Of a stretch of 64,000 bases of DNA, positions 1-64,000 are shown one piece after another. Location of the stretch: positions 1-64,000 of IMG/VR virus record IMGVR_UViG_3300037483_000925, one strand, 5' to 3'. Made by a program: the position numbers and the translations under genes. The DNA comes from a virus (taxonomy: Duplodnaviria; Caudoviricetes). The first letter of the stretch is position 1, and every line of letters starts with the position of its first letter. The notes below the pieces were generated by a model. The model was not told where the DNA came from, did not search any database, and saw only the letters and a program-made list of their open reading frames with translations.

Positions 1-131
1 AGCGTTATGCGCCAAAGTCCGCCCCTGGTCTATCTGCTCCCTGCGCCGGGGCCAAGGGACCGGGCGGTAGGGGCCGGACCATATCTGCCAGCAGTGCCAT
101 AGAAAGGTGGTCATATATCTATCTCCGAGCC

Positions 132-377
132 TTACAAAGCCGTTTCCGGGTTATAAAATAATATGTAACGCGGCCTTCCATTTTCCCAACGAATCAGGAC
201 AGACCAAAATATCCCCTCTTGACTCCGGCCAGCAGAATGAATCAGCGTATGATCTTTACGAAAATCATAGACACCAGACGTGATTTTCAGCCCCGTAATC
301 TGCGCCAAAGCCGCCAGTCCCTCGGCTCCCATTGAAACGATGAAAAGCAGGAGAAAGGAAATGGCGGCTCGGAGCAC
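132..377 (-). CDS. hypothetical protein with N-terminal hydrophobic segment
   Basis: 81-aa ORF, GTG start just after the upstream stop, N-terminal AAISFLLLFIVS. Confidence 0.4.
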   Translation of the reverse strand: MLRAAISFLLLFIVSMGAEGLAALAQITGLKITSGVYDFRKDHTLIHSAGRSQEGIFWSVLIRWENGRPRYILFYNPETAL

Positions 378-380
378 AGT

Positions 381-818
381 TTATTTCCCCTTCGCCAGCC
401 ACGCTTGAAGCGGAGCCACATTGAAGGTCGGCCTCATGGCCTTGGTCTGAAACGCCTTGGCTTGGTCACCGCTCATTAAAGCGATAAGAGCATTGATCTG
501 AGTAACCGTGGCGCAAACTCCCGCCTGGATAGCCGTCATGCCGCCCAAGGCCTCGACTGCCTGGATATAGGCCAGGGAGCCGGGCACGGCAATCGCCACG
601 GCAGCCACGATAAAAGGCTCCGCAGTGTTAACTATCGCCTGGACTTCAGGGGGAGGATTACAGACGAATTTCTGCACGTCCTGGGTAAAGCTCAGGCAGT
701 TGGCGAAGGACTCCGTAGTAGTCCCATCCACACCCACCTTCTTGCAGCACCCACCCGCCAACATCAGGGCCAGGACCAGCACCCCCGCCATCACCATTTT
801 ACAACCTGACTTTTTCAT
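381..818 (-). CDS. putative lipoprotein (lysis accessory/spanin-like)
   Basis: Basic N-terminus, hydrophobic stretch and lipobox-like LAGGC; downstream of lysis genes. Confidence 0.5.
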   Translation of the reverse strand: MKKSGCKMVMAGVLVLALMLAGGCCKKVGVDGTTTESFANCLSFTQDVQKFVCNPPPEVQAIVNTAEPFIVAAVAIAVPGSLAYIQAVEALGGMTAIQAGVCATVTQINALIALMSGDQAKAFQTKAMRPTFNVAPLQAWLAKGK

Positions 819-848
819 AAATGTCCTTTCTGGTTTTTATTTAGTTGC

Positions 849-1145
849 TTATTTTTCAGCTTCATACAAAATCATTTTTTGGGTACTTTCAATTATTAAT
901 CTCAAAGCATCTATAATAACAAACCTAAATTCCGAAGGTCGGCTATTAACAATTCTGTGATCTTCTAAAAATTTATCAATATCCTTTATGAAATCCTCCT
1001 TTAATAATTTAACTGTATTTTCTACGACCATACGCTGTTTATATACAGCATCTCTATATGCTATCTCTTCTTTTACCGGAATAAAAACATAATCTCTTTC
1101 GCCATAATTTCCTCCTGGCGGGCTATCCCAATAATTAGATGCCAT
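849..1145 (-). CDS. hypothetical protein
   Basis: AT-rich 98-aa ORF with GGAGAGGGA RBS. Confidence 0.6.
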   Translation of the reverse strand: MASNYWDSPPGGNYGERDYVFIPVKEEIAYRDAVYKQRMVVENTVKLLKEDFIKDIDKFLEDHRIVNSRPSEFRFVIIDALRLIIESTQKMILYEAEK

Positions 1146-1348
1146 ATCCCTCTCCTTTTGGCCGCTACTATCTTCCCAAAAGGATTAAGGGGCTTGCCTG
1201 TTTATTTTATTACTCCCGGTATTTATAACCCCCGCCCCGGTCAGGCGGGGATTCACGGAATTGCCCGATGCACAGGGCAGGAAGGTTTATAATTTGGATC
1301 GCCAGCCCAGAACTCGTGACAATTACATTTCAACTTAATCACCCCCTT

Positions 1349-1453
1349 TCAAAACCACTCCCCAGGACGGCGATACTTATCCTTGCTGGCGAAGTAGTAG
1401 ATTCCCCAGAAGATGAAGATCACGCCGCTGGCGATGAAGGCCCAGAAGATCAT
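1349..1453 (-). CDS. small membrane protein (34 aa)
   Basis: Read manually: MIFWAFIASGVIFIFWGIYYFASKDKYRRPGEWF, ATGA overlap with upstream ORF. Confidence 0.45.
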   Translation of the reverse strand: MIFWAFIASGVIFIFWGIYYFASKDKYRRPGEWF

Positions 1454-1593
1454 CGCCTCTCCCTGTCTATTTCTTCCTCTAATCTCCTGAGTCGGGTCAA
1501 GATTTTCCTGCCCTTCTCCTTGGGCAAACCAGCAGATAGAAGCATTATGAGGAAGATCAGACCGCCTCGAAAATTGTCTCGCTTCTTACACAT
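1450..1593 (-). CDS. small hypothetical protein (47 aa)
   Basis: Read manually: MCKKRDNFRGGLIFLIMLLSAG...; tightly packed between neighbours. Confidence 0.4.
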   Translation of the reverse strand: MCKKRDNFRGGLIFLIMLLSAGLPKEKGRKILTRLRRLEEEIDRERR

Positions 1594-1595
1594 TT

Positions 1596-1790
1596 TCAAT
1601 CCCACCAATTTCGCCAGGGGGTTTCGATAACTCCAAGCCTGACCATCTCCTCAATCTCCGGGTCGGTATCGGGAACCGAGTCAGAACCCCCTGCTGAGAT
1701 TCTGTAAAGCTCGTTTAATCTCTCCACTTCCCTGGCCGCCAACCTGCGGATGCTGTGCTTGTTCGGGCGGAGCGGGATGACGTTGGTCAT
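1596..1790 (-). CDS. hypothetical protein
   Basis: 64-aa ORF, ATGA overlap, MTNVIPLRP N-terminus typical of small phage proteins. Confidence 0.55.
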   Translation of the reverse strand: MTNVIPLRPNKHSIRRLAAREVERLNELYRISAGGSDSVPDTDPEIEEMVRLGVIETPWRNWWD

Positions 1791-1945
1791 TGCACCTTGT
1801 TTGCATCTGCGGCCTTAATGCCGATGCCGCCGATAGCCAGAAATTCGAGAAACTGAGTCCAGGAAATCGTGCCCATATAAAGCAGAACACCGCCTACGGC
1901 AATAGCCGCAACACCAATTAATGAAGTCTGCCAGCTTGAAAACAT
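1787..1945 (-). CDS. putative holin (52 aa, two hydrophobic helices)
   Basis: Read manually: MFSSWQTSLIGVAAIAVGGVLLYMGTISWTQFLEFLAIGGIGIKAADANKVQ; near the NlpC/P60 hydrolase. Confidence 0.55.
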   Translation of the reverse strand: MFSSWQTSLIGVAAIAVGGVLLYMGTISWTQFLEFLAIGGIGIKAADANKVQ

Positions 1946-1947
1946 GG

Positions 1948-2169
1948 TCAATCTCCTTTCGTTACCCTCTTCATCTGGGCAGCATGGATAATCTCATAAA
2001 ACCGATGGTCAAATTGCTTAAGGCAGGCCCCATGCCAGAAAGCGTCAGCCGCTTTTTTCAAATGGCAGGGAATCTCGCCATAATGATACGCACCATATTG
2101 GATGCAAAAAATATCCTTACCGGGATTATGAATTTCCTCACCACAAAAAACACAGTAGTCTTTAATCAT
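1948..2169 (-). CDS. hypothetical Cys/His-rich protein
   Basis: 73-aa ORF with CVFC and HGAC, possible Zn-binding. Confidence 0.5.
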   Translation of the reverse strand: MIKDYCVFCGEEIHNPGKDIFCIQYGAYHYGEIPCHLKKAADAFWHGACLKQFDHRFYEIIHAAQMKRVTKGD

Positions 2170-2578
2170 AATCCAGCCCCGGCACCAAGGCCCCTGCTGT
2201 CCAGCCCCGGTTCTCTACGGTATCAATGACCACTCCGAACTTTTCGCCTTTCGCCTCGATGGTGCGCCCATCCCCGAGCGAAGTCGCAACATGGTTACCC
2301 CGCTTCCTGCTGATTCGAAAGAGTAGGGCACCAAGGGTGTCAATGGCCTCCTGGACAGGGATGATGGTTTCATGATTACGGCAGTGGTCAAATTGGACCA
2401 CTGACCCGTGAGGGAAGCGGGGCCTCACCCCCAGCCGGTTGGCAGCCCAAGCGACGTACCCGGAGCAATCCCCTTCCTCTGGGTCTGGATCGTCGGGGTC
2501 AGGTTTTGCGCCCCATTCATAACTGTCTCCCTCCTGGGCCAGGAGAAGATCGACGTATTCCTTGGCTGTCGGCATCAC
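2162..2578 (-). CDS. NlpC/P60 family cell-wall peptidase (endolysin candidate)
   Basis: YEWGA...DCSGYV catalytic Cys motif, GALLF and NHVATSLGDGRTIEA His motif. Confidence 0.85.
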   Translation of the reverse strand: MMPTAKEYVDLLLAQEGDSYEWGAKPDPDDPDPEEGDCSGYVAWAANRLGVRPRFPHGSVVQFDHCRNHETIIPVQEAIDTLGALLFRISRKRGNHVATSLGDGRTIEAKGEKFGVVIDTVENRGWTAGALVPGLDYD

Positions 2579-2868
2579 TCATCCCCTCTCATAAGAATTA
2601 CCCTACCATTAGCGTCGTGCATATGCAGGAAGAAATCCTGGTATTCCTTCTTCCTTTGCTCATCCAAGATCATCGCCAGCCGTTCCTTCTCCTTTTCGTT
2701 CCCCTGTCTCCAGACGAGTTCGGCCTTGAGGAAATCCTGAAAATCCTTTCGCAGGCCCTTGAAATTGTACCAGGCTAACCCGACCAGCAGCACAAGCACG
2801 ATCATCAGGAAAACCCAAGTGAAACTTATGATCGGACTGACATAGCCGTAATCCATACCGGCAATCAT
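2575..2868 (-). CDS. membrane protein (holin/antiholin-like)
   Basis: One N-terminal TM helix and charged coiled C-terminus, adjacent to the hydrolase. Confidence 0.5.
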   Translation of the reverse strand: MIAGMDYGYVSPIISFTWVFLMIVLVLLVGLAWYNFKGLRKDFQDFLKAELVWRQGNEKEKERLAMILDEQRKKEYQDFFLHMHDANGRVILMRGDE

Positions 2869-3335
2869 TTATCTCCCCCTTGGACGACATCAAAGCAGGT
2901 CGTCCTAATGGTGTAAATCACCGTGCCGAGCCAGACTGGATAGGATATTGTCCCCCGGAAATGGTACTGCCCAGGAGCGCAGAACTCAGGCAACCTTTCC
3001 ACGGCGGCCCAGCGGTCGATGATACTCGACGGCGAGGCTACGGTCCTGGCAGAATAGAGGACTACTTGCCGTTCATTGGTGCTGCTGACCAATTCCCATT
3101 TTATCTTCCCCACCGCCTCCCGCTGCTTCTGCATGGCGAATCTTGCGTTCACCACTTCCCCGCAATGGTAGGTTTTCTTGTCAACCTCCATGCTCAGGCG
3201 GTTCCCGCCCTTCCAGTCGATAATGGGATAGATGAACTCGGCCATCTGCGGCATGAACTGAGTTGCCAGCAGCAGGAGACAGAGAAAGGTAAGCATCCAC
3301 TCTTTGGTAGTCTTTAATATCATCCCGGCTATCAT
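2865..3335 (-). CDS. hypothetical membrane-anchored protein
   Basis: Likely start MIAGMILK at 3335 (ATGA overlap); TM segment WMLTFLCLLLLA then a beta-rich domain. Confidence 0.6.
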   Translation of the reverse strand: MIAGMILKTTKEWMLTFLCLLLLATQFMPQMAEFIYPIIDWKGGNRLSMEVDKKTYHCGEVVNARFAMQKQREAVGKIKWELVSSTNERQVVLYSARTVASPSSIIDRWAAVERLPEFCAPGQYHFRGTISYPVWLGTVIYTIRTTCFDVVQGGDK

Positions 3336-3520
3336 TTTGAGCGACTCTCCGTTTCCAGCGCCTCCACCCTCCGGAAAAGGGCGTCCTGGGCCTCCTTCAT
3401 TGCCGCTATGGTCGCCACCAAGCCCGGGACCGCATCCAACTGTTTCTTGGCATCCTTTACCCCGAGACAAAGGAAGAACCCGATCACGCCAATCCCAATT
3501 CTGAATATCCATGATCCCAT
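3332..3520 (-). CDS. small TM plus coiled-coil protein (holin-like)
   Basis: MGSWIFRIGIGVIGFFLCLG followed by a heptad-like segment. Confidence 0.5.
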   Translation of the reverse strand: MGSWIFRIGIGVIGFFLCLGVKDAKKQLDAVPGLVATIAAMKEAQDALFRRVEALETESRSK

Positions 3521-3646
3521 CTCACTTTCAGAAAGTCCAGCAGGGGGAGGCATCGGTCTATCCCCTTCGGCGCAGGATGCAGAGAAATTTCTTCATTCAT
3601 TGTGCCTCTCTTACAATGACCCTTGCCACTGTACCAGTATATTTTC

Positions 3647-4120
3647 TCATCCCTTGATGAATTTCTCCAAAGAAACCTTCGGGTCCACAGCATCGAACTG
3701 CTCAAAGTCAATGTGTAGGCTTTCCAAGGGCAAACCATCCACAAGCTGCATCTTCAGCCCGTAGTAGTAGTACAGCACCTGCTTCACCCATCCCCAGGCC
3801 AGCATGATCTCATCCTTGACCTCCTTAGCGATGGCCGGGTCCGAGAAGATGGCCGTCAGCGTGGCTTGGGTTCCTTGGTCATAGTGGGTGTAGATATAGG
3901 CCTGGAGCCTGCGTTGAAGCTTGATAAGCAGCTCCTCCAGGGGCGGGGGCGGGGGCGGGGTAAATTTGGCCCCGTCATAAAGCCAACCCTCTTCCGGCTG
4001 GGGTTGGAGATCCGTAATATCCACCAGGATAATTTCCTTGGCGAACACGGGGGCCTCTTCCGCCTGGAATTTCCAGTGGGCTTTGGCCCCGTCCGCGCTA
4101 AGCTGGATGAATGTTTTCAT
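3647..4120 (-). CDS. tail fibre assembly/chaperone-like protein
   Basis: Follows the tail fibre gene; PQPEEGWLYDGAKFTPPPPP motif typical of fibre-assembly proteins. Confidence 0.6.
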   Translation of the reverse strand: MKTFIQLSADGAKAHWKFQAEEAPVFAKEIILVDITDLQPQPEEGWLYDGAKFTPPPPPPLEELLIKLQRRLQAYIYTHYDQGTQATLTAIFSDPAIAKEVKDEIMLAWGWVKQVLYYYYGLKMQLVDGLPLESLHIDFEQFDAVDPKVSLEKFIKG

Positions 4121-5286
4121 TATACTTTCTCCACGAGTAGGAAGCCAGGACGGCCATTAATGAGGCCGGCGGGAGCGGTGGCATCGCCACCGTGCCCATA
4201 TCCCCAAAGTCCTATGAGATTCACAGGGGGAGTTGCTGCGGCAGAAGCAGCAGCACCGCCGGATAATGAAACTAGAGCCCCTAAAGAGGTGGTTCCGCCA
4301 GCGGTTGGGGCAGACTGGGTTGTCCCCCCGGTTCCAATGGCAACGGCGTAAACAACCCCGGCAGCAGGGGCGTAAATAACCTTGACTACCTGGGAACCTT
4401 TATTGCCATACCATCCTACTTCGTCGGAATCGGCGCCCCCGCCCCCTGCACTGCCAGTGACCCGGGCCTGGGTCCAGGTCAGGGGACAGAACCAGTTATC
4501 GGCAGCGGTGTACAGATAGGCGGTCTTGCCGAAGATCAGGTCCCCGATCTCGGTCAGGTTGCTGGAGGAATTGTTCCAGATATCCCCCAGCCACCTGAAA
4601 TTGGTGGGGGGCAAGGCGATGAACCAATCCCCGGCCGCCACGGACAGGGCATCGCCGGTATAGGTGATCGTACCCCCGGTCGTGGCATCGTTGTTATTTG
4701 CTGTGACCACCCGCATCAGGCCCTTGCTGGCCCCGGTCATGAAATAGAGGATATACCCCGCCAGACTGTCAGTTTCCCAATTCCCTGCACCACCAGTCCC
4801 ATAGCCGATGCCCGTGGCCGGGACAAGGTTAGTGCCAAGGCTGATGGTCTTGGTGGCTTGGGCCTTGACCCGGAGCCAGGGTATGCTCAGTAATGTAAAA
4901 GTGGTATCGGCATCGCCAGCTATGGCAAAAACAGCGGACCATTGAGATGCCTTTTCAATGCCAAGATGATCGGCTGCGTTGTCGAAATCCATGTTAACGG
5001 CCGAGGTCACGGCCCGGTAGCGGCCATCGGAGAGGCCGCCGTCCACCCAGGTCTTGGGATTCATGATGTTCGGGATGCCGCACATCACAAGCCGGGCCGG
5101 GCAGTCCGCCGTGGCCTGAACCTGGACGGCCGTCGCATCCGCGAAGACCAGGCCCGGAGGCCCCTCCAAGTCAAGCGTCTCCTGGATGGCCCCGGGGATG
5201 GCCCCGACTTCGTCGTTGAGGATGATCTCCGGGTCCGGCGACGACAGGTACTTGTCCTCTATGGCCCCAAGATTGGCTAATGTCAT
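4120..5286 (-). CDS. tail fibre protein with Gly-rich C-terminal domain
   Basis: Position after tail-tip gene; GSAGGGGA, AIGTGGT, AGGTTSLG, GRPGFLLVE glycine-rich motifs. Confidence 0.7.
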   Translation of the reverse strand: MTLANLGAIEDKYLSSPDPEIILNDEVGAIPGAIQETLDLEGPPGLVFADATAVQVQATADCPARLVMCGIPNIMNPKTWVDGGLSDGRYRAVTSAVNMDFDNAADHLGIEKASQWSAVFAIAGDADTTFTLLSIPWLRVKAQATKTISLGTNLVPATGIGYGTGGAGNWETDSLAGYILYFMTGASKGLMRVVTANNNDATTGGTITYTGDALSVAAGDWFIALPPTNFRWLGDIWNNSSSNLTEIGDLIFGKTAYLYTAADNWFCPLTWTQARVTGSAGGGGADSDEVGWYGNKGSQVVKVIYAPAAGVVYAVAIGTGGTTQSAPTAGGTTSLGALVSLSGGAAASAAATPPVNLIGLWGYGHGGDATAPAGLINGRPGFLLVEKV

Positions 5287-5289
5287 TGG

Positions 5290-7830
5290 CTACTCCCCCA
5301 GGTACTTGACGAGCCGCATCAGGGTTTCGTACGGCGGCTCCAGGTTGATTATCTTCTGCGTCATGGCAATTATCTCCGCTGCGTCCTGATGGTAGTCATT
5401 ATAGACCTCGACCCCGTCCAGCAACTCCAGCCTGGCCCCCCTGAGCGAGGTCCGAACCGGATCGATGATCATCTGCCCCAGGGAGATGCGCTTCAATTGA
5501 AGGTCGCAAACGGTCTTGACCATGTCCCCGTCATCGGTATAGACCTCGGACTCCACGGTGAAGTCCATGTCCTCGTTGGCGTCCCCGTCCGAGGCATCGC
5601 CGGCCGTGTAGGTCAAGGCCGGGTTGCGGTCGAACCAGCCCCACTTGCCCACAACCCCGGCCTTGGCATCGGTATCGAAATCATAGGCGGGGTCCACCTG
5701 TCTCAGCTCCCCCCTGTCCAGACTGATGGCGGCCGCTGCCGGGGGCGTGCCCGTGTAGGCTATCAGTTTCAGGACCTCGCCCTGGTGATGGAAGCTGTAG
5801 AGGCAGCGCCTGGTAATCTCGGATATGGCCTGGGCGGCGGAGACGTTCTCGAACCTGACCCCTCCCAGATAGGTGGGGGTCGCGGCCTTGCAGGAGGCGA
5901 AGGTGGTGGCGTCGACGACCCCGTCAAGGCCCACAGCAGTCAGGATGTCCTCGATCTGGTCCACCCGGTGGGTCACCGTGTCATGGACCACCCGGAGCAT
6001 AACCTCGCCGTCCACCATCACCGGAGCGGGGGGCGAGGCATCGTCGACTTCCGTAAAGCTGACCACCCCGTATTCCGGATACTTGATAACCGTGGCCTTG
6101 GAATAGACTTGCTTCTTGACATAGATGGTCTTGATCTCGGTAAACGGGTAGCCCGGCACCTGGAAGGCGTTGAGCGGCGCCCAGTCCCAGAACCGGACGC
6201 TGCCCAAATCCACTGTCCAGCTCTCAGCGCTAGCCCCGCCTATCAAGCCAAAAATAATGTCCTTGAACTGTTGGCCGGTAAGATTAATGTCCGTCCAGTC
6301 GAGGACCTGGTCGCCGGATATCCAGAGGGCGACGTTGCCCGGGTTGCCGGTCTTGATCCGTAGAGACACATCCACCTTGATGTTGTCGTGGGTGGCAATG
6401 GACCAGTCGGTGACCTTCTCCGTGCCTCCCTGAGCGCACATCAACTTGCCGTTGTTGTCGGTGTCTGCGGCCCCGGCCACGAAGAACCGGACTATCTCGC
6501 TGCCCGAATTATCCCGGGCCTTGAACACCGTCACATTGTCGTCGACCGGGGCTCCGGGCATGACCGTGAACCGCCACGGGAACTGAAGGATGACCTCAGA
6601 AACGGCAGCGTTCAGGGCTCCGATACCGTAGGCCGATTGACTGGCCCCGGTGATCGCCGCCCGGGCCGAATAGGTGCCGTCCAAGGGAGTCGTGGAATTG
6701 ACCGACAGGACCCCGCCTCCGGAGGCAACCGTACTGCTAAAGGCATCCAGACGCCCCGTCTCGTAATCGATTTTCTTGATGTAATCCCCGATCCCCTTTC
6801 CCGAGACCTCCTTGGCCTCGGCCAGGATCTCGCCCCGGATCAGGGGCTGGGGATTGCCGTCGGAGTCCGGGAGCCCGATCTTGCGCTCCAGGGTCTGGGC
6901 CACAGAGTCCTTGGAGTAAACTTCGACGGAAAGGGCATCGGGGGAACCGTCCGAGGACACCCCGCAGAATAACGGACCCCACTTACGGATCTGGCCCAGG
7001 TAAAGAGTCTGGGTATCCGTGATTGTCCCGTGGCCGGGCCAGACGTACCCAAGTTCGATACGGAGCTGCTTGTTCTTCTGGAATAGGTTAGTCAGGTCCG
7101 TGGCGAATAGGAACGAGGACTTGTCCGGCGAGTACCTGCCGGCCGGAAGCCCGGCGCTACGGTGCCGATTGCCCAGGATCAAGGTATGGTCCCCGGCCAC
7201 CAGGTTGCCGCAGTCGGCCGGGGCCTCGACCGTGAGCTGGCCCCCGCTTTCCACATCCCCCCGGGGCACTGGATACTCCCCGGTCAGGAGCAGGGCTGTT
7301 ATGTAGGTCCGACTATCCCATGGATGGTTCGTAGGGGCGGCGTAGCTCTCCCACTCGTCCCCGCCTGCGGGCGTGGTATAGGCAGTGAGGTCGGTGGAGG
7401 AGCCGTCCGGCGAGGCCCAGGAGCGGTAGCCAGTCCAGGTCACCCGCCACTGGTAATACCGGTAGATTTGGACGGTGTCCCCGCTGCCCACGGCGGTCCA
7501 CGAGGCAGCTGCGATCCCTGCCGAGGTCATGGAACTGCGCCACTCCAGGGCCATGGTGTATCCGGGGCTGTTGTAGTCCCAGGAGATGACCGCCGGAGTG
7601 GGATAACGGCCCAGAGTGATCTCCTTGACCAGGGTGGTGGCCGTAGGATCGACTGCGGCTCCGTCGTCGGCCAAGAACTTGTCCGTGGCCACGTAGGAGG
7701 CATTGTTGAAGGTGGCCCCGGACTCAATGCCGTTAGCAAAATAGTAGGGAAGGAAGACGAACCAGATGACCGGGGTCGCTCCGTGGAGCAGGGCCTCTTG
7801 GGCCAGGAAGGCGGCGGAGGGGGCGGTCAT
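5290..7830 (-). CDS. tail tip/hub (central tail) protein
   Basis: 846 aa, beta-rich, synteny after tape measure and distal tail gene. Confidence 0.65.
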   Translation of the reverse strand: MTAPSAAFLAQEALLHGATPVIWFVFLPYYFANGIESGATFNNASYVATDKFLADDGAAVDPTATTLVKEITLGRYPTPAVISWDYNSPGYTMALEWRSSMTSAGIAAASWTAVGSGDTVQIYRYYQWRVTWTGYRSWASPDGSSTDLTAYTTPAGGDEWESYAAPTNHPWDSRTYITALLLTGEYPVPRGDVESGGQLTVEAPADCGNLVAGDHTLILGNRHRSAGLPAGRYSPDKSSFLFATDLTNLFQKNKQLRIELGYVWPGHGTITDTQTLYLGQIRKWGPLFCGVSSDGSPDALSVEVYSKDSVAQTLERKIGLPDSDGNPQPLIRGEILAEAKEVSGKGIGDYIKKIDYETGRLDAFSSTVASGGGVLSVNSTTPLDGTYSARAAITGASQSAYGIGALNAAVSEVILQFPWRFTVMPGAPVDDNVTVFKARDNSGSEIVRFFVAGAADTDNNGKLMCAQGGTEKVTDWSIATHDNIKVDVSLRIKTGNPGNVALWISGDQVLDWTDINLTGQQFKDIIFGLIGGASAESWTVDLGSVRFWDWAPLNAFQVPGYPFTEIKTIYVKKQVYSKATVIKYPEYGVVSFTEVDDASPPAPVMVDGEVMLRVVHDTVTHRVDQIEDILTAVGLDGVVDATTFASCKAATPTYLGGVRFENVSAAQAISEITRRCLYSFHHQGEVLKLIAYTGTPPAAAAISLDRGELRQVDPAYDFDTDAKAGVVGKWGWFDRNPALTYTAGDASDGDANEDMDFTVESEVYTDDGDMVKTVCDLQLKRISLGQMIIDPVRTSLRGARLELLDGVEVYNDYHQDAAEIIAMTQKIINLEPPYETLMRLVKYLGE

Positions 7831-8909
7831 GATTCCTCAATCTCCAGGGCGATACTCCTCTGGTACTCATCCCCGGTGAAATAGGGAATAGATTTGGAGT
7901 CGGATATGGACCTGATCAGGCCGGTGCACAGCGGCTCCGTATCGTCGGAATCCAAGTAAACGTCCACCTCGTTGCCCGACATCTTGGCTCCCATGAACGA
8001 GGCCCACTGAGAGTAAAGGACATTGGAGAAGGAGAACGAGTGCCTCTGCTTGCTGAATAAGTTATAGCTCTGACCTGAGCCGTCCAGGGTCCGGGCAAAG
8101 TCGGTGCCATCTATCAGGTCCTGCTCATTGCCAAAGTCCGGGTTCTTGGTGAACGGGGCCGTAAGCGGGGCCACGGCATAAGGGGGGCCGTTGACGTAGG
8201 ATGCTGTCCCGGAAGGCAGGTAAGACAGGGTATACAGGGAGGAGGATGAGTCCACCAGGCTGTTCTCAAAGTCCCACATGGCTGTGAACTTGCCCACGGA
8301 CCGGGGCCAGCCCCACCTGACCCTTTCCCATTCCTTGGTGACCCAGGCGGCGGTCATCAGGCTGCCGACATTGTACCGCACGAATCCCAGGTAGCCCTTG
8401 AAGTAGTTCCCGGCATCGGCCCCCCAGTTGCCCATCCACAAGGCGCTGGAGTTGCTCCAGGTGCCGGTGCGGGTGGAGACCGCCGAAGTCTTGGCCAGGG
8501 TCAGGACGCCTGTGGCGAAGCTACCTACCCACAGATTTAGATTCCCGTCCCTATCGACGGTGCCCATAAGCCATTTCCAGGCATCGGCAGTGAAGGCATT
8601 GCTGGAGGTGGCTATGGTCAGTGCAGTGGCATTGCCATCATTATACGAAAATCTGACGGTGCGGTCGCTGGGCTTCACCCCCACCCACCAGCCAGCCAGA
8701 GAACTCAGATCAAGGGCGCCCTTGCCCACGAGGAGCTTGTAAGCGGTGGTATTAGTAATAGTGGAATCCATATAGAAAATGCAGGAGAAGCTGAAGTCCC
8801 CCGTCCCCACATCCAGGGCTGCGGTGTCGGCGAGCTCCAGGTACTTCGTCTCCGGAAGGGAGATGGCCTGGGATAGCAGCGGGGTATAGACGAGCTTACC
8901 ATTAGCCAT
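7827..8909 (-). CDS. distal tail protein with LamG/concanavalin-like domain
   Basis: GTGDFSFSC, WKWLMGTVDR, YFKGYLGFVRY resemble the LamG fold; directly after tape measure. Confidence 0.7.
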   Translation of the reverse strand: MANGKLVYTPLLSQAISLPETKYLELADTAALDVGTGDFSFSCIFYMDSTITNTTAYKLLVGKGALDLSSLAGWWVGVKPSDRTVRFSYNDGNATALTIATSSNAFTADAWKWLMGTVDRDGNLNLWVGSFATGVLTLAKTSAVSTRTGTWSNSSALWMGNWGADAGNYFKGYLGFVRYNVGSLMTAAWVTKEWERVRWGWPRSVGKFTAMWDFENSLVDSSSSLYTLSYLPSGTASYVNGPPYAVAPLTAPFTKNPDFGNEQDLIDGTDFARTLDGSGQSYNLFSKQRHSFSFSNVLYSQWASFMGAKMSGNEVDVYLDSDDTEPLCTGLIRSISDSKSIPYFTGDEYQRSIALEIEES

Positions 8910-11859
8910 TGAGGAACCTCTTCACTTCCTTCTTTAATTCAGGAATAACCTGCCTACGGATGGTGTCCTGGTCCAAGTTCTTGACATTGGGGAAATTAAA
9001 ATACATGTCTCCGAAGGAGTTGCCTCCGCCCCCGCCAGATTCCCAAGTCTTGTTCTGAGACCTGGTCAGGACCCGCTCTCCGGCCTGGGCGATGATGGGC
9101 ACCTCGTCGGACTTGAGCCGGGGCCAGCCACGATGGGCATAGATAAGACCACCCTGATGAAGAAAAGGAATGGAATCCACCACCGCCGCCATCATGAGGG
9201 CAAATGCCGCCGAAGTCAGGGCTCCGGCAGCACCGACCAAGGCCGACGCAGCCATCATCTGGGTAGTAGCGGTCAATGCCTGGTAAATCTGGATGGCCAA
9301 ACCGGCCACCTGCAAAACCATACCGGCATAGACCAGGGCCTGGGAATTCATCATGATCCCGATCCCAGAAAGCAGCAAGCCACCGGCGGCAAGGCCAAAT
9401 TGAACGGTATTCAGATTGAATCCGGCACTTGCCCGCTGCAATCCGTCTGCCGCATGGGACAGGCCCTTGGTTGGGTCATCCCCTCCACGAGAAACTCCTG
9501 GGCGCATCATCTTTGCGGCAGAATCAAAAATCCTCATAATGCTGGCCTTGGTAATTTCCCCTAAGAACCCTTGCCACATAGTCTGACCAATTTTCTTGAG
9601 GGAATTCTTGTCATGGGCCAGAACCCCCTGGAGACCGGAGGAAAAAGCGCTTTGAAATCCGGATTCCAACCCGCCCATCATATCCTTAATGGAACTGCGT
9701 TGGTCCGCCTCCTTACCCCGGCCCCAGGCCCATCCGGAAAGGCCTTTGTTGTTCTCCATCTCCAGATTAAACTTCTTATACTGAGCCTCGACCGCCCGAA
9801 GGGCAGTAATCTGTTCGTAAGTATCTTGTGTGATCTTGCCTTCCCAACGGGCACGATCAAGCACAGCTTGGGCAAGTTTCAATTCAATCTCAAGAGATTG
9901 TCTCTTATTGTCAAGCTGCCCCTCAAGAGTCGGAGAAAGACTGGCCATGGCATCGTAATAACCTTTGAACAAGCTCAACCGTTCTGTTTCCATCTGCTGG
10001 GTAAGATCGTAATGCTTCCGATCGAAGACTTCTTGTACCTTGGCTGTTTTCTCTGCATTGCCCGCCACTTCATCGAATTTCTTGCGCTCGGCCGCGACCA
10101 GGGCCTCATAGGAATTGCCCAGACCGGAGATGTACCAGTCGTTGAAATCGCTGTCCAGCTTATCCTTCTTGGAATAGTAGGCGGCATCAGCAGCGGCTAG
10201 GGCGCCGCTCGTATCAAGGCCAGCCTTCTCCCATTTTTTGATTGACAGGAGTTGCTTGCCGTACCATTCGTTCAGAATAGCCTCTGTATCACCTGCTCCC
10301 TTTGCCACTTCCTGATTCATACTCTGAATAAAGGAGGCCATGGCCGATTCAGCCGCCTCGGTTCCCTTACCCTTGCCCTTGCCCTCCACCTGCTTGGCCA
10401 TAGCTCTGGCCGCCGCCTCATTGGCCTCCTGAATGGCCTTCTGTTGCTCGGCCATGATGTTCCGCATCTGCAACTCCGCCGCAGGGGGGGCCGGAGGACC
10501 AATGAAGGGCGGCGGGGCGGCGGGGCCAGCCAGGATCGATGCGCCGGGAACCGCACCCAAGAGCGGGTTCTCGGTAGATGCAGGACCAGGCTGGGTGAAT
10601 GTCTTATAGGCCCCGAACCCGGCCAATGCCACACTGACCGCCACCACGGCGGGCAGCAGGGTGATCATCATGGCATTGAGGGCGGCCCCAGATACCGTGG
10701 CTGCGGTCATGGCCGTGGCCATACCGTAGGCATTGGCGGAATAGGTGGTAGTCACGGCCTGGGCACCGGCAATGGTGGGGATTAAGCCCATGATAACCCC
10801 ACGGAAGACCGTGCTGGCTGTGCCGGCTGCAACCATTGCCGTATACAGGCCCTGGACCCAGGCAATGGCCTTGCTGATGATGTAGAACTCCGCCAAGGTC
10901 CTCAGCAATTCAAGATTGGAAGCGGCCCACTTGGCGGTCTCGATCCCGGCGCTTATGGTCCTGCCGACAAAGGTGCCAACCTGAAGGCCCAAGGCTCCCA
11001 GGGAGGTATGATTGGCATCGGCCCAGACCTTCAGTTCCTTGAAGGCATTGGTGATGCCCATCACCCCGGCCTCCATCCCGGGCTTGAACAAATCCCAAAG
11101 GGCCTCCTTGGCGGTCTCCGAATACCTGGCCATGGAGGCCAGCTGCTTGCCCACGGTCTCATCGGCAGCTGCTGCGGATCCAGCCAGCGGCACCGAGGCC
11201 CGCATGAACTCATTCAGCATGGCCTGGGACTTATGGGCGGTATTGAGCTGATCCCGGGTCTTGCCTATACTTACGGCATATTCCTTATAGACCTCGTCCA
11301 TTCCCCGGACCGATACACCCATGGTCCGCAGGATTTCCACCTGGCCCGACTCGATGCCATGCATCACCCGCATCAAGGTCTGGGAGGTATTCAGCAGCCT
11401 GCCCTCGGCATCCCTGGCGCCCACGGCTACATCCCGGACCCGGGTAGCAAATTCCTTCATTTGGTTCAGATTGAGCCCGAGAACCATGGCCTTGCTGATG
11501 GCGGACATGGCCTCCGTGGTGGTTACCCCAGTGGACTTGACCTCCTCCGTAAAATATTTCAGGGCTTGGGCGGAGACCCCAACATTCTTACCGATCTGGG
11601 TCATCACCACATTCATGGTCTCAAGCTTCATCCCGATGTTGATCACATCGGAAAGCAGCCTATAGGCGGAATAGGCTGCCATGGCCGCGGCTGCTAGCTT
11701 CATCATCTGGGCAGCGGCAGAGGAAGAGGCAGAGCTGACCTGGCCCATCTGACGCTCAGCAGCGGTCCCGGAACGGGTCAGGCTATCAAGCCCGGCCTGG
11801 GCCTGTGATACCCCATCCTGCTGCACCCGAATGGCCAAAGTGGCCATGTCCACAGCCAT
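8902..11859 (-). CDS. tape measure protein
   Basis: 985 aa, Ala/Gly-rich helical, C-terminal HQGG...DEVPIIAQAGERVL motif, follows tail chaperones. Confidence 0.92.
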   Translation of the reverse strand: MAVDMATLAIRVQQDGVSQAQAGLDSLTRSGTAAERQMGQVSSASSSAAAQMMKLAAAAMAAYSAYRLLSDVINIGMKLETMNVVMTQIGKNVGVSAQALKYFTEEVKSTGVTTTEAMSAISKAMVLGLNLNQMKEFATRVRDVAVGARDAEGRLLNTSQTLMRVMHGIESGQVEILRTMGVSVRGMDEVYKEYAVSIGKTRDQLNTAHKSQAMLNEFMRASVPLAGSAAAADETVGKQLASMARYSETAKEALWDLFKPGMEAGVMGITNAFKELKVWADANHTSLGALGLQVGTFVGRTISAGIETAKWAASNLELLRTLAEFYIISKAIAWVQGLYTAMVAAGTASTVFRGVIMGLIPTIAGAQAVTTTYSANAYGMATAMTAATVSGAALNAMMITLLPAVVAVSVALAGFGAYKTFTQPGPASTENPLLGAVPGASILAGPAAPPPFIGPPAPPAAELQMRNIMAEQQKAIQEANEAAARAMAKQVEGKGKGKGTEAAESAMASFIQSMNQEVAKGAGDTEAILNEWYGKQLLSIKKWEKAGLDTSGALAAADAAYYSKKDKLDSDFNDWYISGLGNSYEALVAAERKKFDEVAGNAEKTAKVQEVFDRKHYDLTQQMETERLSLFKGYYDAMASLSPTLEGQLDNKRQSLEIELKLAQAVLDRARWEGKITQDTYEQITALRAVEAQYKKFNLEMENNKGLSGWAWGRGKEADQRSSIKDMMGGLESGFQSAFSSGLQGVLAHDKNSLKKIGQTMWQGFLGEITKASIMRIFDSAAKMMRPGVSRGGDDPTKGLSHAADGLQRASAGFNLNTVQFGLAAGGLLLSGIGIMMNSQALVYAGMVLQVAGLAIQIYQALTATTQMMAASALVGAAGALTSAAFALMMAAVVDSIPFLHQGGLIYAHRGWPRLKSDEVPIIAQAGERVLTRSQNKTWESGGGGGNSFGDMYFNFPNVKNLDQDTIRRQVIPELKKEVKRFLNG

Positions 11860-12198
11860 CTATTTTTCCCTTACCTTGGCGCCAACCGCCGTCTGGTACG
11901 CCGCATGGAGCTGTCCCATCACCTCTGCCTCCCATGGATCAATTTCCTTGCCAGTCCTCCTGGCCCAAGCATCGAGGGCGAGCCAGAACCCGCCCTCGCC
12001 CATGCCCCCGGCCACGTCCCAGAACCACTGCCAAAGATAGGCAAGCTCAAAGGGCAGGTCCGGGGGATCGAGCCTCCCATCCCATTCTCCAGACTGCTTG
12101 CAGTAGCTCTTGAGATGCTCACGCAGCGTCGTCCCGTCCTTCCGCGGATAGTCCAGGTCTATGGCTGGCTTGACGGCCTGCTTCAGGTCCTGGACCAT
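11860..12198 (-). CDS. tail assembly chaperone, -1 frameshift extension (gpT-like part of G-T fusion)
   Basis: In the -1 frame relative to 12198..12611, just after the slippery heptamer. Confidence 0.8.
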   Translation of the reverse strand: MVQDLKQAVKPAIDLDYPRKDGTTLREHLKSYCKQSGEWDGRLDPPDLPFELAYLWQWFWDVAGGMGEGGFWLALDAWARRTGKEIDPWEAEVMGQLHAAYQTAVGAKVREK

Positions 12199-12611
12199 CA
12201 GGCTAAAAAATTTGCCCGGTCCGCGATGAACTTGTCCACCTGATTCCTGAGCCAGGCGAAGCCCGGGTTGGAGTACAAGGCCTTGGCATTCTCCCTGGTG
12301 AACGGGTAGGGCTTACCGTTCATCACCATCCCCTCCCATCCGAGGGTGCAGGCGGCGAGGAGGTCCGTCGCCTGCTCCTGGTCCTTCTCCACCGGGGGCG
12401 GCACGTAGGCCCTCCCGGGCATCACCTTCTGCCTCAGCTTGTTGGCCTGCTTGTTGACGAACGAGCGGTAGACCTCAGAGTCCTCGCCCGCCAGGGTAAT
12501 CCTAATCCCCAGCCTGGTGTCGTTGGCCGGGTGCAGGACCTCGAGCACCGCCCCCTCCTCGGCCTTCTTGATGGTGCTCAGGTTGCTCAGATCAAATCCT
12601 TTCGTTGACAT
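12198..12611 (-). CDS. tail assembly chaperone (gpG-like)
   Basis: Between tail tube and tape measure; ends RANFLA. Confidence 0.85.
   Translation of the reverse strand: MSTKGFDLSNLSTIKKAEEGAVLEVLHPANDTRLGIRITLAGEDSEVYRSFVNKQANKLRQKVMPGRAYVPPPVEKDQEQATDLLAACTLGWEGMVMNGKPYPFTRENAKALYSNPGFAWLRNQVDKFIADRANFLA
12204..12210 (-). other. programmed -1 ribosomal frameshift site U UUU UUA
   Basis: Minus strand GCA AAT TTT TTA GCC TGA; the -1 frame continues TTT AGC CTG ATG GTC CAG into 11860..12198. Confidence 0.85.
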
Positions 12612-12641
12612 TTCCTATCCTTTCCGTTGGTTATTTGACTC

Positions 12642-13694
12642 CTACGCCGACGGCGAGGCCGACGGCGATACGCTCGGGCTCAGGCTCGGACTCAGACTCG
12701 GGCTGATGGACGGCGATACCGAGGGGCTGATGCTCGGGCTGATGGACGGCGATACCGAGGGGCTGATGCTCGGGCTGACCGACGGGGATGCGGAGCCACC
12801 CGGATGCCTGGTAATCTGAAGGTTGGTGTTAAGGGTATGGTGGAGACCATTGAAGCTCATCTCCACGGGAATGGGCTTCTCGTCATTGACCGGATTGTCA
12901 CCGGTGGTGTACTGGAGGTTGTTGATCAGCCAAGTGATGGCCAGGCCGGTGCTCCCGGTGATGAACCTGAGCGAGCTGGCCGTCTCGTTCAGGAACTTGT
13001 TGAGCATGGTCATGTCGGTGAAGAAGAAAGTGCCCTTGCCCTCGCACTTGGACCGCCCCCAGGAAATCTGCGGGGCGTACTTGCTCCCCACCACGAAATT
13101 GGCCTCCAGGCCATTGTCCAGGGTGAGGGTGATGGCCGAGCACAGGGCGTTGGCCACGCCGCCCTCGTAGATAGAGGCAGAGAAGGTATCCATCGGGGGA
13201 TTGGCCGAGGCCGAGTTGAAGGTCGAGCCCGCCGGCAGGGCCGCGGTCATGTTCGAGCCGATGAAACTGAGCTTGCCGGTGGCCATGCCGCTGGGCTTGA
13301 TGTCCAGGGACAGCTTGCTGGGGCTGCACCCGCTGAAGCACTCGTACTGGGTGATATCCGCGAACTTGCGCAGGATGCTGAAGCTGCGCTGGGTAACCCC
13401 CTGCCGCAGGACATCCCCGCTCCAGGTGCCGCCCATGAGGGCCTCCAGCATGTCGTCGAAGGCACTGTAGCTCAGCTCGAAGCCCACGTCCCCCTCCACC
13501 TTGTAGGTGCCCAGGCGGACGTCGGTGATGGCCCGGTCGGACCGGAGTTCCTTGCTCTCGAACTTGTCCCTCTTCAGACCCAGCGAGCAATCGGTGTGCC
13601 GGAAAGGGGTCCAGGCGGGATTGTCCGGAGTGGTGCCGTAGGTATCCTCTGCCACGTAATAGAGCCCGTGGTAACCGCCGCTTGCAAAAGGCAT
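12642..13694 (-). CDS. major tail tube protein with C-terminal (SPSX)12 tail
   Basis: YYVAEDTYGTTP...SKELRSDR...VEGDVGFELSY tail-tube pattern; synteny. Confidence 0.88.
   Translation of the reverse strand: MPFASGGYHGLYYVAEDTYGTTPDNPAWTPFRHTDCSLGLKRDKFESKELRSDRAITDVRLGTYKVEGDVGFELSYSAFDDMLEALMGGTWSGDVLRQGVTQRSFSILRKFADITQYECFSGCSPSKLSLDIKPSGMATGKLSFIGSNMTAALPAGSTFNSASANPPMDTFSASIYEGGVANALCSAITLTLDNGLEANFVVGSKYAPQISWGRSKCEGKGTFFFTDMTMLNKFLNETASSLRFITGSTGLAITWLINNLQYTTGDNPVNDEKPIPVEMSFNGLHHTLNTNLQITRHPGGSASPSVSPSISPSVSPSISPSISPSVSPSISPSLSPSLSPSVSPSASPSA
12645..12788 (-). repeat. coding repeat, 12 x Ser-Pro-Ser-X
   Basis: SPSV SPSI ... SPSA SPSA-stop; 12-bp periodicity with mixed Ser codons. 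Confidence 0.95.
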
Positions 13695-13697
13695 AAT

Positions 13698-14054
13698 TTA
13701 ATCCTCCCTCAAATATAGTCTCCCGCCGCTGGCGGGGCCAAGTTCCTTCCCGAGGAAGGATATGACTTCGTCCACCCCGAGCCTCTCCGGCTTGCAGGTG
13801 GAAATCAGTATCTCCGTTTCGTTCCTGTCGTAATAGACGTCGGCCACTGCATAGGACTCCACCAATGGCTGGAACAGGGAGAAGCCGTCGCCCCCGGTCC
13901 CGTCCGGCAGGGGGTAGTCATCCACCGGATGGCTGCGGGCGGGGGTCATGCCGACGAGGCGGATGAGGCCCAGGACCACCCTCCTCGTCTCCGCCGGGGG
14001 AAGCCACCCCTGGCAGATGAACAGGAACTTCGCCTTGTTGTCCCCGAGGCTCAT
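13698..14054 (-). CDS. S-adenosylmethionine decarboxylase-like (pyruvoyl-type) protein
   Basis: GGDGFSLFQPLVES and ISTCKP resemble the SpeD G-x-S...ES self-cleavage site and CK motif; 118 aa. Confidence 0.55.
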   Translation of the reverse strand: MSLGDNKAKFLFICQGWLPPAETRRVVLGLIRLVGMTPARSHPVDDYPLPDGTGGDGFSLFQPLVESYAVADVYYDRNETEILISTCKPERLGVDEVISFLGKELGPASGGRLYLRED

Positions 14055-14063
14055 GGCGCCTCC

Positions 14064-14510
14064 CTAAGCATTGGATTCGCACCTGTACCGGACGTTGACC
14101 GGGATATGGTACCAGGAGGTATCCTCCTGCATCCCGGACGACGGCCACACCTTCTCGCATATCACCCGCAGGGTGTTGTAATTGATAACGGTCCCCGCCT
14201 TAAACACGGCCACAACCTCAGCGGCCTTGCCCTTAGGGGTGCCGAACCCGATGTTGATGGGATACAACACACTCACCTGGAATATCCCCTGGAACTGCTG
14301 CCAGGGGGTCTCGCCGATGGTGATGACATCGGTCTCCGCCGGCAGTAGGTGGACTCTCAAGTACGGGGTGCCCAGGACCGGGGCCTTGATAGTGGCATCC
14401 AGTGGATCCAGGTACTCGGCGTTCTCCCAGGCGATGGGCATGGTCGGGAAGGCCAGGGCCAGAGTTGTGTTCAATGCCGACTGAATGTCCTTGTCCGGTA
14501 TCACGGTCAT
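14064..14510 (-). CDS. tail terminator protein
   Basis: PIAWEN...PYLRVHLLPA...GIFQVSVLYP...WYHIPVNVRY; synteny before tail tube. Confidence 0.8.
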   Translation of the reverse strand: MTVIPDKDIQSALNTTLALAFPTMPIAWENAEYLDPLDATIKAPVLGTPYLRVHLLPAETDVITIGETPWQQFQGIFQVSVLYPINIGFGTPKGKAAEVVAVFKAGTVINYNTLRVICEKVWPSSGMQEDTSWYHIPVNVRYRCESNA

Positions 14511-14908
14511 AAGCTTGCCGCCGCCTTATTAATATAACTCTGCCATCTGGTCAGAGTAACCTTGACCATGCCCCTGGGGGCCTGCTGGCTGTGGCCGTCC
14601 TCGAGGCGCTTGATGTAGACCACATTATTATAGATGTAGCCTATCACTGAGGCCCGGGTAACCAGGCCCTGAACCTGCCCCTTACCCTTGGACAAAGCCC
14701 CCATACCGGATTTGTCCAGCTCCCCGATCTCACCGGAGACGAGGGAGCCACCAATCTGCCAGCCGCCCCGCGCTCGGCCCGTGTCAGTGGGCGTGGCCCA
14801 GACAATGTCCGCAAAGATGTCGAATATGACCTTCTTAATCAATAAATCATAATTTATCATGGTCTTTTTGGCGAACTTGCTCAGGTCAAGGGCAAACGAT
14901 CCAGCCAT
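14507..14908 (-). CDS. HK97 gp10-like neck/tail completion protein
   Basis: TPTDTGRARGGW, IYNNVVYIKRLEDGHSQQAPRGMV motifs. Confidence 0.85.
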   Translation of the reverse strand: MAGSFALDLSKFAKKTMINYDLLIKKVIFDIFADIVWATPTDTGRARGGWQIGGSLVSGEIGELDKSGMGALSKGKGQVQGLVTRASVIGYIYNNVVYIKRLEDGHSQQAPRGMVKVTLTRWQSYINKAAASL

Positions 14909-14911
14909 AAC

Positions 14912-15295
14912 CTATTTCCTCAGCAGGAGCTTGAACATAAGGTTCACCGCTCCCGGGTTGATCACCACCTGCGACATGACGTTCCAGACCACGCTGTCGA
15001 TCACCACCTGGTCCCCGGGCCGGGGACTGATAGCGAGGCCAGAGGACCCGATGGCCACCAGCCGGTCATCGGTCTGGACCAAGACGTCGTTAAAGAACCT
15101 CTGCCCGGAGCCCGACGTGGGCTTGCCCAGGGAAAGGATCAGGCCGCTCACCGAATAGTCGGTGACGGTGTCCGTCCCGAAGGTGCCGGCCGCGGCATCA
15201 TAGGTTCCCTTAGCGGTCCGGCGCAGGGTCATGGTGGAGCCGGCCCTGGCCAAGCCATCATTCACCTTCAAGGCTATGGAAGCATAATCAGGCAT
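14912..15295 (-). CDS. head closure/head-tail joining protein
   Basis: Likely start MPDYASIA; GTYDAAAGT, PRPGDQV...WNV motifs; synteny. Confidence 0.75.
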   Translation of the reverse strand: MPDYASIALKVNDGLARAGSTMTLRRTAKGTYDAAAGTFGTDTVTDYSVSGLILSLGKPTSGSGQRFFNDVLVQTDDRLVAIGSSGLAISPRPGDQVVIDSVVWNVMSQVVINPGAVNLMFKLLLRK

Positions 15296-15460
15296 CGATT
15301 CTAGCCTTTCCGCATCTGGAGCAAGAATAGCCGAAGCTATTGTCATACATCCAATGGGTAGATTCCCACTTATGGCCAAATAAAAAACAAATAATTGACC
15401 AAAATTCAAATTCTCCCCTTCGACTAAGCTTGATTATCTTTACAAACTCAGGTTCTTTCA

Positions 15461-16027
15461 TCAGCCCCTCTTGATGTCCATGGTGCTGCTGGACCTCAAC
15501 AAACCCCGAAGCCGGTTCGCCACGGCCTTGAACTCGGTCGTGGGCGAAGCCCCAGAGAAATACTCGAACTCAACCACGTCATACTTCTCCCGCTTCACCT
15601 GGCCCCCACGGTCCAGGTTCGGCTCCATGTCCTTGCCGGTGAGTATCAGCCAGGCACCCTCGCACTGGGCATTGATCACCTCGGCGGGAACCTCGCTAAT
15701 GCCGATCCAGTAGCCGTCCCGGTCCAGGACCCCGACCCAGTAGGTCTCGGGCTGGGTCAGGATGTTGATGTAGTTCCCCTCCCCGGCATCGCTCCCGTAC
15801 CTGGGCCAAGCCATGGGGTTGGACCTGTCGGTCTTGAACCCCCTGTACGGGAGGTCGTCCAGGTAGTCGGCCATCTTGACCAGGGCAGCCTTGATGACCT
15901 CGTCTCCGTAAACAGCGGTGTAGACCCGGCCCCTGTCATCACAATGGGTCTTGAAGTTGGCCAGGCTGACGTAGCTGTTGGCCCCGCTCACCACCGCCCC
16001 GGTCTCCACTGTGATTGTTATGGTCAT
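15461..16027 (-). CDS. head-tail adaptor (DnaT-like family)
   Basis: VETGAVVSGANSYVS, NPMAWPR, VKREKYDVVEFEYF motifs; start at 16027. Confidence 0.8.
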   Translation of the reverse strand: MTITITVETGAVVSGANSYVSLANFKTHCDDRGRVYTAVYGDEVIKAALVKMADYLDDLPYRGFKTDRSNPMAWPRYGSDAGEGNYINILTQPETYWVGVLDRDGYWIGISEVPAEVINAQCEGAWLILTGKDMEPNLDRGGQVKREKYDVVEFEYFSGASPTTEFKAVANRLRGLLRSSSTMDIKRG

Positions 16028-16155
16028 TTCTTCATTTTCCCTGTTCCAGCCATGGCTTCCTTGCTTTCCGGCATCCTGCCCATCTTCTGAATGCACTCGG
16101 TGGCCCCGGCCCCATGGTCAGGGGTTTTCATCGATTCGGCTGGCATCTTAGGCAT
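16024..16155 (-). CDS. small hypothetical protein (43 aa)
   Basis: Read manually, MPKMPAESMK...GKMKK; ATGA overlap with the adaptor gene. Confidence 0.4.
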   Translation of the reverse strand: MPKMPAESMKTPDHGAGATECIQKMGRMPESKEAMAGTGKMKK

Positions 16156-17134
16156 GTCCTTCATGTCTTTCATCATTTTCCATCTCCTTCAATTTTCTCA
16201 AGTCATCCTCGGCCCAACCCTTGACTGGCCAGAACTTCTCCACCAGCCAGGAGATTGGATGGACCCTATGCTCAAAGCCGCCATTCAGGAACTTATCCCA
16301 GGTCCGCCTCTTGGTCTCCAACTGGGCACCCCAGGACTGGGGATAGGGAAAGCTGAAATCCTTCCTGGTACGGAACATGTGGGCGTACCAGGTCCCATGG
16401 TACGCCAGCACCCGGCCGCCGCTGAGCCAGGTGGCACAGGCCACCTCGAGCCCCTGGTTGCCCCAGCTGCCCAGGGACTCGTCGCAGAGGGGCAAGGAGA
16501 AATACTTCTCCCTGGTGGCCATGAAGCAGGAACCCTGAAGGCTCATGGTCTCGGTGAACCCGGTCCTCCTAGCCTCCTTGGTCGAATCCCGGTGCTTGTA
16601 TTGCTCAAAATACTGAAAGTGAGGCTGGACATCAAAGCAATAGGACCAGCTCTGGGGATTCCTCTTGCCAATCCAGACCATCTTCCTTTTGATTCTCTCC
16701 CCGCCGCAGGCCTCACATCTCTCCGGCTTCGGCCCCTGGTAGACCTTCTTCCCGCAGCTATGGCACTTCCAATCGAAGGCCCAGAGATTACGCATGATCG
16801 GGACCATGGTCACATCATCCCCAGCCTGGGAGAATGCCTCCAACATCTTTCTGTCAAATCCCTTGTCGAAGGAGCAATGGGCATCACACTTCATCAAGTA
16901 ACGGCCCCGGGCCAGCTTGGCTGCCAGATTAGTGGCCGCCCTCTGGCCCACGGGCTCGGGGACATAGATCACGTTCACCCGGTCATCCTGCGGTATGCCA
17001 GGGTCGGCCCAGGCTCCGTCCAGGGTAGCGATGACTTCGGTATCCGCCTCGATATTCTCCAGGATGTCCTGAATAGTTCTGGCCAGGAACATCTCCTGCC
17101 GGGCGGGGATGAGTATCGACAAATCAGCCATCAA
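16148..17134 (-). CDS. glycosyltransferase family 2
   Basis: LSILIPARQE...VIATLDG...GQRAATNLAAKLARGRYLMKCDAH (GT-A, DxH). Confidence 0.9.
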   Translation of the reverse strand: MMADLSILIPARQEMFLARTIQDILENIEADTEVIATLDGAWADPGIPQDDRVNVIYVPEPVGQRAATNLAAKLARGRYLMKCDAHCSFDKGFDRKMLEAFSQAGDDVTMVPIMRNLWAFDWKCHSCGKKVYQGPKPERCEACGGERIKRKMVWIGKRNPQSWSYCFDVQPHFQYFEQYKHRDSTKEARRTGFTETMSLQGSCFMATREKYFSLPLCDESLGSWGNQGLEVACATWLSGGRVLAYHGTWYAHMFRTRKDFSFPYPQSWGAQLETKRRTWDKFLNGGFEHRVHPISWLVEKFWPVKGWAEDDLRKLKEMENDERHEGHA

Positions 17135-17795
17135 GATACTTCCTCTTCAAGTCGGCAATATTGCCCCAATGCGGCAATGCCGCCGCCCTGTTCCCGGCTC
17201 CAGACAGCGTCCTGGTCCCGGGCCTCATGCCGTTCCCCGTCTTGAAGCTGACGCAGGGCACTGCACAATCAAAGAGATTGAATGAGATTTTGTAATATTC
17301 CACAATCTTGTCCCTGCCGATGATCGGCCGGACCTCACCGTCGAGCCATTCCGGATACCCGGCCAAGAACTCCTTGAAATATCTGACTATGTATTCCCTC
17401 CTGCACACCTGGGCTCCCTCGGACCAGCGCTTCCTGGAATAGCCGTCCCCGTCCCGAAACACGATCCAGACGTTGCCGCACCTATGGATGTCCCCGCCCT
17501 TGGGTTGGAACCTGAAATACTCCTCCGGATACAGGAAGTCAGCCTCGGCGAATGCCACCCACTCGGTCCCGGCGGCCTCGGCCCCGATCTGGATCTGTCT
17601 CCACTCATTCAGGTATGAGTGGCCCACATCCCCGACGCAGATGTTCCTGCCCAAGTCCGTCGGCCTCTGGGTGACGCTGACCACAGGGAGATCCCCGCAT
17701 GATTCGAGCAGGCGGGCCATGATCCTGGCCTCGAACCCGGGTTCCTCCCTATTGCTGCTGTAATAGAGCACAGTCATATTGTCCCTTAGTCCCAT
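17124..17795 (-). CDS. GT-A-like glycosyltransferase (TVLYY type, paralogue of 18852..19502)
   Basis: TVLYYSSN...PVVSVTQRP...AFAEADFLYP acidic motif. Confidence 0.6.
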   Translation of the reverse strand: MGLRDNMTVLYYSSNREEPGFEARIMARLLESCGDLPVVSVTQRPTDLGRNICVGDVGHSYLNEWRQIQIGAEAAGTEWVAFAEADFLYPEEYFRFQPKGGDIHRCGNVWIVFRDGDGYSRKRWSEGAQVCRREYIVRYFKEFLAGYPEWLDGEVRPIIGRDKIVEYYKISFNLFDCAVPCVSFKTGNGMRPGTRTLSGAGNRAAALPHWGNIADLKRKYLDG

Positions 17796-18265
17796 GACGA
17801 TAGATCCCTACTGTTGCTTACCACCGTCGTCCACGGCCTGCAAAACTTCCAGTGATAGATGTACTTGAAATGGGGGTAGACTTCACTGTAGCTGTAGTGG
17901 TCCGTCTCCGAATCATGAAGTACGATGAAATCGGCCTTGTCCGCCAGTCTCAACGCATCCGTCGCCCGGCGCTCCGTAACATGGTCAATGAAGGCCACAT
18001 CCCAATGCCTGCCAAGGTTCACCTTGGCCCAATCGTCAACCAGGAACACCCTGTGGTTCCTGCTCCGGAACCCGTTGGCGAACCTGAAGAACTCCTCCTG
18101 GTCCTCGTAAGTCTCCAGGCGGCGCCCGGACTCAGCACAGAGCCAGTGGAGTAGAGGCGTGCTGAATACCCCTGACCCCAGCTCCAGGACCGGGCCGCTG
18201 GTTATCTGAACCGCCCTGATGAGCGTGGGCATGTGGGTGGTGTAATCCTTCCTGAGAGTCATCAT
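17786..18265 (-). CDS. class I SAM-dependent methyltransferase-like protein
   Basis: VLELGSGVFST motif I, DVAFID, IVLHDS; start at 18265. Confidence 0.7.
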   Translation of the reverse strand: MMTLRKDYTTHMPTLIRAVQITSGPVLELGSGVFSTPLLHWLCAESGRRLETYEDQEEFFRFANGFRSRNHRVFLVDDWAKVNLGRHWDVAFIDHVTERRATDALRLADKADFIVLHDSETDHYSYSEVYPHFKYIYHWKFCRPWTTVVSNSRDLSSWD

Positions 18266-18855
18266 TTCTTTACCCAGAACCAGCTCGGCTTTTCGTCCCC
18301 GATACCGATGACATACCAGGGGGTTATTCCAAAGGCTCTGACATAGGCGTCCACCACCGGCCCCACCTGGCACCTGGAGGACAGGAAATAGTCGTGGCCG
18401 GAGACCACGCCCCCGGACCGGACCTTCCTGTCCCACCCGCATAGGTCCTGGGAGAAATCCTTGAATCCGTGATTGGCATCTATGTGGACGAAATCCAGAC
18501 TACCCTCCTCGAAATCATCCAAGGCCTCCATGGAGGTCTTCCTGAAAATCTCGCACTCGCACCCGACCAGGTTCGCCACGGCCGACCGATAGATGGCATT
18601 ACGCTTCCTCTGGTACATGGGGTCAACGGCCAAATGTTCAGGGGTGGCAAGCCAGGAATCGATGGCAAATACCATGAGCCCCGCCTCACACAACTTCTTG
18701 GAGAACCCGCCCTTGAATACCCCGATCTCCGCCCCCACGGCATAGCCCATGTCCCTGAAGAGCCGGGGCAGCTCATCCCGGGAGTGCCCGGGCAGCAGCC
18801 GGGGCGACTTCCTCCGGGTCAAGTCCTTGCGAGCCAACTCCTCCATGATGGTCAC
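18262..18855 (-). CDS. class I SAM-dependent methyltransferase (Methyltransf_24-like)
   Basis: GAEIGVFKG, LDFVHIDANH, GGVVSGHDY. Confidence 0.85.
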   Translation of the reverse strand: MTIMEELARKDLTRRKSPRLLPGHSRDELPRLFRDMGYAVGAEIGVFKGGFSKKLCEAGLMVFAIDSWLATPEHLAVDPMYQRKRNAIYRSAVANLVGCECEIFRKTSMEALDDFEEGSLDFVHIDANHGFKDFSQDLCGWDRKVRSGGVVSGHDYFLSSRCQVGPVVDAYVRAFGITPWYVIGIGDEKPSWFWVKK

Positions 18856-19502
18856 AGGTATCTCTCCCTCAATTCCCGACCGTTACCCCAGTAGGGAAGC
18901 TCCGGAATGTCCACCCTCTCCGAGTGGCTGTAGTGCCTCATTCCTCGCCCGGTCTTGATGGATACGCAGGGGTTCTCGGTCATGAACGGTTCATAGCTGT
19001 TGAAAAACTTCATCCTCTTCTCTTTGGGAAAGTTCTTCCTGGTCTCATCCCATTCGGGCTCCCCGTTAAGTAGCAGCCAAAGGCGGTCGATGTAGAACTC
19101 CCGATTAACGACCTGAGCCCAGGTACCACCCTCGGGCTTCCTCCAAAAGCAGTCCCGCTTATATCCCATCAGGTAGGTATTCCCATTCCGGTAGCAGGTA
19201 TCATCCCTCTCCGGCTGGAATAGGAAGTAGTCCGGAGGATAGAGGCAATCGGCCTCGGTCGAGATGATGAACCTGGTGTTGGCCGCCTCGCAGCCGATGA
19301 GTATCTGCCGGATCATATTGAACCCGGAAGTGCCGACTTCACCCACACAGATGTTCCTGCCAAAGCCGGTGGGCCTATGGGACACGCTGACAATAGGCAG
19401 GTCACCGCAATTCCCAAGAATGGTATTCTGGATCCTCCGCTCGAATTCCGGGGATTCCTTGTTGCTGGTGTAGTAGAGCACCGTGGCGTCAACGGATCCC
19501 AT
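18852..19502 (-). CDS. GT-A-like glycosyltransferase (TVLYY type, paralogue of 17124..17795)
   Basis: TVLYYTSN...PIVSVSHRP...ISTEADCLYP; start MGSVDA at 19502. Confidence 0.6.
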   Translation of the reverse strand: MGSVDATVLYYTSNKESPEFERRIQNTILGNCGDLPIVSVSHRPTGFGRNICVGEVGTSGFNMIRQILIGCEAANTRFIISTEADCLYPPDYFLFQPERDDTCYRNGNTYLMGYKRDCFWRKPEGGTWAQVVNREFYIDRLWLLLNGEPEWDETRKNFPKEKRMKFFNSYEPFMTENPCVSIKTGRGMRHYSHSERVDIPELPYWGNGRELRERYL

Positions 19503-20280
19503 GGCTCTCCAATATCCCCGCCAGCCCCTTGGTGACCAGAGGGTGGCCCATCTCGTTCCTGCCATGGACGCAGTAGGACATGTTGTCCTCACCGTTGTAC
19601 AAGGGCCGCCTATCAAACGGATGGAAATGGATCACCCTCAGGGGCTTCTCGGCCATAGCGTAGGCCTCGCCAACCAGGCGGCGCCTCGTGGCCAGGTTGT
19701 AGGTTATGTTCAACTTCCTGACCCGGTCCCTGATATGGCCGTACTTGCCCTTCTTGAGGGTTTCCAGTAACATGATCTCCTCATTGACCTTGTACCGGTA
19801 CATCTCCACCTTCAGTAGTTTGAAGATGTCCAGGGACCCGGACCGGAAGAATATGGTCCCTGTGCTCCATCTTTTGTCCCGGCCCCGGTTCAGGGAGGAC
19901 CGGCCATAGTCGGTGACCCCGATCTCGGAAGGGCCGATCCCCACCTCGGCCTCGTCAATGGAGGCGAGCTGGAAGGCATCAAGGTCATGGAACCAGTACA
20001 ATTCGTTATCCTCTATCAATCCCCGCTCAAATAAAGCAATAATGGCGTTGATCTTGCTGGCGGTGGGGGAATGCTCGCACCAGGCATCGTCCCCGATCTC
20101 CAGGGCTTTCACCCCCCTGTACTCGTAGGGGAAATTGGTTACCAGCCAGATATCATCCCTGACCCATCCCAGTCTGATGCTATTGTCTATCTGGACCCTG
20201 GCCAGGATGTCGGCCTCGTTCCCCCAGTCCAGGCCGGTGAACGCCTTCTTGGGGCTGATGTAGATCATCAGGTTCTTCAT
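19489..20280 (-). CDS. nucleotide-diphospho-sugar transferase-like (MKNLMIY type)
   Basis: YWFHDLDAFQ DxD motif, TGTIFF, NITYN, IHFHP; start at 20280. Confidence 0.6.
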   Translation of the reverse strand: MKNLMIYISPKKAFTGLDWGNEADILARVQIDNSIRLGWVRDDIWLVTNFPYEYRGVKALEIGDDAWCEHSPTASKINAIIALFERGLIEDNELYWFHDLDAFQLASIDEAEVGIGPSEIGVTDYGRSSLNRGRDKRWSTGTIFFRSGSLDIFKLLKVEMYRYKVNEEIMLLETLKKGKYGHIRDRVRKLNITYNLATRRRLVGEAYAMAEKPLRVIHFHPFDRRPLYNGEDNMSYCVHGRNEMGHPLVTKGLAGILESHGIR

Positions 20281-21188
20281 ACCCGTCTCACAAATATGTC
20301 CTGGTGACCCAGGTGAACCCACATGGAGTAGCGGTGGTTCCCATCCAGTATCCGGCCAGCGGCATCGACTATGATCGTCCTCTTGAGACCGTTGTCCTTG
20401 ACATCCTGGTACAGGGCCACCTTCCTCTCCACCCACCGGTTGAGGTAATCCTCGGTCCACTTGGCTCGGTATTTCTTCAATATCCGGTAGTAGCCAGTGT
20501 CCTTGTAATTCATACCGGAGTCGAGCTGCCCGTAGAACCGATCCTGGACATGGTTGCTGGAATCCAGGGAATCGACCGCCGCCCTGGCCACGGACCCGGA
20601 CCTAAAGCACAGGCTCCGCAGCTTGCGGGCATGCGGCCCAGCCTGGGGTAGGGCATCGATGAACCCGACCTCCTCCCAGTCCCGAAAGAAGCCCCTGATA
20701 TCGTCTATGTCGGATGAGGGGTGGCATCGGTTGAGAAATTTCTTCTCATCAGTCACGACGATGCAATAGGCGGTCTTGCGCCGGAGCCCGTCCAGGTAGT
20801 CCAGCCAGTCCTCAATCCTAAAATAATAATGGCTGTTGGCCAGAACGGTGTAGTCGGCCACGGGCAGGGAGTCAAGGGAATCCTCCATCCTGGCCTTGAT
20901 GATCCGGTAATTGCCGCCGTTCCTATCCCGCCATTCGATGCCCCGGGCCACGGCCTCGGAGCTGGAATCCACACCCACGGCGTCGAAGCCCCGGTCCTCG
21001 GCTAGCTTGAGAAACAGGCCGGCATTACAGCCCATATCCACCAGGATCAGACCGGAGGCATCCCCAGACAGAAACGGGGCCACGAAATTATTCCACTTGC
21101 CCTCATTCCAGAACGGGGACCCGAGCTCCTGGAAATCACGCTCAGTTTGAGGCACGTCCAGGCACTGGTATGTGGAGTATGCCTTCAT
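20277..21188 (-). CDS. class I SAM methyltransferase fused to a C-terminal ParB/Srx-like domain
   Basis: LVDMGCNAGLF...AVGVD N-terminally; IIVDAAGRILDGNHRY C-terminally; start MKAYST at 21188. Confidence 0.75.
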   Translation of the reverse strand: MKAYSTYQCLDVPQTERDFQELGSPFWNEGKWNNFVAPFLSGDASGLILVDMGCNAGLFLKLAEDRGFDAVGVDSSSEAVARGIEWRDRNGGNYRIIKARMEDSLDSLPVADYTVLANSHYYFRIEDWLDYLDGLRRKTAYCIVVTDEKKFLNRCHPSSDIDDIRGFFRDWEEVGFIDALPQAGPHARKLRSLCFRSGSVARAAVDSLDSSNHVQDRFYGQLDSGMNYKDTGYYRILKKYRAKWTEDYLNRWVERKVALYQDVKDNGLKRTIIVDAAGRILDGNHRYSMWVHLGHQDIFVRRV

Positions 21189-21799
21189 TCCTCCTCCAGG
21201 AAATCGGTCACGAAATGCCACTCGGCATCGGTCGGGACATTGAACAAATTGGCCAAGCACCGGCCCAAGTCATTGGAGGTGCCGTAGACGTGGCCGTGGA
21301 GCTTTAATAAATCAGCGGATAAGACAAAGGGCATATCAATGTTGTGCGAATACCGGTAGAATCTCCCGGTCCTTTCCATATGGGGCTTCGCCGGATCAAC
21401 CGCTCCCCACCAGCCCGCCTCATCCAGGGCCTGGACCGTGCCGCTGGACCATTTCCAATGCGGGGCGCAGAATCCCCTCTCGAACGGCAGGCCGTCCCTG
21501 CCAAATGCCTCCTCGATGGCCGGCATGATCTTCAGCTTCATGGTACCGTAGTCACAATTCCTGAACTCCGCCCCGTGGTGGTCGAAGCCGTGGGGGATGA
21601 TCTGAATCCAGTCTAGATTCTCCTTCACCCTGGCGAGCAGTTCATCCCTGATGAGGTACAGCCCAAAGTCCGCCCTCCTGTCCATCGGCACGGTAAACAG
21701 GGAGACCTTGAACCCGGGATAGCGGTCCTTGAGCGTCAGCAGCAGGTCCAGCCTGCTATTGACGACGCTGAAGTCGTGCAGGTCCAGACTGACCTTCAT
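21185..21799 (-). CDS. polysaccharide deacetylase-like (NodB/CE4 superfamily) protein
   Basis: LDLHDF, IIPHGFDH, GFCAPHW, KLHGH metal-binding pattern. Confidence 0.75.
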   Translation of the reverse strand: MKVSLDLHDFSVVNSRLDLLLTLKDRYPGFKVSLFTVPMDRRADFGLYLIRDELLARVKENLDWIQIIPHGFDHHGAEFRNCDYGTMKLKIMPAIEEAFGRDGLPFERGFCAPHWKWSSGTVQALDEAGWWGAVDPAKPHMERTGRFYRYSHNIDMPFVLSADLLKLHGHVYGTSNDLGRCLANLFNVPTDAEWHFVTDFLEEE

Positions 21800-22470
21800 A
21801 TCCTCTTCCTCATGGCGAACACCCGATGGCGCTTAGGATCGGTCTTTTCCTCGTTAAACCATTTGGCTAGCTTGGCCCTTATCCTTCCCCTCGGCCCGTG
21901 GATCTCGATGGAAACCTGGCCTATCCTTGACACCAGGCTGTCGTCCAGGTCCTTGACTATCCGGTGCTCGGCGCCCTCGCAATCCAACTTGAGGAGATCG
22001 CAATGGCCCGGGCAGTGGTCCCGGAACACCTCGTGGATGGAGATGGACTTGACAACCTGGAAGCTCCCCGGGTCCAGCCCCTCGATCAGGTCCGGGTATG
22101 CCGACGTGGCTCCGGAATTATGGGGATGGACAAAGAGCCTGGTCTCCCCGGGCTCGCCCACGGCCAAGTTCAGGCAATGAATCCGGTCCTTGAATCCGTT
22201 GACCTCCACATTATAGCACAGGACCTCGTAGTTGTAGGCCTCGGGCTCGAATGCCCAGACCTCGGCCCCGGCCCAGGCCGCCAGGATGGAAAAGGCCCCG
22301 ATATTGGCCCCAATATCAACCACCACCTTGGGGTTCTCCGGCAAACGGTAGTAATCCTCCCCGCCCAAAATCTCCTTGATGATCTTCTCGTCATGGTACC
22401 GGTACCGGGTCCGGAACTGGAACCCGAAGAAGCCCGTATCGTCATTCAGCGACCTGTCTACCCGATACAT
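21796..22470 (-). CDS. FkbM family methyltransferase
   Basis: VVDIGANIGAFS, VWAFEP, DLLKLDCEGAE. Confidence 0.92.
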   Translation of the reverse strand: MYRVDRSLNDDTGFFGFQFRTRYRYHDEKIIKEILGGEDYYRLPENPKVVVDIGANIGAFSILAAWAGAEVWAFEPEAYNYEVLCYNVEVNGFKDRIHCLNLAVGEPGETRLFVHPHNSGATSAYPDLIEGLDPGSFQVVKSISIHEVFRDHCPGHCDLLKLDCEGAEHRIVKDLDDSLVSRIGQVSIEIHGPRGRIRAKLAKWFNEEKTDPKRHRVFAMRKRI

Positions 22471-23168
22471 GATATCCCCGCCTCGGCAAATGCCTGCCTC
22501 AATCCCGGATTCATGGCCGCCGAAAACTTGCTCATGAGATAACCGCCCCGCTTCGTAGGATGAAAATGGAGCACTTTAATGGGTTTTTCCGCCTTCCTGA
22601 GATTAGACTCTACCCGGTGCATATTGATGTTATAGGCCACATCCAGGACCTTGTACCGACCGGGGGCGAGTCCTCCTTCCATCATCATCTCCAGGGCCGT
22701 CTCCTCCAGTACCTTCTTCTCATAGATGATTTCCCTCATGGACCCGAAGATGTCAGCGGCGCCTATCCCAAAAAACATGCTGCCGGTATTCAGCTTCCTG
22801 GACCAGCCAAGATCGGTCACCCCCAGGTCGCACATACCCAAGCCCAGGACATCCTTCGTGATGGGGCCGACCTGGAAGGCGTCAAAATCATGGTACCAAT
22901 AGATTCTGCCATCCTCCACCAATCCTCTCCTGAACAGGTCCACGATAACATTGATCTTGCTCATCCTACGGTCGAAAGTGCAGAAATTATCGTCATCCGC
23001 CCTCATGGCCCTAACCCTGCTGTACTCGTAGGGGAAATTGGTCACCAGCATGATATCCCCAGGCTCCCAGCCGAGGGTTAGGCTATTGTCTATCTGGACC
23101 CTGACAAGTTGGCTGTACTCACCCTCGAAGGCCCATCTGGGATTGATGTAGATCATCAGGTTCTTCAT
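22458..23168 (-). CDS. nucleotide-diphospho-sugar transferase-like (MKNLMIY type, paralogue of 19489..20280)
   Basis: YWYHDFDAFQ DxD motif, LNTGSMFF, EETAL, LHFHP. Confidence 0.6.
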   Translation of the reverse strand: MKNLMIYINPRWAFEGEYSQLVRVQIDNSLTLGWEPGDIMLVTNFPYEYSRVRAMRADDDNFCTFDRRMSKINVIVDLFRRGLVEDGRIYWYHDFDAFQVGPITKDVLGLGMCDLGVTDLGWSRKLNTGSMFFGIGAADIFGSMREIIYEKKVLEETALEMMMEGGLAPGRYKVLDVAYNINMHRVESNLRKAEKPIKVLHFHPTKRGGYLMSKFSAAMNPGLRQAFAEAGISCIG

Positions 23169-23782
23169 GTCCTATGCCTCACCACAATCAGGCAATCGTT
23201 CCTACGGCTCGGGGCGGTGAAGTTGATCCTCTCGCAGTCATAGTCCCCGTCCAGGCGTTCCAAAATGTACTCTGGAGTCCTCACATCCTCGATGATGTAG
23301 GTGACCGATTTCCAAAGCAGAGGCATCAGGGTCCGGCAGGCAAATACCTGGTTCCTCTTGAGGTGGCTGGCGTCATCCACCAGGAGGTCGATGTCCGGGC
23401 CGGTCTGGCCAATGAGCATCTCCAAGTCCTCGGCCTTCCTCTCATCCACGACGAATGTCCTGATCCGCTCGGCCTCCAGCATGGACGCTGGCTGAATGTC
23501 GGCCCCGTAGACCAGGGCATTGGAGAAGAAATCCCGCCACATCAGGAGGCTGGCCCCTTTCTGGTAGTATCTCTTCAAGTGTTTGTCATAGATGATTGAT
23601 ACGTGGTCCATGGTCTCGTCATAGCCGATGCCCAGCTCCAGGATCTTCCTAATGGACTCCCGCCGGCTGCTGAACATTTTATAATAGAACGGGGTGTAGC
23701 TATGCACCAGTTGGGGGCACTTGTCGGTCCCGTACTTGTAGGCGATGTCGCAGAGCTCGGTGGTCTGGATGTCGGCCTGCAT
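23165..23782 (-). CDS. sugar O-methyltransferase-like class I SAM enzyme
   Basis: YGTDK...HSYTPFY...ILELGIG...GASLLMWRDFF...VYGADI...IDLLVDDASH; start MQADIQ at 23782. Confidence 0.8.
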   Translation of the reverse strand: MQADIQTTELCDIAYKYGTDKCPQLVHSYTPFYYKMFSSRRESIRKILELGIGYDETMDHVSIIYDKHLKRYYQKGASLLMWRDFFSNALVYGADIQPASMLEAERIRTFVVDERKAEDLEMLIGQTGPDIDLLVDDASHLKRNQVFACRTLMPLLWKSVTYIIEDVRTPEYILERLDGDYDCERINFTAPSRRNDCLIVVRHRT

Positions 23783-24639
23783 CAGCAGTTCCCCCAAGTG
23801 GGCACGGGCGAGAACCTCTCTACCAGCCAGGACAGGGGATGGAGCATGCCCGGATCCCCGCCGTTGGTCCAGTGCCTCGCCGCCCACTCGTTCCCGGCCA
23901 GGGCCTGGGCATCCCCTTTGTGACGCCTGGAGAAGCCCCCTCCCAGGTAGTGGTGCCTGCGTTTGGACAGGTGGGCGTACCAAGTGTTCTTATTGACCTT
24001 GATCTCGCCGCCGCCCAGCCAGTACCTGAGCCCGATCTCCAGCTGGTCCCCGGAGAAGGGGCCGTAGGTCTCCGGCCTGTCGTCCAGGAGGCCCACCTGC
24101 TCAAGGAAATATCTTCGGTGGGCCAGCCAGAACGAACCCTGGAAGGCCATGGTCTCGTCCACGGCGATCCCCCGCCTGGCCCGGTCCCGGCTCTTCCATT
24201 CTCCCACGAACATGCCATATCCGGACTCGGATTCGACCGGGGCCGAGAAATAATGGTAGTCCCGGAAATACCTGGTGATCCTGGCCGGCTCCCAGGAATC
24301 CTCGTCCAGGGAATAGCGCCTGGGGATGATCAGGTGGCTGGGGGCCATGTCCCTGGTCAGGATGAAGTCGAACCCGGGGGCGAAGGCCACATGGGCATCG
24401 ACCTTGGCCACGAACTCCCCCTTGGCCGCCTCCAGGCCAGCATTGATGGCTCCCCTCATACCCCGGTTCCTTTTGAGGACGACGGGTTGGACCCTGGAGT
24501 CCTTGGGTAGGGGGCCGGGGTCATAGCCGTCGATCACCGGGATGACCTCGACCTCGCCAGCGGCGTTGGCCAGCAGGGAGTCAATGGTCCGGTTCAGGTA
24601 GGGCTCCTCGAAGGCCGGTATGATGATGCTGAGCTTCAT
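23782..24639 (-). CDS. glycosyltransferase family 2
   Basis: KLSIIIPAFEE...PVIDG...GMRGAINAG...AKVDAH. Confidence 0.9.
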   Translation of the reverse strand: MKLSIIIPAFEEPYLNRTIDSLLANAAGEVEVIPVIDGYDPGPLPKDSRVQPVVLKRNRGMRGAINAGLEAAKGEFVAKVDAHVAFAPGFDFILTRDMAPSHLIIPRRYSLDEDSWEPARITRYFRDYHYFSAPVESESGYGMFVGEWKSRDRARRGIAVDETMAFQGSFWLAHRRYFLEQVGLLDDRPETYGPFSGDQLEIGLRYWLGGGEIKVNKNTWYAHLSKRRHHYLGGGFSRRHKGDAQALAGNEWAARHWTNGGDPGMLHPLSWLVERFSPVPTWGNC

Positions 24640-24866
24640 TTGGGCCACTCCGTACAGACCAGTTCAATATCCCTGATCTCAGAAATCAAAGGAAAGGCCA
24701 TTAGGATTTTTCCATCTTTAGAATCGTATTTGATTATCTGACCGAAGGAGTCATCAGCGGCAATAATATGCTCATTGATAATCTCTCGTCCCGTAACCCT
24801 GTCAAATACCGTCCATGCCCAAGGATTAGGAATTCTGCCGCTTTCATCTCTCATATCTACTCTCAT
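24636..24866 (-). CDS. hypothetical protein (AT-rich insert in the GT cluster)
   Basis: 76 aa from MRVDMRD, ATGA overlaps on both sides. Confidence 0.5.
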   Translation of the reverse strand: MRVDMRDESGRIPNPWAWTVFDRVTGREIINEHIIAADDSFGQIIKYDSKDGKILMAFPLISEIRDIELVCTEWPK

Positions 24867-25669
24867 AATCCCCACCTTGGCCTGATCACGGCCTCGTAAT
24901 AGTCCCGCCACACTTTCAAACAATATGCCCCGCTGTCCACGGTATTGGCCGGGTTCTCCTTGGTTCCATTGTTATGGGTCCGGGAGAAGGAACGATGCTT
25001 ATGGGCAAACCAAGTATTCTTGTTAAGCACCAGCTTGCCCCCGGCCTGCCAGGTCTTGAAAACCATCTCGTGTGAGTCCTGGGTCAGGGGTCCGTAGCCC
25101 TCGGTCTGGAGCTCCCCGATCACGTCCAGCCACCACTGCCAGGGCATGACCCAACAGGACCCCTGCATGGCCATGGTTTGGTCTATCATCTTATGGGCAT
25201 TGGCCTTGTCTCGGGCAGGCCACCTGACTCCGGAGAACTTCTGAGGTCCGCCCTCGGGACCCTGGATGGCCAGCCTCTCGTAATCGACGTGGGGGTGATC
25301 CTGCATCACCTCCCACCTGACCGGATCCAGGAAGAATCTCCGGGCGGTCATGATCCAATTATGACGGCAGGACTCGACCATGATGCGGTCGAAACCCTGG
25401 GCAAACATGCAGTGCTCATCAGTTCGACAAATAAACTCGCCACGGGCCACGGAAACCCCGGCATTGATAGCAGCCCTCATGCCCCGGTTCCGGCCCAGGT
25501 GGACGTACCGGACCCGGGGGTCCTGCACTAAATCAAACTCTGGCCAGTAGCCATCGAGCACAGCAATGACCTCAAGTCGATCCCCGAGCTCGGAGGTGGC
25601 CAAGATAGAATCAATGGTCCTGGCCAGCAATGGGTCCTTATAACTCGGGATGATGACTGACAGTTTCAT
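24863..25669 (-). CDS. glycosyltransferase family 2
   Basis: KLSVIIPSYKD...AVLDG...GMRAAINAG...CRTDEH; start at 25669. Confidence 0.9.
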   Translation of the reverse strand: MKLSVIIPSYKDPLLARTIDSILATSELGDRLEVIAVLDGYWPEFDLVQDPRVRYVHLGRNRGMRAAINAGVSVARGEFICRTDEHCMFAQGFDRIMVESCRHNWIMTARRFFLDPVRWEVMQDHPHVDYERLAIQGPEGGPQKFSGVRWPARDKANAHKMIDQTMAMQGSCWVMPWQWWLDVIGELQTEGYGPLTQDSHEMVFKTWQAGGKLVLNKNTWFAHKHRSFSRTHNNGTKENPANTVDSGAYCLKVWRDYYEAVIRPRWGL

Positions 25670-25758
25670 ATAATTTTCCTTCCTTCCTTCCGGCTCTCCT
25701 TGCTGGAGATCAGGTAGGAGGCGCGGCCGTCCCGGGTCTGGGGGTGCTGACGGCTCAT

Positions 25759-27021
25759 TTAGTATCTCGCACTCACAGCCTGGCCGTCGATGGCGGAGCA
25801 GGACTGGCCGTCGATGATGATGCCGGTTATCCCCATAAAACCACAAATAGAGGCATTTCCAATCCTAACTGTTGGGGTTCCTGCCGGGGTGCATTGCACA
25901 GCCAAAAGCGATCCGGCAGCGACAGATACGTTCTCGACATGATTCCCGGACACATCAGACGCCCCAGAGATAGCCACAGATTCGGCGGTAGACACCCCAT
26001 CGTCATATAATGCAAAGGTGTAGCTCTTCCCCGCCCCTGGTGCACCACTCAGGACAGCATAGATGCTCTTGGCAGTGAAGGCATTTGCGGCCACTTGGTA
26101 AGCATTGGCCACCGTAGCCCATGATACTCCTGGGTCGCCAGTTGTTACCGGGGAATATTTCACATTGGCCGTATCCAGATTGCGGCCACTGGACATCGGA
26201 ATGATGAAATCTCCGTCAACATCAGCGACAAACGTCAAGCCTATCCGGGAAGCGCTAGCTGCCGGGGCATTGGCAAGCGTGCTCATTATGGTTATTTTTT
26301 CCCCAGCAGCGGCGTGATAGCTATTTGTTAAGTCGTTCCCGCTGGTGGCGGTCTCTGAAATGGTTACGGAGACATTTCCAGGGGCACCAACCGATCCGGC
26401 GTTCGACCTTAATGTAAATGTCCTGGTTTTCCCACTCGCCGCAGCACCAGGGGCGATACTAAGATAGACATACAAATTCTTAAATGTCCCGGCACAGGGG
26501 ACGGTGAATTGGCAATCCGTCTCTGTTGTACTTGCATATGCAGCACCGGTCAATGACGCATATTGGGTATCTGTGGTGGACAAGTTGACAAGAGCGTTTC
26601 CAAACAGCATGCTCTCTGCTGCTGTCGTGGAATCAAATTGAAACCCCCAATAGACAACGGCTGCGCCAGGGGTATTCGCAGCATCGACCTTCAAGCCAAT
26701 TGTCTGAGTGGCAGAAACAGCGGCGGTATGAACCAGATCGGAGTTTTCTACCTGGGCGGCTCCTGAAATTGACGTGGTTATTGCAGTCGGGGTTCCGTTC
26801 ACGACTAGCGTGAACGTCCAACTTTTTACGGGGTCACCTGCCCCCGGAGCGGCGGACACGATTACCCAAAGTCTGCTAAGAGTTCCCCCGGTAGAGGCCC
26901 GCTGCTGCCTTAATGATTCAACTCCACTGCTAGCCGCTGAACCTATAGGAAGGAAATAGACAGTCCCTGTAGTCGGCAGGGCATTAGCACCGCTTGACCC
27001 GAAATAGAGAGAGGATGACAT
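25759..27021 (-). CDS. virion structural protein with three tandem beta-sandwich-like repeats
   Basis: Three ~130-aa units each with S-x-APGA(G/A)...K(S/T)(W/R/Y)TF(T/A)L. Confidence 0.65.
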   Translation of the reverse strand: MSSSLYFGSSGANALPTTGTVYFLPIGSAASSGVESLRQQRASTGGTLSRLWVIVSAAPGAGDPVKSWTFTLVVNGTPTAITTSISGAAQVENSDLVHTAAVSATQTIGLKVDAANTPGAAVVYWGFQFDSTTAAESMLFGNALVNLSTTDTQYASLTGAAYASTTETDCQFTVPCAGTFKNLYVYLSIAPGAAASGKTRTFTLRSNAGSVGAPGNVSVTISETATSGNDLTNSYHAAAGEKITIMSTLANAPAASASRIGLTFVADVDGDFIIPMSSGRNLDTANVKYSPVTTGDPGVSWATVANAYQVAANAFTAKSIYAVLSGAPGAGKSYTFALYDDGVSTAESVAISGASDVSGNHVENVSVAAGSLLAVQCTPAGTPTVRIGNASICGFMGITGIIIDGQSCSAIDGQAVSARY

Positions 27022-27033
27022 GATGTGTATCTC

Positions 27034-29169
27034 CTATTGAGCCGTCCATACACCATCGTGCTCGGCAGAACTGGATTCATCATAGTATGCAGTTTGTGTA
27101 CAATCGTACTTTGCCCCATTGCCGTTATCGCACTGGTATTCATCGACATCGCCAAACTGAATGCCGTGGGTGTTAACCCCTGGGGCATCGTTATCTCCCT
27201 CGGGTGCCCTGACAATCCGCTGTCCTGTGAAGGTTAGGTAGCTGGTGGCGGCGTAATGGAACCCCCAATGAGTAGAATGGATCACGTTAGCAGCCTTGCT
27301 AACAATCACGCTTGTGTGGTTCAGGGTTCCGCCAGAGGCAATAGTTACTCTCATATACTGCCCCGAATCTATGGTCATGTTAGCCAAGGTTAAAGTAGAT
27401 GCTAATGTAGTAGCCTGGGTCCGCCACTCAAAATGATAGCCCCCTGCCTTATCACATTGGCTATCCGTGCCGTCGATAGAAATAATGGGGAGTCCCATAA
27501 CCGGGGAGGCAGCAAGACCCAAGAAATACTTGAGCCGGTTAGTTACAGTCCCTCCAGTTATAGACAAAGTATTGTTATTGGTGTTAAGTTCTTGGAAATC
27601 CGAATAAATAGCACAGGTATAATCCGTACTGGCCGCAAGGCTGTCAACTGTGGTAAATGTACAAGTTGCAAAAGTTAGCGTCTTATTACTTATGGCATCG
27701 CCAGAAGGGTGATTCCATCTAACGTTTACACAGCCACGGGGGGTCGTTCCATCAGCATTAGGAGTCACTTTTACAGTGACATTAGTGAAAGTCACATCGG
27801 ACGGCATCACCACCAAATTGCCAGCATCCTTGCTCAACAAAGTAGAATCATCAACGGTGACAACTGCATTTTTGACAACAAAGTCCCATCCGCCATAACC
27901 AGTGCGTTCAACTTGAGTTAGGCCGTCAATATTAATTACACTTCCATCTGCGTCATCTTCATCAGTAACGCCCCAAGCTAAGTCGAATTGCGCCTCAACT
28001 GTGGTGCTTGCGATTGTCCAGTCGCAACGGCGGGAGTTATTATATCCTTCCTGTCCAGTGGAAAATTCAGCTTGTAAAGATGCGACATCAACAATTTGGG
28101 TTCTATCTCTAGGGGATTCGATTACACTACTGCTCACATCAACCACCGAGTATCCACCGCCACTGGTCAGACCGCCACGATAACAATTCTGAGTCAGGAT
28201 ATTATTCGCCCGAACATCTACGTTTTGGAGAATAGTAGCCCCATCAGAAAGGGTATCTTTCAAGGTTACATTGTCAAGGATGAATAACAATCTCCCGGCA
28301 TTTTCCTTAGTTGCTCCCCGGTTAGCCATTAAACAAAATGTGTAACATTGTTCCCTGGCTACATTACCCCAATTTACTTGATTAGGGCCATTGCCATCAA
28401 TGGTGATGTTTTCCAAAACAAAACCAGGAGAAGCATCGGTTAAATGGGTCCAATAATAGGTAGAAGTAACCTGGGCAGTATTAGCAGTAAAGAAGTGAAA
28501 TGCGTCGTCGTATTGAAGGATTTTAATACTGGCTGTCTTCGTATACCCATCACTTGCATCGCCGCAGATGGTTACTTGCTGATTGCATGGCATCTTGACG
28601 GTGGCGTATCCGTTAGGCAGGATAGCCACAGTCCTTCCAGCCGGAACCTTAACTACGCCGTTGTTAAAATTATCCTTAACATAATCGAGAATAGCCTGAA
28701 AATTTACCCTATCATTGGTTACTCCATCAACAGCGCACGCAGAGAGGCCATAACCTGGGTTGGTCACGTCTATCAGGGCTTCCCGAGCATCGTCGACGAT
28801 GTTAACTTTTAGGGTGGATTTGACAAAACCAATTCCATCCTCGTTAGACAGAGTAATAGTTACCAGTTTGTCCTGGCCCACATATGTCCGATTAACCACT
28901 GTCAATGTAACCGGCGTTGCTGGAGTCTTAGCTCCATCAAGGATCACGCAAGAGGTAGCAGAAAGTGTGTAATCCTGCCCCACCCCCTTGGTGGAGGTAT
29001 GCGGAGCCGGAGAAGCGGACAGCGTAACAGTCGTCCCCCCTGCCGGAGCGTTCTCGGTCAGAGAGATGGGGAGTTGGAACACCTGGGCCTCGGTCTTATT
29101 CGCCGAGACAGACCAGATGCCAGCGCCAGCCAGGGGGTTGCTACCGCCTCTATACGCCAAAATAGTCAT
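27034..29169 (-). CDS. beta-helix (pectate lyase-like) depolymerase/adhesin with Calx-beta-like N-terminus
   Basis: DGVTNDRVNFQAILD...VKVPAG motif, repeated ENITIDG/DNVTL beta-helix rungs; Calx-like N-terminal domain. Confidence 0.7.
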   Translation of the reverse strand: MTILAYRGGSNPLAGAGIWSVSANKTEAQVFQLPISLTENAPAGGTTVTLSASPAPHTSTKGVGQDYTLSATSCVILDGAKTPATPVTLTVVNRTYVGQDKLVTITLSNEDGIGFVKSTLKVNIVDDAREALIDVTNPGYGLSACAVDGVTNDRVNFQAILDYVKDNFNNGVVKVPAGRTVAILPNGYATVKMPCNQQVTICGDASDGYTKTASIKILQYDDAFHFFTANTAQVTSTYYWTHLTDASPGFVLENITIDGNGPNQVNWGNVAREQCYTFCLMANRGATKENAGRLLFILDNVTLKDTLSDGATILQNVDVRANNILTQNCYRGGLTSGGGYSVVDVSSSVIESPRDRTQIVDVASLQAEFSTGQEGYNNSRRCDWTIASTTVEAQFDLAWGVTDEDDADGSVINIDGLTQVERTGYGGWDFVVKNAVVTVDDSTLLSKDAGNLVVMPSDVTFTNVTVKVTPNADGTTPRGCVNVRWNHPSGDAISNKTLTFATCTFTTVDSLAASTDYTCAIYSDFQELNTNNNTLSITGGTVTNRLKYFLGLAASPVMGLPIISIDGTDSQCDKAGGYHFEWRTQATTLASTLTLANMTIDSGQYMRVTIASGGTLNHTSVIVSKAANVIHSTHWGFHYAATSYLTFTGQRIVRAPEGDNDAPGVNTHGIQFGDVDEYQCDNGNGAKYDCTQTAYYDESSSAEHDGVWTAQ

Positions 29170-29170
29170 T

Positions 29171-30220
29171 TTAGGCCACTATCCCAATGGACCTTTCGGG
29201 CCGGAAAAAGATGGTGTCTGCGGTGATAACATCCGCCACATTTTGAATAACCTGAGTAGATACTGCCGGAACCGTCTGCTGCATAGCACCAGCGGTAGTT
29301 ACACTCAGCCAGAGTTGGGTTAACAGACCGGACCCGGCTACGCCCCAATTCCACCCAGCTACGTTCGTAACATGGCCGGAGTAGATGAAATCTCCAGAGG
29401 CATCAGCCAGAATCCCGCCAGCGTTTACGCACATAACGATGGCTGGGCAGGTAGTCGTGGCTCCAGCATCCCCGATAGCCTTCTTAAATTTTCTCACCCC
29501 ACCGCTGAACCAAGCGTAACAAATTTCGCCAAAAGCCAGGTTCTCCCCAGCCACTCCAGTAAAGGGAGGGTCGCTAGTAGTCTGGTCAGCAGGAGCAATG
29601 TCAATGGCGATGTCTAACTTTGCGTCAAGCTGGGTCTGGATGGCAGAAGTAACGCCATTGCTATAGCCTATCTCTGTGGCATCAGGCGCACTTGCCCCAC
29701 CCAACCGTCCCTCAAGGCTGGGATTAATCAACACCCAGGCGGTGCCGTTGTATTCCAGGTAGCAGAGATAATTAGCAGCGGGAATATCCCCGGCCACTAG
29801 AGCGGTGCTGGCATACTTGACAATGGCCTTGGTAGTCAGACCGTTAGGGGTGAAGGTCACAGCCCCGGTATTGGCCCCTGCCGCCACCAGAGTTACCCGG
29901 GTGCCGTTGGTAAGGGTGACTGCCGGGGAATAAGTCGCGGTGATCGCATCGACCGTGCCGCCCGCCGCCGCGGTAGGAAGGCCGGGGGCGTAGTCGGTCC
30001 AGGGAGTTGCCGCAGTACCATTTCCTGCCCCATCACCCTTAAGTATGGCCGAGGTAGAAGAAATAGTGGCCCCGCCAAGGACTGTTAGAAGATTGGTCAA
30101 GGTAACTATCTTGGGTTCGTAATCTGACTCCGAGTCCCATACAAGAAACAGATCATTGCCAATGGGTGTCACCTTGGCCGTATATTTGGAATAACTCTTC
30201 GGCAGTGGCTTGGGATACAT
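29171..30220 (-). CDS. fibre protein, probable head fibre
   Basis: TEIGYSNGVTSAIQTQLDAK trimeric fibre motif; C-terminal GENLAFGEICY...KAIGDA domain resembling capsid-cement folds. Confidence 0.6.
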   Translation of the reverse strand: MYPKPLPKSYSKYTAKVTPIGNDLFLVWDSESDYEPKIVTLTNLLTVLGGATISSTSAILKGDGAGNGTAATPWTDYAPGLPTAAAGGTVDAITATYSPAVTLTNGTRVTLVAAGANTGAVTFTPNGLTTKAIVKYASTALVAGDIPAANYLCYLEYNGTAWVLINPSLEGRLGGASAPDATEIGYSNGVTSAIQTQLDAKLDIAIDIAPADQTTSDPPFTGVAGENLAFGEICYAWFSGGVRKFKKAIGDAGATTTCPAIVMCVNAGGILADASGDFIYSGHVTNVAGWNWGVAGSGLLTQLWLSVTTAGAMQQTVPAVSTQVIQNVADVITADTIFFRPERSIGIVA

Positions 30221-30231
30221 GATCTTCCTCC

Positions 30232-30723
30232 TTACCAGGGACTGAAGCCGAACATGAACTTCAGATCGGAGACCCCGGCATAGGTCGGCGTGCCTGTGGT
30301 CTTAACCAAGGCATACACAGTGCTCTTGTCATCGGCCTTGACTACCTTATCGATGCCGGTCAAAGTAGCCACTGCGCTGTCGGCGGAATCCACGTAGTCC
30401 CCGGCATCGACCTCGATCACGCCCAGGCAATCGAGCATGTCCGTGTCATGGATGTCCAATGCCGAGTTGTCGGTATAGGTCCCAGCATCGGGATCGGCCT
30501 TAAAGAAGAATATCTTGAGAGCGGCCTTCTGGGCAGCAAGGTCCTGGACGGTAATAGACAACAACTTGCCCATGCCTTCCCTGATGGATGCCAGGGCCAA
30601 GGCCAGGGTCAATTTGCCGCCGATGCAGTCATTGGCGGAATAGGCTCCAGCGGTGATTGCCGGGGTGACTTCAATGAGGGTGGGTCTTAATTCGAGAAGT
30701 TGATTGATTCTTTGCAGGCTCAT
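30232..30723 (-). CDS. probable virion structural protein
   Basis: AGAYSANDCIGG...TPTYA; beta-rich, in head module. Confidence 0.55.
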   Translation of the reverse strand: MSLQRINQLLELRPTLIEVTPAITAGAYSANDCIGGKLTLALALASIREGMGKLLSITVQDLAAQKAALKIFFFKADPDAGTYTDNSALDIHDTDMLDCLGVIEVDAGDYVDSADSAVATLTGIDKVVKADDKSTVYALVKTTGTPTYAGVSDLKFMFGFSPW

Positions 30724-30798
30724 TTCGTAGACCTCCATTCAGACCCCAAGAGGGGTCAGTGGTTGAAGTCCTTGGGTGTCTGAATATAGGCCACGGCT

Positions 30799-31062
30799 TT
30801 AAGCTCCGGCCTTGGGCACCGCCTGGGGGACCCGGGGCGGGGCAGAAATCGGGGGAGGCGGCGGCCCGGGGGCCGGGGGAACCTCCTCGTCATAGTCCAT
30901 CTCCCTCAGTAACTCAATGGCCTCGGGGTCGTCGGTCTCGCACTCCAGGAAGCCGGATGGCCCCCGGGCGAACTCGAACAGTGCTCGCTCGTCCTTCCAG
31001 ATGACTGCCGGCAGCATGTGCTTTGGATGGGTCCTGTTGGTGGCCTTATAGAATTTGGCCAT
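30799..31062 (-). CDS. hypothetical protein with Pro-rich C-terminus
   Basis: 87 aa with AGGAAGG RBS. Confidence 0.6.
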   Translation of the reverse strand: MAKFYKATNRTHPKHMLPAVIWKDERALFEFARGPSGFLECETDDPEAIELLREMDYDEEVPPAPGPPPPPISAPPRVPQAVPKAGA

Positions 31063-31120
31063 GATAACCTTCCTTTCTTGGTGCTGCGGCGGGGCCGGGT
31101 TTCCCAGGCCCCGGAAAAGG

Positions 31121-31951
31121 TTAGGCCGAAGGGCTCGCGCTCGGGCTGACCGAAGGGCTCAGGCTCGGGCTTTCGCTCGGGCTTATACTTGGTGAAATTG
31201 AGGGGCTCAGGCTTGGGCTCAAACTCGGGCTGGGCGAGGGACTCAAGCTCGGGCTTGGACTTGGGCTTTCGCTTGGGCTTATACTCGGCGATATCGAGGG
31301 ACTCAATGACGGACTAGCCGAGGGCGATGTACTCGGACTTGCGCTTGGACTGAAGCTCGGACTCAGGCTTGGGCTGGGCGATGGGCTCAGGCTTGGCGAG
31401 GCCGAAGGCGATGCACTCGGGCTTATGCTCGGAGAGATCGACGGGCTCAAGCTGGGGCTGGGTGACGGGCTCAGGCTCTGACTCACGCTCTGCGCACTCG
31501 TGGCCGCAGTGGTGATGCTGATGACGCAGGTCTTCTGCGACGCCGTATAGCCCAGGATGGTGGCCTGGGCGATGGTCAGGGTCACAGCCTCGCCATTAAG
31601 CCAGGATGCTGCGTCACCGGATACCACCACTGAGGCCACACCCTCGACAAAGGTCAATGTCGTGGACGGGATGGTTGCGGTCCCGGCAGTGCTGGTATCC
31701 GCCACGGAGACGCCAGTGGCGATGGCCTTGTTGAACCAGGTATGGACCTTCCCGGCAGCGGTCTGGAGCTCTATGAAGACGGTCTTGGTCCAAGCTGCCT
31801 CGGTGGCCACGTGATTGTACAAAGCCGGGGACACCACGAACAGCAGATCCCCCGACAGCGCCTTGGCAAACAGGGCCAGCTGATCCCGACTGGCAGGCTT
31901 CAGGCCCAGGTCCAGGCTGGGAGCGGGGGGCTTTTGCGTTCCTCTTGCCAT
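31121..31951 (-). CDS. capsid decoration-like protein with (SPSX)29 tail
   Basis: Paralogue of 31964..32530 (MARGTQ...VHTWFNKAIA), downstream of the major capsid gene. Confidence 0.75.
   Translation of the reverse strand: MARGTQKPPAPSLDLGLKPASRDQLALFAKALSGDLLFVVSPALYNHVATEAAWTKTVFIELQTAAGKVHTWFNKAIATGVSVADTSTAGTATIPSTTLTFVEGVASVVVSGDAASWLNGEAVTLTIAQATILGYTASQKTCVISITTAATSAQSVSQSLSPSPSPSLSPSISPSISPSASPSASPSLSPSPSPSLSPSFSPSASPSTSPSASPSLSPSISPSISPSESPSPSPSLSPSPSPSLSPSLSPSISPSISPSESPSLSPSVSPSASPSA
31124..31471 (-). repeat. coding repeat, 29 x Ser-Pro-Ser-X
   Basis: Counted from the translation; ends SPSV SPSA SPSA-stop. Confidence 0.95.
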
Positions 31952-31963
31952 GATCCCCCTCCT

Positions 31964-32530
31964 TTAGGCCGACGGGCTGGCGCTCGGGCTGGCCGAGGGG
32001 CTTTCCGACGGACTCTTGCTCGGACTGGCGCTCGGGCTCAGGCTGGGACTGGCACTCGGGCTCTTGGACGGACTCAGGCTATGGGTGACGACGGTGATCA
32101 CGCCGGTGGAGGCCGCGGTCACGGTATAGCCCAGGATGGTGGCCGAGGCCACGGTTACGGTGACCTTCTCACCGACGAGCCAGGCTGCGGCGTCGCCGGA
32201 TACCACCACAGCAGCAACGCCGTTGACAAAGGTCAGGGTGGTCGAATCCAGGGAAGCCGTACCCGCATCACTGGTATCGCCTATGGACACCCCGGAGGCA
32301 ATGGCCTTGTTGAACCAGGTATGGACCTCGCCTTCGGCGGTCTGCAATTCAACGTAGAATGTCTCGGTCCAGGCGGCGGCCGTGGCCACCAGCACGTCGG
32401 TGGCCGGGTAGATCACCAGGGACATGTCACCGGCCATGGCCTTGGAGTACAGGGTGAGCTGATCCCTCAGCGCGGGCTTGAGCCCAAGATCAATGTCCGG
32501 GCTCGGGGGGGTCTGGGTTCCTCTTGCCAT
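31964..32530 (-). CDS. capsid decoration-like protein with (SPSX)9 tail
   Basis: Immediately after the major capsid gene; paralogue of 31121..31951. Confidence 0.75.
   Translation of the reverse strand: MARGTQTPPSPDIDLGLKPALRDQLTLYSKAMAGDMSLVIYPATDVLVATAAAWTETFYVELQTAEGEVHTWFNKAIASGVSIGDTSDAGTASLDSTTLTFVNGVAAVVVSGDAAAWLVGEKVTVTVASATILGYTVTAASTGVITVVTHSLSPSKSPSASPSLSPSASPSKSPSESPSASPSASPSA
31967..32074 (-). repeat. coding repeat, 9 x Ser-Pro-Ser-X
   Basis: SPSK SPSA SPSL SPSA SPSK SPSE SPSA SPSA SPSA-stop. Confidence 0.95.
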
Positions 32531-32597
32531 GATACCTACCTCCTCAGGCTGCGGGCGGGGCCTGGGCTACCAGGCCCCCACCAAGCAGTAAGATATT

Positions 32598-33557
32598 TTA
32601 ACTGGTGGTCAGGCCGGTGATGGTCCCGTGGTACTCCTCGGGGCCGTGGTCAAGGCCGATCTGGCCGTAGATCATCTCGGTGTCGGCGGCGCCGGTCTTG
32701 GACAGGACGTCCCGGAACAGGACCCCCTTGTTGGGCACCGGGCAGAACACCGGCTTGCAGACGCTCAGCTCGGCCACTAGCATCGTGTCGGTGGGCATGA
32801 ACGGAGCCCAGACGATGCCCAGCATACCGAAGTCCATCTCGATCTGCTTGATGTTCACCCCGCCCACGTTCCGATCGTCCGGGGCGTAGCCGTAGATGTT
32901 GGTCAGTTTCTGCTTCTGGAAGGCGTTGACGAAAATGACCGCGTTCTGGAACAGGGAACCGTTGCCCGCCATGGTCCGGAATAGCTGGTCGCACAGGTCC
33001 TTGGTCAGGGGGGCGGTGCCTGCGGCCACGGTGTTCGTGGTGCAGGCGGAGACCATGCCCCGGCTCTTGGCCGCTACTGCGGCGGAGGTGGCCTGCTGGT
33101 AGGTGCCCTGGAGGAAGGTATACTCGATATCTACGGCCACCTGCTGGAGCGTGGCCGCGGCCTGCCAGTCCATCTCGTTTCCCACGGGCTGGGGTCCCAG
33201 CATCACGTTCCCGGCCCCGGACACGTACACGGTCCCGGTCACGGACTGTTTGGCGTAGGACGCGCTGATGGTCTTCTCGAAGATTTGGACGGTGTTGACG
33301 TCCTGGCCCCTCACGTAGGACTTGAGGTAGGTGGAGGCCGTCAGAGACGCGGTCTCGGTGATGGCCGGCTGGGCCGCCGTCTCCAAGGACCAGGGCTGGG
33401 CCACGGGGAACTCGAATGCCTGGACGGTGGCGATGGCCCCACCCTGGAGCCCGCCGATCATGTTTAGGAACGGGGTCTTGATGGCCCCGATCAAATACAA
33501 TTCCCCGACAAAGTTGGGGACATTCCATACGGTCGCGGCAGCGCTTACATTTGCCAT
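32598..33557 (-). CDS. major capsid protein (HK97 fold, SU10/DUF5309-like)
   Basis: TPFLNMIGG, NTVQIFEKTIS, DIEYTFLQG, EMIYGQIGLDHG; follows scaffold. Confidence 0.88.
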   Translation of the reverse strand: MANVSAAATVWNVPNFVGELYLIGAIKTPFLNMIGGLQGGAIATVQAFEFPVAQPWSLETAAQPAITETASLTASTYLKSYVRGQDVNTVQIFEKTISASYAKQSVTGTVYVSGAGNVMLGPQPVGNEMDWQAAATLQQVAVDIEYTFLQGTYQQATSAAVAAKSRGMVSACTTNTVAAGTAPLTKDLCDQLFRTMAGNGSLFQNAVIFVNAFQKQKLTNIYGYAPDDRNVGGVNIKQIEMDFGMLGIVWAPFMPTDTMLVAELSVCKPVFCPVPNKGVLFRDVLSKTGAADTEMIYGQIGLDHGPEEYHGTITGLTTS

Positions 33558-33600
33558 AATTTATTTTCTCCTTTTATCTGCCCGACCATTGGAGCGGTCA

Positions 33601-34470
33601 TCAACCGGTGAAGGTCGGGTCCTCCTTGAAGATCGCGTTCTTGAGGGCGACCATGGCCACCGTATTACCCCTGGTCTTGGCCTCGGTATACTGGTCCTTC
33701 ATGGTCTGGAGGGCGTTCCTCGGCCCCGAGGCGGCTCCGCCTCCGGCACCGCTGCCCGAGGCCTGGGAGCCTTTAAGCATCAGCTTGCTATTCGGGTGCG
33801 AGCGGATCAGCACCTCGATGGCCTCCTCTGGGGAGGCAAGCACCCTGGGATTGGAGGGGGAGTAGATCTCCTCGCCGTTGACCTTGGCCACCACCACGGG
33901 GTCGCCGCCGTTCTCGGCAGGCACGACCTCGAAGGCGTTCCCGAACATGGTATAGAGCACCTCCGGGAAATAGTTCTCGGCCACGGACTCCTTGATGAAC
34001 TGGGAGGCTTCGAAGGCGCCCCGGACCATCAGGTTGCGGATGACCCGGTCCTGGTTCCCGGTCCGGGCCTCGAAGTCCACCAGCTTAGTCTTGTAGTCGG
34101 CGTCCAGGTTCCCGTACTTGGTCTCCCAGGCCTTGTTGACCTCGTCAATGGCCTTCTGCTTGAGCTGCTCCACCTTGCCCGCCTCCACGAATTGCTTGTC
34201 CTCGTAGTTGGCGACGGTGGCCAGCGCCTCCTTGGCCTTCTCGGCATCCAGCCCCTCGAACGGGGTGGCGGCCTCCTCCAATTCCTTGATCCGGATGCGG
34301 TACTTCCCGGCCTCGTTGTTGGCCTCGGTGATCTGCGCACGCAGCCTCACCACGTCCTGGCCGGTCTCCATCCCCTTGTCGTCGACCCATACGGGGTTCC
34401 CCGCCTGGTCCAGGACCGCCAAGCTGACCTTGGCCCCCTCGATCTCGATCTCCTGTAGTTTCCAAGGCAT
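33601..34470 (-). CDS. capsid scaffolding protein
   Basis: GNPVWVDDKG N-terminus, coiled coil, ASPEEAIEVLI...GSGAGGG C-terminus. Confidence 0.8.
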   Translation of the reverse strand: MPWKLQEIEIEGAKVSLAVLDQAGNPVWVDDKGMETGQDVVRLRAQITEANNEAGKYRIRIKELEEAATPFEGLDAEKAKEALATVANYEDKQFVEAGKVEQLKQKAIDEVNKAWETKYGNLDADYKTKLVDFEARTGNQDRVIRNLMVRGAFEASQFIKESVAENYFPEVLYTMFGNAFEVVPAENGGDPVVVAKVNGEEIYSPSNPRVLASPEEAIEVLIRSHPNSKLMLKGSQASGSGAGGGAASGPRNALQTMKDQYTEAKTRGNTVAMVALKNAIFKEDPTFTG

Positions 34471-34533
34471 CTTCGTTCTCCTCCGGGGTCATCCCCGGTT
34501 GTCTCATCCGGCCTCCAGGGCCGGGGCCACAAT

Positions 34534-34581
34534 AAAAAAGCCCCGGGGAGCCAGGAAATGTCCACTGGCTCACCCGGGGCT
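34534..34581 (-). terminator. intrinsic terminator
   Basis: Stem GCCCCGGG-GAGCCAG / CTGGCTC-A-CCCGGGGC with a T6 tract on the minus strand. Confidence 0.75.
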
Positions 34582-34621
34582 GAATCAGAATCTTTAGTTT
34601 AAAGGCTGATCAAGAATCCCG

Positions 34622-34780
34622 TCAGACAACCTGTCTTTGGATGGTCACTTGTGCATCCCTGATCCCTCCCTGATGAAGTTTAACGGAAACAGCAATTTCC
34701 CCATTGGTTTTGGCCTCACGGCCAGCCTCCAGGGCCTTCTGAAACTGCTCAATGATTTTTGCCTGTTTCTCATTCGGCAT
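34622..34780 (-). CDS. small hypothetical protein (52 aa)
   Basis: Read manually, MPNEKQAKIIEQF...GEIAVSVKLHQGGIRDAQVTIQRQVV. Confidence 0.6.
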   Translation of the reverse strand: MPNEKQAKIIEQFQKALEAGREAKTNGEIAVSVKLHQGGIRDAQVTIQRQVV

Positions 34781-34788
34781 TTCCCTTA

Positions 34789-34817
34789 TAATAAATTACT
34801 TTTTAGAAAATACCTAA
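34789..34817 (-). promoter_or_regulatory. putative promoter TTAGGT-N17-TATTAT
   Basis: Shares TACCTAAGATAA with the site at 44436-44447. Confidence 0.45.
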
Positions 34818-34828
34818 GATAATTTTTA

Positions 34829-35014
34829 TTAATGGTAAAAAAATAATTTATTTTTTTCAGTCCAGACATATTTTCCCGTTTGGCCCTCGAGTGCTTTATC
34901 ATGCAAAAATTGACCAGAGGTAAAAGGGACAGGAATCCCCTCGGGGAAGGCCCTACACTTTGGAATCAAGTCCTCTCCGAATTGAAAATATTTACAATTT
35001 ATGCATCCTTTCAT
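34829..35014 (-). CDS. small Cys-rich protein, candidate immunity protein of the MuF toxin
   Basis: CINC...CRAFPEGIP...H; ATGA-coupled to the toxin domain; same AT-rich composition. Confidence 0.6.
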   Translation of the reverse strand: MKGCINCKYFQFGEDLIPKCRAFPEGIPVPFTSGQFLHDKALEGQTGKYVWTEKNKLFFYH

Positions 35015-36810
35015 TTCTTTATCACCACTACTTTCTTAGGATTAAAAACAATGATTTGGTTACCACCAACAACTGCCGTTAAGGAACGCTCTTTAATTAT
35101 TATAGAATCATATCCCATTTCCTTAATCGCTTGAGTCATTGCAGCGATCCTTGTATCCCAAGTAAATCCATTTTCTTCTTTAAATTTTCTTTGATTAATC
35201 ATCCAATTTTCACTTCCTTGAGGAAACTTTTCATTTACTTGTTCAAGTAAATTTAAATTTTTATCTATCATTTTTCTTTCTATTGGGTCGGCGACATCTC
35301 TAATTTTTAATCTAAATTCTCTTGCGATTTCATCTTGTCCGCCAGTAAGTATTAAAGGATTATCTAATTTAAGTTTTAATGTCATTGTTGTTTGTTTAAA
35401 ATCTTCTAAGTTACGATAAAGAGCTACTGTCTCTTTATCAATAGCAACATAAACTCCATCTCCCCAGACCCTGCCAAATGCTTTTATCGAAAGATCAAAA
35501 CCTTCCTTTTCAATAGCCTTAGCAGAATCTAAACTGGTCACATGATATACATCTTTAGTATATTGACTGCCTTCAATAAATTTCTCTGCTTCTATTCTAG
35601 TCATAGCTGATTTCCATTCTATCTTTCCAGCTCCAAGCCCGGGCAATTCCCCCATCCCCAGCCCCCCGACCCCCTCCGGGCCGCCGTACCCCCGGAGCCC
35701 GGTCCAGGCCCCGGGCTTGCCCTCCAGGAGCCGGAGCCTGCCCGTGGCCGGGTCCACCAGACCGGAGAAGGAGACCTTGCCCTCGTCGATGAGGCCAAGG
35801 CGCCCCGGACCCACTATGGCCAGTCGGTCCTCATGGAGCAGCTTGGGGAACAGGTCCGAGAACGAGCCCTGGTGGAATCCTTGCATCTCGGGCGGTCTAT
35901 AGGCCCGGCCGATGTCGATGACATCCTCGGATTTGGTCCAGGGTCTGTACGCCTTGTCCATCTCGTCGATGTCCAGGCCTAGCTCCCGCCAGGTTGCCGT
36001 CACGGGCAACAAAACACATCGTCAGCGATGATGCAAGGGACAAGCCGGAGGTTTTTCTGGATAAATATACTCATTCCCGTCCAAGGCGGCGCATTGTAGA
36101 CAGGTGCCCCGACCCCTTTTGCCCCCAACTTCCAGCGTGGCGCACCATCTTTCACCCTTGACGATATCCCGATTAGCGGCATAAACAGATTGCATGGCCC
36201 CGACATTGGCGCTCTGCACGTAGGTCCTGGCCAGGGTCACGGCCTCGGTCCGGGTCATGTCCCAGCCCTGCATGATCCTATCCACCAGGTCCGGGTAGCC
36301 CTCGCCCTTGAGCATCCCGGCCATGATCTCGTTCTTGATGCCCGAGACCATGTTCCGGTCGAAGGTCCGGCCCACCCAGTCCTGGAGCAGCCTGCCCCCG
36401 ACCGGGGTCTCGATGGCGAGGGACCGGACCTGGGCGGCGGTCAGGGCCAGGGCCTGAAAGGGGACCCTGCCATCCCAGGACAGGATATCCCCGTGCATAG
36501 CCAGGGAGGCGGAGCCGGCGTGCCCCGCCATGTCCGCAATATGGCCGGTGAGATAGTTCTCGATGCCCTGGGTCATAGAGCCGAGCTCGTCCAGCAGGGC
36601 CATGGACCTCTCCTCGTCCCAGGTAGATGGAACAAAAAGAGCACCCTTGGCCCTGGCCTCCAGCTCGGCCATGATCTCGTTCTGGGCCTGGCCCACGGCC
36701 TTGAGCAGGGGTTTGAGCGAGGCCTCAGTGAAGCCGTCGAGCTGGTCCTGCCAGGCCGCCATCCTGGCAAGGCGGATCAATTCCTCAGTTTTTTTGGTAG
36801 AGATGGGCAC
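35011..36810 (-). CDS. MuF head-morphogenesis protein with ADP-ribosyltransferase-like C-terminal domain, 599 aa if in-frame UGA at 36022-36024 is decoded
   Basis: ORFs 36022..36810 and 35011..36012 are in one frame: TCLQCAALDG...PLHHR*RCVLLP; ART motifs YHVT...GF...GDGVY...GYDSII. Confidence 0.85.
35993..36010 (-). promoter_or_regulatory. putative bacterial SECIS-like hairpin
   Basis: GUUGCC-CGUGAC-GGCAAC starts 11 nt after the UGA; G-U at loop positions 2-3. Confidence 0.5.
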
Positions 36811-37106
36811 TAATTATTTCCCATGCAACTCAAGGCCCATTCTTTTGCCTTGATAAAGGAAATGACCCCTTTTAACTCCTTATAACCGGATGGCCCCTCT
36901 AAGGTCCACCTTCTCAATCTTGCAGCTGGCCACCAAGTCAGCTTATGTCCCAGAATCTCCCAAGAGACGGAAATCAACAGGACTGGCTCATTGCAATCGC
37001 AATTAAAGACACCGATCTCAAAACTCATATTGCCCCTGGACAAATGGTATTGCGTTATAAGTCCCTTGGGGAAATCATTCATGGTAATTTCGGGAACTTC
37101 GGCCAT
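36810..37106 (-). CDS. hypothetical protein
   Basis: 98-aa AT-rich ORF with RBS, stop overlaps the MuF start. Confidence 0.55.
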   Translation of the reverse strand: MAEVPEITMNDFPKGLITQYHLSRGNMSFEIGVFNCDCNEPVLLISVSWEILGHKLTWWPAARLRRWTLEGPSGYKELKGVISFIKAKEWALSCMGNN

Positions 37107-37130
37107 TTTATATCTCCATTATCGCAAATC

Positions 37131-37436
37131 TCATTTCCCCTCCAGCCTCCGGACCCGGTCCCTCTGCTCATCAACCGTGGTCCTTAATTCCTTCATATGC
37201 TGGCGCACGGTGGGGTCGGTGGCATAACTGGCATCGACCCCATACCTGTCCTCCAGCTTCCAAAGGCGGTCCTGGGAGGTCGACAGCTTGTCCGACTCGA
37301 TCTTGTAGTCCAGGCGCCGCTCGATGGCCTTGACATCCTGGCACTTGGCGTAGTTGGCATCCAGGAAAAAGTAGATGCCGAAGGCCATGCCGACGATCGT
37401 CAGGACCGTCACAATGGCACCGATCTTGTCTTTCAT
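37131..37436 (-). CDS. TM plus coiled-coil protein (holin/spanin-like)
   Basis: N-terminal TM AIVTVLTIVGMAFGIYFFL followed by coiled coil. Confidence 0.55.
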   Translation of the reverse strand: MKDKIGAIVTVLTIVGMAFGIYFFLDANYAKCQDVKAIERRLDYKIESDKLSTSQDRLWKLEDRYGVDASYATDPTVRQHMKELRTTVDEQRDRVRRLEGK

Positions 37437-37879
37437 TGTTCCCCCTCCCTAACCACCCTGACCATAGCCTTCCTGATCCCGAACGCCAGGGCCTTTCCGT
37501 GGCTTGGGATCCAAATGTCGACGCGATACCCTCTCCATTGAGTAGGCATTAAATCGGCGAAAACAAACCTCCCTACTCCGGTGACCTCGATGGTGCAGCC
37601 AAACCGGTAGTCGTACTGTCCTGGACCCCTGTAGAGGCCCAGGTCCTTCGCCAGCTTCCGGGAAAGGGCAATGGGCGGCCTGCCATGCTGCTCTTGGATT
37701 TCGGCCGTTCTTGGCCCTGATGTCGTTCTTCCCTTCAGGCAATAGGCTGTGATCGTGGCTTGGCGAGCAGATGATGATTGTGTCATTGTCTGCTCCATTG
37801 CCTGAATAGGTAATGGTTGGCACTGTTCCGGAAGTGGATTTGGGATTAGAAGAAGGATAGCAGTTAACCATAATCTCAC
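37433..37879 (-). CDS. 3D-domain/RlpA-like peptidoglycan lytic transglycosylase with signal peptide
   Basis: TITAYC...TTSG...IALSR...FGCTIEV...ADL...RVDIWIPS...ALAFG. Confidence 0.8.
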   Translation of the reverse strand: MRLWLTAILLLIPNPLPEQCQPLPIQAMEQTMTQSSSARQATITAYCLKGRTTSGPRTAEIQEQHGRPPIALSRKLAKDLGLYRGPGQYDYRFGCTIEVTGVGRFVFADLMPTQWRGYRVDIWIPSHGKALAFGIRKAMVRVVREGEQ

Positions 37880-38038
37880 TCGTGCTGGCGATTGGGTGCC
37901 AACCCGTTATGTCCATGATCCATGATGACTACCTCCCGTGTCATTCGCCCCATATCATCGTACAGATGACGGAGCAATAGCTATTCCATAGAAACATAAG
38001 AAAAATCAGGACAATGATAGCGGCCTTGGCCGGAACAG

Positions 38039-38233
38039 TCATTTCTCCAGGCCCGGGGGCTGGTCCCACTCCCCTTCATCCGTGGGCTCATAGCCGGAGC
38101 CTATCCTGACTCCCAAGCCCCGGTACTCGGGATCGGGGCCGGGATCATCCGCCCCTGCCTCGTCCCAGAGCCTGACCTTAGCCTTCCCGTCCGTCTTACC
38201 ACAGCATCTTCCCAAGCCCAGGAACTTCCTCAT
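38039..38233 (-). CDS. hypothetical protein
   Basis: Start MRKFLG with GGAGG RBS. Confidence 0.45.
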   Translation of the reverse strand: MRKFLGLGRCCGKTDGKAKVRLWDEAGADDPGPDPEYRGLGVRIGSGYEPTDEGEWDQPPGLEK

Positions 38234-38301
38234 GGCTCCTCCAGGAAAATCCCCGGGACCTGGCCTCACCCCCCGGTGTTGGCCGGACCCGGGGCCTGCT
38301 A

Positions 38302-38619
38302 CTAATCATTCGGTCCGACTCTTTCTCCTGCAATGAATTCGGCTATCTTGTCCTCCAATTCCTTGATCCTGACGGCCTTGGAGTCCAGGTTGCAGAGCAG
38401 CAATTTGATTGTTGCGTCCTTGTCCTCGATGACCTTCTCCATGCCCTGGACGAAGGCCTTGACCTGGAGTCTGTTCCTGTTGAACTGCTGCTCCATCTCC
38501 TGAAGCCTTTTGTTGGCCTCCTGGGCAGCGTAGTACATCTTGACCTCGGGATAGGTCCAGGTGGGGAGCTCGGGGAGTTGGTTCTTTTGAAGACTGGATT
38601 CATCAAGTTTGCCCATCAT
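38302..38619 (-). CDS. hypothetical coiled-coil protein
   Basis: 105-aa ORF with heptad pattern, TGATG overlap. Confidence 0.6.
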   Translation of the reverse strand: MMGKLDESSLQKNQLPELPTWTYPEVKMYYAAQEANKRLQEMEQQFNRNRLQVKAFVQGMEKVIEDKDATIKLLLCNLDSKAVRIKELEDKIAEFIAGERVGPND

Positions 38620-38786
38620 CCCTTCCCTTTCTTTTTCTTGGCATGCTCCCGGTTCTTGATCCCTGCGCTGATCTCGGCGTCCCTTCTGGTATCGGATTCG
38701 CCCTCGACCTTGCCCGTAGGCCCCACGATCTTCCAGGGCTTGCCACCCTCACCCTTCCTCCTGGCCCTGACATGGACCGGCATCAT
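38616..38786 (-). CDS. small basic protein (56 aa)
   Basis: Read manually, MMPVHVRARRKG...KKKKGKG, GGAGG RBS. Confidence 0.55.
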   Translation of the reverse strand: MMPVHVRARRKGEGGKPWKIVGPTGKVEGESDTRRDAEISAGIKNREHAKKKKGKG

Positions 38787-38899
38787 TGGCCTCCTATCCT
38801 AATATTTTTCCCAGCCACTTGGACCATTCCACGAGGCCGGTCCACCAGACCCAGCACATCCAACCCAAGAACAGGTAGCTCATTAGATTGCCCATGGTC

Positions 38900-39133
38900 T
38901 CAGCCTCCGACAGTGGGATTGTATTCGATGACGACCCTGCCCTGCCTGGCCTTTCTGATCTTGAGGCAATAGACAGGATGAAAGAATGGGAAGACCGGGG
39001 CCTCATCCCTGATCGTATTCGAGAGGTAATCATATTCCCAGGGGGCCACGTACCCAGTCTCGTTATACCTCATGGAGGCTACACTGGCCTGCGTAGGGCC
39101 GGGGCTGTCGATGATCCTCTCCACTTCAGCCAT
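38900..39133 (-). CDS. hypothetical protein
   Basis: Strong RBS and upstream GCTATAATA motif. Confidence 0.6.
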   Translation of the reverse strand: MAEVERIIDSPGPTQASVASMRYNETGYVAPWEYDYLSNTIRDEAPVFPFFHPVYCLKIRKARQGRVVIEYNPTVGG

Positions 39134-39178
39134 TGGTTTTTCTCCCTCCTTCCCATATTATAGCCGATTCCGGGAAAA

Positions 39179-40732
39179 TCATTGGACGGTAGCTCCCGGA
39201 ACAGGGGCGGCCGTGCCAGGGGCGGCGGGCGGTCTCAGGAACGAGCCGGCCAGGCCCCCGACCGCGGACGACTGCAACGCCTGGTTCTGGAGGGCGGCCT
39301 CCACCTCGACCGGGTCGATGTCCTCGTTGAGCCAGCCCTTGTCCTGGAGCACGGTGATGGCTGTCTTGGTATCCAGCAGGATCTTCTGGGGGCAGCCTGC
39401 GGCCTTGAGCACCTGGTCGATGTCCTGGAGGGACAGGGTGATGCCCCTCAAATCCACCTTCACGGACCCGCCGGCGTCCTTGCCCTTGCCCAGCCACCTG
39501 GCGGTGTAGGCCAGTGCTGTCTCCAGGCAGTCCCGGAGGCGAAGGGCGGCCACCTGGAGCTGGCTGGTGGTCTTGGCCTCGTTGATGGCCTCGCCCGTGG
39601 CCGTGGGTGCCTGCCCGGTCCGGGGCATGAGCATCCTGAGCCCATACTTGGCCATGTCCTCCTTCAGGTCCTGGAGGTCAGTCCTGGCGGAAGTTATGGC
39701 TGCCCCGGAATGCTCGGCGTAATAGAATTTGGCATTCTCACTGGTCGACTTGCAGACAGTCAAGGGACCGAGCGTGATCTCAGTCTCGTCGGTGATTATG
39801 CCCGTGGCACAGAAGATGGGGAAGCAGGCCACAGTCATGACGTTGTCATAGTCCGACTGCTTCTGGAAATGCCGGATGCTCTGGTAGGCCAGGTCCAGGA
39901 GCGGGGGTATGGCAGTCATGAAGCCGTTGTCCTCGTCGGCGTAGAATGTCACCAGGGGAATGTAATTCAGGGGCTTGCCATCGTACCCGACTATGGGGCC
40001 GCCGCCGTTGCCCGAGGGGTCGCCCTCCTTGATTTCCTTCCACTGGCCGTCCTCGTCCTTGCGGAAGATGCGGAACCTGCCCGGCTCCAGGACTCGGATC
40101 TGTTCCTCGGCGGTGGTCCCGAATTCCCCGTCCTCCTCCTCGACCGCCTCCCTGATCCGGACCTGGGAGAGGACCGGCCTGCCGCCCTCCATCTTGTACC
40201 TCCAGGCGAAGACCTGGGAGGCCCGGTACATCACCCAGTAGGGGCGATGCCCAGCGGCCTTTTTCTCGGCCTCAGTCCCGATCCCGGGCGGGATGGGGGT
40301 GGAGTCCACCAGGAGATGGACCAGGCCGGACCTGAGCCCCTGCTTGAACAGGTTCTGGGCGAATACCTGGAAGTGGTTGCCCTCCCGGTCGATGTCCTCC
40401 ATCAGTCCGGGCTCTGCGTCTGTGCCCAGGATTTCCACGGGCACGTCCTCGTCCAGGGCCGGGGGTTTGGAGAAGACCTTGCCGGTGAGCATGCCCACGG
40501 TATCCTCAAAGGCGTCGTAGAGGGTGGCCTGCATCCAGCGCCGCTTGTAGTTCTCTGGCTTCTCGTCGGCGAACTTGGGCAGGTAGGCGTCGTGCTCCTC
40601 CCGGAGCCGGGCGGTACCCTGACGGAGGTCGTCCACCAGCTTGAGCCAGGGCTCCATTATCAGATATTGGTCGTGCTTCTGATCGACGCCCTTGGCGGGA
40701 TTGGCGAGCAGCTCGACGGTATTGGCCATCAC
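39179..40732 (-). CDS. portal protein (DUF4055-like)
   Basis: YLPKFADE...YKRR...LYDAF, PPLLDLAY; follows terminase. Confidence 0.9.
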   Translation of the reverse strand: MMANTVELLANPAKGVDQKHDQYLIMEPWLKLVDDLRQGTARLREEHDAYLPKFADEKPENYKRRWMQATLYDAFEDTVGMLTGKVFSKPPALDEDVPVEILGTDAEPGLMEDIDREGNHFQVFAQNLFKQGLRSGLVHLLVDSTPIPPGIGTEAEKKAAGHRPYWVMYRASQVFAWRYKMEGGRPVLSQVRIREAVEEEDGEFGTTAEEQIRVLEPGRFRIFRKDEDGQWKEIKEGDPSGNGGGPIVGYDGKPLNYIPLVTFYADEDNGFMTAIPPLLDLAYQSIRHFQKQSDYDNVMTVACFPIFCATGIITDETEITLGPLTVCKSTSENAKFYYAEHSGAAITSARTDLQDLKEDMAKYGLRMLMPRTGQAPTATGEAINEAKTTSQLQVAALRLRDCLETALAYTARWLGKGKDAGGSVKVDLRGITLSLQDIDQVLKAAGCPQKILLDTKTAITVLQDKGWLNEDIDPVEVEAALQNQALQSSAVGGLAGSFLRPPAAPGTAAPVPGATVQ

Positions 40733-40995
40733 TTGACCCCCTTCTTGGATTTGGTCGGTTTCCTAACTACCGGCTTAGCCTGGGACATGTCGGGAGCCTT
40801 GGCCGCCACCTTGGCCATGGCCTTGGCCTCCTTAGCCTGCTTATCCGCCATGACCTGGGCTTCCTTTGCGGCCGCGGCCAGCCTCTTGGGATCCTTCATG
40901 ATTACCTGGGACTCTGCCAAAGTCCGGGCATCGGACTCCGCTTGCCACTTCCTGTCCTGAGCCGTCATCTTGGGCTGCGATGCTGTAATTGCCAT
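40729..40995 (-). CDS. small basic Lys/Ala-rich protein
   Basis: WQAESDARTLAESQVIMKDPKR; RBS. Confidence 0.65.
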   Translation of the reverse strand: MAITASQPKMTAQDRKWQAESDARTLAESQVIMKDPKRLAAAAKEAQVMADKQAKEAKAMAKVAAKAPDMSQAKPVVRKPTKSKKGVK

Positions 40996-40998
40996 AGA

Positions 40999-41635
40999 TT
41001 ATTCCTCCTTGATCTCTCCCCTGAAATCCAGGTTGTTGTCGACGAATACCTGGTAAAGGCCCTGGGCCATAGCCTCGGTCACCGTCTCCTTATCCTCCAG
41101 GCCGGGACAGAAGCAGAGATGGATGGCATGGTTGATCTCATGCAGCAGAATGGCCCACTTCTTGGACTCGCAGATGGCCACCCCGCCGGCGTCGACGCCG
41201 GCAACATGGATTTCGTTCACATGATTGTGGCAACGACCATAGAGATCTTCCCGATCGTTGAACAGGTAAGGGAACCTGACATTCATGTCATGGCCCCCGA
41301 CCCTGATCCTTTTCGGGAACCGGTCTCCGATCAGAAAAGCGGGATTGTCCAACAAAACCTGGGTCCAACCGCGGCCCAAACCCGGAGCGACATTTTCCGG
41401 GACCTCATCGATGTCGTAGTAGACATGAAGAACATAACAAAGAATCTCGGCAATGAGATAACCCTTGATCCTGGAATCCGCATACCTGACCCCCGGACTG
41501 ATTGAACCCGGAAATCCTGATTTGGCAAGCGGCCGTATCCCCCTGGCTACAATAGCCACCCCCTTCCCTGAACTGGTAGGGAAACAGCACCTCCACCCTG
41601 TGGCCGCCGATCTTCAGCTCCTTGGGGAAGACCAT
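40999..41635 (-). pseudogene. two-domain HExxH metallopeptidase-like gene split by a +1 frameshift at a G5 run (41490-41494)
   Basis: Frame 1 MVFPKELKIGGH...QIRISGFNQS and frame 2 VRYADSRIKGYLIAEI join into an exact-length paralogue of the second domain FPKRIRVGGH...EIHVAGVDAGGVAICESKKWAILLHEINH. Confidence 0.65.
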
Positions 41636-41758
41636 CAGCAGCTCCCCTGGACCAAGAATCCGGTAATCAGGTAGGCATGGACCTCGTTGTCTAGCATGTA
41701 CTCGACATTGGCCCCGCTGAGGCGGCCCACGATGAAGAGCCAACCGGACCAATGCCAT

Positions 41759-41950
41759 TTATCGCTCATCATCGCCATCATTGTCCTCCGACATGACCCT
41801 GATCAGGGGGATCATGGCCTCGAACTCCCCGGCCCTGGCCAGGCAGCCGTCCAGGTACTCGTCGGAGATGGGACCAATGTCCGGCTTCATGGTAAATTGC
41901 CACAGGCCAAACTCACAGCAGGGACCGGACATGGGATTCTCCTTTACCAT
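41759..41950 (-). CDS. hypothetical protein
   Basis: 63-aa ORF. Confidence 0.35.
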   Translation of the reverse strand: MVKENPMSGPCCEFGLWQFTMKPDIGPISDEYLDGCLARAGEFEAMIPLIRVMSEDNDGDDER

Positions 41951-42324
41951 GGCGAGATGTCGGACTTGAACAGCCCGTGCTCGTCCAGGTTCTCGAGGGG
42001 CTTGGCCCCTCCTTTTATTATAGCGAATTTCCCGAATTCCCTAACAACGGCATGGGGCTTCTCCCCGGCACAGGGTCTGCCCCCATCCCTGATCCTCTTG
42101 ACTTCGGCCCACCCGGGCCAAGCATCGATGAAATCGCCCAGGGCCATGACCAGCCAGGCCGAGAAATCATCCTCCATGTCCTTGGGCAGGAGCCCGGGCT
42201 GAGTCTCCAGCTGGATCTCGCCGGCGTCCTCGGCCACCCTGATATGGGCCTTGAAGATGCGGCCGCACCTGGCCCTGCCGAAGTTCCACCACTCGCACTT
42301 GAGGCACCGCTCGGGCGTGGTCAT
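41944..42324 (-). CDS. hypothetical protein with N-terminal Cys cluster
   Basis: CLKCEWW...C; RBS. Confidence 0.55.
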   Translation of the reverse strand: MTTPERCLKCEWWNFGRARCGRIFKAHIRVAEDAGEIQLETQPGLLPKDMEDDFSAWLVMALGDFIDAWPGWAEVKRIRDGGRPCAGEKPHAVVREFGKFAIIKGGAKPLENLDEHGLFKSDISPW

Positions 42325-42343
42325 GGATTGTCCCCCTCTGTTA

Positions 42344-43810
42344 TCAATAGCTCGCCTGCTGGACCGTGGTCACCTGAACTGGGGTCATGATCTCGTATCT
42401 GGAATCGTCGTAAACATGGTCCTCGGCATTGGTATCGACGTCATCCAGCTTCTTGGGGTCCCTGGGTAGGACCGGCACTGTCCTGATGAAATGGCGGCAG
42501 GTGTCGAACGTGAAGAGCCCCGGCTCCTCCATGGGAACCTTGGTGGCCGCCCTGAGCATCATCCTGAACCTCTCCAAACCCGTCTGCCTGGACCCGGGGC
42601 GCTTGTCGGCGGCGACCCAGCGGACCCCCACCCGGGCCATGTCCGCGGCTATGGTGCTGTCAGAATCGAAGATGGAGGCGTCGGCCGGGCCTGGCCTGAT
42701 CTGGGTCCTGTAGGGCAAAAACTTCTCGATCTCCATAATCCCCCGGGCAATCTCCGGGGCCAGCATCTTGCAGCCCACGTCCGGGTCCTTGCCATTCCAC
42801 CCGTACCATTCCGCCAGCCTGATCCGGGAGCCGGAGTAGAAGGTCCTGACCTTGTCCCCCGCCTGGACCTGGGAGCCGTCGGCGATCCCCCACCAGCCCA
42901 CGGAGAAGGGCTTGCTGCTGCCCCAGTCGAAGGACCTGGACACCCTCCAGGTATGCGGGATCTTGAATGGAGGCAGGATGTGCACGGCCGGGTCCCAGAC
43001 GTCGTCTATGGCCCCGCCGGCCACGATGTCCCAGATGCCCCACCTGAGGGCCTTGACCATGGACGCCGACCCTGCCCCGGACAGCCTGTCCTCGTAGGTG
43101 GGGTCGTTCCGGAGCTGGGTAGGGTTGTCCTCCAGCAAGGACAGGATATACTGCCGCCTCATGCCCCCGTCCTCGGGCGGCATCTGGGTTATCCTACCCA
43201 TGGGGGCAATGTCCACGAAATCGGCCTTGACCCAGTTGTGGCCGATGCCCCCGGGGTTGGCGCTGGTCAGGATGCGGGGGAACAGGCCCCTGAATTGCCC
43301 GGAGAGCTCGAGGCCGCCGAGCCTGACCTGGGCACGCAGGAACTTGTAGACGTCCTTGCTCCACTGCTCCAGCTGGTCGATCATGAGGACGTGGATCTCG
43401 GCCCCCTGGTAGTTGTTCATGTCCGTATCGTGCTGGCAGTGGCAGAGGTGGATCTTGCTCCCGTTCCAGAACTGGAACGAGTTCTTGCCCGTGAACTTGA
43501 CATCGCCCCACACCATCAAGGGGCGAAGCAGGGAGAACAGTGAGCTGGGGCCGTCCATGTGGTTCCGCCAAAGATCGGGGAAGATGCGACGGAAGAGGTA
43601 GACCTGAAGGCCGGGGATTGCGTAGCACCAGCTTATGGCGGCGGCCCTCATCAGGTGGCTCTTGCCCCCGCCCTTGGCCCCGCCGAACATGATCTCGGTG
43701 GCCTCGGACTGGAAGGCAAAGGCCTGCTTGGGATGGAGGCCGAGGTTGACATCGCCCTCGACGGGGGTGAAGGATTCCGCCGAATGGTATTGGAGGTCGG
43801 CGTTAATCAA
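42344..43810 (-). CDS. terL: terminase large subunit
   Basis: Walker A GGAKGGGKS, LMIDQLE Walker B, SANPGG, RSFDWG, EDHVYDDSRY nuclease motif. Confidence 0.95.
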   Translation of the reverse strand: MINADLQYHSAESFTPVEGDVNLGLHPKQAFAFQSEATEIMFGGAKGGGKSHLMRAAAISWCYAIPGLQVYLFRRIFPDLWRNHMDGPSSLFSLLRPLMVWGDVKFTGKNSFQFWNGSKIHLCHCQHDTDMNNYQGAEIHVLMIDQLEQWSKDVYKFLRAQVRLGGLELSGQFRGLFPRILTSANPGGIGHNWVKADFVDIAPMGRITQMPPEDGGMRRQYILSLLEDNPTQLRNDPTYEDRLSGAGSASMVKALRWGIWDIVAGGAIDDVWDPAVHILPPFKIPHTWRVSRSFDWGSSKPFSVGWWGIADGSQVQAGDKVRTFYSGSRIRLAEWYGWNGKDPDVGCKMLAPEIARGIMEIEKFLPYRTQIRPGPADASIFDSDSTIAADMARVGVRWVAADKRPGSRQTGLERFRMMLRAATKVPMEEPGLFTFDTCRHFIRTVPVLPRDPKKLDDVDTNAEDHVYDDSRYEIMTPVQVTTVQQASY

Positions 43811-44376
43811 TCCCCCTCCCCATACCCATTGGCCTCCACAGGCAGTTGCCCCTGGGCCAGGACCTTAACATCCCCCTGCTCCAGGTACAGGTTGATCTGG
43901 GGCCTCTGGTCACCGCCCCTCTGCCTGTTGTCCTGCTCGTACAGGCCCAGGTGCTTGGACAGCCTCTCCAGGGCGGCGCCCTTGGGCCAGAGGGTGAACT
44001 TGGTACGGCGCCTGACCACCTGGAGGTCACTGTCCTCGCTCAGACTCTTGATCACATCCTCTTCTATCTGGAAGGATTGTATGGCGTAGGCTATCTCGTC
44101 AGGGATGTCGGCAGGGCACCCGGGTATGAGCCTGATATCGCTGAAGGCCAGGTGCATCTCCTCCTGGAGGATGTTCTCCACCAAGGTCTTTGCCCTAAGC
44201 TCAAGTAGCTGCCTGCATTCCTTGGAGACAGCATCTCCCACCTTTGCCTTCCTACCTTTAGTGCCTGGTGGCCTGCCCCCGTTCGGGTTCCTTGTGCCCG
44301 GAGGTCTCCCCCTTGGACGTTTGCCGTTTCCATTGCCTGGGGTGGGGTAGGCTACTCTCTTGATGCCATCGTCCAA
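43807..44376 (-). CDS. terS: terminase small subunit
   Basis: LAFSDIR...KFTLWPKGAALERLSKHLGLY; ATGA-coupled to terL. Confidence 0.85.
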   Translation of the reverse strand: MDDGIKRVAYPTPGNGNGKRPRGRPPGTRNPNGGRPPGTKGRKAKVGDAVSKECRQLLELRAKTLVENILQEEMHLAFSDIRLIPGCPADIPDEIAYAIQSFQIEEDVIKSLSEDSDLQVVRRRTKFTLWPKGAALERLSKHLGLYEQDNRQRGGDQRPQINLYLEQGDVKVLAQGQLPVEANGYGEGD

Positions 44377-44412
44377 AATTAATTAATTCCCCTAAAATTA
44401 AATTTTAAATCT

Positions 44413-44442
44413 ATTATAAATAAAAAAATTAATTTTACCTAA
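44413..44442 (-). promoter_or_regulatory. putative late promoter TTAGGT-N18-TATAAT
   Basis: In the AT-rich divergent intergenic region upstream of terS. Confidence 0.55.
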
Positions 44443-44518
44443 GATAAAAATTAAATTAATTAATTCTCTTTATCTTTTTCCCAAAATATTATATAATCCA
44501 AAATAAGGGAGAAAGCTT

Positions 44519-45154
44519 ATGAATGAATATTACGTCTACATTCTAAGGCGTCCAGACCGAACCGACCAATTCGATCAGGATAAGGGCGAACCATTCTGGG
44601 TGGGCAAGGGGCAGGGTGACAGAATAGATCGGCACCGCCAAGAGGCCGAAAAAACTTATAAAAGACCCGGAGTTAAATCTATCAAAGATAGGATAATCCA
44701 TAAATTATGGGATGCCGGTCTTGACTATACAGAGGATTATTTCATTATCAATTGCTCGGAAGAGGATGCCTTTTTATATGAGGGACAGGTCATAGAAGCA
44801 TATGGCCGAATTGATTTAGGGACTGGCTGCTTAGCCAATAGGACCAACGGCAGCGAGATAATAATCCCTGGTGACGAGCCGTTATCCATCCAAGAACTCC
44901 TCAAACCTCTTCCCCGTATAAACAAAGCATCTCAAGGAACCCCCCATCCACTAAAGGCTTTCTTTAGGAGTCACGGAATCGGCCAAGTACACCTCTGTAA
45001 TTTGTTAAAAATATACGGGCTTCACCAATCATCCCTGTCAAAATGGCTATCCGGAGTAGCGCCTATGCCTCCAGAAATCGAAGAAAGGCTCCAAGCCGTT
45101 GCCGACGCCATCACTATCGAGGAATCAAAAAAAATTAAACACAGGGCAAAATAA
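44519..45154 (+). CDS. GIY-YIG-like endonuclease domain fused to a C-terminal HTH
   Basis: YYVYIL...FWVGKGQGDRI...EEDAFLYE...LANRT; HTH-like QSSLSKWLSG. Confidence 0.75.
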   Translation: MNEYYVYILRRPDRTDQFDQDKGEPFWVGKGQGDRIDRHRQEAEKTYKRPGVKSIKDRIIHKLWDAGLDYTEDYFIINCSEEDAFLYEGQVIEAYGRIDLGTGCLANRTNGSEIIIPGDEPLSIQELLKPLPRINKASQGTPHPLKAFFRSHGIGQVHLCNLLKIYGLHQSSLSKWLSGVAPMPPEIEERLQAVADAITIEESKKIKHRAK

Positions 45155-45157
45155 TTC

Positions 45158-45185
45158 TTGACTTTTCTAATAATTAATATATTAT
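45158..45185 (+). promoter_or_regulatory. sigma70-type early promoter
   Basis: TTGACT-N16-TATTAT, with TATAAT at 45185-45190. Confidence 0.6.
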
Positions 45186-45333
45186 ATAATCAAGATTAAG
45201 GATTAAGGCCCTTTGACAATCGAATAAAGGCTGGCCGGGTGCAACAGAGAGATTAGGGCTCCAGGCACCAAAGGTAAACGGGCAGCAGGCAGCCGGGACA
45301 AGCGCCGCCGGACAAAGACCAAAGGAGAGGAAA

Positions 45334-45615
45334 ATGACACCCCAAGAATTCAACAAGATGGTAGGCAAAGAGGTCACTGACAAAGAGCACAACATCATCC
45401 AGACGGTCTATACCTTCCATCCCGCCATTAACGATGTAGACGGCAAAGGGCAAATCGCCAAGCTGTACCTGGAATTCGGCATGACCATCATCGAGGACAT
45501 GCTGCCCAGGGCAGAAAAGATGATGCTCCTGGAGCGGGAGTTGTTCAAGGCCCAAACGGAGCTGGACCGGATCAAGAACGAGATAGTCAAAAATTCACAG
45601 TGCAAATATTCTTAA
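45334..45615 (+). CDS. hypothetical protein
   Basis: 93 aa, strong RBS. Confidence 0.7.
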   Translation: MTPQEFNKMVGKEVTDKEHNIIQTVYTFHPAINDVDGKGQIAKLYLEFGMTIIEDMLPRAEKMMLLERELFKAQTELDRIKNEIVKNSQCKYS

Positions 45616-45747
45616 TCAACTTTGACCCACACCAAGGCCGGGAGCCCAGGTTGCCGGTCTTGGATGTTGGCCAAAATTACCTTAATGAAGAAGCCACCAA
45701 ATAAAGAACTTCTAACCCCCAACCCAAATTTTAGAGGAGACCAAGCC

Positions 45748-46029
45748 ATGAGCGAGATCGACAACCGGAGCTTCATTCACGTCAGGATGAACCTGTTGAT
45801 CCCCAAGGGGGAGCGGCGGCACTACTCCCTGACCCCCGTCAAGGGCGGCACAATGATCCACAACGGGGCAGACAGCACGGGCAAGCGCCCTCCCCACAGT
45901 CTGCGGAGCCTGTATGAGAAGCTGTCCCAGGACGGGGACACCATCGAGCGGTACACCCTGGCCTGGGATGCCGAGGCCAACGAGATCCGCCTGGGGTTCA
46001 GGCCCCTGGGTCAGGAAGTGTTGAGATGA
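45748..46029 (+). CDS. hypothetical protein
   Basis: Start MSEIDNR with GAGGAG RBS. Confidence 0.6.
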   Translation: MSEIDNRSFIHVRMNLLIPKGERRHYSLTPVKGGTMIHNGADSTGKRPPHSLRSLYEKLSQDGDTIERYTLAWDAEANEIRLGFRPLGQEVLR

Positions 46030-46081
46030 GAACCATCATAACGGACAAGCCACCAGTCAAGCCAGGGCCGAGGGCCGGGAA

Positions 46082-46276
46082 ATGACCCTCTGGAAGGGCA
46101 AGTTCAACTGGTTCGGGGAGGTCCTGGTCCTCCATACCCATGCCCCCACCCGGGCCAGGGCCTTCCTCAACTTCTGCACCCAGGTGGGAAAGAGAGTAGG
46201 ATATTCGGCCTACAGAATCAAGAACCATTTCCGGGACTCGGTCCGTTACGAGCTGGCTGAGATTAAGGAGGATTGA
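46082..46276 (+). CDS. hypothetical protein
   Basis: 64-aa ORF. Confidence 0.5.
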   Translation: MTLWKGKFNWFGEVLVLHTHAPTRARAFLNFCTQVGKRVGYSAYRIKNHFRDSVRYELAEIKED

Positions 46277-46277
46277 G

Positions 46278-46442
46278 ATGAAATACAATGAATTTCTGGT
46301 TGATATGGGGTTAGAAACCATATGCCATCACTGTAACGGGAATGAAAACGGGTGCGGAGAATGTAATGGCCATGGATGGGTTCCAACAGAATTAGGCAAG
46401 GCAATTATCCTACTAATCAAAAGGTGGATAAATATAAAATGA
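46278..46442 (+). CDS. small Zn-finger protein (54 aa)
   Basis: Read manually, CHHCNG...CGECNGHG, AGGAGG RBS. Confidence 0.6.
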   Translation: MKYNEFLVDMGLETICHHCNGNENGCGECNGHGWVPTELGKAIILLIKRWINIK

Positions 46443-46582
46443 GATCCTTCCTCTACAGACTGGCCCGGCTCCTGGGGGATATCAATGCCGTCTCCCGGGG
46501 ATCGGCGGCCATCGGCAGGCGCATCGGGCGCAGGATCGCCGGCAAGGTCACCGGCAGGTTCCTATGGAGGATATTCAGATGA
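46439..46582 (+). CDS. small Arg-rich protein (47 aa)
   Basis: MRSFLYRLARLLGDINAV...; ATGA overlaps. Confidence 0.55.
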   Translation: MRSFLYRLARLLGDINAVSRGSAAIGRRIGRRIAGKVTGRFLWRIFR

Positions 46583-46881
46583 CCAACGCCGAGAGGGGCC
46601 GGGTGATCCAGGAGGCCCAGGCCAAGTTCTACGCCTGGGAGCCGGGGGGGATCGACAATCCGTTCCAGCAGTTCAAGTGCTGGCACATCGAGCCCTATCC
46701 CCGGATGTCGAATGACCGCTGCCGGGCCAGGGCCAAGAAACCGGAGCTCTACGAAGGGGCTGGCTGCTCCCTGGCCTGCCCCCGATGGAAGCACTACCGG
46801 AAATTGTTCAAGAAGGAAGCCAAGGACGATGGAATCATAAGGAGGGCATATCCTCCGGACAGGAGCCAACCCAATGTCTGA
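46579..46881 (+). CDS. hypothetical Cys-containing protein
   Basis: Start MTNAERG with GGAGG RBS. Confidence 0.55.
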   Translation: MTNAERGRVIQEAQAKFYAWEPGGIDNPFQQFKCWHIEPYPRMSNDRCRARAKKPELYEGAGCSLACPRWKHYRKLFKKEAKDDGIIRRAYPPDRSQPNV

Positions 46882-47380
46882 CCACTTCCTGCAATACCAG
46901 AACCTGATCCGGCAGAAGGCCTGGGCCAGGGTCCGGAGCAACCCGGCCCTGGACTTCCAGGAACTCTGTTCCGAGGGGAACTTGGCCTACTGCGAGGCCC
47001 TCCAAACCCATGACCCGGCCAGGGGCCAGTTCTCCACGCACCTGACCTGGAGGCTGAAGCACCGCTTGGGTAGGGCCAATTCCAGGGCCATCGACCAAGA
47101 CAACCATACCACGGCCCTGGATGAGGCCTTCCAGGTCCCGGACCCCTCCTGCTCTCTGGAGGCCGGGAGCTTCCGGGCCGGGGTTGAGGGGCTCGGGGCC
47201 GAGGCCCGGGAGGTGGTGGACCTGATCCTGGGCAGTGCCGGGGAACTGGCCGACTTCACCGCCTCAAGTGTAAAAGCCACCAGGGGCCACATCCGGGACT
47301 ACCTCAAGTCCCTGAAGTGGCCGGGTAGGAAGATTGACGAGGTCATCGGCGAGATCAAGAATATGCTCAGGAATCTGTAG
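46874..47380 (+). CDS. phage sigma-70-like factor (region 2-like)
   Basis: YQNLIRQKAW...DFQELCSEGNLAYCEALQTHDPARGQFSTHL. Confidence 0.75.
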   Translation: MSDHFLQYQNLIRQKAWARVRSNPALDFQELCSEGNLAYCEALQTHDPARGQFSTHLTWRLKHRLGRANSRAIDQDNHTTALDEAFQVPDPSCSLEAGSFRAGVEGLGAEAREVVDLILGSAGELADFTASSVKATRGHIRDYLKSLKWPGRKIDEVIGEIKNMLRNL

Positions 47381-47384
47381 ACTG

Positions 47385-47398
47385 GCTATAATATAGGT
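47385..47398 (+). promoter_or_regulatory. GCTATAATATAGG promoter -10 motif
   Basis: Identical 13-mer at 56788-56800; related copies elsewhere. Confidence 0.6.
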
Positions 47399-47410
47399 AA
47401 AGGAAAACCA

Positions 47411-48838
47411 ATGATCATCACCATCTCCAATAATATCCACCTCCCCATGACTGGAATTCGGCCAGGGGTAGCGCACGAAATCAAGCGGCGGCTCACCTTC
47501 AAAAACCCAGCCTATGGCGAGGCCCTGGGCAGACTCAGGGCCATGGGCAGGGACGGCAGGCCCTACAACATCCCCGAGGAGATCAGGGGCTGGCGAGAAT
47601 CCAATGGCCACCTGATCCTTCCTCGGGGATGTGCCGCCGACATCCAGAACTTGCTGACGGCCATGGATATCGAATACGAAATCCAGAACCGGACCAGGAA
47701 ATTGCCCGAGGTTAATTTCTTATTCTTGAGCTATCTCAGGGCCGCCCAAGAACCAGCCGTAAGCGCTATCCTTTCCCGGAGATTCGGTACCATCTGCTCC
47801 CCCACGGGCTCCGGCAAGACGGTCATGGGCCTGTACTGCATCGCCCAGAGGCGGCAACCGGCCTTGGTAGTGGTCCATACCACCGCCCTGTTAAAACAAT
47901 GGATAGATCGGGCGGTCCAGTTCCTGGGACTGGACCCGGGCAAAATCGGCATCATCGGCCAGGGATCCAGGACCGTGGGCAAGCGGCTGACCGTGGCCCT
48001 GGTCCAAACCCTGAGGAAATGTGCCGCCGACATTGCCCCCAGGATCGGGCACCTGATTGTGGATGAATGCCACCACCAGGCAGCATCCACCTATACCGAA
48101 GCAGTGGCCCCATTTGATGCCGCCTACGCCCTGGGCCTGAGCGCCACCCATAAGCGCAGGGATGGCCTGACCCTGCTCATCTACTGGTACGTGGGGCCTC
48201 TGGTGTATGAGGTGGCCCGGAGCACCCTGGTCAGGGACGGCGACATCATCCAGGTGGAGCCAGTGATCAGGGAGACGGAATTTTCGCCCAGCCCGGAGAT
48301 CGACCCCACCTGGCAGAGGGCAGCGTTGATGAAGGAGCTATGTGAGGATGATAATAGAACAGCTAGAATAGCCAACGACGTTATCATGGAAGTTGTCTCT
48401 GGAGGCTCCTGCATAGTTCTCAGTGACAGAAAATCTCACTGTTATAGAATAGCCGAAATGATAAGCTGGTTTCCGTCTAACAATATTCAGGCTGAAGTCT
48501 GTACAGGGGATACTCCTAAACCGGAGCAGGAGGCCATGATCCAGGCCATGAATGACGGCAGGCTCCAGGTCCTGGTAGCCACGGGCCAGCTCCTGGGCGA
48601 GGGCTTCGACTGCAAGGGGCTGACGGCCCTGTTCCTGGCTACGCCCATCAAGTGGGAAGGCAGGTTAGTCCAGTTTTTGGGAAGAGTGGCAAGAAGTGCA
48701 GAGGGAAAGACAACGGCCAAGGTTTACGACTACGTGGATTCAAAAGTCCCCGTATTAATGAAGGCATACCGCTCCAGGGCCAGGACCTACAAGAAACTGG
48801 CCAAACTGGCCCAGGGGCCGACGCCAAAGGAGAAATGA
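47411..48838 (+). CDS. superfamily 2 (DEAD/DEAH-box) helicase
   Basis: SPTGSGKT, IVDECHH, LSATHKR, LGEGFD, QFLGRVAR. Confidence 0.93.
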   Translation: MIITISNNIHLPMTGIRPGVAHEIKRRLTFKNPAYGEALGRLRAMGRDGRPYNIPEEIRGWRESNGHLILPRGCAADIQNLLTAMDIEYEIQNRTRKLPEVNFLFLSYLRAAQEPAVSAILSRRFGTICSPTGSGKTVMGLYCIAQRRQPALVVVHTTALLKQWIDRAVQFLGLDPGKIGIIGQGSRTVGKRLTVALVQTLRKCAADIAPRIGHLIVDECHHQAASTYTEAVAPFDAAYALGLSATHKRRDGLTLLIYWYVGPLVYEVARSTLVRDGDIIQVEPVIRETEFSPSPEIDPTWQRAALMKELCEDDNRTARIANDVIMEVVSGGSCIVLSDRKSHCYRIAEMISWFPSNNIQAEVCTGDTPKPEQEAMIQAMNDGRLQVLVATGQLLGEGFDCKGLTALFLATPIKWEGRLVQFLGRVARSAEGKTTAKVYDYVDSKVPVLMKAYRSRARTYKKLAKLAQGPTPKEK

Positions 48839-48839
48839 A

Positions 48840-48971
48840 ATGAAGAACTCATGGTCGGATATCCGCAAGGCCCGCCGTGGTCCAGAACATTGGACTGCTG
48901 CCTGGTATATCTGGCTTGGATGGATCACAATCGGAGCCATAATTGGATATGGCTTGGGAAGGGCTTTCTGA
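48840..48971 (+). CDS. small membrane protein (43 aa)
   Basis: Read manually, WYIWLGWITIGAIIGYGLG TM segment. Confidence 0.45.
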   Translation: MKNSWSDIRKARRGPEHWTAAWYIWLGWITIGAIIGYGLGRAF

Positions 48972-49285
48972 TGGTCTTCTATCGGTATGACCAGATCGAA
49001 TTTGAAGACGGTCCACGATTAAGCGAAACGACTTTCGGGCTTATTAAGGAAACCCCCTATGGCTGGTGGATCGGACATAGCCCAGACGAATGTGTCCCTG
49101 TGGGGCCAGGCAAGTGGTGGGTTAGTAAGACAGCCCGTAAACGGTTCGCATACCCCACCAAAAAAGAGGCCTTGGAAAACTTCATGGCCCGTAAGCGCAG
49201 ACAAATCGCAATCCTCAACTACAAACTAGAACGTGCCGCCGAGGCCTGGGATTTGGCCGAAGCAAAACTAAAGGAGCTATCCTGA
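48971..49285 (+). CDS. hypothetical protein
   Basis: Start MVFYRYD, TGATG overlap. Confidence 0.6.
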   Translation: MVFYRYDQIEFEDGPRLSETTFGLIKETPYGWWIGHSPDECVPVGPGKWWVSKTARKRFAYPTKKEALENFMARKRRQIAILNYKLERAAEAWDLAEAKLKELS

Positions 49286-49533
49286 TGGCCACCAAGGAGC
49301 AGGTCCACCTGGCCCTGGCCATCGTCGAGGGCCGGCAGGAGCCGAAGCCTGGACAGGGAGCGATCATGACCATAGTCTGCGGCTGTGATGTATGCAATAG
49401 CCCCAGGGCCATAGTCGACGGCAAGACCAAATCCGGCCTCTGGGCCAACATGTGCACAGCCTGCTTCTCGGAATACGGCGTGGGCATCGGCACGGGCCTG
49501 GGACAGGTACTGATCTGGAAACCGGATGTTTAA
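49285..49533 (+). CDS. small Zn-finger protein
   Basis: CDVC...DGKT...WANMCTACF. Confidence 0.7.
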   Translation: MATKEQVHLALAIVEGRQEPKPGQGAIMTIVCGCDVCNSPRAIVDGKTKSGLWANMCTACFSEYGVGIGTGLGQVLIWKPDV

Positions 49534-50425
49534 TGCTCCCACCTACTTCCGGGACCACAGGATCGGCTTCACGGACCACGGAGCCAAGTCCTCCGTCGGC
49601 TGGATCAACCTCCATTGCCCGTTCTGCCGGTCCCACAAAGAGCATCTCGGATTCAATCTTGAGGAGGGGCATTTCCATTGCTGGAAGTGCGGGTTCCACC
49701 CGGTCGAGGACGTGGTCATGGCCCTGGAAAGGTGCGAGTACCACGAGGCCTGCCGGATCGTTCAGGAGTACGAGGCCGACTTCGAGTACCGACCCCCTCC
49801 AGGTACCCATACCCAGGCCCAGGGCACGCAGGGCCCCCTGGAATGGCCCCCGGGCACCGTCCCCCTCCAGGAAGTCCACAAGAACTACCTGGCCTCCCGG
49901 GGCTTCGACCCGGACTACCTGGAAGCCAAGTACGGGCTCATGGGCACGGTCAATGCCGGACCCTATGCCGCCCGGGTCATGGTCCCCATCATCTGGCAGG
50001 GGCAGATGGTCTCCTACCAGGGGCGGCTCATGGTCAGGGGCGAGCCCAAGTACAAGGCGTGCGTAAAGGACAAGGAACTGATCCACCACAAGCACGTCCT
50101 CTACAACCTGGACAATGCCGGGAACTCGGGGGTGGTGGTGGAGGGCGTGTTCGATGCCTGGCGCCTGGGGGATGGGGCCGTGGCCACGTTCGGGACAAGT
50201 ATGGACCGGTCCTCCCCACAGATCCTGCACCTGGCCGGGAAGTTCAGGAGGGTCTTCGTCATGTTCGACGCCGAGGCCCCGGCCCAGAGGCGGGCCAGGT
50301 GGCTCCGGGACCAACTTTCGGCCCTGGGGGTCGAGGCCGTGAACGTAGCCCTGGACAAGGGCGACCCCGGGGACATGGGGAAGGAGGAGGCCCAGGAAAT
50401 GAAAAGGAGATTATTAAATGCTTGA
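49526..50425 (+). CDS. DNA primase (Zn-finger plus TOPRIM)
   Basis: CPFC...H...CWKCG; VVEGVFDA; VMFDAE; DPGD. Confidence 0.92.
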   Translation: MFNAPTYFRDHRIGFTDHGAKSSVGWINLHCPFCRSHKEHLGFNLEEGHFHCWKCGFHPVEDVVMALERCEYHEACRIVQEYEADFEYRPPPGTHTQAQGTQGPLEWPPGTVPLQEVHKNYLASRGFDPDYLEAKYGLMGTVNAGPYAARVMVPIIWQGQMVSYQGRLMVRGEPKYKACVKDKELIHHKHVLYNLDNAGNSGVVVEGVFDAWRLGDGAVATFGTSMDRSSPQILHLAGKFRRVFVMFDAEAPAQRRARWLRDQLSALGVEAVNVALDKGDPGDMGKEEAQEMKRRLLNA

Positions 50426-50756
50426 CCAGTTGCTGATGGACATGCTCCAGAACAAGGAAAAGGTCCTGGCCCAGATACTGGCTGATGCCGATCAGACCCA
50501 AACCATAATCCAGGGCCTGGGAAAGGTGGTAGATCGCATTGAGGACTCGAGTGAGGCCGATTTGCGTAAACAATTCCAGACCCTGCTCAAGATCACTGCC
50601 CGCCAAAACCAAACGCTGCGGCGCCTCCTGGTAGTGGCCTTCGTCTATATCCAAAGTAATGACTTTGATGGAAGTCTAGGCCAAGCACTCAGTAAGATGG
50701 GACGAGGGAAAGAAGCTCTACAAGCCATGTTTAAAAATAAAATGGGAGGAAAATGA
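50418..50756 (+). CDS. hypothetical helical protein
   Basis: 112-aa ORF. Confidence 0.6.
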   Translation: MLDQLLMDMLQNKEKVLAQILADADQTQTIIQGLGKVVDRIEDSSEADLRKQFQTLLKITARQNQTLRRLLVVAFVYIQSNDFDGSLGQALSKMGRGKEALQAMFKNKMGGK

Positions 50757-51043
50757 TTATGAAGCAACTTATCGGAATCGCATTGCTGCTGTTCTGGCTC
50801 CCAAGCTGCGTGCCGGTGGCCATCATGTACGGGGCTCATAAGCTGAGCGAGGCCAAGACCGAATCGGCCCAGAAGGCCCAGCGCTCAGCCGACCTACGGA
50901 CCTACTCGGAATACCGACTCGGAATGGAGAAGGTGAATCTTGATCGGGAGAAGGCCAAGCTAAAAGTTACCCCAATCATGTCCCAGGAAGAATGGATTTC
51001 TGCCCAGACCGCAGGCCGGCCGGCTATCGCCCCTGCCAAATGA
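50753..51043 (+). CDS. putative lipoprotein
   Basis: Signal peptide and lipobox-like LPSC. Confidence 0.6.
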   Translation: MIMKQLIGIALLLFWLPSCVPVAIMYGAHKLSEAKTESAQKAQRSADLRTYSEYRLGMEKVNLDREKAKLKVTPIMSQEEWISAQTAGRPAIAPAK

Positions 51044-51225
51044 GGCCCAAAAAGTCCAGGCCCCACACCCCGCAGGGGGCCAGGACCGGGGAACGCCGGC
51101 CAACTTACGACAGCTTTGGCCGGATCATAGACCCGGGCTGCCCCCTGTGGGAGATCTGCCTTGAGGACGCAGCCCGGGATAACCGGCCCTGCGTCCCATG
51201 CCGGGTGTGTGATAAGAAAATATAA
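51040..51225 (+). CDS. small Cys-rich protein
   Basis: CPLWEIC...PCVPCRVC; ATGA overlap. Confidence 0.45.
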   Translation: MRPKKSRPHTPQGARTGERRPTYDSFGRIIDPGCPLWEICLEDAARDNRPCVPCRVCDKKI

Positions 51226-51267
51226 TAGTAAAAAATTTATTCATTAGAAAAATTAATAAAAAATATA

Positions 51268-51297
51268 TTAGGTAATTCTTAGGTTTTGGCCTATAAT
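51268..51297 (+). promoter_or_regulatory. putative promoter TTAGGT-N18-TATAAT
   Basis: AT-rich intergenic region; same architecture as 44413-44442. Confidence 0.5.
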
Positions 51298-51411
51298 AAA
51301 ATTACCTTTTTCGGCTAAAGTAATTTCAGTTTTTCCCATCAGCCTGGGGTCCCTGATCAGGCCCCAGGCTCCTACCCCCGAAAGAGGCAAGAAGTCGGAA
51401 AAGGAAACAGA

Positions 51412-52017
51412 ATGTCAAATGTAAGATCATTTCCTATAAAATATTTTCCCATCACTAAAGAAGCAAAAGAACTTGCAGAAGAATACTATGGCGATAGTTA
51501 TCTCGAGCCCTTATCTGCTATAATCCTTTCCTTTATTCAGCTATACAACCTTCCCTGGACAATAACCCAGCTAATCTCCTTAACATTAAAAAACAAAAAA
51601 CTAATAGTTCTTTATATAGAAGATGAAGAGCCAGCGGTTTTGAACTGGTATAGTTTTTCTACCGACCTAAAAGAAATGGCGGCAAGCCATGCGCTTAGCA
51701 GTTTTTTGCTCGAAGAAGATTTTCCCCATTTTGACAGGGAGTTATTTATAAGATATTACAAATATTTGATGGAGATCGAAGAAACAGACTGGTGGGATCT
51801 TATGGAATATGTGCAATTTGCATATCAAGTAAACTTCATGGAATCTGGTATCTTCGAATTAATAAAATCAATGGCCGAGGACGGCCTCCTAACCGACATT
51901 CTGGGGGTAGATCAATGGCTCAAAAAAACATCGATCAAACTGCGACAACAATGGAAGAAACCTCCACTGAAAACACCAAGACCACCAATTATCCAACATG
52001 GTGGCCAAGAAACCTAA
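51412..52017 (+). CDS. hypothetical protein
   Basis: 201-aa AT-rich ORF with RBS. Confidence 0.65.
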   Translation: MSNVRSFPIKYFPITKEAKELAEEYYGDSYLEPLSAIILSFIQLYNLPWTITQLISLTLKNKKLIVLYIEDEEPAVLNWYSFSTDLKEMAASHALSSFLLEEDFPHFDRELFIRYYKYLMEIEETDWWDLMEYVQFAYQVNFMESGIFELIKSMAEDGLLTDILGVDQWLKKTSIKLRQQWKKPPLKTPRPPIIQHGGQET

Positions 52018-53762
52018 AAAACTATCTGGAAAAAGTCAAGCCTCCTCCCTGGGACGACAATACCTTTATCTCCCTCCCCAACGAGATATTGGAAATCAAT
52101 TTAGGGTTACCAGAAAAGATCACCATCGGTGATACCTGGGTATTGATGTTCCTTGCAAGAAAGGCAGCCCAAGACCCAGAATGCAATTGCCGACTATCCA
52201 TCAAGGAAATAAGCGCTGCCATGGGGCCGTCGACCGGCAATGATAATAAACCCCAAGCTCGGGTAATCAGAAGATTAAGGAAATTTGAGCGATGTAAACT
52301 AATAGGGATAGAGCGGGTTCATGGGCAGGGGAGAAAAAATATCATCCAAGTATCCTCTGATCTTATAGAAATAGCTCTCCGGGCTGACAGAAGAGAAACC
52401 AAATCCATTCTAATAGGCCCGGAGATTTTTCTCTTAAATCTCCCCCTCTCAACCAAAACCGCCCTGGGAATCAAAAAGGCCTTGCCAAGAGTGAAGGCCA
52501 CCACCCTAGCAAAGAAACTGAGGATCACATTCCAACAGGCCCAAAACCATCTCAATTTCATCGGACAAACAGACTTCTCTATCCATTCTAAAAACCCCCC
52601 CAAAACTTTAATGAAACCCCCCCAAAACTTTAATGAAACCCCCCCAAAACTTGAAAAAGGTATAGATCAGGGTATAGACCTTGGGTTTAGCTTCAATATC
52701 CTAGGGGATATTGAAGGGGGCTTCGCCCCCCAAGCAATCGAAAACCTTCCCCATATGAAGGAGAGTAATTACATGCAAACTGTCCAGGCTGACCATAGGT
52801 ACCCAACACCAAAAGTAAGACCAAAAGACCTTTATAATAAAGCCTATCCGAAACCCCCCCCCACAGTGAGAATGACACGGGAGATCAAAGACGAATTGGA
52901 GCATGAAATTTTCCAGCACGATTTCATCACCCGGAACAAAAAACCGGATGCCCTGAGAAAATCAGCAAAAGTGGTTCAGGCCCTGAGCAGTCCCGGGGGG
53001 CTGTCGAATATCCTGGACAAAACAGAAATCGACCATATTGTACATACCATGTCTGGGAACAAGATCAAGCCCCTGTCCCCAGACCAAATCATGGGAATCA
53101 TCCAAAAGCAGTTTACAGACACAGAAAGGGTAAGGCTATATGAACTGCTTTCCCTGAATAATTCCCCGGCCTATGGGGGAAGAGGAAGGCAATCTCTATC
53201 AAAAATGGCCTATGACAACAGGGCTAATCCGGGGTGGAGCGATATTGTCTGGGTATGGCTCAGGCCGCCCCAGTTCCAGGGCAAACCCACCATCAAGTGT
53301 CCCCCTGATCTCGAGAGGCCCCTGGCCATCGTCCAGGAGTTCATGCCCCAGGCCAACCGGAACGTCGCCATCAACCTCCTGAAGGAGGCCAAGGTCCACT
53401 ACGACAAGGACATCCTGCCCCTGGAGGAGAGACTCCGGGCCTCGACCGGATTCATTGCCTTCCTGAGGAATTTTTTAAAGTGGGGCTATAATAAGGCAAC
53501 GGAAAGATGGCCCCTGAACCCGGCCTGGCTCAAGACCAATAACGGGTTCTTCCTGGAGTGGGAGGCCGAATACAGGGAGGAGCTCCAGAAGGACGCCGAC
53601 ATCAGGGCGGCCGGTGCCAGGAAGCGGGCCGACGGGGAAAGGCAGGACCTGATGAAGAGGATCATCGATGACCTGGACAACTACGACGAGGAGCACTGCC
53701 GGGAGAGGTACCCGGCCAAGATGGTGGACGAGGCGGTGAGATACATGGAAAGCATGGTGTGA
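51915..53762 (+). CDS. replication initiator-like protein with winged HTH
   Basis: FISLPNEIL...LSIKEISAAMG...LRKFERCKLI HTH; internal iterons; start uncertain (51915 or 51952). Confidence 0.65.
   Translation: MAQKNIDQTATTMEETSTENTKTTNYPTWWPRNLKNYLEKVKPPPWDDNTFISLPNEILEINLGLPEKITIGDTWVLMFLARKAAQDPECNCRLSIKEISAAMGPSTGNDNKPQARVIRRLRKFERCKLIGIERVHGQGRKNIIQVSSDLIEIALRADRRETKSILIGPEIFLLNLPLSTKTALGIKKALPRVKATTLAKKLRITFQQAQNHLNFIGQTDFSIHSKNPPKTLMKPPQNFNETPPKLEKGIDQGIDLGFSFNILGDIEGGFAPQAIENLPHMKESNYMQTVQADHRYPTPKVRPKDLYNKAYPKPPPTVRMTREIKDELEHEIFQHDFITRNKKPDALRKSAKVVQALSSPGGLSNILDKTEIDHIVHTMSGNKIKPLSPDQIMGIIQKQFTDTERVRLYELLSLNNSPAYGGRGRQSLSKMAYDNRANPGWSDIVWVWLRPPQFQGKPTIKCPPDLERPLAIVQEFMPQANRNVAINLLKEAKVHYDKDILPLEERLRASTGFIAFLRNFLKWGYNKATERWPLNPAWLKTNNGFFLEWEAEYREELQKDADIRAAGARKRADGERQDLMKRIIDDLDNYDEEHCRERYPAKMVDEAVRYMESMV
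52592..52652 (+). repeat. 22-bp direct repeats (2.8 copies), probable origin iterons
   Basis: AAACCCCCCCAAAACTTTAATG at 52592 and 52614, partial at 52636. Confidence 0.8.
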
Positions 53763-54559
53763 TGATGATTACCTGCCATATCAAAGTACGGACCCTGGAG
53801 CAGGCATGGCTCCAAGTCATAGCCGAGATCATGGACCGGGGCCGGGAGTACCGTAAGGACGGCGGGTCCCGAGCAGGGATGCTGCGCAAGGCCCTGGATC
53901 TGATGGTCGTAGAAATCAGCCATCCGGAGGAGCGGCCCCTGGTGCCCCTGGCAAGGCCCGGTCTCATCGGGACCATTACCGAGGACGACGCCGAAGGCTA
54001 TCTCCGGGAATACCTGTACAACACCGAGGATCCGGCCGAGCACGAGTCATACACCTACGCCCAATACCTGACCCCTGCCATCCACGCCACGGCCAGGCAC
54101 TACGCCCAGGCCGGATTCTACGTCCAGCAGGCGATCATGCCCGTGGGTATGCCGGACGACGTCGTGCGCTACGTCGAGCCCCATGACCGGGATACGATCT
54201 CCATCCCCTGCCTGAGGATGATCGACACCAGGATAATCAAGGCACCTTGTGAAAAGTGTTTCGGTGGCGGCACTGTTCCTGTTGGCAGACCTATCGAAAT
54301 TAAGGATTGTGAGATATGTCAAGGAACAGGTCAAGGAGAAGATTATCTTTATTACTACGTCTATTTCCGGGCATGGAACCACTTCGGGGCCTTCCCCCTG
54401 AACATGGCCGGCATCCAACTTCTTAAGGAGATCCACTGCGCCGTCATTGGACACGAATCCGGGAAGCAGGTATTCCCCGGCCCCACCGTGGCCATGAGCA
54501 AGGACAGCCACATCAATGACATCGAGTGGGACGCCGCCAACGCCTGGCTGGGAAGATGA
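53759..54559 (+). CDS. thymidylate synthase-like protein with Zn-ribbon insertion
   Basis: IPCLRMID catalytic Cys, YFRAWNHFGAFPLN, SKDSHIN; insert CEKC...CEIC. Confidence 0.8.
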   Translation: MMMITCHIKVRTLEQAWLQVIAEIMDRGREYRKDGGSRAGMLRKALDLMVVEISHPEERPLVPLARPGLIGTITEDDAEGYLREYLYNTEDPAEHESYTYAQYLTPAIHATARHYAQAGFYVQQAIMPVGMPDDVVRYVEPHDRDTISIPCLRMIDTRIIKAPCEKCFGGGTVPVGRPIEIKDCEICQGTGQGEDYLYYYVYFRAWNHFGAFPLNMAGIQLLKEIHCAVIGHESGKQVFPGPTVAMSKDSHINDIEWDAANAWLGR

Positions 54560-55269
54560 TCTACCATCATTCCTCGACATCGATGCCGGAGCTGGCCGAT
54601 GGCTCGGTCCATTGCATCATAACCTCCCCGCCCTATCCCATGATCGAGAAATGGGATGGCTTGTTTGCCGGATTCAACTGCAAGGATTGGTCTGACCAGG
54701 TAGGCATGATCTGGCGGGTGTTCAGGGAGGGGATTAGGGCGCTGGCCCCGGGCGGGATCATCTGCCTGAACATTGGAGATGCCACAAGGTCGCTGAACGG
54801 TAACTTCACCTGCTATCCGAATTATGCCTACCTGGCCACCCTGCTGGCCCTGCAAAGGGATATCTGGCCCCTGATCCCCATCCTTTGGAAGAAGATCAGC
54901 AACCGACCCAATGCCTTCCTCGGCTCGGGATTCCTGCCGGTCAATGCCTATGTCTCCCAGGACCACGAGTATATCGGCATCTTCCGCAAGGGGAAGCTGC
55001 GGCAATTCCATGGAGAAGAGAAGGAAAGAAGGGAACGATCCTCGTTCACCAAGGACGAGCGGGATCTGTGGTTCAGGCAGGTTTGGGAGATCAAGGGTAA
55101 GCCCGGGGCTGGAAAAGATTCCGGCTGGCCCGAGGAGGTCCCCTACCGCCTGATGCGGATGTTCTCCATAATCGGGGACACCATCCTTGATCCGTTCTGC
55201 GGCAAGGGCGAAGGGGGGCTGTATGCAGGCTGGGGGCGCAGGTTTGTGGGCTATGAGATAAATCCATAA
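54556..55269 (+). CDS. DNA amino-methyltransferase (beta class, probably N4-cytosine)
   Basis: ITSPPY motif IV N-terminal, ILDPFCGKG motif I C-terminal. Confidence 0.9.
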   Translation: MIYHHSSTSMPELADGSVHCIITSPPYPMIEKWDGLFAGFNCKDWSDQVGMIWRVFREGIRALAPGGIICLNIGDATRSLNGNFTCYPNYAYLATLLALQRDIWPLIPILWKKISNRPNAFLGSGFLPVNAYVSQDHEYIGIFRKGKLRQFHGEEKERRERSSFTKDERDLWFRQVWEIKGKPGAGKDSGWPEEVPYRLMRMFSIIGDTILDPFCGKGEGGLYAGWGRRFVGYEINP

Positions 55270-56783
55270 TGTCCATCCCCGCCTTCACCCTTCAGCAGAG
55301 CTCGGCCTTCGTGGAGCGGACCATAGCCACGGCCATGATCGTCAGTGACCGGGCGCTCAGGGCCATCGGCCTCCAGCTCAAGCCCAGGTACTTCACTGCC
55401 GCCTTCGCAGCCCGGGTCTCTGAGTGGTGCCTGGGTTACCAGGACAAGTACGGCAAGGCCCCGGGAGCGGACATCCAGGTGCTGTTCGAAAGCCACAGGC
55501 GCAACGGCATGCCCCAGGACGAGGCCCAGATCATCGGCCAGTTCCTGTCGTCCATCAGCCATGAGTTCGAGAAGACAGAAAAATTTAATGAACAGCTTGC
55601 CATTGACGAGGCCCTGAAATACTTCCATGAGCGGGCCTTGACCCTGCTCAGGGACGACCTGGACTATCACCTGTCCGGGGGCAACGTCGTCCAGGCCCAC
55701 GCCGCCGTGTCCCAGTTTGTGGCCCCGGCCGAGAGGATCGCCTTGGGGTTCGAGCCCCTCGATGACATGGAGGGGATGAGGGCCGCCTTCGAGGATAAGT
55801 CCCAACTATTCGACCTGCCCGGGGACCTGGGCAAGATGATCAGCAGTCTGGAGAGGGACAACAGCGTGGCCGTGGTGGGCAAATTCAAGGCCACCAAGAG
55901 TTTCACATCACAGTACCTGGGCTTCCATGCCCTGTACTCGGGCCTGGATGTGGCCTGGTTCGACTTTGAGATGGGGGGCAGGAGGATCAGGCGCCGGATA
56001 GCCCAGGCGATTTGCGCCATGCCCCTGAGACCCCCGGACGGGGACCGGCTCCTGATCCCGGTCTGGGACTGCAAGAAGAACCAGTCCGGGGAATGCTCCC
56101 GGCCGGGGAGGACCGGCTCCGTGTCCCTATTGAAGGATAACCAGAGACCCAAGTGGACGGAGGCAGCCCCGGGCTACCGGCCCTGCGACGTCTGTTTGGA
56201 ACGGGAGCTGGACACCTGGTTCATGGAGCTGGGCTTCTCCGTCCTGGACTGGCGCGGGGCCTGGCAAAAGGCCCAGCAGGTGGCTGGGTCGGTGATGGGG
56301 GCCAAACTCAAGGTCCAGAGCTGGCCCAAGTTCAGCGCCGGGCTCCAGGACGTGAGAGCCACCTTGGACGTATGGCGGCATTTGGAGGGTTTCAATCCGG
56401 ACATCATCATCGTGGACCAGCCCAGTGGCATGAGATTGGAGGGCCGGGGCCGGGATGACCGCAGGAAGATCGACGACCTTTGGAAGGGGCTCTGCGCCCT
56501 GCCCCAGGAACTCCACTGCCTGGGCATCTACCCCTCCCAGGCCGGGGGCAAGGACGCCCAGGAACGGAAGAGGCTCCGGGACAGCGACGTGGCCGAGCAC
56601 GTGGGGATACTCGGGCATGTGGACTGCACCATCAAGATAGACCAGGACGACGTGGACAAGGCCGCGGGCCGGGCCTGGTTCAGCGTGGGGGTAGAGAGGG
56701 ACAGCGCTTCGCCCGAGCAGTATTGCTGCGTGCTCCAGTGCCTGGACTTGGGCCAGCCCGTGCTTGACAGTCGTTTTCGGTAA
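55269..56783 (+). CDS. DnaB-like replicative helicase
   Basis: AWFDFEM, IIIVDQ, PSQAG, DVAEHVGILGH...IDQ; atypical Walker A GKFKATKS. Confidence 0.8.
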   Translation: MSIPAFTLQQSSAFVERTIATAMIVSDRALRAIGLQLKPRYFTAAFAARVSEWCLGYQDKYGKAPGADIQVLFESHRRNGMPQDEAQIIGQFLSSISHEFEKTEKFNEQLAIDEALKYFHERALTLLRDDLDYHLSGGNVVQAHAAVSQFVAPAERIALGFEPLDDMEGMRAAFEDKSQLFDLPGDLGKMISSLERDNSVAVVGKFKATKSFTSQYLGFHALYSGLDVAWFDFEMGGRRIRRRIAQAICAMPLRPPDGDRLLIPVWDCKKNQSGECSRPGRTGSVSLLKDNQRPKWTEAAPGYRPCDVCLERELDTWFMELGFSVLDWRGAWQKAQQVAGSVMGAKLKVQSWPKFSAGLQDVRATLDVWRHLEGFNPDIIIVDQPSGMRLEGRGRDDRRKIDDLWKGLCALPQELHCLGIYPSQAGGKDAQERKRLRDSDVAEHVGILGHVDCTIKIDQDDVDKAAGRAWFSVGVERDSASPEQYCCVLQCLDLGQPVLDSRFR

Positions 56784-56813
56784 AATTGCTATAATATAGG
56801 CAAGGAGAGACCA

Positions 56814-57191
56814 ATGCCACTGACCATCGTCAAGAGATTCGAATTCGGAGCCGCCCACCGGCTCCCCAACTACAAAGGCCCTTGTCAGAACCTCCACGGC
56901 CATAATTGGACCTTGGAGGTGGGGGTTACTGGTCCTGTGGATCGGATTACCGGAATGATCGCCGACTTCAAGCAACTCAAGGATCTGGTCAACGACCATA
57001 TCATTTCCCTTGTGGACCACCAATGCCTTAACGAGGCAGGTATCCCGGGGGTATCCCCCAATCCCACGGCCGAGAACATGGTCCAGTGGATGGTCCAGGT
57101 CCTGACCCATTACCTGAAGAAGACCGGATGCGAATTGGCCCTGATCCGACTCTGGGAAACCAGTACCAGCTATGCGGAGTGGAGACCATGA
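56814..57191 (+). CDS. queD: 6-carboxy-5,6,7,8-tetrahydropterin synthase
   Basis: FGAAHRL...CQNLHGHNW...DFKQLK...DHQCLN...PTAEN...ET. Confidence 0.95.
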   Translation: MPLTIVKRFEFGAAHRLPNYKGPCQNLHGHNWTLEVGVTGPVDRITGMIADFKQLKDLVNDHIISLVDHQCLNEAGIPGVSPNPTAENMVQWMVQVLTHYLKKTGCELALIRLWETSTSYAEWRP

Positions 57192-57835
57192 GAATCCATT
57201 CCCATTTTTTAAGCATCGACGGCGAGGTCAACTTCATGGGCCAAGGGATTCCCAGCATCTTCCTCCGGCTCCAGGGTTGTAATATAAGACCATTTTGCTC
57301 CTATTGCGACGTACCCGAGGCCCAGGACCCGAAGGGCGGTCAGGAGATGTCTGTTCAGGAGGTCTTCGACATTATCCGCGGTTATGAATGCCCCAAGATT
57401 ACTATAACCGGTGGTGAGCCCCTGCTCCAGGACAAAGAAATCCACAAGCTCCTGAACAGACTCTTTCCATACAAATATAAGATCAGTATCGAAACCAACG
57501 GCACCATATCCACGGCCCGGTTCCGGGAATGTAGGAAACCAGACCCGGACGTGGCCCTGGTGGTGGATTACAAATTTTCTGGTCATAATCCCGAAGCATT
57601 CAAGTATCTCCGGGAATGGGACTGGGTCAAGGTGGTGGTCGCGGGCAGGGATGATTTTGAAGCAGCCAGGGATGTCCTTAAATGGTCCCGGGCCTGCGGC
57701 TCCAAGGCTCGCTTTGCCCTGAGCCCGGTCCACGGGGTGCTCCCGGGCAAGGTCCTGGCCGAGTGGATCCTCGATGCCAAGATGTGGGATGTGACCTTGA
57801 ACTGCCAGATTCACAAATTTTTATCCTTGCCGTAA
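57188..57835 (+). CDS. queE: 7-carboxy-7-deazaguanine synthase (radical SAM)
   Basis: SIDGE...FLRLQGCN...CSYCD, ITGGEP, IETNG; start MRIHSH at 57188. Confidence 0.93.
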   Translation: MRIHSHFLSIDGEVNFMGQGIPSIFLRLQGCNIRPFCSYCDVPEAQDPKGGQEMSVQEVFDIIRGYECPKITITGGEPLLQDKEIHKLLNRLFPYKYKISIETNGTISTARFRECRKPDPDVALVVDYKFSGHNPEAFKYLREWDWVKVVVAGRDDFEAARDVLKWSRACGSKARFALSPVHGVLPGKVLAEWILDAKMWDVTLNCQIHKFLSLP

Positions 57836-57923
57836 GAAAAATCCAAAAAATTGACCAGAACTCGCTATAATATAAATGACAGATAAAAATGAATTTCCAA
57901 TAACCAAACCAAAGGAGCAGAGC

Positions 57924-58787
57924 ATGGACACCGGCAGTTTCACCACCAACAAGGACGGCGGCGACGGCTACAAGGCCTGCCGCAAGGCCCTCCAGGAGGC
58001 ATTCAAGGACATCAACGAGGTATTGCAGCCCAAGCCCAAGCTGAACATCATGATGGGCACGGACAAGATGGCCGAGGTCGTCGTTGCCCAGATCGCCGCC
58101 TGCATCGGCCAGGATGCCGTAGGCAACCCCACCTGGACCAATCCCGCGGCCGTGAACCTGAGCCCGGACACCATCAAGCTGTACGAATGGTGCGTGGGTC
58201 AGCGGACTCAGGAATCAATCCAAGACCCGAATTCAGTGGCTCAGACCGTAGGTAAAGAGCAAATGGCCTTTACCAATGCAGAAGGAGAGGAGATAGTTGT
58301 CACTACGGCCCAGGACGCCGCCCAGGCCGCCGAGGACATCTACCTGGCCGACGGCGAGGAGTGCCCGGGCTGGGTCAAGAAAGCCGGACCCACCAACCCC
58401 AAATACGAGGCCATCTGCTTGGTCTGTTCCCGGCTGGCGGCTTGCGCCGATCGGGCTGGGGCGGCCAAGCCCAAGGCCGGGGCCAAGAAGACCGCCGGGG
58501 AGAAGGCAGTGGAGAAGGTCCAAAAAGACGCCGACAAGGCTGCGGCCAAGGAGGCCAAGAAAGCGGAGCGGGCAGCGGCCAAGGCCGCGGGTAAACTTGC
58601 GACTCGGGTCCGGACCGATGGCCCCTCTAATAAACAAAAGGTTTTCGTCTCCTGGAAAGCCAATCAGACCAAAACGGCCGACATTCTCGGTTCCGAAGTG
58701 GATGGTGCCATTAAGACCCAGACCATTAAATCCTGGATCGGTTCTTGGAAACATGGCAAAAATCTGCCAGCTGGGTCTACGGTCTAA
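57924..58787 (+). CDS. Lys/Ala-rich protein with Cys cluster (possible DNA-binding/nucleoid protein)
   Basis: ECPG...CLVC...C, KAAAKEAKK repeats; AAGGAG RBS before 57924. Confidence 0.6.
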   Translation: MDTGSFTTNKDGGDGYKACRKALQEAFKDINEVLQPKPKLNIMMGTDKMAEVVVAQIAACIGQDAVGNPTWTNPAAVNLSPDTIKLYEWCVGQRTQESIQDPNSVAQTVGKEQMAFTNAEGEEIVVTTAQDAAQAAEDIYLADGEECPGWVKKAGPTNPKYEAICLVCSRLAACADRAGAAKPKAGAKKTAGEKAVEKVQKDADKAAAKEAKKAERAAAKAAGKLATRVRTDGPSNKQKVFVSWKANQTKTADILGSEVDGAIKTQTIKSWIGSWKHGKNLPAGSTV

Positions 58788-58791
58788 TCTC

Positions 58792-59247
58792 ATGATCTCC
58801 ACCAATTCCCCTGGGGGAGATTATCCCCCAGGGGCCATTGCTTTTATCGGTTGTAGTAAATCCAAGAGGAATCACTCTTGTTCTGCTAAAGATATGTATT
58901 TGGGAGAGTTATTTAAAAAAGCTTTCAAATATTGTCTCGTCAATAATTTTACTATTTATGTTCTCTCTGCCAAATATGGATTATTATCGCCAAATCAGAT
59001 TATTGATCCTTATGACCAAACTTTAAATACTATGTCACAAGCCGAAAGGAGAATTTGGTACGATCTAGTAAGAACTCAACTCTACCATTTGCAAGTTCCC
59101 GACTTTCTTTTTTATTTCTTTTGTGGAGAGAAATACCATCTACCCTTTCAGGGAAATAAACCCCTACAAGGATTATCCATTGGTCGGCAACTTCAATGGT
59201 TTAATCAAAGAACCACTATAATAAAATCAAAAGGATTCGATTTATGA
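58792..59247 (+). CDS. DUF6884-like protein in the deazaguanine cluster
   Basis: IGCSKSK...AKDMYLGELF...VLSAKYGL...PYDQTLN; start uncertain. Confidence 0.65.
   Translation: MISTNSPGGDYPPGAIAFIGCSKSKRNHSCSAKDMYLGELFKKAFKYCLVNNFTIYVLSAKYGLLSPNQIIDPYDQTLNTMSQAERRIWYDLVRTQLYHLQVPDFLFYFFCGEKYHLPFQGNKPLQGLSIGRQLQWFNQRTTIIKSKGFDL
58808..58834. other. 11-bp GC-rich hairpin
   Basis: CCCCTGGGGGA-GATTA-TCCCCCAGGGG, followed loosely by TTGCTTTT; possible terminator after 57924..58787. Confidence 0.5.
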
Positions 59248-59927
59248 GTTCAAAATGTATTGTCCTTCTCTCTGGTGGTATGGACTCGGCCACTCTTTTA
59301 GGACTTGCCGTTCAACAATACAAACAAGTCATGGCCCTGTCCGTGGATTACGCCCAGCGCCACAAGGTGGAATTGCAATCGGCCAAGGCCGTGGCCGAGC
59401 ATTTCGGTATCGAACACGAAATTCTGGACATTACCAATATCAATCACCTGCTGGCCGGGTCATCCCTGACTTCGGATATGGCCGTACCCCATGGTCATTA
59501 CGAAGACGAATCCATGAAGCAGACTGTGGTTCCAGCCCGCAATACCATCTTACTGAGCCTTGCCGCTGGCTGGGCCATCAGTCGAGAATTCGATACCGTG
59601 GCCTACGCCGCCCATGCCGGAGATCACGCCATTTACCCAGATTGCAGAGCCGAGTTCGTTCTGGCCATGCAAAAGGTCTTTGATGTTTTCGATTACAATC
59701 CCCTTGATCTCTGGGTTCCGTTTTTGGGCCTGGACAAGGCGGGGATCCTCAAAATAGGCATGCCTCTGGGAGTGCCTTACGAAAAGACATGGACCTGTTA
59801 TGATCCACAGAGGGAATTTAAACGAGACCTTTATAAAGCTTGCGGCAAATGTGGGTCTTGCCAAGAACGTCTTGAGGCCTTTGTCCAGCTCGGTATCAAA
59901 GACCCGATTCAATATGTGGAGAAATAA
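59244..59927 (+). CDS. queC: 7-cyano-7-deazaguanine synthase
   Basis: LSGGMDS, DYAQRH, VPARN, YPDCR, TWTCY, CGKCGSC. Confidence 0.97.
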   Translation: MSSKCIVLLSGGMDSATLLGLAVQQYKQVMALSVDYAQRHKVELQSAKAVAEHFGIEHEILDITNINHLLAGSSLTSDMAVPHGHYEDESMKQTVVPARNTILLSLAAGWAISREFDTVAYAAHAGDHAIYPDCRAEFVLAMQKVFDVFDYNPLDLWVPFLGLDKAGILKIGMPLGVPYEKTWTCYDPQREFKRDLYKACGKCGSCQERLEAFVQLGIKDPIQYVEK

Positions 59928-60847
59928 TGATTTATTACAGGATTCAAGAATTTAAAACCGATTGTCAAAAGCTGGCCGACAAAATCAAAGCCAGTGGAAA
60001 AGAATTCAAAGCCATTCGTGGCATTCCCCAAGGCGGTACAGCCGTGGCCCTGGAGCTTGGTTATCTTCTGAGGCTGCCGGTAATTGAAGAAAATGAACTT
60101 GTCATATGGAAGGCAGAATCGGTTCTGATTGTCGATGACTTGGTCGACTCCGGAGCCACCCTGCTTCGATACAAAGGCCATGATTCGGCCACCATCCACG
60201 TCAAAACTCATACCCCAAAAGAAAACTATCCCACCTTTTGGTGTTCCAAGGTCTCTGACTGGATTACTTACTGGTGGGAGGCATCAGAAGAAAAATCTAT
60301 CCGGGATAATGTCATTCGTATCCTGCAATTCATTGGCGAGGACCCGACCCGGGAAGGTTTACTTAAAACTCCGGACCGAGTAGTCAAGTCCTGGGGGGAG
60401 ATCTTCGGGGGCTATAAACAAGACCCTGCCTCGGTTTTTACTACTTTTGAACCTGATGGCTATACCCAGTTAGTCTTGCTCAAGGGAATTGAATTTTACA
60501 GTACATGTGAACATCACATGCTTTCGTTCTCCGGCAAGGCCCATATCGGTTATATTGCCCAAGATCGGATCATAGGCATTTCCAAGCTAGCTCGTCTCCT
60601 GGATGTCTATGCCCGTCGCCTCCAAGTACAAGAACGCATTGGTCAGCAAGTGACCCAGGCCATTATGAAATACCTTCAACCGGCTGGGGCTGCCTGTATC
60701 ATCGAGGCTGAACACCTCTGTATGCGTTGCCGGGGAGTAGAGAAACAGAACTCGATCATGGTTACCAGTTCTTTGACTGGTCGTTTTTTGGAAGATTCTG
60801 ATGCTGGAAGGGCGGCCAGGGCGGAGTTTATGGGGCTAATAAAATGA
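59927..60847 (+). CDS. folE: phosphoribosyltransferase-GTP cyclohydrolase I fusion
   Basis: N-terminal PRPP motif LIVDDLVDSGATL; FolE TCEHH, SKLARL, QVQER, HLCMRCRG. Confidence 0.92.
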   Translation: MIYYRIQEFKTDCQKLADKIKASGKEFKAIRGIPQGGTAVALELGYLLRLPVIEENELVIWKAESVLIVDDLVDSGATLLRYKGHDSATIHVKTHTPKENYPTFWCSKVSDWITYWWEASEEKSIRDNVIRILQFIGEDPTREGLLKTPDRVVKSWGEIFGGYKQDPASVFTTFEPDGYTQLVLLKGIEFYSTCEHHMLSFSGKAHIGYIAQDRIIGISKLARLLDVYARRLQVQERIGQQVTQAIMKYLQPAGAACIIEAEHLCMRCRGVEKQNSIMVTSSLTGRFLEDSDAGRAARAEFMGLIK

Positions 60848-61731
60848 ACAAAATCAATCTCTTTCTGGACTCCGGCGCCTTCTCCGCTTTCACCAAAAAT
60901 ATAACCATTGATATCCAGGAGTACATCGCCTTCATCAAAGAAAACCAAGATGTAATCGAAGTCTACGCCAATCTGGACGTTATTGGCGATCCTGCCGGGA
61001 CCCTGGAAAACCAGAACATTATGGAAGCTGCCGCACTTAATCCCTTGCCTTGTTTCCATTATGGCGAGGATATTCAATATCTGAAATATTATCTTTCCAA
61101 ATATGACTACTTGGCTCTGGGTGGCATGGTCCCCATCTCCACCGCCGATCTGATCCCCTGGCTCGATACTCTTTTCTCGGAACATATCTGTGGTGCGGAT
61201 GGTTTACCCAAAGTCAAAATCCATGGCTTTGGTCTAACTTCTCTAAAGCTCATGCTCCGCTATCCCTGGTACAGTGTTGATTCCACTTCTTGGGTCATGA
61301 CCGGGCGCATGGGCTCGGTCCTGGTCCCCAAACGAGGTGATTATCTGACCGATCCCTGGAAGGTGGCCGTGTCTGACCGCTCCCCATCCAAGGGCGAGGC
61401 CGGGAAACATTTCAAGACTTTCTCGCCCATGGAACAGGAAATCATTATCCAATACCTGGATTCCAAGGGCTATAAGATAGGCTCATCCGAATTCCGGTTC
61501 GAGAACAAGAACTACAAGCCCATAGCCGGGGAACGTTGGCACGGCCCGGCCCGGGGCGATGGTTCCCGGGAAGTGGAATTGGTCACTGAACCGGGCTTGA
61601 GCAATGACTATATGCAAAGGGATGAGTTGAATATTATCTATTTTCTTGATCTTGAGGCTGCGCTGCCGGCTTGGCCTTGGGCCTTCAAACTCAAGACCAA
61701 TCATGCGGTCAAGGGCGGGTTTGATCTGTGA
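60844..61731 (+). CDS. dpdA: DpdA-like DNA guanine transglycosylase (TGT fold), N-terminally short
   Basis: LFLDSGAFS, NLDVIG, PCFHYGE, LALGGMV, IHGFGLT, SVDSTSW; adjacent to que genes. Confidence 0.8.
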   Translation: MNKINLFLDSGAFSAFTKNITIDIQEYIAFIKENQDVIEVYANLDVIGDPAGTLENQNIMEAAALNPLPCFHYGEDIQYLKYYLSKYDYLALGGMVPISTADLIPWLDTLFSEHICGADGLPKVKIHGFGLTSLKLMLRYPWYSVDSTSWVMTGRMGSVLVPKRGDYLTDPWKVAVSDRSPSKGEAGKHFKTFSPMEQEIIIQYLDSKGYKIGSSEFRFENKNYKPIAGERWHGPARGDGSREVELVTEPGLSNDYMQRDELNIIYFLDLEAALPAWPWAFKLKTNHAVKGGFDL

Positions 61732-61916
61732 GAATTTATCTGGCCAGTAATAATCCCGGACCGAGAGAGAGAGAGTTAGAAAAATATAATCGACTCTATG
61801 TTCCTAACCGACTCATTTCCTATTGGCAAATAGTCAACAAAGAAATGGATTGTGAAAATCTTTTTGAATGGTGTAAAGGGGCAAATCTTGCAAGTATTTC
61901 TCGCCACTTGGACTGA
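61728..61916 (+). CDS. MKIYLA-family mini-ORF 1
   Basis: MRIYLASN...NRLISYW; GTGA overlap with dpdA. Confidence 0.7.
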   Translation: MRIYLASNNPGPRERELEKYNRLYVPNRLISYWQIVNKEMDCENLFEWCKGANLASISRHLD

Positions 61917-62075
61917 ACTGAGCCAGAAAATTTCCCTGGATAAACTCAGGCAAAAAACCGCTTATTGTCCTATTTCTTCATAAAAAACGAATCACAGGAG
62001 TGGTTAAAAAACTATGCTAATTCAACGTCAAACACTGGTCAATGCCCTGGGCCTTCTCAAACCCGGCTTGAGTAA
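61888..62075 (+). pseudogene. MKIYLA-family mini-ORF 2, frameshifted at A6 (61952-61957)
   Basis: TTG start with GGGG RBS, MQVFLATW...KLRQK; -1 frame continues NRLLSYFFIKN. Confidence 0.55.
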
Positions 62076-63006
62076 CAAAGATATCATCGAGCAGGGCCTA
62101 TGCTTTAACTTCAACAAGGACACCATCACCACCTTCAATGACCTCATCTCCGTCTCCATTCCCCTGGAGACCGGGATTGAGGGCGCGGTCAGGGCTGAGG
62201 AACTGCACAAGCTCTTGGACCGGATCACCGCCGATGAAATTGAACTGACTCAAACCGAATCCGAGCTCCGGATCAAGGCCGGAAAAATCAAGGCCGGACT
62301 CTCACTCAAAGCTGAACTGCTCCCGCCTCTGGCTGTGGAAAATGAATGGCAAGAATTGCCCAAACAATTCAAGGAGGCCATTGGCTTTTGCCAATTCTCC
62401 ACCTCCAAGGACATGACCAGGCCCCACCTGACCTGCATCCATTTCGAAGGAGTCAAGGTTTCCAGCTCTGATCGCTGGCGCATCACCCAGTTCGCCATGA
62501 CCGAGGCCATTCCGGTGAATTTCCTGCTCCCGGCCTCGGCCGCCAACATTCTCCTGAAATACAACATTACTCACATGGCCTTGGACAATGCCTGGGTTCA
62601 TTTTGCAGACGCAGAATCGGGCCTGGTATTCAGCACTCGGCTTATCCTGGCCGATTTGATGCAGCCGGATCAGTACTTCGATGTCCAGGGTCAGGTGGTT
62701 AGGCTGCCAGATTTGGACAAAACCCTGGAGCGGGCTAAAATAATGGTAGAGGGGGACTCTGATCTGGACCTGACCATCAAATTGATCCTGGAGCCGGGCA
62801 AGTTGATTTGCCGGGGCCAGAAAGAAATCGGTTGGGTGGAGGAGGTCGTGGACCTGGATTACAATGGTTCTCCCATTACCATGATGGTCAATCCCCTATT
62901 CTTGGCCGATATCCTGTCCAGGACCAAGGAAATGATCGTGTCGGAGAACATGTGCCTGTTCTGGGGTGAGAATTTCCGACACGTGATGATGTTGGTAAAG
63001 GAGTAG
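62014..63006 (+). CDS. dnaN: DNA polymerase III beta sliding clamp
   Basis: 330 aa; FSTSKDMTRPHLTCIHF, SSDRWRI, NPLFLADIL, three-domain length. Confidence 0.85.
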   Translation: MLIQRQTLVNALGLLKPGLSNKDIIEQGLCFNFNKDTITTFNDLISVSIPLETGIEGAVRAEELHKLLDRITADEIELTQTESELRIKAGKIKAGLSLKAELLPPLAVENEWQELPKQFKEAIGFCQFSTSKDMTRPHLTCIHFEGVKVSSSDRWRITQFAMTEAIPVNFLLPASAANILLKYNITHMALDNAWVHFADAESGLVFSTRLILADLMQPDQYFDVQGQVVRLPDLDKTLERAKIMVEGDSDLDLTIKLILEPGKLICRGQKEIGWVEEVVDLDYNGSPITMMVNPLFLADILSRTKEMIVSENMCLFWGENFRHVMMLVKE

Positions 63007-63008
63007 TC

Positions 63009-63170
63009 GTGAAGATTTATTTGGCCGGAATGCCTGGGGGGGGATTAAAAGGAAGAAAAAATATGACCAAAATTCCTTTTCTAAAAATCCTGATAAGCTA
63101 TTTTCAATTTATAGATGGACTATGGGATCACAAACAAGATACTTTGTTTCTACTTGAAAAATCAAAATGA
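63009..63170 (+). CDS. MKIYLA-family mini-ORF 3
   Basis: Read manually: MKIYLAGMPGGGLKG...KILISYF; G8 tract. Confidence 0.7.
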   Translation: MKIYLAGMPGGGLKGRKNMTKIPFLKILISYFQFIDGLWDHKQDTLFLLEKSK

Positions 63171-63370
63171 AAATATATCTTGCTGGTCACGGGGGGGGCT
63201 TGGAAAAGGAAGAAATCAAATTGATAGCAGTTGGAATCAAGAATCGGCTCCTTTCCTTCTTTTCTATCTCATGCCCGGAATTTTATTCCGAAAAAGGAAT
63301 ATTCAAATTATATGAAAATCTACTTGGCCCACAACGCCCCTTGGAGAGCAAGAGAAATGTTTTTAATTGA
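63167..63370 (+). CDS. MKIYLA-family mini-ORF 4
   Basis: MKIYLAGHGGG...NRLLSFF; G8 tract. Confidence 0.75.
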   Translation: MKIYLAGHGGGLEKEEIKLIAVGIKNRLLSFFSISCPEFYSEKGIFKLYENLLGPQRPLESKRNVFN

Positions 63371-63494
63371 GCGGGGGGGGATTAAATCAAGATTAATTTC
63401 TTATTTTTATGCAATTCGAGAAGGAGCAGCATCATTTCAATATCTCAAGGAAATCAATGAAAATCTACTTGGCCGGGACTCCGGGAATAATTAG
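63312..63494 (+). CDS. MKIYLA-family mini-ORF 5
   Basis: MKIYLAHNAPW...SRLISYF; G8 tract. Confidence 0.75.
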   Translation: MKIYLAHNAPWRAREMFLIERGGIKSRLISYFYAIREGAASFQYLKEINENLLGRDSGNN

Positions 63495-63633
63495 CAGGGA
63501 GGGGGGGTGGATAAAGTTATATGTTCATCGTCTGCTCTCGTTCTGGGATATTCAACAAGATCAATTTCAGGTACCTCAAGCCTTTAATTTGATCAAGGAA
63601 AGAAATGAATTTCGTACACCTCCACCTGCATGA
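63457..63633 (+). CDS. MKIYLA-family mini-ORF 6
   Basis: MKIYLAGTPG...HRLLSFW; G7 tract. Confidence 0.75.
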   Translation: MKIYLAGTPGIISREGGWIKLYVHRLLSFWDIQQDQFQVPQAFNLIKERNEFRTPPPA

Positions 63634-64000
63634 TCAGTTCTCCCTTCTGGATGGGCTCGGGACCGCTGACCAATATGCCGCCAGGGCCAAGGAATTGGAT
63701 CAGGGCATCCTGACCCTCACGAATCACGGCAACATCGACGGCCTGATCAAGTTCCAACGCGCCTGCACCAAGGCCGGGATTAAGCCCGTCCTTGGCTGCG
63801 AGCTATACATGGTCCCTGACCTCAGGAAGAAGGAAGCCAAGGAAAAGCGGCACCACATGACTGTCCTGATCCGGGACGAGGCCGGGTTCCGGAACCTGCT
63901 CCAGATGCTGTCCATCGCCAACCTGGAGGGGCACCATTACCGGCCCCGGGTGGACCCGGCCACGGTCCTGGGGCACCGGGAGGGGCTCGTTTTCATGTCC
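63605..64000 (+). CDS. dnaE: DNA polymerase III alpha subunit, N-terminal PHP domain (runs off the window)
   Basis: Read manually: MNFVHLHLHDQFSLLDG...TNHGNIDG...IKPVLGCELY...HMTVL...RPRVD. Confidence 0.93.
   Translation, partial: MNFVHLHLHDQFSLLDGLGTADQYAARAKELDQGILTLTNHGNIDGLIKFQRACTKAGIKPVLGCELYMVPDLRKKEAKEKRHHMTVLIRDEAGFRNLLQMLSIANLEGHHYRPRVDPATVLGHREGLVFMS

What the first reader, a model, noticed from the sequence alone, without database searches (positions are those of the whole stretch)
60844..63633. Split DpdA with an array of six diverged N-terminal cassettes
Seen: the DpdA-like ORF starts almost directly at LFLDSGAF. Six 53-67-aa ORFs (61728, 61888, 63009, 63167, 63312, 63457) share M(K/R)IYLA-loop-helix-(N/S/H)RL(L/I)S(Y/F); ATGAAAATCTACTTGGCC is identical in two; each overlaps the next gene and they flank dnaN and dnaE. 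From recollection, full-length phage proteins of this family begin MKxYLAG...LxS(Y/F) before the FLDSGAF strand, so the minis look like the missing first beta-alpha-beta unit of the barrel. Inference: interchangeable subunits complement the core in trans and diversify target sequence or base, a modular DNA-modification specificity system.
Basis: partly seen in the sequence, partly recalled or inferred. Interest (0 to 1): 0.85.

Follow-up and report, generated by a model that had tools for sequence, protein, structure and literature searches.

The report
Split phage DpdA with switchable N-terminal modules
This phage's DNA-modifying enzyme DpdA lacks the first quarter of its barrel fold, which is encoded instead as six small separate genes, each carrying a slippery DNA repeat, so the phage may be able to swap or switch enzyme parts.

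Summary
The DpdA-like ORF (60844-61731) starts at strand beta3 (FLDSGAF). Six mini-ORFs sit at the stated coordinates: five are intact and one (61888) is frameshifted.

The minis are true homologues of the N-terminal beta1-alpha1-beta2-alpha2 unit of full-length DpdA:
- hhalign gives 97% probability, E 2e-11.
- An AF2 model of a fused relative (pLDDT 96) places this unit as the first two strands of a TGT/DpdA barrel (Z 18 to PDB 7UI4).

The minis are real genes:
- dN/dS against a relative is 0.06-0.23, like the core gene (0.105).
- They occur in at least 71 of 74 related phage loci, always on the core's strand.
- They fall into subfamilies conserved across phages.

Every mini carries a simple repeat between beta1 and beta2 (G8, G8, G8, G7, (GA)6; A6 in the broken copy). 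Earlier scan notes flagged these tracts too. Such repeats are 17.7-fold enriched in minis across the clade. Their lengths differ between near-identical phages and switch copies on or off.

Trans-complementation, changed specificity and within-population switching are inferred, not shown. The complex predictor was closed and only assembled contigs were available. About 40% of relatives have a fused N-terminus yet still carry extra minis, so "missing piece" is too simple. I rate it a new variant of a known kind, of high interest.

The parts
56814..57191 (+). queD (6-carboxytetrahydropterin synthase), part of the preQ0 pathway
   Evidence: Pfam PTPS, E 7e-36
57086..57835 (+). queE-like radical SAM gene; the true start is probably near 57195
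   Evidence: Pfam Radical_SAM and Fer4_12
59244..59927 (+). queC (7-cyano-7-deazaguanine synthase)
   Evidence: Pfam QueC, E 6e-64
59927..60847 (+). folE (GTP cyclohydrolase I) with a PRTase-like N-terminal extension
   Evidence: Pfam GTP_cyclohydroI, E 8.5e-66; weak Pribosyltran hit
60844..61731 (+). DpdA core: barrel strands beta3-beta8 plus the C-terminal extension. It starts at FLDSGAF and lacks beta1-alpha2.
   Evidence: phrog_887 E 1e-55, matching from profile position 56. 43-51% identity to annotated phage DpdA over the aligned residues, 67-81% of the core. The fused relative's model shows beta3 at LFLDS.
61728..61916 (+). mini m1 (62 aa). Its GTGA overlaps the core stop. Carries (GA)6 at 61763-61774.
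   Evidence: Orthologues in L005 and L014 with dN/dS 0.12-0.23. A mini sits directly after the core in 40 of 62 well-flanked loci.
61888..61983 (+). mini m2, frameshifted (off or pseudogene) at the A6 run 61952-61957. One more A would restore ...KQKNRLLSYFF, running past the dnaN start.
   Evidence: Intact orthologues in L005 and L006 have A7; L008 carries an intact m2-type copy without that run.
62014..63006 (+). dnaN-like sliding clamp
   Evidence: Pfam DNA_pol3_beta_3, E 5e-6; synteny with annotated phages
63009..63170 (+). mini m3 (53 aa), with AAGGAG upstream. G8 at 63036-63043.
   Evidence: dN/dS 0.06
63167..63370 (+). mini m4 (67 aa). Its ATGA overlaps the m3 stop. G8 at 63191-63198.
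   Evidence: dN/dS 0.21
63312..63494 (+). mini m5 (60 aa). G8 at 63373-63380.
   Evidence: dN/dS 0.10
63457..63633 (+). mini m6 (58 aa). G7 at 63501-63507. It belongs to the same subfamily as the N-terminus that is fused to the core in other phages (for example P0060).
   Evidence: dN/dS 0.09
63605..64000 (+). 5' end of the dnaE-like DNA polymerase III alpha gene (runs to 67183 in the genome)
   Evidence: Pfam PHP, E 2e-30; ORF size

Best explanation
The window is the first 64 kb of an 84-kb uncultivated phage genome from a sediment metagenome. It carries a 7-deazaguanine DNA-modification module: folE, queD, queE and queC make preQ0, and DpdA inserts it into DNA.

The dpdA gene encodes only strands beta3-beta8 of the TGT-type (beta/alpha)8 barrel. 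The first ~48 residues (beta1-alpha1-beta2-alpha2) are supplied by a family of small separate genes:
- m1 is translationally coupled to the core.
- m2 lies before dnaN and is frameshifted in this genome.
- m3-m6 lie head to tail between dnaN and dnaE.

I propose that the active enzyme is a two-piece barrel made of the core plus one mini. The paralogous minis keep the two strands constant (MKIYLAG, RLLSY/F) and vary the beta1/alpha1 and beta2/alpha2 segments. They would therefore give holoenzymes that differ on the DNA-binding, catalytic face, and so probably in the sequence context or efficiency of guanine replacement.

Each mini has a slippage-prone repeat (G7-8, (GA)n) between beta1 and beta2. 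A change of one repeat unit truncates that mini after beta1. The repeats would act as contingency switches that turn individual modules off and on in the phage population.

Shown: homology, the predicted structural role, conservation with purifying selection, repeat enrichment, and repeat-length differences between related genomes.

Inferred: physical assembly, changed specificity, and switching within a population.
For: (1) The core lacks the N-terminal unit.
- phrog_887 matches only from profile position 56.
- Annotated phage DpdAs start about 55 aa before FLDSGAF.

(2) The minis equal that unit.
- Long-form relatives at 59-85% identity to the core begin with mini-like sequence.
- hhalign of 123 minis against the long forms gives 97.3%, E 2.2e-11, onto residues 1-43.

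(3) Structure.
- AF2 of the fused relative P0060 has pLDDT 96.4 and pTM 0.92.
- It gives beta1 2-6, alpha1 12-19, beta2 24-28, alpha2 39-48 and beta3 52-56.
- It aligns from residue 1 to DpdA 7UI4 (Z 18.3, 265 residues) and to TGT (Z 18.4).

(4) The minis are real genes.
- dN/dS is 0.06-0.23, against 0.105 for the core and 0.12 for dnaN.
- They have AAGGAG or AAGGA sites, or ATGA/GTGA start-stop overlaps.
- 71 of 74 loci have HMM hits, all on the core's strand.
- 35 of 37 unfused cores have at least one mini by HMM. The other two have mini-like sequence by eye: mini-like ORFs in L098 and an in-frame RLFSY remnant upstream of the core in L063.
- Subfamilies are conserved across phages.

(5) Repeats.
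- The only G>=8 runs and the only (GA)n of five or more units in 84 kb lie in the minis.
- Across 74 loci the density is 2.12 per kb in minis against 0.12 per kb elsewhere (17.7-fold, p 4e-54).
- The G tracts are identical, or one longer, between the window and L005 although pS is 0.45-0.73.
- In L011, L013, L017 and L012, four of the five indels over the three mini copies fall in C7/8/9, G8/9 and (GA)5/8/9 tracts and flip copies on or off.
- 5 of 9 two-frame minis break at (AG)5-7.

(6) Literature.
- In the solved bacterial DpdA, the beta1/alpha1 loop helps form the DNA-binding surface and the beta2/alpha2 loop flanks the active site (PMC10164549).
- Phage DpdAs are motif-specific: GA and GGC in CAjan (PMC7544227), GA in iggy (PMC10484667).
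- SSR contingency loci in phages have a precedent, including the DNA-modification gene agt of T2 (bioRxiv 10.1101/2025.10.21.683753).
Against: - There is no direct evidence that a mini binds the core.
- 25 of 62 well-flanked relatives have the N-terminal unit fused in cis and still keep stand-alone minis. The minis are therefore not simply compensating for a truncation. In those phages a trans mini would have to compete with the cis unit, or pair with core made from the retained internal Met (43 of 67 long forms; only 10 of 27 of these have an SD-like site).
- The SSRs encode Gly-Gly and Arg-Glu repeats that may be wanted in the loop for their own sake.
- About two thirds of intact minis in the clade have no SSR (126 against 60).
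- Identical genomes recovered from different samples had identical short tracts.
- The single contig covering this locus shows no variants.
- Some length differences could be assembly errors in older metagenomes.
- No experiment has yet tied the beta1/alpha1 or beta2/alpha2 loops of a phage DpdA to motif choice.
Confidence: 0.55

Rival explanations
1. The core has one constitutive partner and no specificity library. It pairs with a single default mini, the one coupled directly behind it. The other minis modulate activity (dosage, timing, competitive inhibition) without changing the target motif.
For: A mini directly after the core is the most conserved position (40 of 62 loci). In the window m1 overlaps the core stop. 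Fused forms show that one N-terminal unit is enough for a complete barrel.
Against: Several distinct mini subfamilies are retained across diverged phages under purifying selection. That is hard to explain if only one is productive. The variable parts map to loops that contact DNA in the solved DpdA (PMC10164549).
Confidence: 0.2
2. The repeats are not switches. The G and GA tracts are by-products of Gly-rich and Arg/Glu-rich loop sequence, and the observed length differences are fixed mutations or assembly errors. Trans-complementation may still be true.
For: The tracts encode GG(G) and RERE in frame. Most SSR-bearing minis are intact (60 against about 9-12 broken). The only contig covering the window locus shows no variants. 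Two thirds of minis lack SSRs.
Against: Only 29% of Gly codons in neighbouring genes are GGG. Yet by my count from alignment A6 all ten third positions inside the four tracts stay G between genomes whose synonymous sites are about half changed. Four of the five indels between near-identical genomes fall in the tracts and change frame. Enrichment is 17.7-fold.
Confidence: 0.2
3. The minis act on another partner. As half-barrel fragments they could bind something other than the phage core, for example a host TGT or Dpd enzyme, or the replisome next to which they are encoded. They would then act as inhibitors or tethers.
For: Four or five copies lie between dnaN and dnaE rather than beside dpdA. 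Phages with a complete fused DpdA still carry them. The m3 tail QDTLF loosely resembles a clamp-binding motif (my reading, untested).
Against: The family is found only next to this DpdA clade in the loci surveyed, and it is homologous to the DpdA's own N-terminus. Unfused cores are essentially always accompanied by a mini. A core lacking two barrel strands needs a partner.
Confidence: 0.08
4. The minis are decaying 5' gene fragments left by recombination or duplication, are not translated to any purpose, and the core is either self-sufficient or dead.
For: One copy (m2) is frameshifted in the window. No Pfam, NCBIfam or PHROG family matches the minis.
Against: dN/dS is 0.06-0.23 with synonymous sites near saturation. 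Orthologous subfamilies sit at fixed positions in dozens of phages. Start codons, SD sites and coupled stops are present. The core itself has dN/dS 0.105 and invariant catalytic-motif residues.
Confidence: 0.03

Closest known systems
Phage DpdA (Queuovirinae-type DNA 7-deazaguanine transglycosylase, e.g. CAjan, 9g, Seuratvirus GottfriedDienst; phrog_887)
   Same: The core is 43-51% identical over the aligned residues, 67-81% of the core. The gene neighbourhood is the same (preQ0 genes - dpdA - small ORFs - dnaN - DNA polymerase). The FLDSGAF and SVDS(S/T)W motifs are shared.
   Different: Those enzymes are single polypeptides with the ~55-aa N-terminal unit fused. The small ORFs beside them are unrelated to the minis. 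No SSRs or N-terminal paralogue arrays have been described for them.
Bacterial DpdA of the Dpd restriction-modification system (PDB 7UI4; PMC10164549)
   Same: The fused relative's model has the same TGT-like (beta/alpha)8 fold (Z 18.3, 265 residues, aligned from residue 1). The general-acid Asp lies on beta3 in an LDSG motif.
   Different: Only 17% identity. The NCBIfam DpdA model scores 18 bits against a cutoff of 200. The core has only two Cys, so there is no CxCxxC...H zinc site. Bacterial DpdA needs the DpdB ATPase, is one chain and has large insertions.
Phase-variable specificity in restriction-modification systems (Type III mod phasevarions; Type I hsdS with SSRs or shufflons)
   Same: A DNA-modifying activity whose expression or specificity component carries an in-frame SSR, giving population heterogeneity in DNA modification.
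   Different: Those are host methyltransferases with whole-gene on/off switching or target-recognition-domain swapping. Here a phage would hold several alternative pieces of the catalytic barrel itself, each with its own SSR. This comparison rests on my own knowledge and was not tested here.
Phage contingency loci (T2 agt and others; bioRxiv 10.1101/2025.10.21.683753)
   Same: A mononucleotide SSR inside a phage DNA-modification gene gives frequent reversible frameshifts. These let the phage hedge between defences that attack modified and unmodified DNA.
   Different: T2 agt is one complete gene with an A-run. Here there are five or six paralogous sub-domain genes, with G runs and (GA)n, and no experimental switching data.

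Membership tests
TGT/DpdA superfamily, phage DpdA clade | Significant sequence similarity to phage DpdA | tested here: met
   phrog_887 E 1e-55. tblastn finds 232 phage records, 43-51% identity among the listed hits, including genes annotated as DpdA.
TGT/DpdA superfamily, phage DpdA clade | TGT-type (beta/alpha)8 barrel fold | tested here: met
   Tested on the fused relative P0060, about 60% identical to close short-form homologues of the window core. pLDDT 96.4. Z 18.3 to 7UI4 and 18.4 to TGT 5JT7. The window core itself was not folded.
TGT/DpdA superfamily, phage DpdA clade | Whole barrel in one polypeptide | tested here: not met
   The core begins 4 residues before beta3. No N-terminal unit lies upstream in any frame.
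TGT/DpdA superfamily, phage DpdA clade | Catalytic Asp on beta3 (LDSG motif) and a second conserved Asp (nucleophile) | tested here: inconclusive
   D9 (FLDSGAF) and D146 (SVDSTSW) are invariant in alignments A2, A4 and A9. Equivalence to SmDpdA Asp95 and Asp256 is judged from motif and strand position only, not from a residue-level superposition.
TGT/DpdA superfamily, phage DpdA clade | Linked preQ0 biosynthesis genes | tested here: met
   folE, queD, queE and queC lie directly upstream.
Bacterial DpdA (NCBIfam NF041059) | Score above the curated cutoff; CxCx2Cx22H zinc site | tested here: not met
   18.2 bits against a cutoff of 200. The core has only two Cys and no CxCxxC. It is not filed under this family.
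SSR contingency locus (phase variation) | SSR inside the reading frame, over-represented relative to the genome | tested here: met
   (17.7-fold enrichment, p 4e-54).
SSR contingency locus (phase variation) | Tract-length polymorphism between close relatives that changes the frame | tested here: met
   L011, L013, L017 and L012 differ in C7/8/9, G8/9 and (GA)5/8/9 tracts, with on/off changes. Window m2 has A6 against A7 in orthologues. For the window's G tracts no variant relative was found.
SSR contingency locus (phase variation) | High-frequency reversible switching within one population | not testable with these tools
   Only one run holds the locus, and it is stored as contigs.
Split (two-gene) enzyme assembled in trans | Both fragments encoded, conserved and co-occurring | tested here: met
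Split (two-gene) enzyme assembled in trans | Physical association and activity only when combined | not testable with these tools
No biochemical data exist.

The most novel reading that the evidence does not exclude
A large clade of environmental phages builds its DNA-hypermodifying transglycosylase from a constant six-strand core plus one of several alternative two-strand cassettes. Each cassette is gated by its own hypermutable repeat. A single phage lineage would then continuously generate progeny with different 7-deazaguanine modification patterns, as an epigenetic bet-hedging device against both restriction enzymes and modification-dependent defences.
Probability: 0.3. Interest if true: 0.9.

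Novelty: new variant of a known kind. Interest (0 to 1): 0.78.

Why it matters
DpdA-type enzymes decide which guanines in a phage genome are replaced by 7-deazaguanines, and so which host nucleases the phage escapes. What sets their sequence preference is unknown.

A natural system in which the same catalytic core meets several alternative beta1-alpha2 modules would be a ready-made experiment on that question. It would also be an unusual case of a TIM barrel completed in trans by interchangeable subunits.

If the repeats are true contingency loci, heritable but reversible variation in DNA hypermodification would extend from bacteria (phasevarions) and T-even phages to a widespread group of uncultivated phages. 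The family has thousands of members in public data, and about half of the closest representatives are the short form.

It also has an annotation consequence. These 50-65-aa genes are mostly left uncalled, and frameshifted dpdA genes may be switches in the off state rather than pseudogenes.

Tried and rejected
There is no in-silico binding test.
- Sequencing runs: only one DNA run (probably the source, a sediment metagenome) holds the locus, and no RNA holder is listed. Laying its contigs shows one contig at depth about 16 with no variants. Contigs cannot show minor tract lengths.
- AF2 of the long form P0090 with a 31-sequence alignment left the N-terminus unfolded (pLDDT 35-53). Foldseek on that model gave only weak TIM-barrel hits. 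A 124-sequence alignment resolved this.
- A profile search of PDB sequences with A4 found nothing.
- The minis have no Pfam, NCBIfam or PHROG match.
- hhalign of the minis against a single Seuratvirus DpdA is not significant (probability 8%), although it aligns RLLSY with ILESYHY at the expected place.
- The small ORFs beside dpdA in Seuratvirus, Rhizobium and Aminobacter phages are unrelated to the minis.
- A pattern search for closer relatives of the window's m5 tract found one unrelated contig in the metagenome collection and none in the viral collection.
- No further minis or second TGT-like core exist elsewhere in the 84-kb genome.
- Reading the G tracts as assembly frameshifts is rejected for the window. 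Both conserved motifs (MKIYLAG before the tract, RLLSY/F after it) are in one frame in all five intact copies.
- The overlapping C-terminal tails (NENLLG...) are the next mini's conserved start read out of frame. I do not treat them as functional.
- The clamp-binding-motif idea for the m3 tail was not pursued.

Full report
**Setting.** The window is bases 1-64000 of an 84,046-bp IMG/VR virus record. The one sequencing run that holds it is a sediment metagenome. Positions 55-64 kb form a replication and DNA-modification module on the + strand:
- a 504-aa ORF with no Pfam match
- queD (PTPS), queE (radical SAM), a 303-aa ORF of unknown function, DUF6884, queC, and folE with a PRTase-like extension
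- the DpdA-like ORF
- a dnaN-like clamp
- the PHP-domain start of dnaE

The order preQ0 genes - dpdA - small ORFs - dnaN - DNA polymerase also occurs in Seuratvirus, Rhizobium and Aminobacter phages with annotated DpdA.

**Observation.**
- The DpdA-like ORF (60844-61731) begins MNKINLFLDSGAF.
- Mini-ORFs start at 61728, 61888, 63009, 63167, 63312 and 63457.
- Five share M-(K/R)-I-Y-L-A ... (R/I)-L-(L/I)-S-(Y/F) (alignment A1).
- The 18-mer ATGAAAATCTACTTGGCC occurs twice, against about 0.04 expected.
- The sixth (61888, MQVFLATW...) is only 31 aa. Orthologues in relatives L005 and L006 have one more A in a homopolymer (A7 against the window's A6 at 61952) and read ...KQKNRLLSYFF. The window copy is therefore a frameshifted member.
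- m1 starts in a GTGA overlap with the core stop, and m4 in an ATGA overlap with the m3 stop.
- m3 has an AAGGAG site, and m5, m6 and dnaE have AAGGA sites.
- The head-to-tail spacing of 145-158 nt equals the length of the structural module described below. The tails that overlap the next gene are that gene's conserved start read out of frame.

**Are the minis the DpdA N-terminus?** Yes.
- phrog_887 matches the core only from profile position 56.
- Annotated full-length phage DpdAs begin about 55 aa before FLDSGAF, with M-x-x-F-x-A-G ... L-E-S-Y-H-Y.
- Among 4,106 homologues of the core, the closest clade contains both ~297-aa short forms and ~340-365-aa long forms. The extra N-terminus of the long forms looks like a mini, for example MKIYLAGVPGGG...RLHSYFH.
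- A profile of 123 stand-alone minis aligns to residues 1-43 of the long forms with hhalign probability 97.3% and E 2.2e-11.
- Window m6 belongs to the same subfamily (GTPG...RLLSFWDI.Q.QF.VP.AF.LI) as the N-terminus fused to the core in P0060, P0103 and P0105.

**Structure.** A first AF2 run with a shallow alignment left the N-terminus disordered. With 124 sequences the fused relative P0060 folds at pLDDT 96.4 and pTM 0.92:
- beta1 residues 2-6
- alpha1 residues 12-19
- beta2 residues 24-28
- alpha2 residues 39-48
- beta3 residues 52-56 (LFLDS)

The model superposes from its first residue on bacterial DpdA 7UI4 (Z 18.3, rmsd 3.5, 265 residues) and on Z. mobilis TGT from residue 40 (Z 18.4). 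The window core therefore encodes strands beta3-beta8 only, and a barrel cannot close without beta1 and beta2. By TIM-barrel topology the variable mini segments (after beta1 and after beta2) lie on the catalytic face. In the crystal structure paper (PMC10164549) the beta1/alpha1 insertion helps form the DNA-binding surface. The beta2/alpha2 insertion flanks the active site and is proposed to contribute to sequence recognition. Phage DpdAs are motif-specific: GA and GGC in CAjan (PMC7544227), GA in iggy (PMC10484667).

**Are the minis genes?** Yes.
- Against the relative L005 (core 85% identical), dN/dS is 0.06-0.23 for m1 and m3-m6. It is 0.105 for the core, 0.12 for dnaN and 0.08 for folE, with pS 0.45-0.73.
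- An iterated mini HMM searched on six-frame translations of 74 non-redundant related loci finds hits in 71. All lie on the core's strand. The median is 3 and the maximum 8.
- Among 62 loci with adequate flanks, 40 have a mini directly after the core, 26 have stand-alone copies just upstream, 49 have copies further downstream around dnaN, and 25 have a copy fused in frame to the core.
- 35 of 37 unfused cores have at least one HMM-detected mini. The two exceptions have mini-like sequence by eye: mini-like ORFs in L098 and an in-frame RLFSY remnant upstream of the core in L063.
- Distinct subfamilies recur across diverged phages: ATAPGNE-type, ATW-type, GTPG-type, GNTPDR-type and GVPGGG-type.
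- In the 1.84-billion-protein representative library the family has 7,782 members at E<=1e-3. Of the top 150, 70 are short forms and 44 are long forms.

**Repeats.** Earlier first-reader notes (e1-5901885, e1-5901882) also flagged these tracts. I saw them independently, before that look-up.
- Each window mini carries an SSR between beta1 and beta2: (GA)6 in m1, G8 in m3, m4 and m5, and G7 in m6. The broken m2 differs from its orthologues at an A-run.
- In the whole 84-kb genome these are the only G>=8 runs and the only dinucleotide repeat of five or more units.
- Across the 74 loci, SSR density is 2.12 per kb in mini regions against 0.12 per kb elsewhere (17.7-fold, binomial p 4e-54; mostly G/C runs and (AG)n).
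- Between the window and L005 the tracts are preserved, one extended to G9, although flanking synonymous sites are about half substituted and GGG makes up only 29% of Gly codons in neighbouring genes.
- L011, L013 and L017 are near-identical in sequence, and L012 is related. All four come from different samples. Over their three mini copies, four of the five indels fall in a C tract (8/9/7), a G tract (8/9/8/8) and a (GA)n tract (8/8/9/5). Each flips a copy between an intact and a truncated frame. The third copy is the N-terminus of the dpdA gene itself and is out of frame in all four contigs. It is in frame in P0060, P0103 and P0105.
- Elsewhere, 5 of 9 two-frame minis break at (AG)5-7.
- SSR contingency loci in phages, including the DNA-modification gene agt of T2, were recently demonstrated (bioRxiv 10.1101/2025.10.21.683753, section 5).

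**Interpretation.** The best-supported reading has three parts. The enzyme is assembled from a constant core and one of several paralogous beta1-alpha2 modules. These modules differ on the DNA-facing side. Slippage in their SSRs can switch them individually. The steps shown are homology, predicted fold, selection, co-occurrence, repeat enrichment and between-genome tract polymorphism. The steps inferred are physical assembly in trans, functional difference between minis, and high-rate switching within a population.

The main complication is that 40% of relatives have a cis-fused unit yet keep extra minis. The fused genes mostly retain a Met 6-11 residues before beta3 (43 of 67, against 32% expected for any position in the window). 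Core-only protein might therefore still be made, but only 10 of 27 have an SD-like site upstream.

**Caveats on the switch idea.**
- Two thirds of intact minis have no SSR.
- Most SSR-bearing copies are in frame.
- Identical genomes from different samples carried identical (short) tracts.
- The only data for this locus are contigs, which hide minority variants.

**Novelty.** I found no description of a split DpdA, of paralogous N-terminal cassettes, or of SSRs in dpdA in the DpdA literature I searched. The thing itself (a DpdA-type transglycosylase with a preQ0 pathway) is known, and SSR contingency loci are known. The architecture is new: a barrel completed by one of several separately encoded, individually switchable two-strand modules, widespread in uncultivated phages. 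I classify it as a new variant of a known kind, with high interest that depends on experimental proof of trans-assembly.

Noticed in passing
window 52586-52655 and 52854-52862: Three tandem 22-bp units (AAACCCCCCCAAAACTT(T)AATG-like, each with a C7 run) and a C9 run 200 nt downstream. All lie inside a 656-aa ORF (51792-53762) with no Pfam match. This looks like iterons of a replication origin embedded in an initiator gene, or another slippage-prone site.
   Followed up: partly
window 58795-59247: A DUF6884 (PF21818, E 1.5e-34) gene and a 303-aa Lys/Ala-rich ORF (57876-58787, no Pfam hit) lie inside the preQ0 cluster between queE and queC. Syntenic ORFs of similar size exist in relatives. They could be extra 7-deazaguanine tailoring or accessory factors.
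   Followed up: no
window 59927-60847; L006 4743-5666: folE carries a ~120-aa N-terminal extension with a weak phosphoribosyltransferase signature. The extension is conserved in relatives.
   Followed up: no
L005 9084-13053; L006 8910-12443; L008 8370-11930: In relatives the dnaE-like polymerase carries a C-terminal UDG-family domain (Pfam PF03167). In L005 it also carries an intein. The window's dnaE (63605-67183 in the genome) is the same length class.
   Followed up: no
L007 5059-5397 versus L006 5666-6001: Two otherwise identical phage contigs differ by a 112-aa Pyr_excise (T4 endonuclease V-like) gene called between folE and the DpdA core in one of them only.
   Followed up: no
L005 5387-5479: Directly after folE in the relative L005 there is a truncated mini-like ORF (MKIYLGG...) with a G8 tract at 5401. 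It looks like another off-state copy upstream of a 151-aa gene and the fused dpdA.
   Followed up: partly
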